This document shows, piece after piece, positions 1-56,491 of a stretch of 56,491 nucleotides of DNA (positions within the stretch are counted from its first letter, which is position 1; each line of letters starts with the position of its first letter). The stretch is taken from positions 1 through 56,491 of the IMG/VR virus record IMGVR_UViG_3300048834_000448; one strand, given 5' to 3'. A program made the translations under genes and the position numbers. The notes below the pieces were generated by a model. It was not told where the DNA came from. It worked only from the letters and a program-made list of their open reading frames with translations, and did no database searches. Source of the stretch: a virus (Duplodnaviria; Caudoviricetes).

Positions 1-127
1 AACGCCGACTACTGCGCCGTCGCCAACGGGCTAGGGCTTCAGTCCCCGTCGGCGGAAGGGGCAAAGGGCGGGGTCATCAATGTCGTCAGAGAGACACTGG
101 ACTTTTCTCTGGGGAGCATCTTGCTTC
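1..127. repeat. Terminal direct repeat, identical to 56365-56491 (circular assembly overlap)
   Basis: 127-bp exact match to the window end; it lies inside polA, whose frame continues across it; 127 is a common assembler k-mer length. Confidence 0.95.
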
Positions 128-381
128 CCGATGAGAGAGGCCCTACGCTCAAACCAATCTGCTTCATCCACGACGAGATCGTGGGCGAAGTCAGAGACGA
201 TGACCTCGCTCACGACAGAGTGATGCGAGTTTGCAAGTTGATGGTGGACGCGATGCGGGTAGTGACCCCGGATGTGACACCGAAGGTAGAAGCGTGTCTG
301 ATGCGTCGATGGGACAAGGACGCTGAGGCCGTGTACGATGAAAACAACCGACTTGTCCCGTATGAATCGAAAGGAGCCTAA
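1..381 (+). CDS. polA: Family A DNA polymerase, C-terminal part (continues from 54589)
   Basis: Frame 1 reads ANGLGLQSPSAEGAK and motif C FIHDEIV; in frame with the ORF starting at 54589. Confidence 0.93.
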   Translation, partial: NADYCAVANGLGLQSPSAEGAKGGVINVVRETLDFSLGSILLPDERGPTLKPICFIHDEIVGEVRDDDLAHDRVMRVCKLMVDAMRVVTPDVTPKVEACLMRRWDKDAEAVYDENNRLVPYESKGA

Positions 382-383
382 CA

Positions 384-818
384 ATGGCACGCAAGAAGAC
401 CGCGAAGAAGAGCCCGAAACGAAAGCCCGCCAAGAAGACCACCAAGAAGAAGGTCGCGAAGACAGCATCCCGGCCCCGCTCGACCCGAACCCCCCGCTCC
501 GGCGGCCCAGGCAAGATCTCCAAGGTCTCTGCCAAGGATGTGAACCCCGTCTACACCGGCACAGCCCGAGGATCTCAGTACGACGCCCTGTTCGAGCAGA
601 TGCAGGGCCTCGACCCGAGCAAGCCTGATGTGGTGCTGAAGGCGTACCCGCCCGATGGCGTGGACGCCCGCACCTATCAGTCCCGCGTCAACAGCACCAT
701 GCTCGCCCGCAAGTTCCAGCGGCCCAAGGGCTACACCTACTACAAGCGGGTGTGCGTCGATGAGCATGGCTTCCAGTATCTGGCGATCTCGATCACCCCC
801 GAGCGCAACTACGCCTGA
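384..818 (+). CDS. Basic protein with a histone H1-like Lys/Arg-rich N-terminal tail, putative DNA-binding
   Basis: SD AAGGAG; MARKKTAKKSPKRKPAKKTTKKKVAK; strong GC3 codon bias. Confidence 0.7.
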   Translation: MARKKTAKKSPKRKPAKKTTKKKVAKTASRPRSTRTPRSGGPGKISKVSAKDVNPVYTGTARGSQYDALFEQMQGLDPSKPDVVLKAYPPDGVDARTYQSRVNSTMLARKFQRPKGYTYYKRVCVDEHGFQYLAISITPERNYA

Positions 819-831
819 TCCAGCAGGAAGC

Positions 832-867
832 AAGACCCGCAGGGCGGCCCCCGCTCTCGGGTCTTTT
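832..867 (+). terminator. Probable intrinsic terminator
   Basis: AAGACCCG...CGGGTCTTTT with an inner GC hairpin. Confidence 0.55.
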
Positions 868-882
868 ACGAAGGAGACTGAG

Positions 883-1422
883 ATGAACAGAGCGGTTTGG
901 GAGGTTCTCCCTGTCGGCTACATTGCCTCGGCGTACACGAAAGGCGACACAGGCATCAACACCCGCAACTCGATGCTCCTGTGGGATCGCCTGCTGGACA
1001 CAGGAGAGGTGCTGCCGGTTTGTCCTTTGTGGTCGCACTTCCAGCACATCCTGATGCCAAGACCCTACGAGGACTGGCTTCGGTACGATCTGGCTCTCCT
1101 ACATCGCTACGACTTCATTATCCGCATTCGCGGCGAGTCGTCGGGCGCAGACAGGGAGGTTGAGTATTTCACTCAGGTGCTAAATCGCCCGGTGTTCTAT
1201 CTCGACAACAGAGACGCCCCTCTCGATGAAGTGATTGCTTGGGCGAGGGAGTGGACGAAGGAGAAGAGGGAGAACGAAAAGTTGATCTGGTTGCAGGATC
1301 AGGCCATCGAGAAACTCAACTCTCAGTATCCCGTCTCGACCGCTGACATCGACGACTGGCACGACGAGAGAAGGGCGAGGGGAGTGTTCACCGACATCGC
1401 TCAGCCGTGGTGGGCAAAGTGA
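883..1422 (+). CDS. DUF4406/DUF1937-like protein (nucleoside deoxyribosyltransferase-like fold)
   Basis: SD AAGGAG before ATG 883; YIASAYTKGD, PLWSHF, GESSGADREV motifs. Confidence 0.65.
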   Translation: MNRAVWEVLPVGYIASAYTKGDTGINTRNSMLLWDRLLDTGEVLPVCPLWSHFQHILMPRPYEDWLRYDLALLHRYDFIIRIRGESSGADREVEYFTQVLNRPVFYLDNRDAPLDEVIAWAREWTKEKRENEKLIWLQDQAIEKLNSQYPVSTADIDDWHDERRARGVFTDIAQPWWAK

Positions 1423-2042
1423 GCCGCAAACTCTGCATCGGCATCGACCCCGACCTCCACTCCTCTGGCATCGCTTTCGTAGCTGAGGACACCGGCGAAC
1501 TCGTCGGCGTGGCCGTTCTTCGAGAGATAGTCAAGAAGAAAGGCCGTGAGGCGTGCGTGGAAGCGGCGGTCCGCATCGCCGGGTTTCAGAAGTTGGAGTA
1601 CCCCTTCTACCCGTTCATCTGGGAAACCGAGTGGCCAGACAGCATATTTGCTGCTGCCGCCGTTGAGGGGCAGGAGGCCGTGTACGCCGCGAAGCACGGG
1701 GCAGGGCCCCGCCCGCTCATCCTGCTGGCCCATGTCTCGGGTGCATGGCTCAACGCCCTTGCGCCCATGACGGCCAACCTCTACCTTCCTGCCCCCGCCG
1801 AGTGGAAGGGTCAGGTGCCCAAGCACATCAAGCAGGGCCGCATCGCGGCGAAGATCGGCGTCGAGGTCGATGTGGTCTGCCCGAGCAGTCCCTACTGTGT
1901 GCCAAAAGACCCGAGCAAGATCCCCGGCGGCGACAAGATCAAGAAGGCCGAATGGAGCGAGGTGTTCGACGCCATTGGCTTGGCGTTGTACGCGAGAGAG
2001 CAATACATGAAAGAAGGGAAGAAGAATGTTCGCAGAGGTTGA
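1419..2042 (+). CDS. RuvC-like Holliday junction resolvase
   Basis: IGIDPD, VE, PAEWK and DAIGLA acidic motifs; GTGA overlap with the upstream stop. Confidence 0.75.
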   Translation: MSRKLCIGIDPDLHSSGIAFVAEDTGELVGVAVLREIVKKKGREACVEAAVRIAGFQKLEYPFYPFIWETEWPDSIFAAAAVEGQEAVYAAKHGAGPRPLILLAHVSGAWLNALAPMTANLYLPAPAEWKGQVPKHIKQGRIAAKIGVEVDVVCPSSPYCVPKDPSKIPGGDKIKKAEWSEVFDAIGLALYAREQYMKEGKKNVRRG

Positions 2043-2940
2043 AACGGGAGAGTGTCTCGAAGTGATGCGCTCGCTCGATGCTGATTGCGTTGACGCGATC
2101 GTGACCGACCCACCCTACGGCCTCGCGTTCATGGGCAAGTCGTGGGATCACGCCGTACCCGGACCGGAGTTCTTCGCGGAGATGCTGCGGGTTGCCAAGC
2201 CCGGCGCGCACCTGCTGTCGTTCGGCGGGACGCGGCTGTACCACCGCACGACCTGCGCGATCGAGGACGCGGGCTGGGAAGTGCGCGACTGTTTGATGTG
2301 GCTGTACGGGAGCGGGTTCCCGAAAAGCCACAACGGGCCCTGGGGCGGCACGGCCCTCAAGCCCGCGTGGGAACCGATCGTCCTCGCGCGCAAGCCGCTA
2401 GTCGGCACGGTGGCGGCGAATGTGACGAAGCACGGCACGGGCGGGATGAACATTGATGGGTGCAGGATTCCATGTAGCGACAAACTTACTGCGCCACAAA
2501 GCGACCCGCACAAGCGAGGAATGCGTGCCGGAGAGTATTGCATTTCTACCCGCGATACTACAGCGATGCGCGACGCTCAACGGGAGAGCATTGAGCGGAC
2601 AGTGCTACTTGGCCGCTGGCCCGCGAACCTTGTGCTTGACGAGGGCGTGACGGACGCCGATTGGACCCGCTACTTCTACTCTGCTAAGGCCAACAAGAAG
2701 GACAGGGGAGAGGGAAACCACCACCCCACCGTCAAGCCCACCGACCTCATGCGCTGGCTCTGCCGCCTTATCACGCCCGAGGGCGGGACCGTGCTCGACC
2801 CGTTCTGCGGGTCCGGCTCCACGGGCAAGGCGGCTGTGCTTGAGGGCTTCGACTTTGTGGGCATCGAACGCGAGGCGGAATACGCCGAGATCGCCCGGGC
2901 ACGCATCGCAGATGCAATCAAACAGAAGGAGTCAAAGTAA
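2026..2940 (+). CDS. N6-adenine/N4-cytosine DNA methyltransferase (beta class), orphan
   Basis: TDPPY, HPTVKP and LDPFCGSGSTG motifs. Confidence 0.92.
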   Translation: MFAEVETGECLEVMRSLDADCVDAIVTDPPYGLAFMGKSWDHAVPGPEFFAEMLRVAKPGAHLLSFGGTRLYHRTTCAIEDAGWEVRDCLMWLYGSGFPKSHNGPWGGTALKPAWEPIVLARKPLVGTVAANVTKHGTGGMNIDGCRIPCSDKLTAPQSDPHKRGMRAGEYCISTRDTTAMRDAQRESIERTVLLGRWPANLVLDEGVTDADWTRYFYSAKANKKDRGEGNHHPTVKPTDLMRWLCRLITPEGGTVLDPFCGSGSTGKAAVLEGFDFVGIEREAEYAEIARARIADAIKQKESK

Positions 2941-3521
2941 TGCTAAGTAGGGATTTCCTTGAGAGGTTCCAGATAGCGAACCTCATGCGAGTGGACGAGG
3001 CGTTCGCTCCGCTGAAGTCGTGGACCCCCTGTGACTGGATCGCGTGCCTTCAAGGCGAGATCGGCGAGGCCATCAACAAGGCCAAGAAGATCAAGCGGGT
3101 CGAGTCCGGGCTGGGCGACATCAACTCCGACGAACTGATGGCCCGGCTCAGGCACGACCTCGGCGAGGAACTTGCCGACTGCTTCGTGTACGCGATGCTG
3201 ATCGCTCATCAATGGCGGATTCATTCTTTCACTGTGTCTGGTTGTCTTCAGGGCGTAGACAACAACAGCAATCTTGAGTATTATCGCAAGACAGCCGGAA
3301 GCGGATTCAATGGCTTCATGCGACTGAGCATAGTCTGCAATAGCATGTTCGAGTATGAGTCCAACGGAGGATGCTATCGAGACTCTCGTGAAGATTATGT
3401 CTCTGAGGTGATCGTCTGGATCACCGTCCTTGCCGAACACCACGGCATCGACTTCGAGACCGCCATCATCGAGAAGTTCAACGAGACCTCATCCAAGTCA
3501 GGGAGCAAGATTTTCCTATGA
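2940..3521 (+). CDS. MazG-like nucleotide pyrophosphohydrolase
   Basis: GEIGEA...LGEELAD and C-terminal GIDFETAIIEKFN. Confidence 0.75.
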   Translation: MLSRDFLERFQIANLMRVDEAFAPLKSWTPCDWIACLQGEIGEAINKAKKIKRVESGLGDINSDELMARLRHDLGEELADCFVYAMLIAHQWRIHSFTVSGCLQGVDNNSNLEYYRKTAGSGFNGFMRLSIVCNSMFEYESNGGCYRDSREDYVSEVIVWITVLAEHHGIDFETAIIEKFNETSSKSGSKIFL

Positions 3522-4093
3522 GACCGAATCTCATCTTCGTCATGGGTCCGACTTGCTCCGGCAAGAGTACCTTGTTGCAGATCGCCTCGCAGATGTCGCC
3601 CAGCGTCGGCCTTGTCGAGGTCGGCAAGATGCTCCGCGCCAAGTACCCGCCCTCTCACTTCGCGGGTCAGTGCAACCCCGCCCACACGGCGGGCGAGGCG
3701 TGGGATCTCTGTCGCTCCGAGGTGGACCGCCTGACCGAGGGCAGGAAGGGCATCATCCTCGTTGACGGCCAGCCGCGAGATCGGCACCATGTCGAGAAGA
3801 TCTACGAGCACTTCGTCCGCAAGGGCAAGTACAAGGTCCGCTTCATCCTCGTGGACGCGGAACTCGCCGAGCGAGAGCGTCGAGCCCGAGCGTCACGCTC
3901 CGGCGAAGACCTTGAGACCCTGGCCATTCCCCGTCTCACGAACGACATGATCTCGAACTACACGGTCATGGTCGAGATCATCAAGCAAGGCGGGAGCATC
4001 GAGGTCTTCGACTCCACGAACATGAAGCACATGTCCCCGTCTGACATGTTCGCTCCATTGATCCGCGACATCATCTTCAATGCGAAGGGCTGA
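3518..4093 (+). CDS. P-loop nucleoside monophosphate kinase (adenylate kinase-like)
   Basis: GPTCSGKST Walker A; VGKMLR; LVDGQPR. Confidence 0.8.
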   Translation: MRPNLIFVMGPTCSGKSTLLQIASQMSPSVGLVEVGKMLRAKYPPSHFAGQCNPAHTAGEAWDLCRSEVDRLTEGRKGIILVDGQPRDRHHVEKIYEHFVRKGKYKVRFILVDAELAERERRARASRSGEDLETLAIPRLTNDMISNYTVMVEIIKQGGSIEVFDSTNMKHMSPSDMFAPLIRDIIFNAKG

Positions 4094-4095
4094 AC

Positions 4096-4407
4096 TTGGG
4101 CACGCAATTCCCCACACCACGAGATGCCAGCAACCATCTGCTGGCGGCGATCGACACCATCCTCGGCGACGGGTACAAGATCAAGGGCATCAAGCCCGAG
4201 GAGGTCATCATCGAGCACGAGCCGCCCGGCAACGACATGGCCCCGCTCGACGAACCGACCGGCCCCGTGCCCGATCAGTCCTTGGCCATCGCTCTGGGCA
4301 TGGGCAAGGGACAGGGCGATCTCTCCAACTGCTGCGGTGCTCTCACCGAGATGAAGGGCACCTGCAAGTATTGCATGAACTGCGGAAGTTCTGACGGATG
4401 CTCTTGA
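4096..4407 (+). CDS. Small Cys-rich protein resembling the C-terminal Zn-ribbon of class II ribonucleotide reductases
   Basis: TTG start; ends SNCCGALTEMKGTCKYCMNCGSSDGCS. Confidence 0.5.
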   Translation: MGTQFPTPRDASNHLLAAIDTILGDGYKIKGIKPEEVIIEHEPPGNDMAPLDEPTGPVPDQSLAIALGMGKGQGDLSNCCGALTEMKGTCKYCMNCGSSDGCS

Positions 4408-4408
4408 T

Positions 4409-5005
4409 TTAGATCCCGATCTCCGTCACATCCTTCTCTCGGAACCGACCGCCCATCCTCATCTTGACATACTCAGAGAAGTCCTTCTGAGCGATCCGGC
4501 CTGCCGCCTCGCGGAAGCCGGACATGCCGCCCCCTTCGTTCTCAAAGAACCGAGTGGGCGGTGTTCGTTTACGGATCTGCTTCGTGATGATGACCGGCGA
4601 ATCGTAAGGGTCGCCGCCCGCCTCGATCCACGCCTGACGCACCAGCCAAGCCCGCAGGAACTCCTCACGGCTCAGCGACCGCAGGGACGACCTACGGCGG
4701 GGCGTGGTGCCTTTGACGCCTCTGCGGGGATCGTTGCGGGGGTCTTTCCAGAAGACCATGTACGAGCCCTTCACGAAGGGCTTGCGGCCATCGTGGGCGT
4801 AGACCGCCCAGTAGTGCGGGATGCGGACCCTCGCCTCGATCGTGAACGCCGCCCGACTGCGGCGAGTCGAGCGAGCGACCTCAAGGTACATGGCCCGGGA
4901 CAGGGTACCGCTGACCGCACGGACGCGAGGGCGGGCGATCCGAAGGGCCGCCTCGCCCAGCCGTCTCGCCAACCTTCGCTGGAATCGAAGGTTGTCCAGT
5001 GTCAT
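4409..5005 (-). CDS. Putative virion morphogenesis/neck protein (HK97 gp10-like)
   Basis: Basic 198 aa with HYWAVYAHDG and PPTRFF motifs; last gene of the portal operon. Confidence 0.45.
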   Translation of the reverse strand: MTLDNLRFQRRLARRLGEAALRIARPRVRAVSGTLSRAMYLEVARSTRRSRAAFTIEARVRIPHYWAVYAHDGRKPFVKGSYMVFWKDPRNDPRRGVKGTTPRRRSSLRSLSREEFLRAWLVRQAWIEAGGDPYDSPVIITKQIRKRTPPTRFFENEGGGMSGFREAAGRIAQKDFSEYVKMRMGGRFREKDVTEIGI

Positions 5006-5283
5006 CGAGATGCCTTCCGAAGAATGGTCAGGTCAGTGATGACGCCCTTGGCGATCGCGTAGTTGTGGATGTTCTCCTTGTTCTCCGCGCGAGGCCACTC
5101 GCTAGGGTCGGCGTGAACCCAGCAGTCGATGACATACGCCCTGGGCGTGATGACCCCGACCTTGCCGAAGATCAGGTATTCCACGGCATCGTCGTTGTTC
5201 TCGTGGTGGTCGAGGAACTTGATCTCCACCACATCACCGATTTGGGGAATGACCTTCTTGACTCGCCGTTTGGGCTTTCTCAT
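5002..5283 (-). CDS. Hypothetical protein
   Basis: ATGA overlaps with both neighbours; upstream GAGGGA. Confidence 0.6.
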   Translation of the reverse strand: MRKPKRRVKKVIPQIGDVVEIKFLDHHENNDDAVEYLIFGKVGVITPRAYVIDCWVHADPSEWPRAENKENIHNYAIAKGVITDLTILRKASR

Positions 5284-6578
5284 TTGTCCCTCGCGTAAAC
5301 GCTGGCCATACCTGCGAAGCCGTGCTCCCCATAACGCCACACATCGGCGCAACGGACGGCGTTGTATCCCTGCTCGTGATGCCACGCATCAGACTGGGCC
5401 AGGGACGGGTTGATGCGGAAGGTCACTGAGCCCACCGAGTCCACGGTCACTTGGTCGATCTGCTTGCGGTGGTGCTTGTCTCCCGTGTGCCACTCGCGGC
5501 ATACGGCACCGTTCCAGTGCTCGGATGCCTCGTCGGCCATGATGCGGAATGTCTCTTTCGGGTTGATCTTGTCGCCGTGGGTGAAGCCCAGCAGCGTCTT
5601 GCCCCATGTGCGGTACTTCCGCACGCCCGGCCCGACATCGACGCTCACGCGGGGATCGTTCCTGTACCTCTGCTTGAGCCAGTGGCACAGATGCAAAGAG
5701 GCAACCATGTCGTGGTTGCCTCGCACCAGAAGGATCTCGATGTCGTCGCAGAACTCAAGAGACCTGTCCACCTGATGAGCGAGCACATCATGGCAGGCTC
5801 GGAGCACGCGAGGGTAGCGGGAGTCTTGATCGACGGTGACTCTGCCGCTGGATGTCTCGCCTCGGTAGTTGTCGAAGTGCATGAAGTCGTTGCCGACCGG
5901 GATCAGGATCTTCCCGATCTCGTAGCGACCGACATCATCGAGGATGTCGTCGACGGCGTTCTTGGCCCGCCGCCCGGCGATGTTGGTGTCGTAATCCTTG
6001 CCGACTTCCTCGCCCCAGCAGAGCGAGCCGATGTGCGCATCGTAGAGGCCGAAGACCGCCAACTGAGCCAGCGGCGTGATGTCCTTGATCGCACGCTTCT
6101 TCGGGGCCGGAAGCGGTTTGATCCGCTCGGCCAACACCTTGGCCACGGCCTCGACGCTCTCGGGGACGATCCGCTCGATCCAGATCTTCAACTGGCAGAG
6201 CGTGACCTTCTGGGCCGTCGCCGTCTCCTTGTCGCCCTTCTTGTAGAAGCCCTGCCACTGGTTGGGGCTCAGCCGCGTGACCCGCCAGCAGAGCGGGTCA
6301 AGGTCGTACTTCTTCAGGATGTCCTCGGGCGAGGGCATCTTGTAGTCGGTGAGTTCCAGCCAGCCGGTGCCGCTCTGGATGTCGATGTCCCCCTTGACGC
6401 CCACGGGCGGCGGGGTCTCCTCTCGCTTCTTCTCCACCCGCTCTGACGCGACGATTCTCGAACGGAGAGTGCTCGGGGGAATACCGAGAGCCCTGGCTGC
6501 CGCCGTGGGCGTGCCGTGCTTCTCCAACGCCTCGCGAGCCTCGATGAGCAACTCATCGGAAATTCCCGGGTTTGCCAT
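5280..6578 (-). CDS. N-terminal HTH plus calcineurin-like metallophosphoesterase
   Basis: AAARALGIPPSTLRSR HTH; DAHIG, GND, GNHD, THGD and HTGDKHH motifs. Confidence 0.85.
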   Translation of the reverse strand: MANPGISDELLIEAREALEKHGTPTAAARALGIPPSTLRSRIVASERVEKKREETPPPVGVKGDIDIQSGTGWLELTDYKMPSPEDILKKYDLDPLCWRVTRLSPNQWQGFYKKGDKETATAQKVTLCQLKIWIERIVPESVEAVAKVLAERIKPLPAPKKRAIKDITPLAQLAVFGLYDAHIGSLCWGEEVGKDYDTNIAGRRAKNAVDDILDDVGRYEIGKILIPVGNDFMHFDNYRGETSSGRVTVDQDSRYPRVLRACHDVLAHQVDRSLEFCDDIEILLVRGNHDMVASLHLCHWLKQRYRNDPRVSVDVGPGVRKYRTWGKTLLGFTHGDKINPKETFRIMADEASEHWNGAVCREWHTGDKHHRKQIDQVTVDSVGSVTFRINPSLAQSDAWHHEQGYNAVRCADVWRYGEHGFAGMASVYARDK

Positions 6579-6580
6579 GC

Positions 6581-8017
6581 TTAGTCCTTTGTTCCGGCCT
6601 TCAGATCTCGGCCTTCGTTCTTGGCCTGCATGGGAGACTGTCTCATGCGAGAGACAGTATCCATTGTTCCGACATCAATCTCGTCGGTGATCTTCTTCAA
6701 CTCGAAATCTTCAGGGCTCAGGCCCTCGACCCCGAATCGCGGATCGGCGAGAGTAGAACCCAACGCCTGATAAAAAATCAACTGACGCTGCCTGATGCAG
6801 AGAAGTTGGAACGCCATGAGGGCGTTGGGCAGTTCGTTGGTCGCGCCCAACTTCCCGGGGATCTGGATGCCCGCGAGCAGCGGCGGGACCTTGTGGGCCG
6901 ACACGATGCCGGTGGCGAGGTTCTCTCGGCTGGACGAGAGTTTGTCGAGGGTGTCGGACGACTCGCCGATGCGCTCGATCTGGATGTCGGCGTTATCGCT
7001 GAACTCCGGGATCTGAAGGGCGAGGGTCTTGAAAGTGTTGCCCAAGCCGATGTGGTTCTTGAGCGCGTCGGTGATGGCCTTCCATTCCGTGTCCCCGAAC
7101 GAGATGCCCTTGAAGAACAGCATCATCTCCGGCACGCCTCGGTTCAGGTAGTAGTCGAAGTTGTGCTGCATCATCATCTGCATGAGTTCGATCGTGGCCA
7201 CACACGAGAGCCATGTAGGCCGACCGTACCAGCGATCCTTCGACGACGGCATTCTAATCTGGATGACCTCGGAGACCGAATCCCTATCGACCTCGCCGGA
7301 AGTGACCATCTGGATCTCTGCACTGAGTTCGGGGGAGGCCAGTCGTTGGAGGAACTCTTCCTTTTGGCCGAAGGGCGCAAAGCGGAGCGGAGTCAGGTCC
7401 ACCCCGTCGAAGCCCTCGACCTCGAAGTGGTGCGTGCCTCTGTTGTCTTCCAAGAAGATGTAGACTGATGGGGCCGGGATGTGGTGGATGCCGGTGATCT
7501 TCCCTTGGTCGTTGCGGACGATCTCCAAGTATCCGGCCCCGGTGTGCTCGAAGTCCTGACCGACTTGCAGCAGAGTATCCATCCAAGAGATTCTGCACAG
7601 AGGATTCAGAATCTTATCAACTTTGGCAAGAGTCTTCTCCGGCTCAGGGAGATCCCTTACTGAGAGCAGCGGAGGATCTCCTGCCAGAGTCAACTGCTTC
7701 ACCTTCTCACGGTACTCTTTCTCGGCCTCCGTCACGAAGCCCAGCCCCACGGTCGCCCCGACCTTGGCAGAGATACAAGCGGAGTGATACTCGTTAGCAT
7801 CGTCAAAGTCGATAACCGCCTGCATGTCGAAGGGGTGGTACCGGCGGCCAGGCATGGTGCCCTGCTTGGACGCCGCCTCCCGCTGGGCGGGAACCTCCTT
7901 GCGGAGCAGGGCGTTCAACAATGTGCCCTCTCGGGGCATCGGGAAGAGGTCTTTGTGCATTCTGGGCACTGCCAAAGTCCTCTGAACGGGTCCGTCGTTG
8001 GTGACTTGCTCTGCCAT
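6581..8017 (-). CDS. Portal protein (PBSX-like)
   Basis: YHSACISAK, GAGYLEIVRN, WYGRPTW, IVSAHKVPPLLAGI motifs; SD GAGGG. Confidence 0.85.
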   Translation of the reverse strand: MAEQVTNDGPVQRTLAVPRMHKDLFPMPREGTLLNALLRKEVPAQREAASKQGTMPGRRYHPFDMQAVIDFDDANEYHSACISAKVGATVGLGFVTEAEKEYREKVKQLTLAGDPPLLSVRDLPEPEKTLAKVDKILNPLCRISWMDTLLQVGQDFEHTGAGYLEIVRNDQGKITGIHHIPAPSVYIFLEDNRGTHHFEVEGFDGVDLTPLRFAPFGQKEEFLQRLASPELSAEIQMVTSGEVDRDSVSEVIQIRMPSSKDRWYGRPTWLSCVATIELMQMMMQHNFDYYLNRGVPEMMLFFKGISFGDTEWKAITDALKNHIGLGNTFKTLALQIPEFSDNADIQIERIGESSDTLDKLSSSRENLATGIVSAHKVPPLLAGIQIPGKLGATNELPNALMAFQLLCIRQRQLIFYQALGSTLADPRFGVEGLSPEDFELKKITDEIDVGTMDTVSRMRQSPMQAKNEGRDLKAGTKD

Positions 8018-8034
8018 GCTGGATGCCCTCAATG

Positions 8035-8048
8035 TGCTAGATATAGCA
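8035..8048. promoter_or_regulatory. TGCTAGATATAGCA imperfect palindrome in the divergent portal/capsid intergenic region
   Basis: Exact second copy at 35085-35098; reads TGcTATATC (extended -10-like) on the minus strand. Confidence 0.45.
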
Positions 8049-8137
8049 ACTTGTTTTCTGGGACTAGAAACCGCCCGTGCGGATAGTATACTGCCTAGGC
8101 CACAAATCCAACTGCCCTCTTGCCTTGCGGAGACGAA

Positions 8138-9235
8138 ATGGCAAAGTTCAAGATTGTCAAAGCCAGAGTATCATTTATCTCGCTTTGTCAGAGAGGCGCA
8201 AATCGTCTTCCTGTCATGTACAAGTCCGAGGACGATCTGGTGTACTTCGATCCGATCGTCAAGGCCGACATGGAGCAGGGCGAACTACTCGCCGTGGTCT
8301 ACGCCCCGAACTCTGTGGACTCGCAGGACGAGTACGCCGACGCCGAGACGATCCGCGACATGGCCCACAACTTCTCGAAGAGCGGCCTCGGTATCGACAT
8401 CAAGCACAACAACACGGCCCTCCCCAAGGAGCAGGCCCATGTGGCTGAGTCGTTCATCATCCAGAAGGGTGATCCTCGATTCGCCGAAATGAAAGACTAC
8501 AGCGGGAACCCGGTCGATGTGACCGGCGGCTGGGGCGTGGTCATCAAGATTGACGACCCCGATCTCAGAAAGCAATACCGCGAAGGAAAATGGCTCGGGG
8601 TCAGCATGGGCGGCCTCGCTATCAGAGAGGCCGTCAAGAGCGGCCAAGAAGGAGACCTCGATATGACCGCAGAAGAACTCAAGAAGGCACTGGCCGAGTC
8701 GGCCACCGCCACTGCCACCGCCACTGCCACCGCTGTCACCGCAGGTCTCACCGACCTGCTCAAGACGGCCAAACTCATCCCCGACCCGGCTGCGCCCGCC
8801 GACAAGAAGCCCGAGAACGCGGCCCCCGTGTTCAAGGGCGACATGTCCGATCCGGTCGCTCGCCGCAAGCATCTCCGCGATCTCAAGGTGCACGCCCTGA
8901 CCAAGGACAACGACCCGTCTACCCCCGAGGGCTTCGAGGCCATCGAGAAGGGCATGGAGGAGATCGACGCCGAGTTCGCCGACCTGAAGCCCGTCAACTC
9001 GCCCCTCACCCCCGCCGAGAAGTCCGCCGGTTGCGAAGACACCGACACCCCCGATGTCCGCGCCCTCAAGACCAAACTCTTCAAGGCGCAGGGTCGCAGC
9101 AACCAGACGAACACCGGCGACGCCCCCGCCCCCACCGGCAACTTCATGGACTCCACCGACAAGGACGAGCAGGAAGCCATCGCCCTCATGTCCAAGATGG
9201 CTCAGGACGACTACGGCACCCCGGCCAAGGTCTGA
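8138..9235 (+). CDS. Prohead protease (XkdF-like) fused to a scaffold domain
   Basis: FISLCQRGAN, VYAPNSVDSQ, AESFI and GVSMGG motifs; low-complexity C-terminus; precedes the capsid genes. Confidence 0.85.
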   Translation: MAKFKIVKARVSFISLCQRGANRLPVMYKSEDDLVYFDPIVKADMEQGELLAVVYAPNSVDSQDEYADAETIRDMAHNFSKSGLGIDIKHNNTALPKEQAHVAESFIIQKGDPRFAEMKDYSGNPVDVTGGWGVVIKIDDPDLRKQYREGKWLGVSMGGLAIREAVKSGQEGDLDMTAEELKKALAESATATATATATAVTAGLTDLLKTAKLIPDPAAPADKKPENAAPVFKGDMSDPVARRKHLRDLKVHALTKDNDPSTPEGFEAIEKGMEEIDAEFADLKPVNSPLTPAEKSAGCEDTDTPDVRALKTKLFKAQGRSNQTNTGDAPAPTGNFMDSTDKDEQEAIALMSKMAQDDYGTPAKV

Positions 9236-9272
9236 TCTTCTCCCTCACCGCACCTCCTTCTGAAAGAATCGC

Positions 9273-9977
9273 ATGGCTTTCCAAAACAACAACCTGTACG
9301 CGGCTGGGACGACCAACAGTGCTCAGGCCGCCGTCATCCCCACCAGCATCCAGCCCAAGACCTTCGGTGCCGGTACTGGCACCCTCGTCCCCCTTCAGCC
9401 CCTCGCCTTCAATTCCTCGACCGGCTTCTGGGTTCCTTGGGACCCTGCGGTTGTGTCTGAGGAAGCCGACCTCGGCACCACCGGCACCGTCTCGGGCGGC
9501 ACCTTCACCATCACCGTCAACGGTGAGACCACCGCAGCCATCGCATACAACGCCACCGCAGCGACCATCGCGGCTGCCCTGCTCGCGCTCGGCGGCATCG
9601 ACCCTGGCGATGTGGTTGTCACCGGCGATATGCCTTCGTCGAACATTGCTTTCGGCGGTCAGTTCGTCGGCCAGAATGTCACGACCTCGGTGAACACCGC
9701 TTCCATCTCCGGCGGCGGCGCAGTCACTCTCCTCGCGACCAACGGCGTCGCGACCAACGGCGTCAACCTTATCGCGGGCTTCCTCTGGCCCAACGAACTC
9801 GAACTCAACGCCTCCGGCGAACTCATCGAGTCCGTTCTCATGGGCGGTCGCATCCTCTTCGACTCGATCCCGATCGTGTCGGGGCTCTACACCTCCAACC
9901 AACTCGCCGCCGCCCTCAAGGGCACCAATGTCCGCAAACTCGGATTCAACATCGAGGGTCTCCCCGGCTTCAACTAA
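9273..9977 (+). CDS. Head decoration protein with an inserted beta-rich module
   Basis: Lies between protease and MCP; VPWDPA and IAGFLW flank a GGTFTITVNGETTAAIAYNA module. Confidence 0.65.
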   Translation: MAFQNNNLYAAGTTNSAQAAVIPTSIQPKTFGAGTGTLVPLQPLAFNSSTGFWVPWDPAVVSEEADLGTTGTVSGGTFTITVNGETTAAIAYNATAATIAAALLALGGIDPGDVVVTGDMPSSNIAFGGQFVGQNVTTSVNTASISGGGAVTLLATNGVATNGVNLIAGFLWPNELELNASGELIESVLMGGRILFDSIPIVSGLYTSNQLAAALKGTNVRKLGFNIEGLPGFN

Positions 9978-10026
9978 AGCCTGAAGTACCTCGTCTTCTC
10001 AAGCATTCCTTCACGGAGATTCCCTC

Positions 10027-11109
10027 ATGCCCCCGACCCCTACCGACTTCCTCAAGGTGCGCGCCATGACCGGCGCGGTCAACAAGGTTGACGCACCGAA
10101 CCAGTTCCTTCGGCGTCTGCTCTACTCCAACACCCAAGCCCTGAGTACCGAAGACATCGAGATCGCGTACTTCGAGGCTGGCCGCAAGACGGCTCCGTTC
10201 GTCTCTCGCGGTTCCGAGGCCCGTCTGCTCGAAGGCGTCGGCAGCCGTCTCGCCACCGTCGCGGCCCCGAACATGCGAGTCAAGATGGCCTTCACCGGCG
10301 ATCCGCTCCTGTTCACCCGCTACCCCGACACCAACATCTATGTGGATCAGAGCAGCGCGGCTGGTCAACTCTCCGCCGTTGGCCGGGCGATCAACCGAGA
10401 CCTCGCCTACATGGAGTCTCAGATCGTCAACACTGAGGAGTGGATGTGCTCGCAGGCCCTTCAGCAGGACATCATCTATCAGGTCGCCGACAACGACAAC
10501 TTCCGCATCACCTACCCCCGCAGCAGCGCGAACAACATCACGCTGCTCTCCGGTGAGGCGTGGGACAACGCTGACCCCACCCTGCCCCGCCCGCTGGCCA
10601 ACATCCACACCGTCAAGCGCATCATGTCCAACGCCGAGGGCTTGCAGATCACCGACGCGATCTGCGGCATCAACGCGGCCAACGCCATTCTCGAACTCGC
10701 GGAGTCCGGCAACCTCCCCGCGTTCAAGACCGACTCGGGCGTGTCCGCAGGCACCCTGACCTTCACCTCGCAGTTCGATCGCGACGGCGTGGTGTTCCTC
10801 GGCACGATGGGCGGCGTCCGCTTCTGGGAGTACAGCCGCACTGTCTCCCATAACGGCGTCACCACCTCGATGATCCGCGACGACTACATCGAGTTCGTCT
10901 CTACCTCCGCCGCTTCCGAGCGTGTCATGTACTACGGCGCGATCCCCGACATCGAGGCCATCGAAGGCCGCAAGGTCGTCGGTCGCCGCTTCGCCAAGTC
11001 TTGGGTCGAGAAAGACCCCGCCGCTCGCATCTTCCTCGTCCACACCCGCCCGCTCCCCGTCAACCGTCGCCCCGACGCTACCGTGTCCATGAAGGTCACG
11101 AATGTCTGA
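10027..11109 (+). CDS. Major capsid protein (lambda gpE-like family)
   Basis: 360 aa; APFVS, EEWMCSQAL and KSWVEKDP...TRPLP motifs; strongest codon bias. Confidence 0.9.
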   Translation: MPPTPTDFLKVRAMTGAVNKVDAPNQFLRRLLYSNTQALSTEDIEIAYFEAGRKTAPFVSRGSEARLLEGVGSRLATVAAPNMRVKMAFTGDPLLFTRYPDTNIYVDQSSAAGQLSAVGRAINRDLAYMESQIVNTEEWMCSQALQQDIIYQVADNDNFRITYPRSSANNITLLSGEAWDNADPTLPRPLANIHTVKRIMSNAEGLQITDAICGINAANAILELAESGNLPAFKTDSGVSAGTLTFTSQFDRDGVVFLGTMGGVRFWEYSRTVSHNGVTTSMIRDDYIEFVSTSAASERVMYYGAIPDIEAIEGRKVVGRRFAKSWVEKDPAARIFLVHTRPLPVNRRPDATVSMKVTNV

Positions 11110-11128
11110 TCGTCTGTTGCTCTCGTCG

Positions 11129-11162
11129 GGTCGCCCGGTCAGAAGTGACCGGGCGGCCTTTT
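11129..11162 (+). terminator. Intrinsic terminator after the MCP gene
   Basis: GGTCGCCCGGTCA-GAAG-TGACCGGGCGGCC-TTTT. Confidence 0.8.
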
Positions 11163-11192
11163 CCTGAACCTTTCAATGCACGGAGCAAAAGC

Positions 11193-11717
11193 ATGTCCAA
11201 GATCCAGTATGAAGTCTCTCCCGGCCACTCGCTGCTTATCGGAAATAAGCAGGAGACCATCGCCGCACGCGGTTCTGATCGTCTTCTCGTCGGTCCAGCC
11301 CTCATTCCCGAGGGCATCCTGAGCGAGAAGGACATCAAGAACAAACTCGCCTCAGGTGCTATCCGCCCGAAGGGCATGGAGGCGTATGACCCTCGCCGCG
11401 CTGAACTCCTCGTCGGCCACACCACCGACCTCAGCAAGGGCGAGGCCCCGCTGCGAGTCACCGAGCAGAAGGGTACCGACGCCCCCAAGACCACGACCCT
11501 CCCCAAGGTCAACTCGAAGCCGTCGAACTGGATTCTTGATCCTGAGAAGATCAAGGACAAGACCCTCGACGAACTGCTCGTGATGATCTCGGATCGCACC
11601 GACTCGGACGAAGAGATCGAGGCGACCCGTGGGTTCACTCAGGAGGAAGCCGTCCAGTGGCTCTCTCAGGACTTCTCTCGTACCTCCCCGGCCCTTCGCC
11701 TCGCTCGCAAGGACTGA
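11193..11717 (+). CDS. Hypothetical protein (head module)
   Basis: SD GGAG; codon bias; position. Confidence 0.65.
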   Translation: MSKIQYEVSPGHSLLIGNKQETIAARGSDRLLVGPALIPEGILSEKDIKNKLASGAIRPKGMEAYDPRRAELLVGHTTDLSKGEAPLRVTEQKGTDAPKTTTLPKVNSKPSNWILDPEKIKDKTLDELLVMISDRTDSDEEIEATRGFTQEEAVQWLSQDFSRTSPALRLARKD

Positions 11718-11723
11718 TCGCTC

Positions 11724-12248
11724 ATGGCCACCGCCCCGCTCTTCAACACGCTCGAAGTTCTGAAGGCAGGCTTGCGTCTGTCCGGTGCAACACAACCGGA
11801 CTTTGACGCGATACTCGACCGCACCTTGCTAGAGGTGCGCGTCGGTTTCTACGACAAGTTGGGTGAGTCATTGATCTCATCCATCCTCACTACAACGCTC
11901 GTTGCTTCGCCCACCACCCCGGCGCAGATCGCTCGAACCAAGGCTTCGATCGTCGAGGTGCTCTGGGCGAAGTATTTCCTGCTGCTCGAACTCCCCACCA
12001 TGTTCATGGACTCTTCGGGGCAGGCCGAGCAGGTCTGGAACCAAGAGGGCCTCATCAGGGAGAGCACCACCAGCAAGACCAACAAGTTGCGGGAAGACCT
12101 CTCTGCCCGCATCGACATGATGCTCGACGAACTCTCTGGCATCGCAACTACAGGAGGCGTTCGTGCAACCACAATCGAGCCCGGCCCACCTGATCCTCTC
12201 CGTCCCCGGGAATCAATTTCTCTCTTTAGAACTCACAACCTCACATGA
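11724..12248 (+). CDS. Putative head-tail adaptor
   Basis: Size and synteny; SD AAGGA. Confidence 0.5.
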   Translation: MATAPLFNTLEVLKAGLRLSGATQPDFDAILDRTLLEVRVGFYDKLGESLISSILTTTLVASPTTPAQIARTKASIVEVLWAKYFLLLELPTMFMDSSGQAEQVWNQEGLIRESTTSKTNKLREDLSARIDMMLDELSGIATTGGVRATTIEPGPPDPLRPRESISLFRTHNLT

Positions 12249-12691
12249 GTCAAAGACTTCGTATTCAAGCCGCCGTCGTAGAGACTCTCAGAGCCACTAC
12301 TTTCCCCGTCGTCGTGTACGCGAGCGACGGGACGCCTTCAACCACCGTGGTGGAGGACACGACGGAAACCTTGGTCGAGACCCCTATTCTTCCGATCCTG
12401 TGCAATGAAGTGTCCAGCATCTTCGAGGAAGACCTGCTCTACAAGCGGGGCGTGAAAGACAAGAAGAACAGTTGGACCTTCGAGGTCCGCCTTCGCTTCA
12501 ACCGGGAAGTGCTGCTGGAAGACTTCGAGGAGGCGTGGATTGCTCGCCCCTACACCCTGCCTGCCGAAGGCGACCTGCCTCCCGTGACCCTCAGACTTCA
12601 GACCGCAGAAATCGAGCACCCCGTCCAGCAGGGCGGGACAAACGGCACCATCGCAAAATACACCTTCGAGGCCGAGCAAGGCCGAGGATAA
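12245..12691 (+). CDS. Putative tail terminator/completion protein
   Basis: 148 aa directly before the tail tube gene; ATGA overlap. Confidence 0.5.
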   Translation: MSQRLRIQAAVVETLRATTFPVVVYASDGTPSTTVVEDTTETLVETPILPILCNEVSSIFEEDLLYKRGVKDKKNSWTFEVRLRFNREVLLEDFEEAWIARPYTLPAEGDLPPVTLRLQTAEIEHPVQQGGTNGTIAKYTFEAEQGRG

Positions 12692-12709
12692 CTTTCAGGA
12701 GACTCATCC

Positions 12710-13534
12710 ATGCCCGGCAGAAACCAAACTGGCGTTCCCAACACCGAAGACTACACCCTTGGCAGAGGCATCGTGCTCTTTGCCCCTCTGGTCAGCAACA
12801 TCCCCGGCGCGTACCGAGACCTCGGCAACGCTCCCGAGTTCAACATCTCGATCGAGACCGAGACGGTCGAGCACCAGTCCTCACGACAGGGCCTCCGAGT
12901 CGTGGACAAGGAAGTGGTGATCTCGCAGAAACTCAGCCTCAGTCTGACGCTCGACGAGTTGAACCACGAGAACCTCGCCCTCGTGTTCTCCGGCGAATCG
13001 ACCACCTTCACGAACCCGGCCATCGCAGGCTTCGCCGAGCACGAGATGATCGCGGCTGTCGAACTCGGTCGCCACTACGACATCAAGAACGCCGCAGGTG
13101 CTCGCGCGTACGATGTGCTCACCGCCGATCTCCTCGTCGAGAACGCCGACACCCCTGGCGTGCTCGTGGAGAACACCGACTACACCCTCGATTCGGCCAC
13201 CGGCACGCTCTTCTTCCTGTCGAGCGCGACAGGCATCTCAGCGGGCGAGGCCGTGGATGTCACCCTCACCGCCCGCCCCGCCGCAGGCACCGTCGATGAG
13301 GTTCGCGGCCTCTCCACCTCTGCGGTGGTCGGTGCCCTCAAGTTCATCTCGATCAACCCCGCCAACGCGGATAAGAAGGTCGAGTACCAGTTCCACCAGG
13401 TCTCTCTCAAGCCCACCGGCGACTTCTCGCTCATCAGCGACGAGTTCACCACCATGACCCTCGAAGGTGCCGCCGAGCGCAACCTGATCGCCAGCCCGCT
13501 CTCGCCGACCCTGACCGTCCGCACGGTCGTCTAA
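12710..13534 (+). CDS. Major tail tube protein
   Basis: YTLGRG, RDLGNAPEF and LKPTGDFSLISDEF motifs; SD AGGAG. Confidence 0.85.
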   Translation: MPGRNQTGVPNTEDYTLGRGIVLFAPLVSNIPGAYRDLGNAPEFNISIETETVEHQSSRQGLRVVDKEVVISQKLSLSLTLDELNHENLALVFSGESTTFTNPAIAGFAEHEMIAAVELGRHYDIKNAAGARAYDVLTADLLVENADTPGVLVENTDYTLDSATGTLFFLSSATGISAGEAVDVTLTARPAAGTVDEVRGLSTSAVVGALKFISINPANADKKVEYQFHQVSLKPTGDFSLISDEFTTMTLEGAAERNLIASPLSPTLTVRTVV

Positions 13535-13596
13535 CACCCCTACAATTTCCGGTCCCTTTATTGGGATCGGATTTTTTCACCCAAAGGAGCAGACAG

Positions 13597-14268
13597 ATGA
13601 GCAGTTGGAAAGACAAGTTGAACTTCGGCGAGCCCACGAGCATCGAGCACGAGATCGCTCCCGGCAAGAGCGTCAAGTTCTTCCCCGTGAGCGTGAAGAC
13701 GCTCTTCAAGATGCAGGCGTTCATCAAGCCGCTGAGCAAGGCTCTTGTGGCTCTCACATCCGACAACAGCCGTGACGCTGGCCGGATGATGAGGGATATC
13801 GGCCAGCCGTTTCTCCTGCCCAACGGCAGGCCCTTCGAGCAGACAATGCCCGACGGCAGCAAGTCCGTGCTCCGCGACACCGAGACCATCATCGAGGCGA
13901 TCACTCCCGAACTCGCCGCCCTGCGGGACGGCCAGAAGTCCAAGGCCGTCGAGGAACTCGTCGAGGCCCTGATGCTCGACAGCAACCTCAAATCGCTCGC
14001 GGAGATCGTCACCGACTCCATGCGGTTCGACAAGGGCACCGCCCCGCCGCCCGATGAGATACTGGACCAATTGCCCTTCCCGGTGTTCTGCGAGTGCGTG
14101 GTCGGTGTCATCAAGGCCAACAAGGGAGTGTTCGAGCCCCTGGGAAAACTGATGGCCCCGACGCTCGAAAGAATTCAGGCAAGCGTCGGCCAGCGGGTAG
14201 GCGACCGGGCCGAGGGTCCGAGCCTGAAGATCAATCAGGATGGCGAGACCTCTCCGACACCCTCGTAA
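13597..14268 (+). CDS. Tail assembly chaperone (gpG-like)
   Basis: Lies between tube and tape measure; SD AAGGAG; contains G GGA AAA slippery site. Confidence 0.7.
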   Translation: MSSWKDKLNFGEPTSIEHEIAPGKSVKFFPVSVKTLFKMQAFIKPLSKALVALTSDNSRDAGRMMRDIGQPFLLPNGRPFEQTMPDGSKSVLRDTETIIEAITPELAALRDGQKSKAVEELVEALMLDSNLKSLAEIVTDSMRFDKGTAPPPDEILDQLPFPVFCECVVGVIKANKGVFEPLGKLMAPTLERIQASVGQRVGDRAEGPSLKINQDGETSPTPS

Positions 14269-14516
14269 TGCTGGCCGAAAGAGGCCATGCTATGGAATGG
14301 CTTCTTGACCTCGATGTGAAGTCCTTTTGGGCTCTCTCCAAATCTTCTGAAAGGGTCAATGCGGCTAACACGATTCAGCAAACCTTGGGCCTTCGAGTCG
14401 CTTCGCAGGGAACGGCCAAGGTGCTGAAAGACTGGCTCAAGCCATTCAGAGAAAAGGTGGAAGTCGCAGGTGACTCTGCAAGAGACTTCCTCAGCAAGTT
14501 CGGAGAGGGATTCTAA
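14142..14516 (+). CDS. Tail assembly chaperone gpT-like extension reached by -1 frameshift
   Basis: Open -1 frame from GGGAAAA (14142-14148) to a stop abutting the TMP start. Confidence 0.65.
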   Translation, partial: GKTDGPDARKNSGKRRPAGRRPGRGSEPEDQSGWRDLSDTLVMLAERGHAMEWLLDLDVKSFWALSKSSERVNAANTIQQTLGLRVASQGTAKVLKDWLKPFREKVEVAGDSARDFLSKFGEGF

Positions 14517-17500
14517 TGACTATCGACCGTGGCGGCCTTGATTACCCGATCATCGTCAGAGACAAATTCGCCAAGCCGCTCGATCGCTTCATCGCGAAGA
14601 TCGACAAGGCGAGAGCGTCCTACGACAGGTTCAAGGCTTCCACGGTCGATGTTGCTTCTTCGGCTGGCGTCGAGAAACTCAACACCGCTGCCGAGAAAAC
14701 CGACAAGTCGATGTCGAAGTTGTCTCGGTCCTCGACGCAACTCTCGCAGAGCACCAAGCAACTCACCCGTCAGGAAGAGAATAGACGCCGGGGCATCGAA
14801 CGACTGAACAAGGAGGCCCGCACCCGCGAGGTCTCCGAGCAGCGGGCACTCGTCTCCGCTCGTCGCCAGTTCCAGTTCCAGCGTCAGACCGCCTCCGCTC
14901 TCCGCGCCCGCGTGGCCGCCGAGGAGCAGGTCACTCGCGTCATCGACCGCAAGGCCCAGCGTGAGCAGGTCTACCGCGTCCTTCAGGAACGCGGGCTCGC
15001 GACCGACAAGAAGATCCGGCAGGAACTCGGCCTGCTCACCACGGCGGAGAAGCGGCTGCAAGCCGCCCAGCGTCAGCGTCGGTCGGTCGTCGATTCGCTC
15101 CGCAAGGCGCAGGCCGAGGCGAGCAACCAGAGAATCCGCCAGATCCGCGCCGAGACTCAGGCCCTCAACATCCTCAACCGAGCGAAGATCACCGAGGCGA
15201 GGAACGACATCCTCCGCGCCCGTGGTCGCGAAGACCTGATCCCTGGTGCTCGCCGAGCGTCCGCCGTCGAGACGCCTCAGAAGACCATCACGCTCTTCGA
15301 TCGGCTGAAGGCCCGACTGTCCGACACCGACAACCAAGCCAACCGCGTGGCGTTCACCTTCCGCCGCCTCTTCGGCATCCTCGCGGCCTTCACGATCGCC
15401 CGTCAGGCCGTCGCCGCGTTCGCAGGGTCCGTCCGCTCCCTCGTGGACGCGAGTGCTCAGATCGAGACCACGGCCCTGGGCATCGCCTCGGTGCTCGTGT
15501 CGGTCGCTGACATCCGGGACGCCAGCGGCGCGGCGGTGGATGCCGTCAAGGGCCTCGCGATCGCTCAGGGCGAGGCTCGGCGTCAGACCCAGTTGCTCCG
15601 CAAGGACGCCCTTGCCACGACCGCTACCTTCGAGGAACTCGTCGAGGCGTTTCAGGTCGGCCTTGCCCCCGGCCTGCGGTCGGGCCTCGATGTGGATCAG
15701 ATCCGCGTCTTCACCCGCCAGATCTCCTTGGCCGCCGCTGCCATCGGTCTCGAACAGCGTCAGTTGGCCGAAGAAATCCGCTCGATCCTCGGCGGCACGA
15801 TCAGCACCCGCAACACCCGCATCGCCACGGCCCTCGGCATCACGAACGACGAGATCCGTCAGGCCCGCCAGACCGGCACACTCTTTGAGTTCTTGCAGGA
15901 ACGCTTCAAGGGCTTCGATGCCGCAGGTGCTCAGGCAGCCGACACCTTCCGAGGTCTTGTCGGTCGCGTGCGAGACGGCTTCCGCCTGCTGCTCGCGGAA
16001 GGCGGCGTTGACTTCTTCGAGGAGATCAAGAACACTCTCAGAGACTCTCTGAATGCCGTTCAGTCTCTCAATGCCTCTACAGGCGAACTGCAACTCAACC
16101 CCGTCTTCGTCGAGGCTGTGCGTCTGGTCACGAACGGCCTGAAGAACGCCGTTTCCGAGTTCCGCGAGTTCACTTCTTCCATTGGAAGTTCCGAGTTGGT
16201 GGCATTCGCCAAAGAAGTGGGAGGGGCTTTCTCTCTCACCGCCTCACTCATCAGCACAATCGTGCAAGGAGTCGTGCAGGGCCTTCGCGTAGCGGGCAGA
16301 TTGGTCTCAGGTATTCGTCGGGCGGTCAGAATTGTTTCTGATCTGTTCCAGTTCGACACCGGCAATTTCGAGTTCATCCTGAAGACCCTGATCTCCATCG
16401 CCACTGTGGCCACGGCCATCAACGCTGTCTTCTTCATTGCGGCCCTCCCGCTGAAGGCCATCGTGCTCGCGGTCTCTACGATCCAGGGCGTGCTCTCCGC
16501 CATCATTCCGCTGGTATCTCTGCTGGCCAGAGGCGTGGCCCTTGTCGGCGTGGCCGCCGCCGCGAACCCGATCATCCTGATCCTCACCGTGGTCTTGGGT
16601 CTCGTGGCTTTCCTTGCTTACCAGTTCGGCCTCCTCGACGGAGTGCTCCGTACTGTCGGCAAGACTATCAACAATGTCTTCTCTTCTGCTGAGAAGAAAG
16701 TCACTACCCTCATCGGCAAAGTGACCAAGGAGACGGAAGTTGGCCTTGAGGGCATCATCCTCAACACGAGTCAGGCCCTCGACAAGATCGGCGACAAGGT
16801 TGCCGAACTCTTCAACGACATCCGCAATCTCTCCGAGCAGACGAGCATTGAGTTCGTCTTCGACGCCCAGTTCAACTTCGACTCCCCGTTCATCCGCATC
16901 GCCAACGACCTCCGCAAGGCCAGAAAACTTGAATCCGACCTGCGAAGAGAGGCCGATCAGGAGGCTCAGTCTTCTTTTGAGTCTTTCGTTGATTTGCAAA
17001 CGAGAGCAAACCGGATCTCCCGAGAACTTGCCACCGCAGGTTTCGGCAAGCCTGACTTGGAGACCGCTCAGGCGTTGCTCGAACTTGAGAAGGGTCGTCT
17101 CAAGCAGTTCAAGGATATCGAGACCGTAATTGACAGCCTGCGGGCCAAACTCACGGAGACCTCCGACCTCTCTGTGCTCGGGAAATTCCCTACGGGGCAA
17201 GAGATCTTGGATCTCAGAAAGAGGGACGAACTCCAAAAGGATCAGACCAGAAGCCTGATTGCACAGTTGGAGGTCAAGAAGGATCTTCTGAAAGCAGACG
17301 CGGACAGGGCAAGAATCAACGAACTCTTGCTCTCGGAATTCATCCGTGCCGAAGGCGGTGCCAGGGCCGCCAGAGATCAGGACAAGAAGGCGGTGGAGGC
17401 TCGCCTCTCCCTTGAGGGCGCGTTGCTGGCCAACGCTATCGCTCGCTCCCGCGTCGAACTTCAGACGGCCAACAATACCCTCCGGGAGGAACTGGCCCGT

Positions 17501-18727
17501 GAGAATGCCGTCAACCTTCGCTCCCGCGAACTGACTCTGGCCCGACTGTCGAACGACTTCGCCTCGGAGCGTCTGATCCTTGCTCAGCAGGCGGTGAATG
17601 CCGCTCAGTTCGAGACGGACATCCGCCTCGCGGGGCTTCAGGCTTCTCTCGATCAGACCGAAGCATCCCTCGCCCTCACCCAGTCCGAGATCGGTCGTCT
17701 CAAGGCACTCGAAGCGTCAGGCGATCTCGTAGATGGGCAGGCCCAAGCACTTCAGCAGGCAATCTTCTTCGAGCAGCAATTGCTCGAAAGCCGCACGCTC
17801 CTGAACGATCAGATCGAACTCACGAAGATGAAGACCGCCGAGCAGAACCTTCTGCTCGAAGAACAACTCCGCTTCCAGCAGTTGGCCGTCGCCAACCCCA
17901 TCGGTGCGGCGTTCGTTGACAGTCTCGCTCAATCCTTCGCCGATGCGTCGGACCTCTTCACTCGCTTCCGCGACATCTTCCTCTCCGGCGTCAACGGCCT
18001 CGCCGAGGAGATCTCCTCCGCCATCGTGGATGCCTTCGACCCAGGGGCGGACACCAGCATCCGCGAGCGTCTGGCCTCCTTCCTGCGGGGCATCGCCCAG
18101 CAGATCATCGCGACGCTGCTTCAGATCGCCATCACCGCCGCGATCCTCAACGCTCTCTCGGGCGGCATCCTCGGCGCAACGATCGGCTCGTTCGCCGGGC
18201 AGGCCCTCGGTCGAGGGTTCAACGACGGCGGGCCGATCACCTCCGCCGACAGGCCCAAGGCCCAGCGTCGTCACCTGTCGCACGCCCGTGCTCGCGGCTA
18301 CGCCAGCGGCGGGATGCCCGGTCGTCCGAAGAACCTCCACCCGAGCGACAAGATCCCCATCTGGACCGCCGCGAACGAGTGGGTCATCAGGGCGAAGAGC
18401 GCGGCGAAGGCTGGCTGGGACGCGATGAGCGTCATCAACAACGGGAACTTCGAGGCCCCGCTGCTCCGCGCCGCTCTTGGGCTCTCGTCCTCCCCCGTCG
18501 CAGGGGCCGCTGTGGCCGCTTCCCGTGGCCCTGGCTTCGCGGACGGGGGAAGAATCGCCCCCGCCGCCGCAGACCGAGGGGTGGGCTCTGGTGCCCCGAG
18601 CGTGGTAGGGGCCGTGGTTGCCCCCACGAACGAGAACTTCTCGCGTATGCTTGAGGGTGGGTCGGCAGCGATGCGGCAGTTTGTCATCGAGCACGCTGAA
18701 GAATTCCGCTCTTGGATCGGAGTCTGA
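14516..18727 (+). CDS. Tape measure protein
   Basis: 1403 aa, Ala/Leu-rich helical, central hydrophobic segments, C-terminal F/YAxGG and NEWVI motifs. Confidence 0.92.
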   Translation: MTIDRGGLDYPIIVRDKFAKPLDRFIAKIDKARASYDRFKASTVDVASSAGVEKLNTAAEKTDKSMSKLSRSSTQLSQSTKQLTRQEENRRRGIERLNKEARTREVSEQRALVSARRQFQFQRQTASALRARVAAEEQVTRVIDRKAQREQVYRVLQERGLATDKKIRQELGLLTTAEKRLQAAQRQRRSVVDSLRKAQAEASNQRIRQIRAETQALNILNRAKITEARNDILRARGREDLIPGARRASAVETPQKTITLFDRLKARLSDTDNQANRVAFTFRRLFGILAAFTIARQAVAAFAGSVRSLVDASAQIETTALGIASVLVSVADIRDASGAAVDAVKGLAIAQGEARRQTQLLRKDALATTATFEELVEAFQVGLAPGLRSGLDVDQIRVFTRQISLAAAAIGLEQRQLAEEIRSILGGTISTRNTRIATALGITNDEIRQARQTGTLFEFLQERFKGFDAAGAQAADTFRGLVGRVRDGFRLLLAEGGVDFFEEIKNTLRDSLNAVQSLNASTGELQLNPVFVEAVRLVTNGLKNAVSEFREFTSSIGSSELVAFAKEVGGAFSLTASLISTIVQGVVQGLRVAGRLVSGIRRAVRIVSDLFQFDTGNFEFILKTLISIATVATAINAVFFIAALPLKAIVLAVSTIQGVLSAIIPLVSLLARGVALVGVAAAANPIILILTVVLGLVAFLAYQFGLLDGVLRTVGKTINNVFSSAEKKVTTLIGKVTKETEVGLEGIILNTSQALDKIGDKVAELFNDIRNLSEQTSIEFVFDAQFNFDSPFIRIANDLRKARKLESDLRREADQEAQSSFESFVDLQTRANRISRELATAGFGKPDLETAQALLELEKGRLKQFKDIETVIDSLRAKLTETSDLSVLGKFPTGQEILDLRKRDELQKDQTRSLIAQLEVKKDLLKADADRARINELLLSEFIRAEGGARAARDQDKKAVEARLSLEGALLANAIARSRVELQTANNTLREELARENAVNLRSRELTLARLSNDFASERLILAQQAVNAAQFETDIRLAGLQASLDQTEASLALTQSEIGRLKALEASGDLVDGQAQALQQAIFFEQQLLESRTLLNDQIELTKMKTAEQNLLLEEQLRFQQLAVANPIGAAFVDSLAQSFADASDLFTRFRDIFLSGVNGLAEEISSAIVDAFDPGADTSIRERLASFLRGIAQQIIATLLQIAITAAILNALSGGILGATIGSFAGQALGRGFNDGGPITSADRPKAQRRHLSHARARGYASGGMPGRPKNLHPSDKIPIWTAANEWVIRAKSAAKAGWDAMSVINNGNFEAPLLRAALGLSSSPVAGAAVAASRGPGFADGGRIAPAAADRGVGSGAPSVVGAVVAPTNENFSRMLEGGSAAMRQFVIEHAEEFRSWIGV

Positions 18728-18730
18728 TAG

Positions 18731-21700
18731 ATGTCATTCGAGGTGCCCTACCCTGCTTGGTGGATCTGGACAACGCCCGGCATCGAGGCGGTGTTTGACC
18801 ACGCCATCTTCAGCAATCCGAAGGTGCCGATCTTCTTGCGGCTGCGAGCAGATCGAACAGGTGCCCTGACTCAGACATTCCCTCCTTTCGACGACGCCGG
18901 AATCTCCCCGTACAGCGGCACAGGCCAGTACACTGCTCAGACCATCTACGGTGTCGGAGATTCCATCCCTACGATGGAGGCCCGTGCCGCTCTCGCAGGA
19001 GAGTCCCTAGGTAAGCGGACATACGACTGGATCAAGTGCATCCGTGCAGGGTATCCCGACAAGCCTATTTCGCTCTTTTGGCAAAACTTCGGCAATGTGC
19101 AGTCGGACGATGTGACTGACTGGAACAACTCAGTGTCTTTCTTGCGATCGGCCACCGACGCTATGACAGACAACGGGGCTATCGCGACTTCTGCGATCCT
19201 CAACAACCCATTCAGTGCTCAGGCCAGAAACCTGAATCGTATTGTGACTCAAGCCGCAGCAGACTTCCTCGACGCCAACCTGAGCGAAGACGATAAGAAC
19301 GCCGTGGTTCGTCTCCACTTCGATGTGGAACAAGGGTACGCCTTCGGAGGCATCCTCGGAGACGGAGATGACGGGTGGCTTCCCGCCCTCGTGCGAGGGA
19401 CCGCCCATGCGAGCGACATCGCTCGCTACGAGAACGAGGACATCTTTCACGACGGCACTCGTGGCTGGACCCTGAAAGAACTCTACGAGCGAGACTACGA
19501 CGCTCTCATGGCGGAGATTCAGGTCATCCCCGCCGGAGGTACAGGCACCGCCCCCGCTACGGCGGCGATGCTTCTCAATGAAGAGCCCTTCGACGCCACA
19601 GCAGGCATCCAATCCTACTCAAACTCTGTGATCCGTGATTGGGCTCGCCGAAGCATCTACGACCTGACCAGAGCGTACTGCATCGAGTATTCGATCATCC
19701 AACCTCTGAAGGAGGTCTTCCCCAACGCATTGTCGAGCGAATGGGGGGTGTGCCAGTCCGCGCAAGATATCAGTGAGACTACGCTTCGAGACCCTGTTAG
19801 ATACAGCAGCACAGACCGCTACTACGAATCTAACAGATATCAGGCCGACCATCCCCTCGACTACAACAACATCATCCTGTACCTCCCCGATACACACCCT
19901 GTCGGGGATTTCGGCCCGCTCATGCCCGATGTTTATTCGGGCCTATCAGAAACGATCGAAGATTTCCCAGAGGCGATTGTCAGGGCTTGGAGTGAGAATA
20001 CTCGAAGAGCGATCGCCGGGTCTCCTAAGCCGTTCATCCCTTGGGTAGATTTCCCTGGCCGAACCAGAGAGATCTCCACCTTCTCGGGGTCTTCGCTCGG
20101 AGACTACACCCGGACGACCACGGATTGGCTTGCTCAGAACAGGGCACTGCTCAGCCGCGGCGTCACCGAAATCCTGATGTGGAATATCATCAGTGCTTCC
20201 GCAACCGAAGAACAATACTCTACTCTGCTAACTACCGTAGACGCCCTTATCACACAACTTGCGGAAGAGGTGGCCGACGCCACTCAGATGTTCCCGGGCG
20301 ATGCCGTGCCTTCGACCATTCAGCCAAACAACGACGGCGGAGATGCTTGGGCGTTCGCCGAACTCTTCCTGTGTGATTGGTCTTCGTCTGTTCGAGTTTC
20401 GAGGACATACACGACAAACATCACCTCGGCTCGCAGTGCTGCTGAACAGAGATACTCTCTCTTCGACAAACCGATCATGTCGCAAGAGACTACCATCCTC
20501 GCGGGCGGGGGATCTTCCCCTGAGAGGCAGGTCAGTTCTCTCAAGGCAATCGCTCAGCGTCTCACGAAAGCCCGAGGCTATTGGCCCATCTACTCTGACG
20601 AGTTGACCGTGGCCTCCGTCGCGGAGACTGGCGACACGCACATCGAGTTTTCTGGGCTCGGCCTCCGTCGCGTGGAGGCGGGCTCCTACATCGTGGTGCT
20701 TCGCGGATCAGAAGACGAGAACTATTTTCCGCACGACTCTGACTTCCTTGTGATGCAAGTAGTCTCTGTGGCGGGAGATCTCGCCGAAGTGGCTTCTCTG
20801 GGATCTGAGATCCCAGCAGGGACCAAAGCGTACCCCCTGATGCTCTCTCGCGTGGATCTCTCGGTCGGCGGGCAGGCGTTCACCGACGCTCTGATCGAGA
20901 TGAAGGTGCAACTCTCCGAGCAGCCGGGCGATATGCAAACGCGGACGATGGCCGATGCAAACACGGTCCCTTCTGGCGTACAAACCGGCCTATTCGGGCT
21001 CCCGATCTTCGTCCCTGCCCTTGCCGCCAACGAGAACTGGACATGGGGCTTCGTGCGCCGCGGCGAATCCTCGACCACAGGCATCACGAGCGAGACGGAG
21101 ACCTACGGCTCTCGCGGCCTCTACACCTCTTCATTCTTGAACCGCTCGCTCACCCGCGAGGATGCGTTTGCTCTCATCCGCTTCTTTGACTCTCGCCGAG
21201 GCCGGGCATTTCCCTTCTGGTATCTCGACCCACTGAGCGAGTACCGCGCTTGGACCGGCGTGACCTCCGGCACGAGCATCATGGCCCGCGTCGGCGGCAT
21301 CAAGGCCGACAACGACCTGAAGCCGTACCTCTACATCACCAAGACAGACGGCACGACACTCATTGCCGATGTCTCCTCGTACACGCTTGTAGAAGATGAC
21401 CTCTTCACGATCGCCTTCGATGATATCGGAGAGTCCCCCGCCGCAGATGAGATCACCAAGATCGGCGTGGCGTACCTGTCCCGCTTCGACTCTGACACGC
21501 TCACCGAGCAGTGGGCTACGACAGAGATCATGGACGCCTCGATCTCAGTGGTCGAACTGGAAAACGAGAAGAACCTGACCATCCAGTACATCGACGCGGG
21601 CGAGACGATGGATCTGCTGACACAGTGGACGGCGGGAAGTTGCTTTGCCCCCGAAGAGCCCATCCCCGAGGGCATCTACTGTGGCCCCGAGTATTCCTCG

Positions 21701-22924
21701 CCCCTGTCCCCCGAACTGTGGCGGTATGTGCCTGATAGCGGGGTCTGGGAAGATCTCTCCGGCCTCATCACTACGGGAGTGTCTTTCTACGATCCTTGGG
21801 TTCGTGCCTTCAACATGAGCCGCTTCGACGACAAGGCCATCTACCTTTGCGGCAATGTGAAGCGAATCGGCAAGGGCGGTGATCTCTGCGAAATCATCCG
21901 CTTGTCGAGTTCGGGTATGCAGTTGCTTGGCATGAACTCCTCCACGATCTGCAACAACCCCTACGCTCCCGACTACCCCGGGCTGGTCCACTGTCTTCAG
22001 GTTCATGGCAGCGAGTGGTACGCGGCCATGTCCTTCACCATCGGGGTGCCTGCCGATTTCACTAACCGAATCGTCATCTTCAGACTCAATGAGGAAGACA
22101 ATTGGGAAGTATTCGCTACATCGGATGTTCTGAATGCCGTCACCCCCCTGAGGTTCCGTTCCAAGGAGGACACAGACAACCTCTATCTATGCTGCGATAA
22201 CGCCCTCTATGAGGTCTCCTCCGGCACCTTCGTTGACATGGGGTTCGAGTTCGAGGTCAACGATCTCATCCCCTACATGACGAATGACGAACTCTGGATG
22301 ACTGGTGCTGTGCCAGACGGATCAGGATCGAACTACGGCGGAGGCGTCGGCCTCATCGACGGAGTGGGCATGTTGTCTCAGCGAGGCGGGGGGTTCTTCA
22401 ACAACCTCGCCACTACAGATGCTAATGTTAGACCTCTGATCGCATATCCGTCCGGCTCGTATACTGTAGGCCCTTCTCTCTACTACAACGGTGCTTACTA
22501 TGTCTGTGCTAAGAGCGGGCATGTGTTCTACCCGAATGACACTGCCTTGGTTGCATACCTGACAGACTACGCGGGCACTCTACCCAACGGCACAGGCAAC
22601 GCCACGCTCGGCACTTTCTCAGGCGGTCGCGACTGGACCCAATCGCAGGTCTTTCCAGCAGACACAGTATCTAACTCATACCCGCAAGACATGTGCGAGT
22701 ACAAGGGAAAGATGTTCGTGTGTGGCAAGTTCAGAAAGATCAGGTCCGCCACAAACAACGCCGAGCACTTCGCCTGTAACAACAGCGAGTCCATCGACCG
22801 CGATGCGGTCTGGGCACCTGTGGCCGGTGCCCCCTCCTTCAGGAACAATATGGCCTTCTGCTGTGCGTATACTCACGACTGGACTGCCTGCACCAACACG
22901 CACGATAGGGGCCACCTCGCATGA
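18731..22924 (+). CDS. Large multidomain tail-tip protein (distal-tail-like core with N- and C-terminal extra domains)
   Basis: Follows TMP; FFDSRRGRAFPFWY and SRFDSDTL resemble DUF2460/GTA Dit motifs. Confidence 0.65.
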   Translation: MSFEVPYPAWWIWTTPGIEAVFDHAIFSNPKVPIFLRLRADRTGALTQTFPPFDDAGISPYSGTGQYTAQTIYGVGDSIPTMEARAALAGESLGKRTYDWIKCIRAGYPDKPISLFWQNFGNVQSDDVTDWNNSVSFLRSATDAMTDNGAIATSAILNNPFSAQARNLNRIVTQAAADFLDANLSEDDKNAVVRLHFDVEQGYAFGGILGDGDDGWLPALVRGTAHASDIARYENEDIFHDGTRGWTLKELYERDYDALMAEIQVIPAGGTGTAPATAAMLLNEEPFDATAGIQSYSNSVIRDWARRSIYDLTRAYCIEYSIIQPLKEVFPNALSSEWGVCQSAQDISETTLRDPVRYSSTDRYYESNRYQADHPLDYNNIILYLPDTHPVGDFGPLMPDVYSGLSETIEDFPEAIVRAWSENTRRAIAGSPKPFIPWVDFPGRTREISTFSGSSLGDYTRTTTDWLAQNRALLSRGVTEILMWNIISASATEEQYSTLLTTVDALITQLAEEVADATQMFPGDAVPSTIQPNNDGGDAWAFAELFLCDWSSSVRVSRTYTTNITSARSAAEQRYSLFDKPIMSQETTILAGGGSSPERQVSSLKAIAQRLTKARGYWPIYSDELTVASVAETGDTHIEFSGLGLRRVEAGSYIVVLRGSEDENYFPHDSDFLVMQVVSVAGDLAEVASLGSEIPAGTKAYPLMLSRVDLSVGGQAFTDALIEMKVQLSEQPGDMQTRTMADANTVPSGVQTGLFGLPIFVPALAANENWTWGFVRRGESSTTGITSETETYGSRGLYTSSFLNRSLTREDAFALIRFFDSRRGRAFPFWYLDPLSEYRAWTGVTSGTSIMARVGGIKADNDLKPYLYITKTDGTTLIADVSSYTLVEDDLFTIAFDDIGESPAADEITKIGVAYLSRFDSDTLTEQWATTEIMDASISVVELENEKNLTIQYIDAGETMDLLTQWTAGSCFAPEEPIPEGIYCGPEYSSPLSPELWRYVPDSGVWEDLSGLITTGVSFYDPWVRAFNMSRFDDKAIYLCGNVKRIGKGGDLCEIIRLSSSGMQLLGMNSSTICNNPYAPDYPGLVHCLQVHGSEWYAAMSFTIGVPADFTNRIVIFRLNEEDNWEVFATSDVLNAVTPLRFRSKEDTDNLYLCCDNALYEVSSGTFVDMGFEFEVNDLIPYMTNDELWMTGAVPDGSGSNYGGGVGLIDGVGMLSQRGGGFFNNLATTDANVRPLIAYPSGSYTVGPSLYYNGAYYVCAKSGHVFYPNDTALVAYLTDYAGTLPNGTGNATLGTFSGGRDWTQSQVFPADTVSNSYPQDMCEYKGKMFVCGKFRKIRSATNNAEHFACNNSESIDRDAVWAPVAGAPSFRNNMAFCCAYTHDWTACTNTHDRGHLA

Positions 22925-23799
22925 GTCAGAGCACGCTTCAGACCGCCGCCGCAGCCCAATTCACCCAGTTGGTGGAGTTCACATGGGGAGAATCCAATGT
23001 CTCTCGCTACTGCCGCTGGAACACGGCACTGACCATCGACTCGCTCGTGTACTCGCCGGACCCCCTCCTGACCTTCAAGACCCTCAAGGCCCTCGACGGC
23101 GGCACGAGCGAGACGGACGGCGAGTTGGCGATGTCCTCCAAGAAGCAGCCGCTCGCCAATGCCGTGCGGCCCTTCCGCCATGCCAAGATCACGGTGAGAG
23201 TTTACGAGTACGCCCCGCTCGAAGGGCTGGCCTCGAAGCGACTGATCTATGTCGGCAAGGTCGGCAAGGTGAGGGCGAAGCGTCGGGCTTCAGGCACGCT
23301 TATCAAGGCGACTATCAAGGGCATCAAGACCGAGTTGAATGTCCGCCGCGTCGGCCTCCAATGCACTTCAACTTGCCAGAACATTTTCGGCGACTCAGAC
23401 TGCGGATTTGACCTTGCAGCGAACACCATCGCTGGAACGGTCAGTGCGTTGAATGTCGATGGCATCAACACAAGAATCGCCATTGACTTCGCAGACTCGC
23501 CCAATCTCGGCAACGACCGCTTCGCTCGCGGCGTGGTGCGAGTGGACGGGCTGAGTCTCACGATCCGCCAGGTGTTCAGCGAAGGCACGAACCCCGATCC
23601 CACTGCCGTCATCGACCTGAAGGATGTTCCTCCTCCCGAGTGGGAAGGTGCCGCGTGCGCGTTCGTGCCAGGCTGTCGCCTTCGCCTCGAAGATTGCCGC
23701 GAAGCGTTCAGAGACAGGGAATCTCAGTTCCTCGCACTCGGGTACGCGATGGTCCCGTACAACCCCAACTTCTACGATGCCCCGGGCGGTGATGCTTGA
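22921..23799 (+). CDS. Tail hub protein (DUF2163/BR0599-like)
   Basis: CQNIFGDSDCG and PGC...DC cysteine pattern; synteny. Confidence 0.75.
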   Translation: MSQSTLQTAAAAQFTQLVEFTWGESNVSRYCRWNTALTIDSLVYSPDPLLTFKTLKALDGGTSETDGELAMSSKKQPLANAVRPFRHAKITVRVYEYAPLEGLASKRLIYVGKVGKVRAKRRASGTLIKATIKGIKTELNVRRVGLQCTSTCQNIFGDSDCGFDLAANTIAGTVSALNVDGINTRIAIDFADSPNLGNDRFARGVVRVDGLSLTIRQVFSEGTNPDPTAVIDLKDVPPPEWEGAACAFVPGCRLRLEDCREAFRDRESQFLALGYAMVPYNPNFYDAPGGDA

Positions 23800-24308
23800 C
23801 TCGCTTCAAGACCGAGCAGTTCAAGTGGTACTCGCTTCCTGCGGAGATCGAGAAGAGGATCAATATCTTCGCCGACTACTGGCGAGGGACGCCGTACATG
23901 CCGGGCGTTCGCGTCAAAGGCGTCGGGGTCGATTGCGCCCAACTCGTGCCCTCATTCTTGGACTTCATGTACCAGAACGAGGGAGAGACGCCCATTCCCC
24001 GCATGTCGGGCGATGTAGGCGTCCACAACCACCGGGCGGCGTGGGGCACCGTCAAGGCGGTGCGTCTGGGCTACCCGTCCTTCGTGGTCAGGGACAACAC
24101 GATCGAGCCCGGCGACATCATCATCACCCGCTCCACGGCTGACTGGGAAGGGCCTGCCCGCCACGGGCACGCTATGATCGCCATGCCCATGCACGGGACG
24201 GCGTTGCACGCGATCCCGCTGGGCGGAGTGACCGTCACCAGCCTCGCCGTGACCCGGGGAGGGATCGTTCGAGTGTACCGCCTGAAGGAGAAGCACAGAT
24301 GGGCCTAG
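23796..24308 (+). CDS. NlpC/P60 tail-associated peptidase
   Basis: WRGTPY...KGVGVDC, PGDII, HGH...LHA. Confidence 0.88.
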   Translation: MTRFKTEQFKWYSLPAEIEKRINIFADYWRGTPYMPGVRVKGVGVDCAQLVPSFLDFMYQNEGETPIPRMSGDVGVHNHRAAWGTVKAVRLGYPSFVVRDNTIEPGDIIITRSTADWEGPARHGHAMIAMPMHGTALHAIPLGGVTVTSLAVTRGGIVRVYRLKEKHRWA

Positions 24309-26578
24309 TCGTCGGCGCAGCCATCGCAATCGGCCTGCTGTTCCTCTCACGCCTCCTGTACAAGCCCCCGAAGGGCAACACAGGCGGGCTCGGGGAGGAT
24401 CAACCTCCCTCGATCTCCACCCGTGGTGCGTGGATCGGCCTTCACTTCGGCATCGTCAAGAGCGAGCGAGTCGTCATCGGCTGGACGGGCGCACGCGAGG
24501 TCCGCAAGGAGAGCGTCCCGGGAGGCGGAGGCGGCAAGGGCGGAGGCGGCTCTGCTCCCAAGCAGGATGTCTACTACGAAGAAACTGTGCATTGGCTCGG
24601 CATCGGTCCCGCGAGATCGTTGCACGAAATCCGAATGAACGGCAAAATCATCTGGCAAGGGCCGATCTTCGCTGACGACACTCCCTCCGGCACCGAGATC
24701 ACCATCGGCACCGAAGGCACCTTCGTCATCTACTGGGGCGAGGCGGATCAGCCCGTCAACACATACCTCGCGACGACCGACAAACTCGGCTTCGCCAGCA
24801 GACACCCCCGCATCGCCTACATCATGTGGAAGCCTCTCCGCTACGGAACATCTCCTACCCAGCCTCAGATGGAGTATGTGGTGGGTTGGAGTTGTGCCGG
24901 TTCTTCGTTGCAAGAGTCCGACTATCTGCTCGATGACGGCACTACTTCCGGCGTCAATCCTGCCCACATCCTCCACGCCCTCGCCAATGGCGGCAAGTTC
25001 GTCGGTGCGGGTCTGGCCTTGAACGAGATCGACAACGACTCCCTCGAAGCCCTCGGGGCCTTGATGCAAGCCGAACACCTTCCCGCCAACTTCAGCATCG
25101 AGGAAGGCCCCGAAGTCGCCCGAGCGTTCCAGCAAGTCTTGCAGGACTGCGGCGTGATGATGCCCGTGAGCGATGGTCGCTTGTTTTTCATCCCTCAGCG
25201 GTACGACGCCGATGCGGATGTGCCCGTGCTCGGCGACGATGTGATCCTCCCTCCCGACATCGAGCAGGAGAACGACCACTACCCCGTTGGCGTCACCCGC
25301 CCTGTGTTCACCTTCAAGGACGAGCAGGGCTTCAACTACCGCGAGCAGGACATCTCACTGAACGATTCGGGGCAGGAGACCGACCTTGGCCTCTCGACCT
25401 CCGAGCGAGTGCTTCTGACGACCTTCACCGCCCTGTCCGTGGCGTCCAAGGCGGCGAGGCGTCGCTGGCAGGAAACCTCGGTCATCGGGGAATACAAACT
25501 CAACGCCACTCGCGGGGCACGCCTGCTCCTGCCAGGGCAGCCGTTCATCCGCGAGGGCCTCGGGCAGTTCCGCGTGATCGGCATCAAGTCGTCCGATGAA
25601 GGGCCTGAGACCGAGATCGACTGTGTGCTCGATGTCTACGCCCTCCCAGACATCGAAGACGCTCTCTCTGGCGTCGGCGGGGGCGGGGTGGTATTGGCGG
25701 CGGCAGAGGACATCGCCTTCGACTTCTTCGAGATCCCGCCCGAACTTCAGACCGGCGCGACCGTCGAGGTCGGCGTCTTCCGTCTGCGGGCGCACAACCA
25801 GATCTTCTCGGCGAGCATCTACCTCTCGACCAACAACACGACCTACACACAGGTCGCCGACCAGACCCACTCGCAGGGCGGCCTGATCGAGGAGGATCTG
25901 ACCGACCTCACCGAAGATGTCATCGTGGATGGCCCTCGCTTCGAGCCTGAGAACGACGACATGGAACAGGCCCTCGACCTGTCCTCCGACACGACGGCGT
26001 GGCAGAGCGGCAAGCAGGTGGCCATGCTGAAGAACTCCACGGGCGTGAAGGAGTTATTCTTCGTTCAGCGGTTCACGCCCATCGACGAGGACGACTGGCT
26101 GGCGTCCACGGGGTACTCTGACGGCGATGTTGTGCGTCCGACCGGGGCCTCGGGCCTTCGCTTCATCGCGACCACGACGGGCTCCTCGGCAGGTACAGAG
26201 CCCGACTGGCCCACGGAGGTGGGCGAGACCGTTATCGACGGCGGGATCATCTGGGAGGCCCACCGCTTCTCGTACCGCCCGCAGAACATGATCCGCGCCC
26301 GCTACAACTCCGAGAAGACCTACTTCGACGAGGGCGATCGCCTCTTCATTGCTGACGCGGACGACATTTCCCCGCTCACGATCGACGGGCTTGGCCCGGG
26401 GCAGACATTGTATGTCAAGACCGCCCCCAGAACTTCGTCTTCCCAGATTGATGTGGCTACAGTCACCCCTGTCAGCGGCATGATCTTCGGCGACCCGCTC
26501 GACACGAATGTGTATCGCGTGACCGATGATGGGAATGTCCGCAGCACTGACACAGGCAACACCAGAATCGCAGACTGA
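24299..26578 (+). CDS. Tail tip/host-specificity protein
   Basis: GGGGKGGG, YWGEADQ and VNPAHIL motifs; C-terminal WLASTGYSDGDVVRP...EPDWPT module. Confidence 0.75.
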   Translation: MGLVVGAAIAIGLLFLSRLLYKPPKGNTGGLGEDQPPSISTRGAWIGLHFGIVKSERVVIGWTGAREVRKESVPGGGGGKGGGGSAPKQDVYYEETVHWLGIGPARSLHEIRMNGKIIWQGPIFADDTPSGTEITIGTEGTFVIYWGEADQPVNTYLATTDKLGFASRHPRIAYIMWKPLRYGTSPTQPQMEYVVGWSCAGSSLQESDYLLDDGTTSGVNPAHILHALANGGKFVGAGLALNEIDNDSLEALGALMQAEHLPANFSIEEGPEVARAFQQVLQDCGVMMPVSDGRLFFIPQRYDADADVPVLGDDVILPPDIEQENDHYPVGVTRPVFTFKDEQGFNYREQDISLNDSGQETDLGLSTSERVLLTTFTALSVASKAARRRWQETSVIGEYKLNATRGARLLLPGQPFIREGLGQFRVIGIKSSDEGPETEIDCVLDVYALPDIEDALSGVGGGGVVLAAAEDIAFDFFEIPPELQTGATVEVGVFRLRAHNQIFSASIYLSTNNTTYTQVADQTHSQGGLIEEDLTDLTEDVIVDGPRFEPENDDMEQALDLSSDTTAWQSGKQVAMLKNSTGVKELFFVQRFTPIDEDDWLASTGYSDGDVVRPTGASGLRFIATTTGSSAGTEPDWPTEVGETVIDGGIIWEAHRFSYRPQNMIRARYNSEKTYFDEGDRLFIADADDISPLTIDGLGPGQTLYVKTAPRTSSSQIDVATVTPVSGMIFGDPLDTNVYRVTDDGNVRSTDTGNTRIAD

Positions 26579-26586
26579 GGAATCAA

Positions 26587-26892
26587 ATGGCACTGAACAG
26601 AATCTCTGACATGACCGCGATCGGATCTTCCCTGCGAAGCAACTCGCTGGTGGAGATCTCCCTTGACGGTGCCGGTTCCCGAAAGGCGACTGTCGCCGAG
26701 ATCCTCGCCGGTCTCGGGATCGCTACATCGACAGTCGCCGGTCTCGGGGCCGCTACCACCGCGAACATCTTCAAGTACGCCACCGATGGCCGCAAGAGCG
26801 GCGAAGGTGTCGGCGTCGGCACCGGCGTGATGGTTCGATCCACTGGATCGGTTTGGCAGACTCTCGATGCGGCCACCACGGTCGCGGCCTGA
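26587..26892 (+). CDS. Small hypothetical (virion-associated?) protein
   Basis: SD GAGG; codon bias. Confidence 0.6.
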   Translation: MALNRISDMTAIGSSLRSNSLVEISLDGAGSRKATVAEILAGLGIATSTVAGLGAATTANIFKYATDGRKSGEGVGVGTGVMVRSTGSVWQTLDAATTVAA

Positions 26893-26910
26893 TTCGATTG
26901 TCTGCTCCGC

Positions 26911-26950
26911 CCCTCGTCGCCCATGTTTGCGGTGGCGAGGGGTTTTTCTT
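26911..26950 (+). terminator. Intrinsic terminator
   Basis: CCCTCGTCGCC...GGTGGCGAGGG followed by TTTTTCTT. Confidence 0.7.
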
Positions 26951-26994
26951 CTGCCTAGAATGGCATCACGCAACACCCTTACAAGGAGCCTCAA

Positions 26995-27267
26995 ATGAGC
27001 AGCACAACTCTGTATCTCTGGGATCGAACCAAGCAGAAGGCCGGTTCTGCCTTCACGCTCGACCGCTCGAAGATCCGTCAGAACAAAAACGGCAACCCCG
27101 ACATCCGCCTCCGCTACAACAAGCAGGGCGCGGCCAATGTCGAGGGCACCGTCGTCACGATGCAGGACGGCACCGAGTTCACGCTGGCGAACAACCCCGC
27201 CGAAGTCCGCCGCGCCCTCGGCGTGGTCGAGGCCGAGCCCAAAGGCTCAGCCGCCAAGCCCGTCTGA
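26995..27267 (+). CDS. Small hypothetical protein, probably highly expressed
   Basis: SD AAGGAG; strong codon bias; terminators on both sides. Confidence 0.7.
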   Translation: MSSTTLYLWDRTKQKAGSAFTLDRSKIRQNKNGNPDIRLRYNKQGAANVEGTVVTMQDGTEFTLANNPAEVRRALGVVEAEPKGSAAKPV

Positions 27268-27498
27268 TCCCTCGGGACGAGAGAGAAGAGACCCTACCGA
27301 GGTGGGGTCTTTTTTCATGCGCTCGGCGATCGCCTTGGCCCCGCCGCCGTGAGATCCATCGTCGTAGACCACGAGCACCACCGAGGTGCAGATCCCCTTG
27401 CAGGCGGCGCATTTCCTTCGCTGGGAAACACACCCTGGACCCGCCTGATAGGTGTGGGTGACTTTCAAGAACGGCTTCTTGCAGTTGGGGCATTCCAT
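27247..27498 (-). CDS. Zinc-ribbon protein (NrdR N-terminal/Ogr-Delta-like)
   Basis: MECPNC...RRKCAAC; SD GAGG. Confidence 0.65.
   Translation of the reverse strand: MECPNCKKPFLKVTHTYQAGPGCVSQRRKCAACKGICTSVVLVVYDDGSHGGGAKAIAERMKKDPTSVGSLLSRPEGSDGLGG
27286..27316 (+). terminator. Terminator at the convergence of the + and - late blocks
   Basis: AAGAGACCCTAC-CGAG-GTGGGGTCTTTTTTT. Confidence 0.7.
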
Positions 27499-27500
27499 CG

Positions 27501-28925
27501 TCAGTTCCTCGTCGCGATCTTAGCGTTGGCGGGCACCCCATCATAGAACGCCAGAACGCACCCGTCCGCTCGGTCAGGCGACTCGAACCCTCTTTTTGTG
27601 TAGTCGTCTTTTGACTCAAGAATCAACTTGCCCTTGAGGTTCGTGTAGTATTGTCTCGTAGAGAGTTGTTGAAGCAGTAGCCTGTCCTTGGGAATGTAGC
27701 AATGTTGCTTCTTTACTCGCTTGGCCATGTTGAACCACGCCTGCGAGATCCTGTTGGCGAAGCCCATCTCCGACGACGCTCCCTGCGAGTGGAACTCCAA
27801 CACCCGCTTGCCGCCCGTGTAGAAGTGCCTCATCATGGCCTGACCCATACCGCCCGCGTCCGCAACGAAGGTGGTCTCGGTGTTGCCCCAGCCCGCGTCC
27901 TCCTGCATCCTGAACGCCATGTCGAGGGCGTCGTTGGGGTCGATGCGAGCGCGGCAGAAGTGCTCTACGATCGCAGCACCTTGACGGCGGAAGATGGCGT
28001 TCTCATCGCCGCCGAAGCGGGCGAAGTCGATGCCGAACTGGCGGATGGTCTTGCCTTCGGGATGCACACGGGTCATCGGCACGAGCAGTTTCTTGTCGGT
28101 GCATCGTTCGAGATCCTCGGATGACATCACACAGTTCGGGTCAGAGTGCGGGAACTCGCCCTGCACGCGCACGCGATAGACATCGCTCTCCCTGCCGAAC
28201 TCCTCCTCGATCTCCTTGTTTCTCGCAGGGTCGAACCACTCGGAGCGAGGCGTGTCTTCGGCGTTCCATGTGAAGCACTCCCACTTGTGACGCTGGGAGT
28301 TGAAGCAGTCGAAGAAGGGGCTGTCGCGAGCGTTGGGGTTGCCGATCTGAAGGAACACCGCGCCGGGGTTCGAGAGCGTGCCTCGGTACTGCTCGTAGAT
28401 CGGTCGCGAGATGCCGGACGCTTCCTCGAAGAACACATGCATGTTCTTGTTGTGCTGGCCCTGCGCGTTCTCGGGCTTCGTCGCGGTGTTCAGCAGGCAG
28501 CCCCAGTCGCGGGCGTGCTGCCCACACACCCCGAAGCCCATGCCTGTGACCTCGAAGATCCTGGCGATGCTGGGATCGGCTCCTCGCAGGGTGCGGTTGA
28601 TCTCGGCCAGCCAGACATCGCGGCACTGCTTCATCGTCGGGGCGGTGAGCACGACCTTGGAATAAGGCGACTCGATGGAGAGCCACAGGGCCGCCCAGCC
28701 CGAGGCGGTGGTCTTCCCCGGCCCCTGACCCGATTTGACCGCGATCCTCGGCGAGCCCTTGCCCTGACGGGCCAACTGGACAGCAAGGAGCAACTCACGC
28801 TGCTGCTCCGTGGGCTCTACATTCAGGGCCTTGCAGAACTCGAAGATGTCAGCGGAGATCCTTCCGTAGAGTTCGGAGAATTGTCTGGCGTTTCTCTTCA
28901 TCTTCCGGTCTGGGACGCTCTCCAC
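27501..28925 (-). CDS. terL: Terminase large subunit
   Basis: SGQGPGKT Walker A, FFEEASG Walker B, GNP, GIDFARFGGD and SPDRADG motifs; start could be 28901. Confidence 0.93.
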   Translation of the reverse strand: MESVPDRKMKRNARQFSELYGRISADIFEFCKALNVEPTEQQRELLLAVQLARQGKGSPRIAVKSGQGPGKTTASGWAALWLSIESPYSKVVLTAPTMKQCRDVWLAEINRTLRGADPSIARIFEVTGMGFGVCGQHARDWGCLLNTATKPENAQGQHNKNMHVFFEEASGISRPIYEQYRGTLSNPGAVFLQIGNPNARDSPFFDCFNSQRHKWECFTWNAEDTPRSEWFDPARNKEIEEEFGRESDVYRVRVQGEFPHSDPNCVMSSEDLERCTDKKLLVPMTRVHPEGKTIRQFGIDFARFGGDENAIFRRQGAAIVEHFCRARIDPNDALDMAFRMQEDAGWGNTETTFVADAGGMGQAMMRHFYTGGKRVLEFHSQGASSEMGFANRISQAWFNMAKRVKKQHCYIPKDRLLLQQLSTRQYYTNLKGKLILESKDDYTKRGFESPDRADGCVLAFYDGVPANAKIATRN

Positions 28926-29206
28926 AGTTCAAGAGATGTGATGTCCTCTTGGAGTTCCTTTCGCTCTTCCTTGCTTATGAGAATCTCTTGCTTGAGATCT
29001 TGCACCACAGACTCTCGCTGCTCGCTGAGCGCGACCGCGAGGGAGAGGTTGTTGACGGAGACGCTCAGAGAGCCCATCTGCTCTCGCAAGTCACTGTAGG
29101 TGGCCGCCGCAATCGCAAGCATGACAGTGACCACGAGGGACAAGGCCCAACTGATGGATCTGTCGATGCGAGGGTCTCTGAAAATGCGAGTCTTTTCATC
29201 AGCCAT
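28898..29206 (-). CDS. Single-TM coiled-coil protein (holin-like?)
   Basis: ISWALSLVVTVMLAIAAA followed by a heptad-rich tail. Confidence 0.5.
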   Translation of the reverse strand: MADEKTRIFRDPRIDRSISWALSLVVTVMLAIAAATYSDLREQMGSLSVSVNNLSLAVALSEQRESVVQDLKQEILISKEERKELQEDITSLELWRASQTGR

Positions 29207-32171
29207 TGAAAATCTTTCCGAAAAACCCTAGCGAAGTGCCAGGAGAAAAGAAACGAGAATTGGGGTTGAACACGCCAGGGATGGGGTCTTCCTCCACCGG
29301 CTGGAACGCGCCTGCCGCGAGCGGGGCGGCACGATTCATCGCCGTGCCGTTGATGTCGAAGCGGAAGTTGGTGGGGCGAGTCGTGACGGTGAGGGCGTTG
29401 CCGCCTTCGGCTGGCGTGAAGTCCAGACCCGCATAATCGGTCAGGCCCCAGTCCTCGGGATCATTGCTGGTGAGGACGATCGAGCCGTCCGATTCCACGA
29501 CGCTTCCGTATGCGCCGTCGTCGTCAGTGACATTGCCGCCAAGCACGACTTCCGGGGCAAGCGTCAACTTGGACCGCAACTCCCCGATGGTGTTGAGCAG
29601 AGAGTTCTGGACAAGTATCTTCCTGCCGCCCTCGTTTTCAGCCGCCCCTTCGTCTCGGATAAAAATGCACGATGCCTCGTCAACACAGAACACGATCTGG
29701 CAGTTGGTAGTCTCGGCCTCGATCTGGTAGCCGGGCTGGTTGCCGATGTCGTTGCGGTAGTTGAACGCGCAGCCGAGGCCGACCACGGTGTTGTTGTGCA
29801 GCAGCGTGTTGTACGCGGTGCCGTTGTCCGCGTTGTTCTCGATGCGGTTATAACAGGCAACACCGCGACGGCTTACATTAGCCGCGTCGAGCGAGTACCA
29901 GTGGAAGCAGTCAAAGTGCGGGTCTACGGGCCACGCGGCGTCCACACCATCCGCGTTGTCGTGGATGTAGTTGCGACCAGCGAGCAGGCCGCGATAGCCC
30001 GCCTGCATGAATGTGCCGGAGTCGGTGAGTTCGTTGTTCCAACAGATCGCATCGAGGACGCCACGATCCTCGACGCCATCGTTGAAGTAGTTCCATGCGA
30101 AGCCGCGATAGGTGCCGGTGATGACGCACCCTATGGCATACACATAGTCGCCGTCGGTGCCGTCGGTCTGCTGCGTGTTGCCCGCCGCCATGTCCTTGCG
30201 TCCGTTCAGCGGCGACAGGACCGTGCACACCCGTTCCTCGTCCTCACCGGGAGACCCGCCACCATCGTTCCACTGGTAGATGGTGTTCGTCTGGTCTCGC
30301 GTAATGCGGTAATACTCGAAGTTGCCACGACGAGCGACATTGGCGCCAAGGCCAGCGTTGCTGTAGGTGACATCGGTTTCGTCGAGACCGTCGGCGGGCC
30401 GGAGCATGATAAGATGCTCGTGCGCCGTTCCGGTGCCGCCCGGTCGGAAGTTCATCTCCGTGTACGGATATGTTCCCGCCGCGTGGATCAGTTCAACCGG
30501 CTTGGTGGTCGCGCGAACGGCTGTGACAAGAGCGGCGGCAGCGGTCGTTGCGTAGGGATTGCCGCTTGAGCCGTCGCCGGTAGTGTCGTTTCCCGTGGGC
30601 GACAGGTGAATCTGGAGCGGATCGGCGTGCTTGAGGATCGTGAGCGTCGGGAACGCGGTGCCGTCCGCATCTGCGGTGATCCAGTTGTCGTCGTAGTCCT
30701 GAACCTCCCAAGTCCAGTCGATCTCCGTTCCGTCAGACTCGGACGACAGCCCGCCCAGTTCGCCGCCCCAGAACTCGCCGTATCCGTCATCGCCGAGGTA
30801 TGCAAAGGGCTGCACCCACGCCGACGCTGACATTGTGTGAGTGTTCGCCGTGGAGACAGATCCGCCGTGTGGCGTGAACGCAACGCTCTTGGGGGTGGAT
30901 GTGCCGCCCTCGAAGAACTTGAAGCGGATGGCCTTGATGCCGTGCCACTCGTCCATAGCGAACACATTGACCGGGGTGGTGTCCACCTTCACGGGCCGCT
31001 TGTGCAGCGTGGCCGAGACCACGATCGGGGCGGGGGCAAAGCGGGTGAGTTCGTTGCCAGCGGTGAGCGCGCTGCTGTTGGTGATGTTTGCTGTGGCGTT
31101 GGTCGTACCCTCTGAGTAGAAGGCGTCGGGCGTGCTGTCGTCCTGCCACAGCCGCTCGGCGATCGTGTAGGTCAGCGTCTCGTCTGCGAAGATGCGACCG
31201 CCCAGCGAGTAGGTGCCGAGCACATTGCCCGTGCCGCCGTCCACCGCGAGCGAGTCGGGGCCGTCGGGGTCAAGGTGAAGACGGTCGTAGCCGCTCGTGC
31301 TGCCGTTGAGTTTGATGAGGGCCCGAGCGGTCCAGTCGGTGTTCGCGGTGAGCGTGCCGATGCTCTCGCCGTCGTCGCCCCACTCGACCTCAACCGTCTC
31401 GCCGGTCGAGGGGATCGTGAAGTCGTCCACGCCCTTGCGAAGGTCGGCGTCGAGACCGGGGGAAGAGTCCACCCAGAACATGCCAGTGCCGGTGCCTCCG
31501 GGAGACACATGGAAGTTGCTGGCGGTCTCGTCAAGAAGTCCGGCGTCGCCGCCCGTAGGCACTCCCGAGATCTGGTCAAGGCGAACATTCCACACGAGGT
31601 TTGTGGGCAACGCTCGGAGGGCGGACTGCTTGTTGGCAAGCATGGCCTGCAAGTTCGCGGCAGACGGGGCCACATCCCAGAACGCGAAGTCCTGCATGTA
31701 GAAATCGCCGACAGCGGAGACGACACTTGTGTTGCCCAGTCTCCATGTGGTGTTGTCGGCACGGCCTGTAGCGGCGAGGTCGTGCGTCGCCGAGGCGGGA
31801 GTGGACGCCCCGCCTGACTCGCTCCACAAGTATGCCTCTTGGTCTGTATGATTGACGCGCAACGCAACGCCAAACCACTCGTCATCCGGCACGGCAAAAC
31901 TAGACCCTACGGAGACATAAGCATCGGCGTTGGTGGGGTCTACCATGTACCACTGGAAGGTGCCGTCAGTGTTGCGGACCAATTTGACCCGCTCATCACC
32001 GCCCGCGCTGATGATGTCCACCTGAGCAGAGGGGTCTACATCCGCTGCACTGTTGATGTAGAACCACGCCGCCACAGCGAAGCCGTCTGCTTGTGCGATG
32101 GACGAGGCGGCGGTGTTCGCATCCGTGACATAGTTCTGATTGCCCGACGCGATCGGGAAGTGGATCGACAT
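29199..32171 (-). CDS. 990-aa LamG/ConA-like plus beta-helix protein (putative depolymerase/adhesin)
   Basis: FAVAAWFY...EWFGVAL...DFAFWD LamG-like; IHLSPTGNDTTGDGSSGNPYAT beta-helix cap motif; Asn-rich repeats; SD AGGAGG. Confidence 0.65.
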   Translation of the reverse strand: MSIHFPIASGNQNYVTDANTAASSIAQADGFAVAAWFYINSAADVDPSAQVDIISAGGDERVKLVRNTDGTFQWYMVDPTNADAYVSVGSSFAVPDDEWFGVALRVNHTDQEAYLWSESGGASTPASATHDLAATGRADNTTWRLGNTSVVSAVGDFYMQDFAFWDVAPSAANLQAMLANKQSALRALPTNLVWNVRLDQISGVPTGGDAGLLDETASNFHVSPGGTGTGMFWVDSSPGLDADLRKGVDDFTIPSTGETVEVEWGDDGESIGTLTANTDWTARALIKLNGSTSGYDRLHLDPDGPDSLAVDGGTGNVLGTYSLGGRIFADETLTYTIAERLWQDDSTPDAFYSEGTTNATANITNSSALTAGNELTRFAPAPIVVSATLHKRPVKVDTTPVNVFAMDEWHGIKAIRFKFFEGGTSTPKSVAFTPHGGSVSTANTHTMSASAWVQPFAYLGDDGYGEFWGGELGGLSSESDGTEIDWTWEVQDYDDNWITADADGTAFPTLTILKHADPLQIHLSPTGNDTTGDGSSGNPYATTAAAALVTAVRATTKPVELIHAAGTYPYTEMNFRPGGTGTAHEHLIMLRPADGLDETDVTYSNAGLGANVARRGNFEYYRITRDQTNTIYQWNDGGGSPGEDEERVCTVLSPLNGRKDMAAGNTQQTDGTDGDYVYAIGCVITGTYRGFAWNYFNDGVEDRGVLDAICWNNELTDSGTFMQAGYRGLLAGRNYIHDNADGVDAAWPVDPHFDCFHWYSLDAANVSRRGVACYNRIENNADNGTAYNTLLHNNTVVGLGCAFNYRNDIGNQPGYQIEAETTNCQIVFCVDEASCIFIRDEGAAENEGGRKILVQNSLLNTIGELRSKLTLAPEVVLGGNVTDDDGAYGSVVESDGSIVLTSNDPEDWGLTDYAGLDFTPAEGGNALTVTTRPTNFRFDINGTAMNRAAPLAAGAFQPVEEDPIPGVFNPNSRFFSPGTSLGFFGKIFNG

Positions 32172-32205
32172 TTACGCCTCCTGTCAGGTTTCGTGTCAGA
32201 AAAAC

Positions 32206-32577
32206 TCAGGCAGAGAGGGGAGGGGTTCTCGTCGCCGAGCCCTCACGCGAGATGTGGACGGAGACGATCGTGCCGGAGGCGATGTTGCCCTTGAAGCGAA
32301 GATCAATCTCTTTCAGACCCTTGGTATTCAGGATGAAGGCGATCGAGGTCGAGCCGAAGGTATGGACCTTCTCATCAAGGACGAAGGCACCGTCCGCGTC
32401 GGGGCTCACCATGTCGTAGGCGTCGTCTTCTTGGTAGACGCGGGGGAGCAGCGTCAGGGAAGTCAGGCTCCCTTGGGTAGTCTTCACCAACACGACGATC
32501 TGATCGTTGTTGCCTACATTGATCCTGCCGGTGCTGACAGTATCGTTATAAGCATCGGTGATTGACTGAGTAGACAT
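32206..32577 (-). CDS. Hypothetical protein
   Basis: ORF with beta-rich pattern; start could be 32604. Confidence 0.55.
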   Translation of the reverse strand: MSTQSITDAYNDTVSTGRINVGNNDQIVVLVKTTQGSLTSLTLLPRVYQEDDAYDMVSPDADGAFVLDEKVHTFGSTSIAFILNTKGLKEIDLRFKGNIASGTIVSVHISREGSATRTPPLSA

Positions 32578-32650
32578 CACCTGTTCAGGAGAGTTTGCGC
32601 CCATAAGACCGTCCTCACAAGGGAGTTATTTGACCTTGGTAGGATAGGCC

Positions 32651-32689
32651 AAAGAAAAACGCCCGTCAACCGGAGGTCAACGGGCGTCT
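32651..32689 (-). terminator. Intrinsic terminator (minus strand)
   Basis: Minus strand reads GACGCCCGTTGACC-TCC-GGTTGACGGGCGTTTTTCTTT. Confidence 0.7.
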
Positions 32690-32779
32690 AGGAGGTCGGT
32701 GGGCAGGTCTCTCAGGAATTCTGTGGGCCGCAAGGCGACCCGATTGAGAGTTCGGAGGCTGTCCGCACCGCCTCTGCGG

Positions 32780-33310
32780 TCATGCTGAGGGCGTTCGCGC
32801 CGCCTCGGAGGTCAGGGCGAGCGTGTTGTTCTGAGCCGTGGCGAAGGTTTCGAGGGTCTCCGAGCGGCCCTGGTTATAGGCGACCTCCTCACGCTTCTGG
32901 CCTCTCAGGAAGCCGAAGATGAGGGCACCGACGCCGCCGAGCCCCGCTGTCCCGAGCCACGGGAGCAGGATGCCCTCGACTTGCGTGCCGATCCCCTCAC
33001 CGAGATTGTTCCACTGCTGGGCGACAGGGGCCGACCGTTCGAGGTTCTTGGTCCACTGGCTGTCGGTGGCCTTGACCTGAGCGACCCACTCCTCGTAAGC
33101 CCTCACGGACTTGTTGTGTGAGGTCGTGGCGGGCAGGCCGAGGTCCACCTGCGCCTGACGGGGGATGTCCGAGCGGGCGATGTCGCCGCCGTTGAAGAAC
33201 ATGCAGCCCGCGAGGCTGGCGATCACGACGATGAGAGAGGCGTACATGCCGATCGAGGCCCATGTTCTGGGCTGGGTGGCTGGCGCATCAGGGATAGGTG
33301 TCTGGTCCAT
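32780..33310 (-). CDS. Lipoprotein with a C-terminal hydrophobic helix (spanin candidate)
   Basis: LIVVIASLAGC lipobox; LLPWLGTAGLGGVGALIFGFL second hydrophobic segment. Confidence 0.55.
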   Translation of the reverse strand: MDQTPIPDAPATQPRTWASIGMYASLIVVIASLAGCMFFNGGDIARSDIPRQAQVDLGLPATTSHNKSVRAYEEWVAQVKATDSQWTKNLERSAPVAQQWNNLGEGIGTQVEGILLPWLGTAGLGGVGALIFGFLRGQKREEVAYNQGRSETLETFATAQNNTLALTSEAARTPSA

Positions 33311-33317
33311 AGGGATC

Positions 33318-34505
33318 TCACTGTTCTGAGACGATCTCGCGCCGCCCGACGCTGGGCGAGTCGCCGTCTCCATCCTCAAGCATAGCCAGGTTCTGCTCGC
33401 GTTCAAGTCGCCGCTTCTCTGCGCCCTCGGAGATGATGGAAATGATGTCTTTGACCACATCATTCGTCTTGATTTTGTTGATTCCGAGTGCCACAGAGAG
33501 TGCCTTGAGCCCCTTGACCTCGTTGGAGAGGTCTAGAGACTCTCTGCACCGGCCAATGAAGTCCTCGTACCGCAAAACCATGATGGCCCGGTGCTCTTCT
33601 TCGTCGCCTTCGAGCATCTCGCGGCACTTTGCCTTCACCATCTTGAAGAGATTCTCGGTTTCGTAAGGCAAAAGGCCGAATCTGTCCATGAGAGACTGTC
33701 TTGCCTCTCTCAGGGTGCCTGAGACGATCAATTTCTCTGCTTCTTCGACCAAAGCCTGCTCGAAATAGACAATCTGCGACCTCGCGGGCCATGCTTCGCG
33801 CATCGAGTTGATGTCGAGGAGGGGGTAGAGGCCCAATCGAGGGTCGAATTCCTCCGCGATCTTGCCTTTGCCCATGCCCATCGCCACCGCGAGGGAGTTC
33901 ACGACGACGCTCCACAGGCGCAGGAGGCGGTCGAGGGAGGGGTCGTAGTTGTCGTTGAGGGTCCGTTCGCCCTCAGGGGAGACCTTCCAGTACGCGCACG
34001 GCGGCTCGGGCGGCACGAGGGCCAGTCCTTGGATCTCTCTCAGGTAGTCCTCGAACCACTGGCCGTAGTTCGGCCCGAGGTCGTCGGCCATCTCCATCGC
34101 TTTCAGGGCCTCGGGGCTCGCGTGGCTGCGGCTCAGCGCGCCCTGCGACATCCTGAAGGGTTCGGGGGTGTACCAGCCGTCGAATTGTCGGTCTGACCGG
34201 ACCTCGAAGAGTTGCTCGTCGGCGGCGATCAGGTCTCTGAGGATGGCGATTTCTCGGGTGAGTCGCCATGCGTAGAGGGTTCTCGCGAGCACCGTGTCCT
34301 CCGGCGGCGTCATCGCTCGTTCGATGGCGTCGCTGAAGATCGAGAGCACATGAGCCGAGTGCCTGGCCTGGTTCCAGTCCTCTCGGGTGACATCTCGCGG
34401 GTCTTGGCCCACGCGATCGAGCATCATCCTCATCTCTGAGAAGGATAGATCCTCGGCGGCGGGGCGAGCGAACGGCGATCGCAGGATGGCTTTCTCGTCA
34501 GACAT
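33318..34505 (-). CDS. Hypothetical 395-aa protein, first gene of the leftward operon (terminase small subunit candidate)
   Basis: Coding bias starts at MSDEKAIL; helical C-terminus; no other TerS candidate seen. Confidence 0.55.
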   Translation of the reverse strand: MSDEKAILRSPFARPAAEDLSFSEMRMMLDRVGQDPRDVTREDWNQARHSAHVLSIFSDAIERAMTPPEDTVLARTLYAWRLTREIAILRDLIAADEQLFEVRSDRQFDGWYTPEPFRMSQGALSRSHASPEALKAMEMADDLGPNYGQWFEDYLREIQGLALVPPEPPCAYWKVSPEGERTLNDNYDPSLDRLLRLWSVVVNSLAVAMGMGKGKIAEEFDPRLGLYPLLDINSMREAWPARSQIVYFEQALVEEAEKLIVSGTLREARQSLMDRFGLLPYETENLFKMVKAKCREMLEGDEEEHRAIMVLRYEDFIGRCRESLDLSNEVKGLKALSVALGINKIKTNDVVKDIISIISEGAEKRRLEREQNLAMLEDGDGDSPSVGRREIVSEQ

Positions 34506-34512
34506 CAAGGGC

Positions 34513-34541
34513 AGAATAGCAGGGACGCCTCCGCTAGTAAA
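34513..34541 (-). promoter_or_regulatory. Sigma70-like promoter, probably giving a leaderless transcript
   Basis: Minus strand TTTACT-N17-TATTCT with TG extension; ATG 34505 begins 7 nt after the -10 box. Confidence 0.45.
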
Positions 34542-35590
34542 GCCACGCCTATGGCGTCGATCGCTAGTAAAGCCGAGACAACTAAGTGAGGTCGTTAGTA
34601 AAGTCTGCATATTCCGCAGGAATTGCATAACAAAGACAACGCTATTTCTCGGTTTTCTTCGGAAGACAGGTCTATTTCTCGGCAAACAGCGAAACTATAG
34701 GTATCACTGCACTCCCGTGAAATTTTTAGGTCTGGGATTTTTTGGGGTCTTTGATATGAAGTAGGGCACTCTTATACTCGAAAAAGGCTCCACGTAGCGG
34801 CCTTGCTAGTAAGTACTAACTAACATCTAAGTTAGTTAGTACTAACTAACATCGCTCCCCCCACGAATAGGGTGTCCTTGCCAGTGTTAGGTAGACCCTA
34901 ACAGATGCGACAGGACAACCCCTAGTTTCACTGTAGCGACCCGGTGCGCAGAATAACCCCTAGTTTCGCCGTTATGCAAGGCTAGTGTATACTAACATCG
35001 GTTTATCGCGTGAACGGACAATCAACCTATGGTAAAGTGCATTATACAGTATAAATTTATGCAATTGCATATGAATATACAATATGCTAGATATAGCACA
35101 TTGCCGATACCCTAGGTTGAATGCTCCTCCCCTACGCGATACCTATAGGCGCGCACAGACACGCACAGACCGCCCGTGCGCCAGTATTCCCGGCCATTCG
35201 GCCATGCTACTAGGCGTTTCCCTTACCCAAGTGCGGCCATATCCCATGGGATACCATCCAGCGCACAGCGCACAGATCTGTATATTGTTGCTATCACTAG
35301 AATACCACAATAGGGGGTATATGCCATATACCATACGCCCTATGGTAACAATAGTCGAGAAGTGTGCGCTGTGCGCCGGCACTTATCCTTATGCCTCACA
35401 AGCACTTAGAGGCGCACAGGCCCAAATAGCGCGCTGTGCGCGCCCCCCAGTATTCCCGCCCGCCAGGGGGCCATAAAGGGTAGTTTCATCGTAGAGTGGC
35501 GTTCTGGAGCGCACATGGCCGATACGCTATGCCTGTGCGCGCTGTGCGCCGGTCGAGGTGAGGAATTCTCGATTATCTTGAAGTCTTCCC
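34530..35590. other. AT-rich non-coding control region (origin/packaging/genome-end candidate)
   Basis: Strand switch, loss of codon bias, repeats GCTAGTAA, CTATTTCTCGG, AACCCCTAGTTTC, ACTAACATC and GCGCACAG. Confidence 0.65.
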
Positions 35591-35619
35591 TTGCATCGAA
35601 CCGAAAGATACTGTACTTT
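35591..35619 (+). promoter_or_regulatory. Sigma70-like early promoter
   Basis: TTGCAT-N17-TACTTT upstream of the first repeated leader. Confidence 0.6.
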
Positions 35620-35663
35620 GATCCTGAATCCCTCCTCACTCCCTGATAAGGAAGAAGAAAGCA

Positions 35664-35870
35664 ATGAAGCAATGCACAGCCTGTAGCGGGCCGCTAACCC
35701 TCTCCCCTTCCGCAAAGGATCGCGCCGCCAAGTATGGCGGGAAGCCCTCAGACTACTCCCGATTGTTCTACGGGCGCACTGGGGGCATGTGCTCCCCATG
35801 CTTCCTAGCGAAGCGGGAAGCCGATACACTCGCCCTTGTGCGCCGCCTGAGCCCGACTGAGCCCGCCTGA
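35664..35870 (+). CDS. Small Zn-finger-like early protein
   Basis: CTAC...CSPC; repeat-A leader; stop codon within the repeat. Confidence 0.65.
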   Translation: MKQCTACSGPLTLSPSAKDRAAKYGGKPSDYSRLFYGRTGGMCSPCFLAKREADTLALVRRLSPTEPA

Positions 35871-35970
35871 GCCCGCCTGAGCCCTACGCGCCTGAGCCCG
35901 CCTGAGCCTAGCGGCACAGGTACGGGTATTCACGAATCCTCCTCACTCCCTTGATAAGGAAGAGCAAGCA

Positions 35971-36210
35971 ATGGAAAGCAACAGGAGCACGGTACGGGAA
36001 GCAATAGCCTCTGGCAGGGCTTCCGCGCGGATGGTAGCGGGCAATACCTACGCGAGGGTCTATCGGGAGATGCAACGGCGCAATCCAGGCGGATGGGAAT
36101 TCGGCGCGGATCGTACTACCCTCGCCATAAGCCTTCCCGGTTGGCTGCGCGCACTGGACCGCGCTTCCTATATAGACGCCCGTAGTAAGGCGGAAGCCCT
36201 ACCCGCCTGA
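35971..36210 (+). CDS. Small early hypothetical protein
   Basis: Repeat-A leader; stop codon within the repeat. Confidence 0.65.
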   Translation: MESNRSTVREAIASGRASARMVAGNTYARVYREMQRRNPGGWEFGADRTTLAISLPGWLRALDRASYIDARSKAEALPA

Positions 36211-36303
36211 GCCTACCAGCCTGAGCCTACCCGCCTGGAGCCTAGCGGCACAGGTCCGGGTATTCACGAATCCTCCTCACTCCCTGATAAGGAAGAGCAA
36301 GCA

Positions 36304-36567
36304 ATGGAAAGCAATACCCTCCAATACGCTCAGGTCGATAAGGTCCGGGTACACGGAAGCCCTCGCCCTAGACTGGACGCATATGGCTATACCGTGCGCG
36401 CGGGCTCTCCCACTACCCTACAAGTGCGCTTGCAAGGGGAGGCCCGATGGAGGCGCGTCTATTGCTTGCAATTCTCCAATGCGGGCTCTTTCTTCCTTCA
36501 CCATAAGGGCGGTAGGTTATTCGTCCGGGATAGCGATATCCCGCCGTACAGCGAATTGCTCGCCTGA
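36304..36567 (+). CDS. Small early phage protein (GY...PT...RWRRVY...SNAG pattern)
   Basis: Repeat-A leader; motif pattern recalled from uncharacterised phage proteins. Confidence 0.7.
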   Translation: MESNTLQYAQVDKVRVHGSPRPRLDAYGYTVRAGSPTTLQVRLQGEARWRRVYCLQFSNAGSFFLHHKGGRLFVRDSDIPPYSELLA

Positions 36568-36798
36568 GCCTACCCGCCTGAGCCTACCCGCCTGAGCCTA
36601 CCCGCCTGAGCCCGCCTGAGCCCGCCTGAGCCCGCCTGAGCCCGCCTGAGCCTAGCGGCACAGGTCCGGGTATTCCCGCCTTCCTTATCTTCCCGCCTGA
36701 GCCTAGCGGCAAAGGGCGGGGATTCTCTCCCCGGACTGTCTGAGCCTAGCGTATAGGCCCGGACTGTCTGAGGACTGGACTCGGAAGGATACCAGACA

Positions 36799-37263
36799 AT
36801 GGCCGATAATGAGACTATGCCCGCTTTCATTGCCCGCAACCTGAGCAACCGGAAGCATATCCGGCCCGCCCTTGTAGCGTTCCGGGACGCTATCAAGGCG
36901 GTAGAGGGGAAGACCGCCGGGCAGATATCCGATGCCGCTATGGCGGACCTGAAGCGGACCGCCGCCGCGCTTGAATCGGCGCAAGAAGCGGTAGGTTGCG
37001 GGTCCGCCGTCTACCTTCCCCGATATCAGACAATGGAGCACGGCGGAAAGAAGCCCCGGTATACGGCAGACTACGCCGATGATATGGTCGCTCAGATAGA
37101 AGGGGAAATTCACAATCTGGACACGCTGGACGGCTACGAATGGGAAGCACTAGACGCGGCGCAAGCGGCATACTTCGCCCTATTAGATACCCTGCCCGCG
37201 TCTATTAGGATGGCCTACACTCATCGGAACGGCCACATATCCTCGCGACCGCTTGCCATCTGA
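36799..37263 (+). CDS. Early hypothetical protein
   Basis: Repeat-B leader with AAGGA. Confidence 0.7.
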   Translation: MADNETMPAFIARNLSNRKHIRPALVAFRDAIKAVEGKTAGQISDAAMADLKRTAAALESAQEAVGCGSAVYLPRYQTMEHGGKKPRYTADYADDMVAQIEGEIHNLDTLDGYEWEALDAAQAAYFALLDTLPASIRMAYTHRNGHISSRPLAI

Positions 37264-37286
37264 GCCCGCCCGGACTCGCTCAGCGT

Positions 37287-37315
37287 TTGACAGTCTAAAC
37301 CGGACTGCCTACGCT
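37287..37315 (+). promoter_or_regulatory. Sigma70 promoter
   Basis: TTGACA-N17-TACGCT. Confidence 0.75.
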
Positions 37316-37390
37316 TTCAGAATCTCCCGGACTGTCTGAGCCTAGCGTATGGGCTGGACTGTCTGAGGACTGGAATCAGAAGGATACCGT

Positions 37391-37846
37391 ATGTCTAAAC
37401 TCTCTGATAGCATCCGATACGATAGCCTTGTGGGCGGATACCTCGCCTGCGCCGTCTTCTGTGGGATTGATGAAGAGCACCCGTTATTTATTCACGGCGG
37501 GCGCGATGAAGACTTTCACAACCCGGGACTATTCCTAGACTCTTCCATACGGCGGGCTCAGGCGGACTGTGCCGAATTCATGACGCGAGCCCGCCCGATA
37601 CTGGAACGCTACGCCGAATTACATGAGGACTGCGCCGAAGAAATCGAGGCGATTTCTGAGCAGGATTTCGGGATGAATTTCTGGTATGACCGGAACGGGC
37701 ACGGGACTGGTTTCTGGGACCGCGCCCGGGAATGGGGGGTGCCTGAGGGAATGCTAGAAGAATTGTCACAGGCCGCTAAGGCTTTCGGGGAATGCTACGC
37801 CGAATTCACAACCCCGGACCGCCGCGCGCGTTTGTGCCTCGCCTGA
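37391..37846 (+). CDS. Conserved phage early protein (FW..RNGHG.GFWDR pattern), function unknown
   Basis: NFWYDRNGHGTGFWDR motif; repeat-B leader. Confidence 0.75.
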   Translation: MSKLSDSIRYDSLVGGYLACAVFCGIDEEHPLFIHGGRDEDFHNPGLFLDSSIRRAQADCAEFMTRARPILERYAELHEDCAEEIEAISEQDFGMNFWYDRNGHGTGFWDRAREWGVPEGMLEELSQAAKAFGECYAEFTTPDRRARLCLA

Positions 37847-37869
37847 GCCCGCCCGGACTCGCTCAGCGT

Positions 37870-37898
37870 TTGACAGTCTAAACCGGACTGTCTACGCT
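37870..37898 (+). promoter_or_regulatory. Sigma70 promoter
   Basis: TTGACA-N17-TACGCT, second copy. Confidence 0.75.
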
Positions 37899-37976
37899 TT
37901 CTGGAATCTCTCGGACTGTCTGAGCGAGCGTATCGCCCTGGACTGTCTGAAGTCTGGACTTGGAAGGATTAGGACA

Positions 37977-38543
37977 ATGGCTAAGAAGATTGAACCCCTC
38001 GCCAATCCCTACCGTTCGCGCACGCTCGCCAAGGCGAAGCGAAACATGGAAGACCCCCGACTTGCCTATGACTACAACCGGGTGAGGTCTTTCGTCCCCA
38101 GGCAACATAACGCCCGCAACCTCTCCCCCGATAAAGAGACGGTGCAGCAGTGGGGGTATATTTGTCGGGCGAAAGACTACGACGGGAAGACGATCCAACA
38201 GGAGGCGATCAATCTTCGATGGTATATGGGCCGCAGCAAGGCCGCCAGCGTCGTGTATTGCTCCGTCTGGGTCAATCCGCCCAGGGGGACTCGATTCGGC
38301 TACGCGGGCTCTGACAGCGAGCCCAATCCCCTTATGTGGGATCGGCACCCTAGCGGGTACGGGAACGCGGGCGGCGGGGGCTATGACAAATTCAGCGCGG
38401 CCGCTTGTGGGGCGATCCGCTCGGCGGGATTCAACCTTGAAGGCCACTTTGCCGGGTATGGCGAGGCCGCGATCAAAGCGGCGGTTATGGCCGTCGCCGA
38501 CTACATGGGCCTTCCGCTCGATGGTTTGATTGTCCAGCACTGA
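37977..38543 (+). CDS. Conserved phage early protein (G.AGG.GYDK.SAA pattern), function unknown
   Basis: GYGNAGGGGYDKFSAA motif; repeat-B leader. Confidence 0.75.
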   Translation: MAKKIEPLANPYRSRTLAKAKRNMEDPRLAYDYNRVRSFVPRQHNARNLSPDKETVQQWGYICRAKDYDGKTIQQEAINLRWYMGRSKAASVVYCSVWVNPPRGTRFGYAGSDSEPNPLMWDRHPSGYGNAGGGGYDKFSAAACGAIRSAGFNLEGHFAGYGEAAIKAAVMAVADYMGLPLDGLIVQH

Positions 38544-38661
38544 AATACGCGCCGGTCGCTGAGCGGAAACGCTCGCGGCTGGTTTCAACACTTGCCCCGG
38601 ACTGTCTGAGCGAGCGTATCGCCTGGACTGTCTAGGGTCTGGACTCGGAAGGATTAGGACA

Positions 38662-38904
38662 ATGACTGTTAGCGAACTGATGCAGGTACTTCAAGAGGGC
38701 ATAGACAAAGGCAAGTGGTACAAAGGCACTCGGGTAGTCACATACAACCATTGCGCCGATGACGGGACCACCTACGGCGACCCCGACCCCGAGCGAGATA
38801 CGCTCATCCAGAAGGGCGGCAAGGGACCGCTAGGGAACGCGAGCCCGTATGTAGGCCCTGAAGGATACCCCAAGGCCGATCGCGTGGCCGTCGTAGTGCT
38901 TTGA
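38662..38904 (+). CDS. Small early hypothetical protein
   Basis: MTVSELMQVLQ start; repeat-B leader. Confidence 0.7.
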   Translation: MTVSELMQVLQEGIDKGKWYKGTRVVTYNHCADDGTTYGDPDPERDTLIQKGGKGPLGNASPYVGPEGYPKADRVAVVVL

Positions 38905-38945
38905 GTATCCAATTACCGAACGACTGACACAGGACAACAGACACC

Positions 38946-39512
38946 ATGCGAGTAGACTTCACGATCGAACAAGTTGATGCACTCGCTCAGGGCTTGCGCC
39001 TCGGCGACTTCGAGCCCCGAGCCGTCTACCTCGAATTCGACGACCGGGACGGCGACCTCACCGATACCGATGTCCCTGAGGACTGGCCGGGGGCCTTGCA
39101 GGACGCACTATTCGAGGACGCGAGCGACAAGCCCGAGACCCGACTACCTGGCGTTCACGCGGAGAGGATCACCGCTACGCTGCTGGCGGTGGATGAGGCC
39201 CTGTATGCCCTCGACGCAACCGACCTGCGGGACCGCGTGCGCCACGCCCTGCGGGACTTGGGCGAGGACATCCCGCCCGTGCGCGTCGAGGACTTCATGG
39301 AGCGACTTCTGCGGCTCCGGGTATGGTTCGCCGGACTCGACCGTGTAGCCCTCGTAGACAACGGCGAAGAGCCCGCCGTCTACTATGCCAACGGCGCAGA
39401 GGGCGACGAGGGCGAGGTCGTCGGGTACTACTCCCTCTCGGACCCGGACCGACTGACGGCTGAGGCGATGGATCGGGATTGGACCAAACACCAAGCGAAG
39501 AAAGAAGGATGA
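38946..39512 (+). CDS. Acidic hypothetical protein
   Basis: Asp/Glu-rich 188 aa; AGGA upstream. Confidence 0.7.
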   Translation: MRVDFTIEQVDALAQGLRLGDFEPRAVYLEFDDRDGDLTDTDVPEDWPGALQDALFEDASDKPETRLPGVHAERITATLLAVDEALYALDATDLRDRVRHALRDLGEDIPPVRVEDFMERLLRLRVWFAGLDRVALVDNGEEPAVYYANGAEGDEGEVVGYYSLSDPDRLTAEAMDRDWTKHQAKKEG

Positions 39513-39515
39513 GCG

Positions 39516-39833
39516 ATGGACCCGCTGCAACGACTGAAAGACGACATCGACGCACACACCCCCGCGACCCAGCCCGACGCCCCGGCGTGCGCAGACGCGA
39601 CCGCGAACGAGGCCGCGACGACCGACTACCAGCGGCGCAAGGAACGCCGGAACATCATGACGACTCGCGGCGAGTATTTCGTCGAGGCGTGTATGGACTG
39701 GCGGGACGGTGCGCCCAACCTCGTGATGGTCCGGGTGCTCGTGGACAACCCGAGCAACGAAGCGTGCGAAGAGATCGAGGCCGCGATCGAAGCGGACTTG
39801 GAGGACTGGTGGAAGATGGGCCAGCCATGCTGA
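39516..39833 (+). CDS. Hypothetical protein
   Basis: SD AAGGA; codon bias. Confidence 0.6.
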   Translation: MDPLQRLKDDIDAHTPATQPDAPACADATANEAATTDYQRRKERRNIMTTRGEYFVEACMDWRDGAPNLVMVRVLVDNPSNEACEEIEAAIEADLEDWWKMGQPC

Positions 39834-40015
39834 GAGTGCGCCGAGTAGACAGGAAACTGTACGAGGTCAGCCAAGGGGACTCCCGGCATAAGCCCGGGGA
39901 CCGCATCACCGCCCCGCTCCTGTGCGCGTACTTGATGACGGGGAAGAAGATACGGATAGAGAAAGTTTCACCTTTAGACAAGTTGACCGGACCATCCGAC
40001 CGATCTAGACTCTGA
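39827..40015 (+). CDS. Hypothetical protein
   Basis: Overlapping start; 62 aa. Confidence 0.4.
   Translation: MLRVRRVDRKLYEVSQGDSRHKPGDRITAPLLCAYLMTGKKIRIEKVSPLDKLTGPSDRSRL
39983..40011 (+). promoter_or_regulatory. Sigma70 promoter
   Basis: TTGACC-N17-TAGACT. Confidence 0.65.
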
Positions 40016-40065
40016 CGCAAACGGGAATTTCCCCGAAGACCAACGACTCAACCAAGGAGCATACC

Positions 40066-40296
40066 ATGAGCGACAAGAACACCCCCGCCCGCATCGAGTA
40101 CCCGTCCGAAACTCCCGCCTACTACGGCATCCGTGAACGCTCCGGCGTCCGGGTCTCCCGCACCCTCTTCGGCCCCTTCGAGACCGCCGAGGCGGCGCAG
40201 GGGGCCATGAGCGACGGCATCCAGCCAGGGGACCGCCTCATCGTCCTGCTCGGGCAGGCGGAGAGCGACAAGACCCTGAGCGTCCAGTTCACCTGA
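40066..40296 (+). CDS. 76-aa hypothetical protein directly upstream of the hammerhead
   Basis: SD AAGGAG; strong codon bias; own promoter. Confidence 0.75.
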   Translation: MSDKNTPARIEYPSETPAYYGIRERSGVRVSRTLFGPFETAEAAQGAMSDGIQPGDRLIVLLGQAESDKTLSVQFT

Positions 40297-40297
40297 T

Positions 40298-40351
40298 CCC
40301 GTTCTGACGAGCCCGCAAGGGCGAAACGCGGGGACAGCCCGCGTCAACGGG
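40298..40351 (+). ncRNA. Type I hammerhead ribozyme
   Basis: CCCGTT-CTGACGA-GCCC(GCAA)GGGC-GAAA-CGCGGG(GACAG)CCCGCG-TC-AACGGG; all three stems and the core are intact; GUC cleavage after 40345. Confidence 0.92.
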
Positions 40352-40529
40352 TACAGCGACCTGCCCTTGAAAACGGCAGGACTGCTAGCGTCGGCGGCAA
40401 CCGCCGCGGCCCGCTTCGATCGACCTTGCCGGGCCGATCGGGGTTTCCATCCGAAGTCAGGAGGTGCGAGATGTGACAGGCAATGACTGTGGACACACTC
40501 TGGCGGTGTGAGAGCATCGCCCGAGTTTT

Positions 40530-40784
40530 ATGAGGAACGAAACCGTAATCTCGTGGCAGCCTTTGGACGAACCAGCGTCCCCGACTCTTCCCACCTTCGT
40601 CAGTGAGGATGAGGGGAACCACTCGCAGGACCATCTCGTGCATCTCGTGGTCGAGCCGGTGGACTGGTTCGCGGTGCGAGGGCCAGGAGACGAAGGCAGC
40701 ATCCCGACACCATCGAGCGCGTTGCTCGGCATCGCGGGACTGCTGCTGCTGGCGATCAAACGACGGACAAGGAGCAAGCAATGA
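40530..40784 (+). CDS. Small protein ending in a PEP-CTERM-like sorting signal
   Basis: IPTPSSALLGIAGLLLLAIKRRTRSKQ: Pro motif, TM helix, basic tail. Confidence 0.6.
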   Translation: MRNETVISWQPLDEPASPTLPTFVSEDEGNHSQDHLVHLVVEPVDWFAVRGPGDEGSIPTPSSALLGIAGLLLLAIKRRTRSKQ

Positions 40785-41422
40785 AACAGGGAACGAAGAT
40801 CAGTTTTCTTTCGACCGCGACCGGCAAGCAGGAGGTCGGCGAGTTGATCGACCAGCAAGGCGGGCCTGACGGCATCACCTACGCTTGGCGGTGGGACGGC
40901 AACGAGGAGGGTTTCCATCACGACACCGCCCCGACGAACACCGTCAGGGCGGTAGGGCAGCCCTCCGCCGTCTCTGTCGGCGTCGAGGTGCCCGAGGGCG
41001 TCGTGCAGGTCTCAGGCGACATGGAGCACCTGCGGGAGCATTTCGCCCCGTTCACCGGGGCCATCGACGCCGCCCGCCGAGCCATACTCAAGGAGTACGC
41101 CGCCGCATACTGTCAGCGGACAGGGCTGGACCCCGCCGAGGTCGAGTTGATCCAGTCGGTCAAGGACGACGGCAGCGTAGGCCTGCGGTTCGTGCCCAAG
41201 GAAGAAGGGGACGCCACGGCGTTTGATGCGGGGGCTCAGGCCGTCATGGCTCGGCTCAGCGTCGTGATCGAGGATCGGATGGCTCACGCATCGCCGCAGT
41301 GCCGCGTCTCTGCGGTGCTCCGAGGCATCATGCACGAGATGAATGCTTCGTTTGCGCCGACTGCGATGCGACTCAAGGCACAGGAGATTGTGAAAGAGCA
41401 GAAGGAAAGGACTGGAAAGTGA
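40781..41422 (+). CDS. Hypothetical protein
   Basis: SD AAGGAG; ATGA overlap. Confidence 0.7.
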   Translation: MKQGTKISFLSTATGKQEVGELIDQQGGPDGITYAWRWDGNEEGFHHDTAPTNTVRAVGQPSAVSVGVEVPEGVVQVSGDMEHLREHFAPFTGAIDAARRAILKEYAAAYCQRTGLDPAEVELIQSVKDDGSVGLRFVPKEEGDATAFDAGAQAVMARLSVVIEDRMAHASPQCRVSAVLRGIMHEMNASFAPTAMRLKAQEIVKEQKERTGK

Positions 41423-41616
41423 CAGACATCATTCTTTGGGCAGCGTTCTCAGCCCAGACAATCTTCATCCTCGCGTTGCTCGGCGCGTCGCGCAAGCAAT
41501 TGAATGATAGTGTGGAGAAGAATGGTATGTTTGCCTCGGTGGCGGGATACATTATCTCGGCGGCACTCATTCTGTCTCCTAGCGTGGCTTTCTTCTACCT
41601 CCTCATCAACAGGTGA
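41419..41616 (+). CDS. Small two-TM membrane protein
   Basis: GTGA overlap; two hydrophobic segments. Confidence 0.55.
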   Translation: MTDIILWAAFSAQTIFILALLGASRKQLNDSVEKNGMFASVAGYIISAALILSPSVAFFYLLINR

Positions 41617-41619
41617 TCT

Positions 41620-41802
41620 ATGTCAGATAAGCAGCCATGCAGCCACACCATCATCCGCAATCGCCGGGAGACCGCGTGCATCAAGGGCGCGCACTACGAG
41701 CACGAGGGCCGATGGTACTGTGCTCACCACTACCCGCCCAAGGTCGAGGAGATTCGGTTGAAGCGTCTCGCGGCAAGGGCCGCGAAGAAGGAGCAGCCAT
41801 GA
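41620..41802 (+). CDS. Small Cys/His protein
   Basis: C...C...WYCAHH; SD AGGTG. Confidence 0.6.
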   Translation: MSDKQPCSHTIIRNRRETACIKGAHYEHEGRWYCAHHYPPKVEEIRLKRLAARAAKKEQP

Positions 41803-42104
41803 CACTCATCGAAACGGTACGCGGCGTCGAGGGCGCGGAAGAGGCGTTGGCGAAGCGGGGGCTGCGGTATGCACCAGAACTAGACCGCCACACATTTACG
41901 CTGAGGAACTGGGTTGCGCTCGACATAGGGCAGCGAATCCCGGAAGAGTTGGCCGAGACCGTCATCCTCGGTATCGCGGGGAGGATACTTAGCAATCTGT
42001 CCTCACGGCCCCCTTTATCAACTCGAACCAAGGTACGCACAAGATGGAAGTGGGCTTATAGGGTGGGAGGTCTTGTCTCGAAGGAGAAGTGTCTGGTCAA
42101 CTAA
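41799..42104 (+). CDS. Hypothetical protein
   Basis: SD AAGGAG; ATGA overlap. Confidence 0.55.
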   Translation: MTLIETVRGVEGAEEALAKRGLRYAPELDRHTFTLRNWVALDIGQRIPEELAETVILGIAGRILSNLSSRPPLSTRTKVRTRWKWAYRVGGLVSKEKCLVN

Positions 42105-42173
42105 ACCAGGACTCCACCCCACTTACCTCCACGCCGCCCTCGCGATGATCGTGGCAAAACACAAGGAGCAGCC

Positions 42174-42425
42174 ATGACCGCACGCTGGCAATACGAGGTC
42201 TTCGAGGGAGGATCTCGCGGCTCGGGCAAGGCCATCAACTACTACCTGAAGCGTGTCGGCGTCAGCGAGCGACACACCCTCACAGCAGACTGTGAGTTCA
42301 TGTACCGGGACGGCTGGGGTCCGCCTATCGTCCCCGCGACGCGGCGACTCAAGGCGTACAGTCAGCGTGGGCTGGCGGAGCGTGCGATGTCGATTGCGAT
42401 CGCCGAAGCGGATGCGGGATTATGA
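42174..42425 (+). CDS. Hypothetical protein
   Basis: SD AAGGAG. Confidence 0.6.
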   Translation: MTARWQYEVFEGGSRGSGKAINYYLKRVGVSERHTLTADCEFMYRDGWGPPIVPATRRLKAYSQRGLAERAMSIAIAEADAGL

Positions 42426-42592
42426 ACCTTCGCTTGACATCTGATACACCGACGCTTAGACTCCCCTGCCCAGAGTGCAAAGGACTCGGGCGTGTGGAGG
42501 CCCCGGACACCTTCTGTGTCCGAGGACAGCCGCTTGGGATTCGAGGTGCGGTGATCCCGTGCCCTAAGTGCAAAGGAAAGAAGTATGTTTGA
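42422..42592 (+). CDS. 56-aa DnaJ-type CxxCxGxG zinc-finger protein (below the ORF track cut-off)
   Basis: CPECKGLG...CPKCKG; ATGA overlap. Confidence 0.6.
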   Translation: MNLRLTSDTPTLRLPCPECKGLGRVEAPDTFCVRGQPLGIRGAVIPCPKCKGKKYV

Positions 42593-43175
42593 CCGATACA
42601 TCGAAGATCTGAAGAGAGCATACCCGGGTGCCAAGATCACAGTGTTACATGACGCGATCTTCGTAGGCGAGCCCTCTAAGGGTGTGGAAGCAGAGATCGA
42701 AGCGTATCAACGAGGCTTGGCAGGCGTTTATATGGCTAACATCAGAATGAAGAAGGAGATTCATTACATGGCAATGAAGCACGAAAGCAGTCCGTTTGTC
42801 TCTCGCAATGTCAAGCAGGACTCGACTGTTGGCATATATAGCAAAAAGACATGGAAACACGAAGAGACGCCGGAAGAGTTCCGGTTCTTGAAGCACAGCG
42901 AAGCCAACAACCCTCAAGCGGGCGGACTGCGCCCTGTAGTGTACCTCAAGAAGCACTTTTGGGCTGAGGATGTCGGGCACTCGATCTTCATCCGTCGCAG
43001 GGAGAAGTCGGAGTTCCGCCAGGGATGGGAGGCGGCGATCGACCACCTTACCTCACCTCACGACGGTAAATCTGCGAGGGTGTACTATACTGATCCTCTG
43101 CTAGATATGCCTACGGTGGCCTTCTTTGTGGAAGAAGAAAAAAAAAGCGTGCCCGCGATGAGGTGGTACCAATGA
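42585..43175 (+). CDS. Hypothetical protein
   Basis: SD AAGGA; overlaps both neighbours. Confidence 0.55.
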   Translation: MFDRYIEDLKRAYPGAKITVLHDAIFVGEPSKGVEAEIEAYQRGLAGVYMANIRMKKEIHYMAMKHESSPFVSRNVKQDSTVGIYSKKTWKHEETPEEFRFLKHSEANNPQAGGLRPVVYLKKHFWAEDVGHSIFIRRREKSEFRQGWEAAIDHLTSPHDGKSARVYYTDPLLDMPTVAFFVEEEKKSVPAMRWYQ

Positions 43176-44101
43176 AATCCGTCATCCTCGCCCCTAACGA
43201 ACAAATCGAATTCGACGACCCTCGTATTCGCTATCCGATGCTCGGCTCCGTCAAGTTCGACGGCACGCGATGCGTCTGTGTGGACGGCGAACTCCTGACG
43301 CGGAACATGAAGCCGCAGAAGAACAAGAACCTCTACCGGCACCTTGCGCCGATGGTGGCCGCGAGCAAGCGACTAGGGCTGGTCTTCGACATGGAGTTGT
43401 ACGACCACACGCTGTCCTGCCACGGGGACCACACCTCGATCCTCGCGGCGCACGACAAGCCCATCCCCGAGAGCATGATCGCCCACTACTTCGACTGCAT
43501 CCCGATCGAAGACTGGCGACGAGGCTCTGGCGGGCACCCGTTCAGTGAGCGGATCGCTCGGGCGTGGGATGTCGCGTTCGGCGAGCCGTGGATTCAGCCG
43601 GTGGCGCACAGGCCCATCAAGCACGAGCAGGACGCCCGCTTCACCTTTGCCGACGCGGTGGGCCTCGGGTACGAGGGCATCATGCTCCGTTGCCCGAACG
43701 GCCTGTACAAGCATGGCCGGGCCACCATCAAGGAGTCGAACATCCTCAAGTTCAAGGCGTTCGAGACGATGGACGGCGAGATCATCGAGGTCATGCAGCG
43801 TCGGAAGATGAAGGACGGCCTGGACCGCACGCTCACGCCGACCGGGCACATGGAGCGAATCCACACCAAGGACTCCTTCGACCTCGATGAGATGGTCGGC
43901 GCGTTCAAGGTCCGCTTCGAGGACGGCACGGTGTCCGAGGCCAACTACGGTCGCGGCTTCGACCACGAGACGCGGCGCAAGCACTGGGAGGAGAGAGTGT
44001 CGCTCGTGGGGAGGTGTGTCGAGGTCCGGCACCTTCCCCACGGTGCGAAGGACGGCGTGCGTATTGGGACTCTGGTTCGCTTCCGCCCGGATAAGGAGTG
44101 A
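43172..44101 (+). CDS. ATP-dependent DNA ligase
   Basis: KFDG motif I, FDMEL, YFD, EGIMLR, LKFK. Confidence 0.92.
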   Translation: MKSVILAPNEQIEFDDPRIRYPMLGSVKFDGTRCVCVDGELLTRNMKPQKNKNLYRHLAPMVAASKRLGLVFDMELYDHTLSCHGDHTSILAAHDKPIPESMIAHYFDCIPIEDWRRGSGGHPFSERIARAWDVAFGEPWIQPVAHRPIKHEQDARFTFADAVGLGYEGIMLRCPNGLYKHGRATIKESNILKFKAFETMDGEIIEVMQRRKMKDGLDRTLTPTGHMERIHTKDSFDLDEMVGAFKVRFEDGTVSEANYGRGFDHETRRKHWEERVSLVGRCVEVRHLPHGAKDGVRIGTLVRFRPDKE

Positions 44102-44104
44102 GGT

Positions 44105-44380
44105 ATGACACAGCCCTTCAAGTTTCCTGTCTACCACCCCCACATCGACAGAGATATGGTGGAAGGGTACTGGTTCTCGAAAAGCACCCTGAATCAGATA
44201 TCGGATTCAATGGCGACAGATCTGAACAGGCTGACTACGGTGCGGAAGTGCGTTGAGTTATCTTTCGGGAATGTCCCTGTGTCTTTGGCTTGTATGAATG
44301 CGATTTACGAACCAGACGAAGAAAAAGACAAGGTGTTGATCGAGTTGTTCGAGGCCCTGACCGAAGAAAGTCCAACATGA
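44105..44380 (+). CDS. Hypothetical protein
   Basis: SD GGAG/GAGG. Confidence 0.55.
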   Translation: MTQPFKFPVYHPHIDRDMVEGYWFSKSTLNQISDSMATDLNRLTTVRKCVELSFGNVPVSLACMNAIYEPDEEKDKVLIELFEALTEESPT

Positions 44381-44691
44381 ACACCACAACCTGCTCTGAG
44401 GGACAGCCTCTTGTGCCTGTGTCTCTTCAGGAATTGCAAAGACTTTCGCACGACTTCCCTAAGTCCAGATATATCGGGGTGGCGATGCGGCGAGAGACAG
44501 CGATAGATCTGACGCTCCACAAGAAGGCAGAGGGGATGACTTGGTTGGATCTGATGGGTTTCCCGGTGCATTTCACCGAGGCTGTGCCAGAGGGACAGAT
44601 TGTGCCTGTGCTTCGCTTGACCCTGATGGGCAGGGAGTTATCTCTGAGTCAGTCTTTCAACCTCATGCTTATTATGAGAGAGCAGGAATAA
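44377..44691 (+). CDS. Hypothetical protein
   Basis: ATGA overlap. Confidence 0.5.
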   Translation: MNTTTCSEGQPLVPVSLQELQRLSHDFPKSRYIGVAMRRETAIDLTLHKKAEGMTWLDLMGFPVHFTEAVPEGQIVPVLRLTLMGRELSLSQSFNLMLIMREQE

Positions 44692-44694
44692 GTC

Positions 44695-45027
44695 ATGGAA
44701 AGCAAACTCTACATCGACGGCAAAGAGGTAGGAAATCTCAAAGACATCACGCTTGTGACTAGCGAGGCACTCAAGACCGCCGCTGAGGAACTTGCAGAGG
44801 AGCAAGGAGTCGTCCTACCTTGCAAACTTGTGACGATCAAGGAAACACTCTCTTGTAGTTCTTTGACTGTTGCAGAGTTCCAGAAGGCTGTGGATGCCGC
44901 GGTAGACAAGATGAGGTCATTGAAGACCCGCTACAAAGACCACTACAATCCTCCTTCTAAGGCAAGCGAGAGCACAGGCCGTAAGATTGGCGGCAAGACC
45001 TACAAGATCAGAAAGAGGGCACGATGA
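44695..45027 (+). CDS. Hypothetical protein
   Basis: SD AGGA. Confidence 0.6.
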   Translation: MESKLYIDGKEVGNLKDITLVTSEALKTAAEELAEEQGVVLPCKLVTIKETLSCSSLTVAEFQKAVDAAVDKMRSLKTRYKDHYNPPSKASESTGRKIGGKTYKIRKRAR

Positions 45028-45290
45028 GCGACAAGAGACCCGAAATCCGAGCGACATGTAAGGAGTGCGATGGTCGAGGCACTGTCTACGACACAGACCC
45101 TCACCACGGAGCGATCATTGCGAGCACCATAGAAGAGTGCCCTAAGTGCCACGGCAGCAAGAAGGCATCCCGTCCTATGTCCAACGACGAGTGGTTGGAG
45201 GCTCTTGAGATCCGCGTTCGAGCGATTGAGTCCCGGGAGCGTTGGCGCAAAGTGGTCCACCGGCACACAGAAAGAGAAGAGGACGAATGA
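45024..45290 (+). CDS. DnaJ-type zinc-finger small protein
   Basis: CKECDGRG...CPKCHG. Confidence 0.65.
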   Translation: MSDKRPEIRATCKECDGRGTVYDTDPHHGAIIASTIEECPKCHGSKKASRPMSNDEWLEALEIRVRAIESRERWRKVVHRHTEREEDE

Positions 45291-45454
45291 AACGCATCTT
45301 CAACACACGCTGGGGCTACCTGCCTCGCGGCTCAGAGAACCTCTCCTCCGTCCCCGATCGCTGGTGGATCGGCCCTCGCGGCGCGACATCCAGCGGCCTG
45401 TGGGCTCGGCGGTGGGGCCGGGTCTTCCGCGAGGTCATTCGCGCCCGCCATTGA
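45287..45454 (+). CDS. Small Arg/Trp-rich hypothetical protein
   Basis: SD AAGGA; ATGA overlap. Confidence 0.45.
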   Translation: MKRIFNTRWGYLPRGSENLSSVPDRWWIGPRGATSSGLWARRWGRVFREVIRARH

Positions 45455-45475
45455 TTCCCGCCGTTTTCACCCCTA

Positions 45476-48127
45476 GTGTCTCCGACCTGCTGGGAGTCCT
45501 CGATGCCCTTGCCCTCGTATGGCGTAGCACCACGCGCCCAATTTGATGGTTGCGACAACGAGGAGCACCTTCTGTCCGTGCCCAGGATGGCGATGGCCTC
45601 GTTCGAGGACGCCTTCCTCCGCCCGTGGCTGACGGACGCGCACTTCGTCTGCTACGCCCCGCATGGGACGCCTGACGACCTGCACCCGTTCCCCCGCATC
45701 AACAAGCCCGCCCTGAGCAAGGTCCGCGAGCACGGCATCGAGTTGATGTCGCACACGATCGCTCTGGATTGGGACACCCCCGAGCACCTGCCTTGGGCGA
45801 AATCGAAGAGCACCTTCGACGATTTCCTCGCGTCGTTTGAGCGGGCTTGCATCGCCTGCCCGATGCTGGCCTCCCCGAATGTCCTGTACACGACGCGGGC
45901 TGGGGTGCGGCTCGTCTACATCCTCGATACGCTGACGCCGGTGGACCAGATCGAGGCGCACCACAGGTGGCTCGTTCACGAGTGTCGAGCGGCCGGCTTC
46001 ATGGTCGATGAACTGGTGGATTGGACCCGTCTCTTCCGCCTGCCGATGGTGGAGCGAGACGGAGAGCCCACCTACACCGATCCCGCCTACCTGATCATGG
46101 TCGATGAGCGTGTCCGCCTCCCCGTCGCCCAGATGGGTCAGGCGTCGAAGGGCTCAGGCCCGCAGGTCTACGGACCCATCCGGCACTTCGACGAGGATCA
46201 GCCCTCCCCCGAGGAGGCCCGGGAACTGATCGAGACGATCGTTGATGGCCGAGCGAGGATGACCGAGTGGCTCAAGGAGGCCCGCCGCCGCCTGAAGGGC
46301 CGCGAGTCGTGGGAGGTGCTCTTCGAGCACAAACCCCTCGCGCCCGAGGGCCAGCGAGACTCAACGATCCACGCCCTCGTGGGTCAGGTCGTGGCGATGG
46401 TCTACTCCATCGAAGGCACGACGCCTCAGCACATCTACGGGCTGTTCCTCCCCGCCGTCGAGCAACTCGAACCCGACGCGCAGACACCGGACTGGACCGC
46501 CGTGCTTTGGTCGGCGGTCGGACGCCTCTGGGTCAAGGAAGAGGCCAAAGAACACACAGCGAAAGAGAAAGAGCGGGAGCAGTTGGTGAAGCGGCGACGC
46601 TCCGCCGATGTGATCGTGAACGGAATGCTCGAATGGTGCGAGCATGAGGGCCTGTACCAAGACGACATCGACGCGAGGATCTGGGCCGAGGGGCACTTCA
46701 TCGCATCGACAGGCAACAACTACTACCTTATCAATCCCGATGGCACTTTCCGGGCACAGTCTTACTCGCCGTCGCAGTTGATCTCCGCCATCCGCAAGCA
46801 CATCCCCGAGATGATACCGACCAAGCAGCAAGGTGAGGACGGGGCGTGGCGAGAGATCCCGGTGCAGACCCTCGTGAATCGCTACGCCACCGTAGTGAAC
46901 TCTGTTGAGTACAAGCCGGGGTTGGAGAAGGGCTACATCAAGGACATCGACGGACCCAACGCCACCTTGATGCTTCCGTGCTACACGCTGAATAAGCGAC
47001 TCCTGCCGACCTACGACTCTGAGGTTGATGATTGGCTGAAGACGATGTTCGGCCAAGGGTACAAGGATGTCTGCCGATGGATCGCGTGGGCTCTCGCGTT
47101 TGATGAGGGCGACATCTGCGCCCTGTCGGTCGTGGGCTCGCCAGGAGCAGGCAAGAAACTCCTCGTGCAGGGCCTCGCGGAATGCCTCACCTCGCCCGAC
47201 CTCGCGACCGACAAGGATCTCGTGGGCTCGTACCAGTACGGTCTCCTTCGCAGCCCGTTCCTCAGTGTCAACGAAGGGTGGACCACGGGCTTCGGAGGGA
47301 AGCACGCCGCCGATCGCTTCCGCGAGATCGTCTCGGGTGACTACATCGAGGTCGATCGCAAGTACAAAGAGCCCGTGCGAATCAAGTCTTCGATGCGCGT
47401 GATCTTCACCGCCAACAATCTCGAAGTCATCCGGATGCTGGCGGACAAGCGAGACCTGACCGAGGCCGACCGCGAGGCGTTGGCCGTGCGGCTCATGCAC
47501 TTCGATGTCGGGGAGCGAGCGAGCAACTGGCTGCGGGTCAAGGGCGGCATGGCGTTCACCGCGAAGGAAGGCCGACGCTGGATCTCCCCGCCCGGTGGAG
47601 GCGAGAGCGACTTCATCGTGGCCAAGCACTTCCTGTGGTTGCATCAGAACCGCCATCAGTACAAGAAGGACGCGAGATTGCTGGTCGAAGGCAGCGGCGC
47701 GAAGGATCTCATGTTCGAGATGCAGACCCAGGTGGGATCTTCCCCGCTGGTGATCGAGACGATCCTGAACATGCTGGACCGCCGCGAGACAATCGACGGG
47801 CTGGTGATCCGCCAGAAGCACGAGGTCTTCGTCACGACCCATGCGGTGGTCGAATACTTCCGCACTCACCTGAGCGGTAAGGTCAGGGACAACCTGACCA
47901 CCCACAAGGTCGCCTCCGTGCTGCAAGGTCTTGTCAAGGAAGACGCGAAGTATCCCTTCGTCATCGAGGGCCACCCCAAAGCCGGTCGCCGACGCTGGCA
48001 CAAGTTGGATGTCCACAAGATCCTGGCGGCGGGCGAAAGGCACGGATTCAGATCCGAGAGACTTGAAAAGATCACTGAAGAAGATATTATGATGCGAGCG
48101 ATGAAGGGCATCCTCCTAGACGACTGA
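45476..48127 (+). CDS. Primase-helicase (AEP-like primase plus D5/SF3-like NTPase)
   Basis: IALDWD, YTTRAGVRLVY and DWTRLFRLP; GSPGAGKK Walker A, VNEG, IFTANN; start may be 45503. Confidence 0.8.
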   Translation: MSPTCWESSMPLPSYGVAPRAQFDGCDNEEHLLSVPRMAMASFEDAFLRPWLTDAHFVCYAPHGTPDDLHPFPRINKPALSKVREHGIELMSHTIALDWDTPEHLPWAKSKSTFDDFLASFERACIACPMLASPNVLYTTRAGVRLVYILDTLTPVDQIEAHHRWLVHECRAAGFMVDELVDWTRLFRLPMVERDGEPTYTDPAYLIMVDERVRLPVAQMGQASKGSGPQVYGPIRHFDEDQPSPEEARELIETIVDGRARMTEWLKEARRRLKGRESWEVLFEHKPLAPEGQRDSTIHALVGQVVAMVYSIEGTTPQHIYGLFLPAVEQLEPDAQTPDWTAVLWSAVGRLWVKEEAKEHTAKEKEREQLVKRRRSADVIVNGMLEWCEHEGLYQDDIDARIWAEGHFIASTGNNYYLINPDGTFRAQSYSPSQLISAIRKHIPEMIPTKQQGEDGAWREIPVQTLVNRYATVVNSVEYKPGLEKGYIKDIDGPNATLMLPCYTLNKRLLPTYDSEVDDWLKTMFGQGYKDVCRWIAWALAFDEGDICALSVVGSPGAGKKLLVQGLAECLTSPDLATDKDLVGSYQYGLLRSPFLSVNEGWTTGFGGKHAADRFREIVSGDYIEVDRKYKEPVRIKSSMRVIFTANNLEVIRMLADKRDLTEADREALAVRLMHFDVGERASNWLRVKGGMAFTAKEGRRWISPPGGGESDFIVAKHFLWLHQNRHQYKKDARLLVEGSGAKDLMFEMQTQVGSSPLVIETILNMLDRRETIDGLVIRQKHEVFVTTHAVVEYFRTHLSGKVRDNLTTHKVASVLQGLVKEDAKYPFVIEGHPKAGRRRWHKLDVHKILAAGERHGFRSERLEKITEEDIMMRAMKGILLDD

Positions 48128-48144
48128 GACAAGGACGATAGACA

Positions 48145-48966
48145 ATGAACATGGAAACAATCCCCGTGCTCGACCACGGCGAGGTCGAGTACATCGACAG
48201 CATGGGCTCTGACCTGAGCATCGTGCGAGCGGCCAAGGTCTCCTACGGGACCGGGCAGCCGGACCCCTCTCCCGAGGAACAGCGTCGGCTGATCCGCTAC
48301 CTCATGCGGCACCGCCACACCTCGCCGTTCGAGATGGCCGAGGTGCAGATCCGCCTGAAGATGCCGATCTTCGTCGCTCGCCAGTGGGTGCGTCACCGCA
48401 CCGCCAGCATCAACGAGGTCAGCGCACGCTACAAGGAAGTGCCCGATGACTATCACATGCCCGAGGTTTGGCGAGGGCAGGCCAAGATCAACAAGCAAGG
48501 CAGCGAGGGCGTTGTCACTCACGGCATAAAGTTGTTCTACGGGGCAAAAGTAGATTTTGTGGCGGAGGAAGCAGCGTTTGCCGAATATCAAGGCCGACTC
48601 GCTTCTGGTGTCGCCCGCGAGCAAGCACGCGGCTGTCTGCCCCTCTCCACCTACACCGAGTTCGTGTGGAAGATGGACCTGCACAACCTCATGCACTTCC
48701 TCAAACTCCGCCTCGACTCGCACGCGCAGGAAGAGACCCGATTGTTCGCTCAGGCGGTCGCTAGCATCGTCAAGCAACTCTTCCCGATCTCGTGGGAGGC
48801 GTTCGAGGATTACTCACTGAACGCCATCACTCTTTCCGTAGAAGATCAGCGAAGGTTGTCTTCCCTTCTCTCTGGCGATCCTTCTAAGTATTCCAATCCG
48901 GGCGACCTGAACTGCTCCGAGCACCGCGAGTTCGAGGCCAAAGTCGAGAAGATGCACCATGCCTGA
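48145..48966 (+). CDS. thyX: Flavin-dependent thymidylate synthase
   Basis: HTSPFE, RQWVRHRTASINEVSARY, LRLDSHAQEE. Confidence 0.96.
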   Translation: MNMETIPVLDHGEVEYIDSMGSDLSIVRAAKVSYGTGQPDPSPEEQRRLIRYLMRHRHTSPFEMAEVQIRLKMPIFVARQWVRHRTASINEVSARYKEVPDDYHMPEVWRGQAKINKQGSEGVVTHGIKLFYGAKVDFVAEEAAFAEYQGRLASGVAREQARGCLPLSTYTEFVWKMDLHNLMHFLKLRLDSHAQEETRLFAQAVASIVKQLFPISWEAFEDYSLNAITLSVEDQRRLSSLLSGDPSKYSNPGDLNCSEHREFEAKVEKMHHA

Positions 48967-50965
48967 AACCGAAGCCAAAGTCCACTGGAAAGAGAAGAGG
49001 AAGCGGAAGGAGATCCGCACCTCTGCCTCTCAGCACGAGACCTTCGATTCCTGCGCCCGCAAGTGGTGGCTGTCGAAGGTTCGCGGGCTCGATGTCTTCC
49101 AGTCCACGCACGCTCAGGTCTTCGGCACCGTGCTCCACGCCGTCTGCGAGCGATTCCTTCTCGCCGACGATCTCGGTCGCGACGACAGGGGCGAGCCCGT
49201 GGACCTCTACCCCGAAGGATGGCACATCGCCACCAATGACTACACGGGCGAGGTGGACGGGGAGATCAACCCGGCAGAGCAGGACCAGATCAAGCGACTC
49301 GTGGCCAAGGCCATCGAGTCCGGCGTACTCGAACGCAAGCCAGGCCGCGAGGTCGAGAAGGCGTTTCGTCGCCCGATCCTCAATGTCAACGGCACAAACA
49401 TCCAGATGGAGGGGTTCATCGACCTCGTGTGCGTTGAGTCCGCATTGGTCGAGGACCACAAGACCAGCAAGAATCCTCGCTACTTCAAGTCTCCCAACAA
49501 ACTCCGGGAGAACTTGCAGATGCTCATCTATGCGAAGCAAGTCCTCCACGAGCGACGCGAGCGAGGGCTTCCCGACCCGCCGCAGATCACCCTTCGGCAC
49601 AACCAGTATTGCACCGACCTCGCCACCCCGGTCGTCCGCAAGACCGAGTGCTCCATCACCCCCGAGGAAGTCGATCGGGAGTGGGAGCAGAAGGTCATCG
49701 AGAACGCCCGCAAGATGGAGAAGTACCGCAGAGAAGCGGATCGGTGGAGCGACATCCCCGAGCCCAAGGATCTGTCCAAGGCGTGCAACTCGTATGGCGG
49801 CTGCAAGTTCGCCACGATCTGCTTTGGGCAGGCAACCGAAGATTCTTTTGAGAAGAGACTGGAAGAGAGCAAAGCAGGGGAATACACTCCCCTGACGGTA
49901 AACGCATCCCTCTATGACGAGAAAGGACAGATTTCGATGAGCAGCCTCAAAGAACGCATGGCCCAGATGAAGAAGAACCAGCAGGATGTCGCCGCCGCTG
50001 TGAGCGACGCTCCCCCGGCGAACATCAATCCTCCCGCCCCTCCCCAGCAGCCCGCCGCTGCGGCTGCCCCGGCTCAGGCGAAGGTCGCCCCTGCGGCTAC
50101 GGCCACTATGACCGGGGCTCTTCCCGCGACGCTGGATCTGACCAACCTCGGCACCGCGAAGGACGGCACGCCTCTGGTCGTCCCGCCGTGGGTCGATGCG
50201 GCCAACCCCGCCTCGAATGTGAACAACGGTCTGGGCCTCAATGAGCAGGGCGGGCCGGACGCGATCAGCAACTTCAAGGCCCGGCAGCGTGGCCTGCCCA
50301 CCGCAGACCAGTTCGACCTCGAAGTGTTCGGCGAAGGTCTGGTCATCTGGACCGGCAAGGACGGCACCCCGTTGGCCGGGCAGCAGGGCGTCAGCCCCTT
50401 CAGCCTCGCGGCCATTGCGGGCAATGAGGTCGCTCAGGAGCGTGTCGCTCCCCCGGCTGCCTCGAAGCCCGTCCAGCAGCCTGCGAAGGCACCTGAGCCC
50501 GCTCCTGCCCCGGAGCCGGAGCCCGAGCCCGAGCCCGAGCCCGAGCCGGACGACAGCGAGATGACCTCCTCGGAAGACGAACTCGCGGAGGCCGCCAAGG
50601 CCAAGGCCAAGGGAGGCCGTCCGAAGAAGGGGTTTATCTTCGCCATCAACTGCTACGCATCCCCCGAGGCGTTCACCCGTGGATCGGGCTACAAGGCCCA
50701 CGACCTCCACGGCTGTCTCGAAGAGGTCAAGGAACTCATCCTCTCCAAGCACCGCGAGACCCGCAAGGACATCAACGCCTTCGAGGAACTCGACCCCTTC
50801 CGCCGCCGCGATGAAGTGGCGTCCTACGCCCGCAGCCTCATGGAGCGGTTCGGTTCTGACATCGTGATCGTCACCGGCGTCGGCACCGGAGCGTGCGAGA
50901 TGAAGTCTCTCGTGGATGCGCTGAAGCCCCTCGCGTCGGTTGTCCTCGCTCCGGTGAGTTGCTGA
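48959..50965 (+). CDS. PD-(D/E)XK exonuclease (RecB/Cas4-like) with a long Pro/Ala-rich C-terminal extension
   Basis: SASQ..TF..CARKW, GTVLH, GFIDL, EDHKT, QMLIY and C..YGGC.F...C. Confidence 0.85.
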   Translation: MPETEAKVHWKEKRKRKEIRTSASQHETFDSCARKWWLSKVRGLDVFQSTHAQVFGTVLHAVCERFLLADDLGRDDRGEPVDLYPEGWHIATNDYTGEVDGEINPAEQDQIKRLVAKAIESGVLERKPGREVEKAFRRPILNVNGTNIQMEGFIDLVCVESALVEDHKTSKNPRYFKSPNKLRENLQMLIYAKQVLHERRERGLPDPPQITLRHNQYCTDLATPVVRKTECSITPEEVDREWEQKVIENARKMEKYRREADRWSDIPEPKDLSKACNSYGGCKFATICFGQATEDSFEKRLEESKAGEYTPLTVNASLYDEKGQISMSSLKERMAQMKKNQQDVAAAVSDAPPANINPPAPPQQPAAAAAPAQAKVAPAATATMTGALPATLDLTNLGTAKDGTPLVVPPWVDAANPASNVNNGLGLNEQGGPDAISNFKARQRGLPTADQFDLEVFGEGLVIWTGKDGTPLAGQQGVSPFSLAAIAGNEVAQERVAPPAASKPVQQPAKAPEPAPAPEPEPEPEPEPEPDDSEMTSSEDELAEAAKAKAKGGRPKKGFIFAINCYASPEAFTRGSGYKAHDLHGCLEEVKELILSKHRETRKDINAFEELDPFRRRDEVASYARSLMERFGSDIVIVTGVGTGACEMKSLVDALKPLASVVLAPVSC

Positions 50966-50967
50966 AC

Positions 50968-51483
50968 ATGAAGAGCACAAACCGAAAAGATCGAAACATC
51001 AAGGGGATGCTGACTTACGGTATGTTGGGTGTCTTTTTGACCGCTATGACCTTCGCCTTGGCGTATCCGATCTACTCGGATCTTCGCGAAGCCTATGGAT
51101 ATGAGAAATTCCGTCGAGACGAGATAATTCAGACCTTGGAGGAGATGAACGCTCCTCCGCTCTGGGAAGCCATCGTCATGGTGGAGTCAGGCGGGGACCT
51201 GAATGCCGTCGGCCAAGACGGCGAACTCGGGCCGATGCAGATTCGCCCGATCATGGTCGAGGAGGTCAATCGCGTCAGCGGCAAGAGATTCACTCTTGAA
51301 GATCGAACTTCAATGCAAGAGTCAATCCGCATGTTCGAGACCTACACGACCTATTGGAACGCCGTCACCAAGGACAACTCCCTTGAAGGGGCGGCAAGGC
51401 GATGGAACGGCGGGCCTCTGGGCCACCGCAAGGATTCGACCCTCCCTTACTGGGAGAAGGTCAAGGCTCAGTTGGAACGATGA
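50968..51483 (+). CDS. Membrane-anchored lysozyme/transglycosylase-like protein
   Basis: N-terminal TM; AIVMVESGG, GPMQI, ARRWNGGP and YWEKV. Confidence 0.75.
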   Translation: MKSTNRKDRNIKGMLTYGMLGVFLTAMTFALAYPIYSDLREAYGYEKFRRDEIIQTLEEMNAPPLWEAIVMVESGGDLNAVGQDGELGPMQIRPIMVEEVNRVSGKRFTLEDRTSMQESIRMFETYTTYWNAVTKDNSLEGAARRWNGGPLGHRKDSTLPYWEKVKAQLER

Positions 51484-53630
51484 TCGAGCCCGGCGAGGGA
51501 GACTTCGCCGGTTTCTTTATGAGCATGGAACGCTTGAGAAAACTGAAAGAGAACCAGTCTCTCTTCGCACCGAAGGAAGTGATCCACGAGCCGGTCACTC
51601 CGATGGCGAAGTTGGCTATGAAGCAGGCGTTCGCCGACTCCCCGGACGGCAAGAAGATCCGCTACGCCGAGGTAGACCGCATCGCGGCCCTCGCCGTCAC
51701 CTGCGAGATGTCCCCCGCCGAGGTCGATGAATACTCCAAGGAGACCATGCTGGCCGAGGCGTACAACGCCGGAGCAAGGCTCTTCCCGACCCAGGCCAAC
51801 GCCAACTACTCCGTCCGCATGTACGAGGGCTTGCTAGGTCCGATCGGCGTGGGTTGGGGGAAGACCCTCATCAACCTGATGACCGCTCATTGGGCGTACA
51901 ACAACGGCCACGATCACATGATGCTCATGCTGCCCCCGGAGGTGCTGACCCAGTTGGTCGGGACCGACATCGCGTGGGCTCGCAAGCGGGTGCCTCTCGG
52001 GTTCCCGATCCATGTGCTCGGCGGCAAGCCGATGGTCTACCGCAGGGCGTTGGCGAAGTCTCGCAAGAAGGGCCTGTACATCATGCCCTACTCCCTCCTG
52101 TCTCAGAAGGACGGAGAAGAGAACCTCTTCGAGATTGATCCCACGATCATCATGCTCGACGAGGCCCACCGCGTCGCCCGCGAGACCGCCGCACGCGCCA
52201 AGCGGATCATGCGGTTCCTCGAAGAGAAGAACCCCAAACTCACCGCGGTGTCCGGCACGATCACCAGCAAGTCCGTCATGGACTACTACCCGCTCGCCAG
52301 GGCCGCCCTGAAGCAGAACTGCCCGCTGCCGCTGACATCCTCCCTCGCCCGCGAGTGGGGTGCCATCATCGACGCGACGGCTGACGACTGGGAAGAGCGT
52401 CCCGGGGAGATCCGCTCAGGTGCAGGCCCCATCGAACCCCTCGTGCTCTGGGCGCGTCGCAAGTTCCCCGACCACGACATCCCCACCTCCCGCGACGGAT
52501 TCCGCGACGCATACCGCCTGCGGCTGACGACCTGCCCCGGCGTGGTGACATCAGGCGACGCCGACATCGCGTGCTCTCTGCTGATCCACAACATTCCGGT
52601 GAAGAAGTATCAGGAGAGGAAGGGCTGGAAGGAACTGAAAGAACTGATCGACAAGATCGAGTTGATGTGGCTCACGCCCAACAACGATGAGATCGACTGC
52701 GCGATCCACAAGTGGAAGTGGCTCTACGAACTCTCTGCGGGCTTCTACAACGAGTTGGTCTGGCCCGAAGTCCCCGACCTCGCGAAGCAGAAGACCATCC
52801 GCGAGAACGAGGCCGAAGACCTTCTGAAGATCTCGCAGGACCACCACGCCCTCGGGCAGATCTACCACAAAGAGTTGCGGATGTGGCTTGAGACTTATTC
52901 GAGGATCAACCTCGACTCGCCCATGCTCGTCGGTGCCGACATGGCCCGCAACGGCGATAAGAATGTTGGCACGAGTCTGTACCTCGCGTGGAAAGAGTGG
53001 AAGGACGCCGATTTCGAGGGCCGCGTCGAGCGAGACTCCCGCGCCGTCCGGGTGTGCGACTTCAAGATCCACGCGGCAACCGAGTGGGCCAAGTCCCTGC
53101 CCAAGGACGAGGGTGCGGTGCTCTGGGTCTGGAACAAGGAGATCGGCAGGTGGCTCTACGACTATCTGCTGGCGGCGGGGCTGGACGCCCTACACGCTCC
53201 CGCCGGGGCCAACGAGGCGATCACGGACCCCGCGAACGGCAAGAAGAAAATCGTGGCGTCCTTGACTTCACACGGAACGGGTAAGAACCTTCAGCACTTC
53301 CAGAACCAGTGTATGCTTCAGTGGCCCCGCCCGGCCAAGACCGCCGAGCAGTTGCTAGGCCGACTGCACCGCAACGGCCAGCAGGCTGACGAGATCGCGG
53401 CGGTGACTTTCAATACCTTGGAGCAGGACGATGTGAACTTCGCCGCTTGCCTGAACGACGCCCTCTACATACACTTGACGACCGGCGTTCGCCAGAAGAT
53501 GATCTACGCATCCTACAACCCCATGCCCGTGATCTTCCCACCCGCTGTACTAAAGAGACGAGGCATGGAGAATGTGCGGATGCTGAACGAAGAGCAAGAA
53601 GCGTTCCGTAGAGAACGATTTGGTGTTTGA
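51480..53630 (+). CDS. SF2 (SNF2-like) helicase
   Basis: GVGWGKT, LDEAH, SGT, GTGKNLQ and EQLLGRLHR. Confidence 0.88.
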   Translation: MIEPGEGDFAGFFMSMERLRKLKENQSLFAPKEVIHEPVTPMAKLAMKQAFADSPDGKKIRYAEVDRIAALAVTCEMSPAEVDEYSKETMLAEAYNAGARLFPTQANANYSVRMYEGLLGPIGVGWGKTLINLMTAHWAYNNGHDHMMLMLPPEVLTQLVGTDIAWARKRVPLGFPIHVLGGKPMVYRRALAKSRKKGLYIMPYSLLSQKDGEENLFEIDPTIIMLDEAHRVARETAARAKRIMRFLEEKNPKLTAVSGTITSKSVMDYYPLARAALKQNCPLPLTSSLAREWGAIIDATADDWEERPGEIRSGAGPIEPLVLWARRKFPDHDIPTSRDGFRDAYRLRLTTCPGVVTSGDADIACSLLIHNIPVKKYQERKGWKELKELIDKIELMWLTPNNDEIDCAIHKWKWLYELSAGFYNELVWPEVPDLAKQKTIRENEAEDLLKISQDHHALGQIYHKELRMWLETYSRINLDSPMLVGADMARNGDKNVGTSLYLAWKEWKDADFEGRVERDSRAVRVCDFKIHAATEWAKSLPKDEGAVLWVWNKEIGRWLYDYLLAAGLDALHAPAGANEAITDPANGKKKIVASLTSHGTGKNLQHFQNQCMLQWPRPAKTAEQLLGRLHRNGQQADEIAAVTFNTLEQDDVNFAACLNDALYIHLTTGVRQKMIYASYNPMPVIFPPAVLKRRGMENVRMLNEEQEAFRRERFGV

Positions 53631-53665
53631 GTTTGACAGTGTTAGAAGCATGAAAGGAGATTGTC

Positions 53666-54214
53666 ATGGGTAAGAGTTTGTTTTCCAGTGTTGACCCTCA
53701 GAAGATCAGCGTCGGTGCCAATTACATGAAGGCTGGCGAGTATTGGGCGCGCATCGACAAGACGCTCGTGACCAAGAATCGCAAGGGCGAAGACATCGCG
53801 GTGATCGAAACCACGATCGTCCGAACCTTCGGAGAGTGTCAGAACAGAGTCGGTGAGACTGTGGCCAAGGTCGTGAAGGAGAAGGGCGACTACTTCTTCA
53901 ACGATACCGCCGCGTTCGCGTGCGCTATGCTCGGCGAGAACCCCAAGTCCATGAGTAAGGCCGACCTCGAAGAGTTGCTCGCGGGCACCTTCGAGGCAGC
54001 GGACGGTCGCGGCCCCTTCACAGGGCTCGTGGTCCATGTCGTCGCCACGGACACGAAGACCAAGACGGGCGGAGACTTCACCAGGATCGACTGGAAGGGC
54101 GAGGTCAACCCCAACAAGGTCATCGAGACCCTGAAGCCCGAAGATGTCTCTCGCTTCTGGCCCAACGGTGAACTCGCTGTCTTTGCCTCTAAGCCTGAGT
54201 ATCAGGCGGCCTAA
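53666..54214 (+). CDS. Hypothetical replication-module protein (SSB-like candidate)
   Basis: SD AAAGGAG; beta-rich; lies between helicase and polymerase. Confidence 0.6.
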   Translation: MGKSLFSSVDPQKISVGANYMKAGEYWARIDKTLVTKNRKGEDIAVIETTIVRTFGECQNRVGETVAKVVKEKGDYFFNDTAAFACAMLGENPKSMSKADLEELLAGTFEAADGRGPFTGLVVHVVATDTKTKTGGDFTRIDWKGEVNPNKVIETLKPEDVSRFWPNGELAVFASKPEYQAA

Positions 54215-54331
54215 CAGACGGCACCCAAGGGGCGCGGTCTAACGACCGCGTGAGGCTAGCCGGACTGTTCATCGGGGCGATCTACGCATCGACCCCTACA
54301 AAGCCTGCTCCGGGCGTAAAACGGAGCAATT

Positions 54332-54398
54332 GCCTCTGTCGTCTAAGTAAGACCAAGAGACTCTTTCTGAAATCTCGGTGCGAGTCCGAGCAGAGGCA
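54332..54398 (+). ncRNA. tRNA-like element with an aberrant anticodon arm and T-loop
   Basis: Acceptor GCCTCTG/CAGAGGC-A; D arm GTCT/AGAC; T arm CTCGG-TGCGAGT-CCGAG. Confidence 0.6.
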
Positions 54399-54401
54399 TT
54401 A

Positions 54402-54475
<74 letters not shown>

Positions 54476-54588
54476 TTTGCCGCCTGCTCCTTACAGGCGA
54501 GCGTCCCGCCGTCAGACACCCTTGACGGTCTCTCGGAAATACGCGCCGAGAGTTATCCCGGTGGCGGGGACGCCTGCCGCCGGGGTTT

Positions 54589-56491
54589 ATGGAAGACACC
54601 CTCAAGATCCTCGGCTTTGACTTCGAGACCCTGCTGATCGGCCCGCAGCGGATCGCCCCGCCAGCGGTCTGTCTCTCGGCCTACGACGGCGAGGATTCTG
54701 TGCTGTACGGTCGCGTGGAACTAGACGACATGCACGCCCTGCTCGATGTCATCTTCGACTACGAGGACGGAGGCACGATCAGGGCCGCCCACAACCTCTC
54801 CTTCGACGCGGCGGTGGCCTGCACCGAGAGGCCCGACCTGATTCCCGCCATCTGGGATCTCCTCGACCGGGGCCTGCTGCAATGCACTCAGGTCCGCGAG
54901 AAATTGCTGAACCTCTGCGAGGGCGGGCATGTCGATTACATCGAGGGCAAGGACGGCGTGAATGTCAAGGTCAAATACTCCTTGGCCTCTCTCGTCATGC
55001 AATACTTCGACAAAGATATCTCCGTCTCGAAGACCGGCGACGACGCATGGCGTCTGAACTACGGGATGCTCTGGGACACGCCCGTGGGCGAGTATCCCGA
55101 CGCCGCCAGCGAGTACGCCATCGAGGACTCGATCTGGGCCGTCAGGGTGTGGCACGCGCAAGAGCGTCGCCGCCATGATGTGCTCGCGGCCTGTGGCCGA
55201 GACCCGTTCAAGACGCTTGCCTTCCAGACGAAGGCCGCGTTCGCCCTCCACATGATGACCTGCTGGGGCATGGCCATCGACCCCGAGGCCAAGGCCAAGA
55301 TCGAAGCGACCGTCAAGGACTGCCTGCGCCCCGAGAATCTGAGGCACCTTCTCGATGAGGGAATTCTGATTCCCGAGGTGCCCGAGATGCCTTACAAGAA
55401 CGGGGCCAAGGACGCCGACGGCAATCCGAAGATGAAAGCGGCTGTGCCTGAGAAGATCGCCCAGAGCAAGTTTCGCGAGTTCGTAAAGAAGGTCGTCGAG
55501 GACGCCGGGCAGGAGGTCAAGATGACCTCGCCCTCGTCGAGGTTCCCTGACGGTCAGGTGAGCATCGCGGCGGAGTACATCGAAGAGATCTCCTCGCTCC
55601 ATCCGCTGTTGCAGGAGTACGCCGATCGTCAGTCGTTGCAGAAGATCGTCGGCACCGAACTGCCTCGCATGTGCTGGGAGGGTGAGACCGCCGCTGTGGT
55701 GCATCCCTGCTACGATGTGCTGAAGAATACGGGGCGGACCTCATCGTTCGCGGTGGACATGTACCCGTCCTTCAACTGCCAGAATGTGGCGAGGCCCCTC
55801 AAGGCCCCCAACGGCGAGATGATTTCGGTGCGAGGGTGCTTCGTGCCTCGTCCGGGCAACCTGCTCGTCTCCATCGACTACGCGGGCATGGAACTCGGTA
55901 CGCTGGGTCAGGTCTGCCTGAACTTGCTGGGCCGCTCGGTCCACGCCGAGAAGATCAATGCTGGCTACGACCTTCACTCGTTCCTCGCGGCTCAGATCGC
56001 CCGTAAGACCGACGACTCGTTCGGCCAGAAGGCGTCGTCGGACAAGGACGAGGCATACCAGCAGTTCATGGCCCTTCGCAAGGGCTCCGAGGAAGAGCAG
56101 AAGTGGGCCAAGCACTTCCGCAACCTCTCGAAGCCCACAGGACTGGGCTACCCTGGCGGCCTCGGCGCAGAGACCTTCGTGGCGTATGCCAAGGCCACCT
56201 ACGGCGTTCTCATCGACCTCGCCACGGCCAAGATGCTGAAGGAGATTTGGCTTGAGACTTACGATGAGATGCCCGACTACTTCAAGTACATCAACTCCCA
56301 ACTCATAGACCCCCGCAACACCGACAAGTACCACTACGACACGCCGATGGGCCTGTACCGCCCGAACGCCGACTACTGCGCCGTCGCCAACGGGCTAGGG
56401 CTTCAGTCCCCGTCGGCGGAAGGGGCAAAGGGCGGGGTCATCAATGTCGTCAGAGAGACACTGGACTTTTCTCTGGGGAGCATCTTGCTTC
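54589..56491 (+). CDS. polA: Family A DNA polymerase with 3'-5' exonuclease (about 718 aa across the junction)
   Basis: FDFET ExoI, HNLSFD, YAIED, TGRTSS, motif A DYAGMEL, motif B RNLSKPTGLGYPGG; absent from the ORF track because it runs off the end. Confidence 0.93.
   Translation, partial: MEDTLKILGFDFETLLIGPQRIAPPAVCLSAYDGEDSVLYGRVELDDMHALLDVIFDYEDGGTIRAAHNLSFDAAVACTERPDLIPAIWDLLDRGLLQCTQVREKLLNLCEGGHVDYIEGKDGVNVKVKYSLASLVMQYFDKDISVSKTGDDAWRLNYGMLWDTPVGEYPDAASEYAIEDSIWAVRVWHAQERRRHDVLAACGRDPFKTLAFQTKAAFALHMMTCWGMAIDPEAKAKIEATVKDCLRPENLRHLLDEGILIPEVPEMPYKNGAKDADGNPKMKAAVPEKIAQSKFREFVKKVVEDAGQEVKMTSPSSRFPDGQVSIAAEYIEEISSLHPLLQEYADRQSLQKIVGTELPRMCWEGETAAVVHPCYDVLKNTGRTSSFAVDMYPSFNCQNVARPLKAPNGEMISVRGCFVPRPGNLLVSIDYAGMELGTLGQVCLNLLGRSVHAEKINAGYDLHSFLAAQIARKTDDSFGQKASSDKDEAYQQFMALRKGSEEEQKWAKHFRNLSKPTGLGYPGGLGAETFVAYAKATYGVLIDLATAKMLKEIWLETYDEMPDYFKYINSQLIDPRNTDKYHYDTPMGLYRPNADYCAVANGLGLQSPSAEGAKGGVINVVRETLDFSLGSILL

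What the first reader, a model, noticed from the sequence alone, without database searches (positions are those of the whole stretch)
39983..40351. Hammerhead ribozyme fused to the stop codon of a promoter-proximal small gene
Seen: promoter (39983-40011), strong SD, a 76-aa ORF, then 1 nt after its TGA a perfect type I hammerhead: stem I CCCGUU/AACGGG, CUGACGA, stem II GCCC-GCAA-GGGC, GAAA, stem III CGCGGG/CCCGCG and GUC cleavage after 40345. Stem I can extend through CUG(40293-95)/CAG, which overlaps the stop codon. Established: hammerheads occur in phage intergenic regions, but their roles are mostly unknown. Inference: self-cleavage separates a short monocistronic mRNA from the downstream operon, and terminating ribosomes could modulate folding, coupling translation to cleavage.
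Basis: partly seen in the sequence, partly recalled or inferred. Interest (0 to 1): 0.85.

Follow-up and report, generated by a model that had tools for sequence, protein, structure and literature searches.

The report
Phage hammerhead ribozyme behind a stop codon
A complete phage genome carries a textbook self-cutting hammerhead RNA directly behind the stop codon of a small gene; in a sample of other phage sequences this placement was usual for ribozymes of this type, so the find is genuine but of a known kind.

Summary
A complete type I hammerhead lies at 40298-40351 (+), with cleavage after C40345, one base after the TGA of a 76-aa ORF.

- **Not chance.** My descriptor finds this site alone in the window and none in 300 shuffles. 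A covariance model built from 36 other viral hammerheads, without the window, scores it 58.1 bits, E 3e-16, and it is the only hit. Rfam RF00163 reaches only 22.2 bits against a gathering score of 34.
- **The ORF is probably real.** GC3 is 0.92 and codon log-odds are clearly positive only in its frame. It has three distant relatives.
- **The window is a whole tailed-phage genome** with no close kin reachable.
- **Stop-codon abutment is a subfamily habit.** It occurs in 35 of 64 sampled viral type I hammerheads, against 4.8% of random positions and 0 of 19 viral type III.
- **The CUG/CAG stem I extension is not conserved**.

Most likely the ribozyme cuts the small gene's message away from the downstream RNA, which is the hypothesis already in print. 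Ribosome gating is untested. Verdict: a new member of a known kind.

The parts
39983..40011 (+). sigma-70-like promoter candidate, TTGACC-17 nt-TAGACT
   Evidence: It matches 9 of 12 consensus positions. One twin lies at 42434-42462. Chance expectation is 0.33 per window, and 4 of 100 shuffles give >=2. The host is unknown, so this is suggestive only.
40054..40059 (+). Shine-Dalgarno AAGGAG, 6 nt before the ATG
   Evidence: read directly from the sequence.
40066..40296 (+). 76-aa ORF of unknown function; stop codon TGA at 40294-40296
   Evidence: GC by codon position is 0.62/0.49/0.92. Codon log-odds are +0.65 in frame; the other five frames score +0.10 or below. Three relatives exist, at E 4e-13 to 6e-5. 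No PHROG, Pfam or NCBIfam family matches. The AF2 model has pLDDT 75.9 and no PDB match at E<=0.001.
40298..40351 (+). type I hammerhead ribozyme: stem I 40298-40303/40346-40351, core CUGACGA 40304-40310, stem II with GCAA loop 40311-40322, GAAA 40323-40326, stem III 40326-40344
40345..40346 (+). predicted scissile bond between C40345 (C17 of GUC) and A40346
   Evidence: Position follows from the hammerhead consensus alignment. Cleavage itself was not tested.
40297..40297 (+). pyrimidine directly 5' of stem I (family: U 41, C 16 of 57)
   Evidence: A pyrimidine here is partly forced by how stem length was measured, given U at +1.
40352..40353 (+). U-A directly 3' of stem I; U is invariant in the family (57 of 57) and A follows in 38 of 57. 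Probably part of a stem I / loop II tertiary contact (inferred).
40352..40529 (+). 178-nt non-coding stretch that would be the 5'-hydroxyl leader of the downstream RNA
   Evidence: All six frames have negative codon log-odds. Its fold is no better than shuffles, z -1.31. It shares no similarity with the stretch after the L002 hammerhead.
40459..40476 (+). AGGAGG, 6 nt, then ATG-TGA (a start-stop) inside the leader
   Evidence: read from the sequence. Function unknown.
40502..40529 (+). weak terminator-like hairpin with a run of four T
   Evidence: The region holds 8 such sites against 6.6 expected, so this is not significant.
40530..40784 (+). next ORF (84 aa), with no Shine-Dalgarno of its own; its end overlaps the start of the 213-aa ORF at 40781
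   Evidence: Codon log-odds are 0.00 in frame and negative in all other frames.

Best explanation
The element at 40298-40351 is a genuine type I hammerhead self-cleaving ribozyme. It lies in the ORFan-rich, probably early, plus-strand region of a complete tailed-phage genome.

**Predicted reaction.** Once transcribed, the RNA folds into three helices around the intact 15-nt core and cuts itself between C40345 and A40346.

**Predicted products.**
- The upstream product is the message of the 76-aa gene. Its whole 49-nt 3' untranslated tail is the ribozyme body (stems II and III), ending in a 2',3'-cyclic phosphate.
- The downstream product starts with a 5'-hydroxyl on AACGGG. It carries a 178-nt leader followed by the next genes.

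**Likely purpose.** Processing a longer phage transcript so that the small gene's message and the downstream RNA have separate fates, without stopping RNA polymerase.

**Basis of each step.**
- Shown here: the motif, its significance, its membership of a large viral type I subfamily, and the coding nature of the ORF.
- Inferred: cleavage in vivo, the chemistry of the ends (from the known chemistry of the class), and the purpose.
For: **Motif and significance**
- The core and helices are complete.
- RF00163 aligns over its full length, 1-45 of 45.
- All three stems appear in the MFE and centroid folds of 81 nt, z -2.84, and in the centroid fold of 251 nt.
- The descriptor gives 1 hit in the window and 0 in 300 shuffles.
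- Model R1, built without the window, gives 58.1 bits, E 3.3e-16, and no other hit.

**Subfamily membership**
- A core-plus-stem II pattern pulled at least 120 viral stretches. Of 106 distinct sites, one being the window's own copy, 70 are type I, 22 type III and 14 unclassed.
- Among 64 unique type I members, stem I is exactly 6 bp in 57, and U follows stem I in 57 of 57. The window shares both features.

**Placement in the family**
- The stop codon of a >=50-codon ORF lies within -6..+3 nt of stem I in 35 of 64, against 926 of 19,200 random positions.
- By a longest-ORF test the figure is 31 of 64, with 9 more ending at -9 or -10, at or one base short of the UGA of the core.
- These cases are independent contexts: 57 flank clusters, and 34 upstream-protein clusters among the 35.
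- A Shine-Dalgarno plus start follows within 60 nt in 38 of 60, against 12.7% at random.
- The cut lies a median 45 nt after the stop in type I (window: 49) and 37 nt in viral type III.
- Viral type III members are preceded by a strong hairpin: mean -15.2 against -6.0 kcal/mol, with 14 of 19 at z<-2. In both layouts, therefore, the upstream product would end in a stable structure.

**Literature**
- Phage hammerheads flank single genes, were shown to cleave in vitro and in E. coli, and were proposed to process long transcripts (PMC3088659, passages).
- Review PMC6155905 (passages) notes hammerheads flanking ORFs for small non-conserved proteins.
Against: - No RNA evidence: no sequencing run could be listed, so nothing shows transcription or cleavage.
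- Rfam's curated gathering score is not met.
- In the 251-nt context the MFE fold, although it has frequency 0.0004, breaks stems I and II by pairing with coding sequence.
- Unlike most family members, the window has no Shine-Dalgarno plus start within 60 nt after the ribozyme. The next ORF of >=50 codons is 178 nt away, so the clean intercistronic picture fits less well here.
- Only one hammerhead is present in the genome, so it does not flank a gene on both sides.
It was selected by likeness to the window's own core and stem II, and 100% pairing is by construction.
- Abutment did not replicate in the 13 type I sites from cellular genomes: 1 of 13.
- The stabilising effect of the two new ends rests on general knowledge of bacterial RNA decay, not on any call.
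Confidence: 0.65

Rival explanations
1. Ribosome-gated ribozyme. A ribosome terminating at TGA 40294-96 covers stem I's 5' strand and part of the core. Translation of the small gene would therefore set when and how often the ribozyme can fold and cut, coupling processing to translation.
For: - The stop codon ends 1 nt before stem I.
- Stop codons sit at, or even inside, stem I in 35 of 64 viral type I members, against 0 of 19 viral type III members with the same core.
- In 9 more members the dominant upstream ORF ends at -9 or -10, at or one base short of the core's own UGA.
- Competing pairing with the coding region appears in the 251-nt MFE fold.
- A footprint reaching about 12-15 nt past the A site is general knowledge, recalled rather than taken from a call.
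Against: - The CUG/CAG extension over the stop codon is not conserved.
- Abutment is also what compaction predicts once the cut is kept 20-50 nt beyond the stop. Type III members reach similar stop-to-cut distances with a spacer instead.
- Cleavage is irreversible and a terminating ribosome is transient, so gating would only delay the cut (inference).
- No expression data exist.
Confidence: 0.15
2. The main job is to make the 5' end of the downstream RNA. The cut would release a defined 5'-hydroxyl leader or small RNA (40346 to about 40529) that controls, or is needed for, expression of the 84-aa and 213-aa ORFs. The fate of the upstream message would be secondary.
For: - A 178-nt non-coding stretch follows, unusually long for this family: 8 of 57 have >=121 nt.
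- It holds a strong AGGAGG followed by an ATG-TGA start-stop, and a terminator-like hairpin just before ATG 40530.
- The only contig group sharing the exact 24-nt core (L002-L004) also has about 180 nt, plus a hairpin and T-run that I read by eye as a terminator, after its hammerhead.
- In RNA mycoviruses, ribozyme-made 5' ends were linked to translation initiation (PMC13725137, passages).
Against: - The stretch is no more structured than shuffles, z -1.31.
- It has no Rfam match at gathering score; the sraL hit is 24.8 bits against 39, E 0.17.
- It has no similarity to the L002 stretch.
- The terminator-like site is within chance expectation.
Confidence: 0.15
3. A fortuitous or decayed hammerhead-like sequence with no activity or role.
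For: It falls below Rfam's gathering score. It is the only copy in the genome. No orthologous locus is available to show conservation.
Against: The descriptor gives 0 hits in 300 shuffles. Model R1 gives E 3.3e-16. Every core position is intact, and the family-specific U after a 6-bp stem I is present.
Confidence: 0.03

Closest known systems
Type I hammerhead ribozymes of bacteriophage, prophage and bacterial DNA (Perreault et al. 2011, PMC3088659; de la Pena review 2017, PMC6155905)
   Same: It has the same core, an open stem I and a long helix III. It lies between phage genes, next to a small non-conserved ORF. The proposed role, processing long phage transcripts into gene-length mRNAs, is the same.
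   Different: There is a single copy rather than a flanking pair or triple. A 178-nt leader follows. The papers' passages that I read do not mention stop-codon abutment: 'stop codon' occurs 0 times in PMC3088659. Their supplements were not visible.
Rfam RF00163 Hammerhead_1
   Same: The alignment covers all 45 model positions with every core base matched.
   Different: The score is 22.2 bits against a gathering score of 34. In the alignment, the stems differ from the consensus, and 13 nt sit where the model has 2 in helix III.
Hammerheads filling the intergenic UTR of RNA mycoviruses (PMC13725137)
   Same: That is a type I hammerhead spanning a whole short intergenic region, with the cut just ahead of the next ORF. 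The paper states that chrysoviral type I hammerheads, with their longer helix III, resemble bacterial and phage type I hammerheads.
   Different: Those are RNA genomes in eukaryotic hosts, and the cut lies 7 nt before the start codon. Here the genome is DNA, the host is a prokaryote, and the next ORF is 178 nt away.
Hammerhead in the 3' UTR of mammalian Clec2 mRNAs (as described in review PMC6765202)
   Same: It is a hammerhead placed in the 3' untranslated part of a protein-coding message.
   Different: It is discontinuous, split by several hundred nucleotides, and eukaryotic. That its first half starts right after the stop codon is my recollection, not taken from a call.
Synthetic ribozyme insulators placed between promoter or cistrons and a gene (RiboJ type; recalled, no call)
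   Same: It works alike: self-cleavage strips off the upstream RNA and leaves a 5'-hydroxyl on the downstream message.
   Different: Those are engineered and use a different hammerhead with an added hairpin. This is an analogy of function only.

Membership tests
Hammerhead ribozyme, type I | Conserved core: C3 U4 G5 A6 N7 G8 A9, then G12 A13 A14 | tested here: met
   CUGACGA at 40304-40310 and GAA at 40323-40325.
Hammerhead ribozyme, type I | Three helices at the junction, with G10.1-C11.1 and A15.1-U16.1 closing pairs | tested here: met
   G40311-C40322 and A40326-U40344 close the helices. Stems of 6, 4 and 7 bp are present and are kept in the MFE and centroid folds of 81 nt.
Hammerhead ribozyme, type I | Cleavage triplet NUH (H not G) 5' of the scissile bond | tested here: met
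   G40343 U40344 C40345. C17 is the family norm, in 56 of 64.
Hammerhead ribozyme, type I | Topology: stems II and III closed by loops, stem I open | tested here: met
   Loops GCAA and GACAG close stems II and III; stem I is formed by the two ends.
Hammerhead ribozyme, type I | Score at or above Rfam's gathering threshold for RF00163 | tested here: not met
   22.2 bits against 34, and no hit at gathering. A model made from viral type I members gives 58.1 bits. The failure concerns the curated model, not the defining core.
Hammerhead ribozyme, type I | Tertiary contact between stem I and loop II needed for fast cleavage at cellular Mg2+ | tested here: inconclusive
   The window has the family-invariant U after a 6-bp stem I and a GNRA loop on a 4-bp stem II. 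Whether these touch cannot be shown here. Loop II N against the nucleotide at -3 shows MI 0.366, reached by 0 of 500 shuffles, with relatedness uncontrolled.
Hammerhead ribozyme, type I | [quoted passage not shown] | not testable with these tools
   No run was listed for read mapping.
Viral stop-abutting type I subfamily (defined here) | Stem I of exactly 6 bp followed by U | tested here: met
   Window: 6 bp, then U40352. Family: 57 of 64 have 6 bp, and 57 of 57 of those have U.
Viral stop-abutting type I subfamily (defined here) | Stop codon of the upstream gene within -6..+3 nt of stem I | tested here: met
   Window: +1. Family: 35 of 64.
Viral stop-abutting type I subfamily (defined here) | Shine-Dalgarno and start of the next gene within 60 nt after the ribozyme | tested here: not met
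   Window: none within 60 nt; the next >=50-codon ORF lies at +178 nt. Family: 38 of 60.

The most novel reading that the evidence does not exclude
Viral type I hammerheads of this subfamily may form a stop-codon-anchored 3'-UTR module. The upstream gene's stop codon lies at, in, or just before stem I, and sometimes may be the core's own UGA. The terminating ribosome would then physically gate ribozyme folding, so phage mRNA processing would be timed by translation of the upstream cistron. The window's ribozyme would be one instance of this module. Here it acts on a promoter-proximal small gene and sets the ratio of monocistronic message to read-through RNA.
Probability: 0.15. Interest if true: 0.7.

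Novelty: new member of a known kind. Interest (0 to 1): 0.35.

Why it matters
Reviews state that the roles of hammerheads and other small ribozymes in phages and bacteria are still largely unknown (PMC6765202 section 13; PMC6155905). This single instance adds little by itself.

The survey it prompted gives a concrete, testable regularity:
- In viral contigs, type I hammerheads start at the upstream stop codon about half the time.
- Type III hammerheads with the same core keep a hairpin-filled spacer.
- Both layouts put the cut some 20-50 nt past the stop.

This pattern suggests the ribozymes build protected 3' ends for upstream messages. It also offers a simple system (small ORF, ribozyme, leader) in which to test whether translation and self-cleavage talk to each other.

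Tried and rejected
**Searches for relatives of the phage**
- DNA of 39900-40600 against GenBank phages: no match.
- The 76-aa protein and the 883-aa replication protein by tblastn against phages: no match.
- The 76-aa protein, the 213-aa neighbour and the ligase against IMG/VR: none.
- The alignment of the 76-aa family, or its members, against viral, metagenome and genome contigs: none. One search failed because the alignment was too weakly conserved.
- The three protein relatives exist only on Logan contigs of 2,993, 1,250 and 59,758 nt. Their DNA I could not fetch, because the tool that returns encoding contigs was closed. Co-occurrence of the ORF and the ribozyme therefore could not be tested.

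**Sequencing runs**
- None was listed, and no RNA holder was listed.

**Downstream stretch**
- It is no more structured than shuffles, shares nothing with L002 beyond the ribozyme, and has only sub-threshold Rfam noise.
- Repeats around the locus showed nothing of note.

**Stem I extension**
- It is not enriched for any of nine internal-loop geometries.

**Function of the 76-aa protein**
- No PHROG, Pfam or NCBIfam family matches.
- Atlas hits are 0.84 or below, to unnamed viral clusters.
- The AF2 model has no PDB match at E<=0.001.

**Replication of stop abutment in cellular genomes**
- The same pattern gave 130 sites, of which only 13 were type I, and 1 of those 13 abuts a stop.

**Literature on stop-codon abutment of phage hammerheads**
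- Searches found no paper describing it.
- One search failed because the search term was too long.
- Supplements were closed, among them Dataset S1 and Figure S5 of PMC3088659. They may already hold this subfamily and its tertiary motif.

Full report
**What the window is.** The window is a complete virus record of 56,491 bp with direct terminal repeats. It encodes a portal, a large terminase, tail proteins and a replication module: ligase, primase-like protein, exonucleases, helicase and DNA polymerase. It also carries one tRNA-Arg(TCT). It is therefore a tailed phage. Its host is unknown. No GenBank phage matches it, even with its 883-aa replication protein. The finding lies in a plus-strand block of mostly family-less ORFs (36.8-43 kb), upstream of the replication genes.

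**Checking the observation.**
- TTGACC-17-TAGACT lies at 39983-40011.
- AAGGAG lies at 40054-40059, followed by ATG at 40066.
- TGA lies at 40294-40296, followed by one U.
- The hammerhead then runs as follows: CCCGUU, CUGACGA, GCCC-GCAA-GGGC, GAAA, CGCGGG-GACAG-CCCGCG, UC, AACGGG.
- The closing pairs G10.1-C11.1 and A15.1-U16.1 and the GUC triplet are all present. Stem I is open, so the ribozyme is type I.

Rfam's gathering scan reports only the tRNA. A permissive scan of 251 nt aligns RF00163 over its full length at 22.2 bits, against a gathering score of 34 (E 0.0033). Every core base matches, but the stems differ and there is a 13-nt insertion in helix III. A permissive scan of the whole window finds no other ribozyme candidate. 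The 81-nt fold contains all three stems (z -2.84). In a 251-nt context the centroid keeps them, but the MFE, whose frequency is 0.0004, does not.

**Is it chance?**
- A descriptor that I wrote finds this one site in the window and none in 300 shuffled windows, both strands.
- The exact 24-nt core plus stem II occurs in three near-identical IMG/VR contigs. There it is flanked by quite different stems I and III that again form a perfect type I hammerhead.
- Of 106 distinct sites, including the window's own copy, 70 satisfy the type I descriptor, 22 the type III descriptor and 14 neither.

I then built a model from other members. From the 64 unique type I sequences other than the window, I took the 42 with a 6-bp stem I and a length of at most 56 nt. 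I dropped six that MAFFT misaligned in helix III and built covariance model R1 from the remaining 36. R1 finds the window's element at 58.1 bits, E 3.3e-16, over its full length, and nothing else at E<=10. The 100% pairing counted on that alignment is by construction and is not evidence.

**What the family looks like** (the window is excluded from these counts).
- Stem I is exactly 6 bp in 57 of 64.
- The base after stem I is U in 57 of 57, followed by A in 38 of 57.
- C17 occurs in 56 of 64.
- Loop II is GGAA in 38, GUAA in 15, GAAA in 7, GCAA in 3 and GUGA in 1.

The window has the 6-bp stem, U40352-A40353 and a GCAA loop. It is not enriched in the family for any of nine internal-loop geometries; for the 2x2 loop it occurs in 1 of 57 against a control mean of 2.1. 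I treat it as chance.

**The small gene.** The 76-aa ORF has the codon signature of this genome. GC at the three codon positions is 0.62/0.49/0.92, and codon log-odds are +0.65 per codon in frame, with the other five frames at +0.10 or below. An exhaustive HMMER search of 1.84 billion representatives found three relatives of 78-83 aa, at 51, 44 and 36% identity. Each is known from a single Logan contig. No family, name or fold could be attached. The stretches on either side, 39834-40065 and 40352-40529, score negative in all six frames.

**Stop-codon abutment is a habit of the subfamily.**
- The stop codon of a >=50-codon ORF lies within -6..+3 nt of the first base of stem I in 35 of 64 viral type I members, against 926 of 19,200 random same-strand positions, or 4.8%. 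The commonest cases are the pyrimidine before stem I plus its first two bases forming the stop (14 members), and the last three bases of stem I's 5' strand forming it (7 members).
- A stricter test takes the longest ORF covering the position 45 nt upstream. It gives 31 of 64, plus 9 whose ORF ends at -9 or -10, at or one base short of the UGA of the catalytic core. Ten calls are unusable because the ORF runs on through the ribozyme.
- The cases are independent: 57 flank clusters, and the 35 upstream products fall into 34 blastp clusters.
- Type III hammerheads caught by the same pattern almost never abut a stop: 0 of 19 viral and 1 of 103 from cellular genomes. Instead they keep 15-41 nt (viral, 13 of 19 usable). 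That spacer folds into a strong hairpin: mean -15.2 against -6.0 kcal/mol for a control stretch, with 14 of 19 at z<-2.
- As a result, the distance from stop to cut is similar in the two layouts: median 45 nt in type I, 37 nt in viral type III, and 49 nt in the window.
- Downstream, a Shine-Dalgarno plus the start of a >=50-codon ORF follows within 60 nt in 38 of 60 type I members, against 12.7% at random.

The caveats are substantial. The sample is the first 120 stretches of a truncated scan. It was selected by likeness to the window's own core. ORFs were called mechanically. Among the 13 type I sites from cellular genomes, only 1 abuts a stop.

**How it most likely works.** The shown facts are the motif, its subfamily membership, the real upstream gene and the non-coding stretch behind it.

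From the chemistry of the class I infer a cut between C40345 and A40346. The small gene's message would then end in the ribozyme body with a 2',3'-cyclic phosphate. The downstream RNA would begin with a 5'-hydroxyl.

In both the type I and the type III layouts of the sample, the upstream product would end in a stable structure some 20-50 nt past the stop. From this I infer that the point is to give the upstream message a protected end of its own while RNA polymerase continues. This is the processing role proposed in 2011 for phage hammerheads (PMC3088659, passages) and repeated in reviews. That such ends slow decay in bacteria is general knowledge that I recall, not a result of any call.

The window departs from the family norm on the downstream side. 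The next ORF of >=50 codons starts 178 nt later and lacks its own Shine-Dalgarno. The leader holds AGGAGG-N6-ATG-TGA and a weak terminator-like hairpin. A role in shaping the downstream RNA's 5' end therefore remains a live rival.

**The ribosome-coupling idea.** A ribosome at the stop would cover stem I's 5' strand (footprint size recalled), so transient occlusion is plausible. Nothing here shows that it matters. Compaction plus a minimum stop-to-cut distance explains the abutment equally well. Cleavage is also irreversible, so occlusion could only delay it. I keep the idea as the most novel reading, at about 15%.

**Comparison with what is known.** Type I, II and III hammerheads in bacteria and phages, their placement next to small non-conserved ORFs, and the open question of their function are all in print. 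A 2026 paper notes that type I hammerheads with a long helix III occur in bacteria and phages. It also describes hammerheads filling intergenic UTRs of RNA mycoviruses. Five literature searches found nothing on stop-codon abutment in phages. Supplements were closed and subscription journals are not covered, so I do not claim it is unpublished.

**Verdict.** The element is a new member of a known kind, with modest interest for the family regularity it points to.

Noticed in passing
IMG/VR loci L005-L121 (sample): Type I hammerheads with this core start at the upstream gene's stop codon in about half of cases, 35 of 64. Type III hammerheads with the same core keep a 15-41 nt hairpin-forming spacer. 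The cut falls a median 45 nt (type I) and 37 nt (viral type III) after the stop.
   Followed up: partly
Genome-contig loci L122-L241: In cellular genomes the same core pattern is mostly type III, 110 of 130 sites. By their record titles, very many sit in Patescibacteria (Saccharibacteria, Parcubacteria and the like) metagenome-assembled genomes. In viral contigs type I dominates, 70 of 106.
   Followed up: partly
L030:3682-4960: One viral contig has three type I hammerheads within 1.3 kb. Each overlaps the stop of a 110-157-codon ORF and is followed by a near-identical leader with a Shine-Dalgarno. This looks like a repeated intercistronic module.
   Followed up: no
window 40295 with 40316; family columns: The variable base of loop II covaries with the base 3 nt upstream of stem I (MI 0.366, reached by 0 of 500 shuffles). 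The pairing is U with A in 11 of 15, but G with C in only 10 of 34. In the window it is C40316 with G40295, the middle base of the stop codon. Relatedness was not controlled, so this is only a lead for a tertiary pair.
   Followed up: partly
window 40459-40533: A strong AGGAGG lies 6 nt before an ATG that is followed at once by TGA (a start-stop). A 17-codon ORF at 40483-40533 overlaps the ATG of the 84-aa ORF by ATGA. That 84-aa ORF has no Shine-Dalgarno of its own.
   Followed up: no
window 40530-40784: The 84-aa product ends in PTPSSALLGIAGLLLLAIKRRTRSKQ. This weakly resembles PEP-CTERM and MYXO-CTERM sorting tails, with all NCBIfam matches far below cut-off (E 0.018-0.19). I saw no N-terminal signal peptide by eye.
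   Followed up: partly
window 42434-42462: This is the only other TTGAC-N18-TAGACT site in the genome (TTGACA-17-TAGACT), also on the plus strand, about 120 nt before the ATG at 42585.
   Followed up: no
window 54402-54475: The phage carries a tRNA-Arg with anticodon TCT, between the helicase and the DNA polymerase genes.
   Followed up: no
L002:1500-1780 (and L003, L004): This is the only other phage group with the window's exact 24-nt core. It has the layout stop, hairpin with T-run, hammerhead, about 150 nt of non-coding sequence, second hairpin with T-run, next gene. That layout (the hairpins read by eye as terminators) could delimit a small RNA. It has no sequence likeness to the window's leader.
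   Followed up: partly
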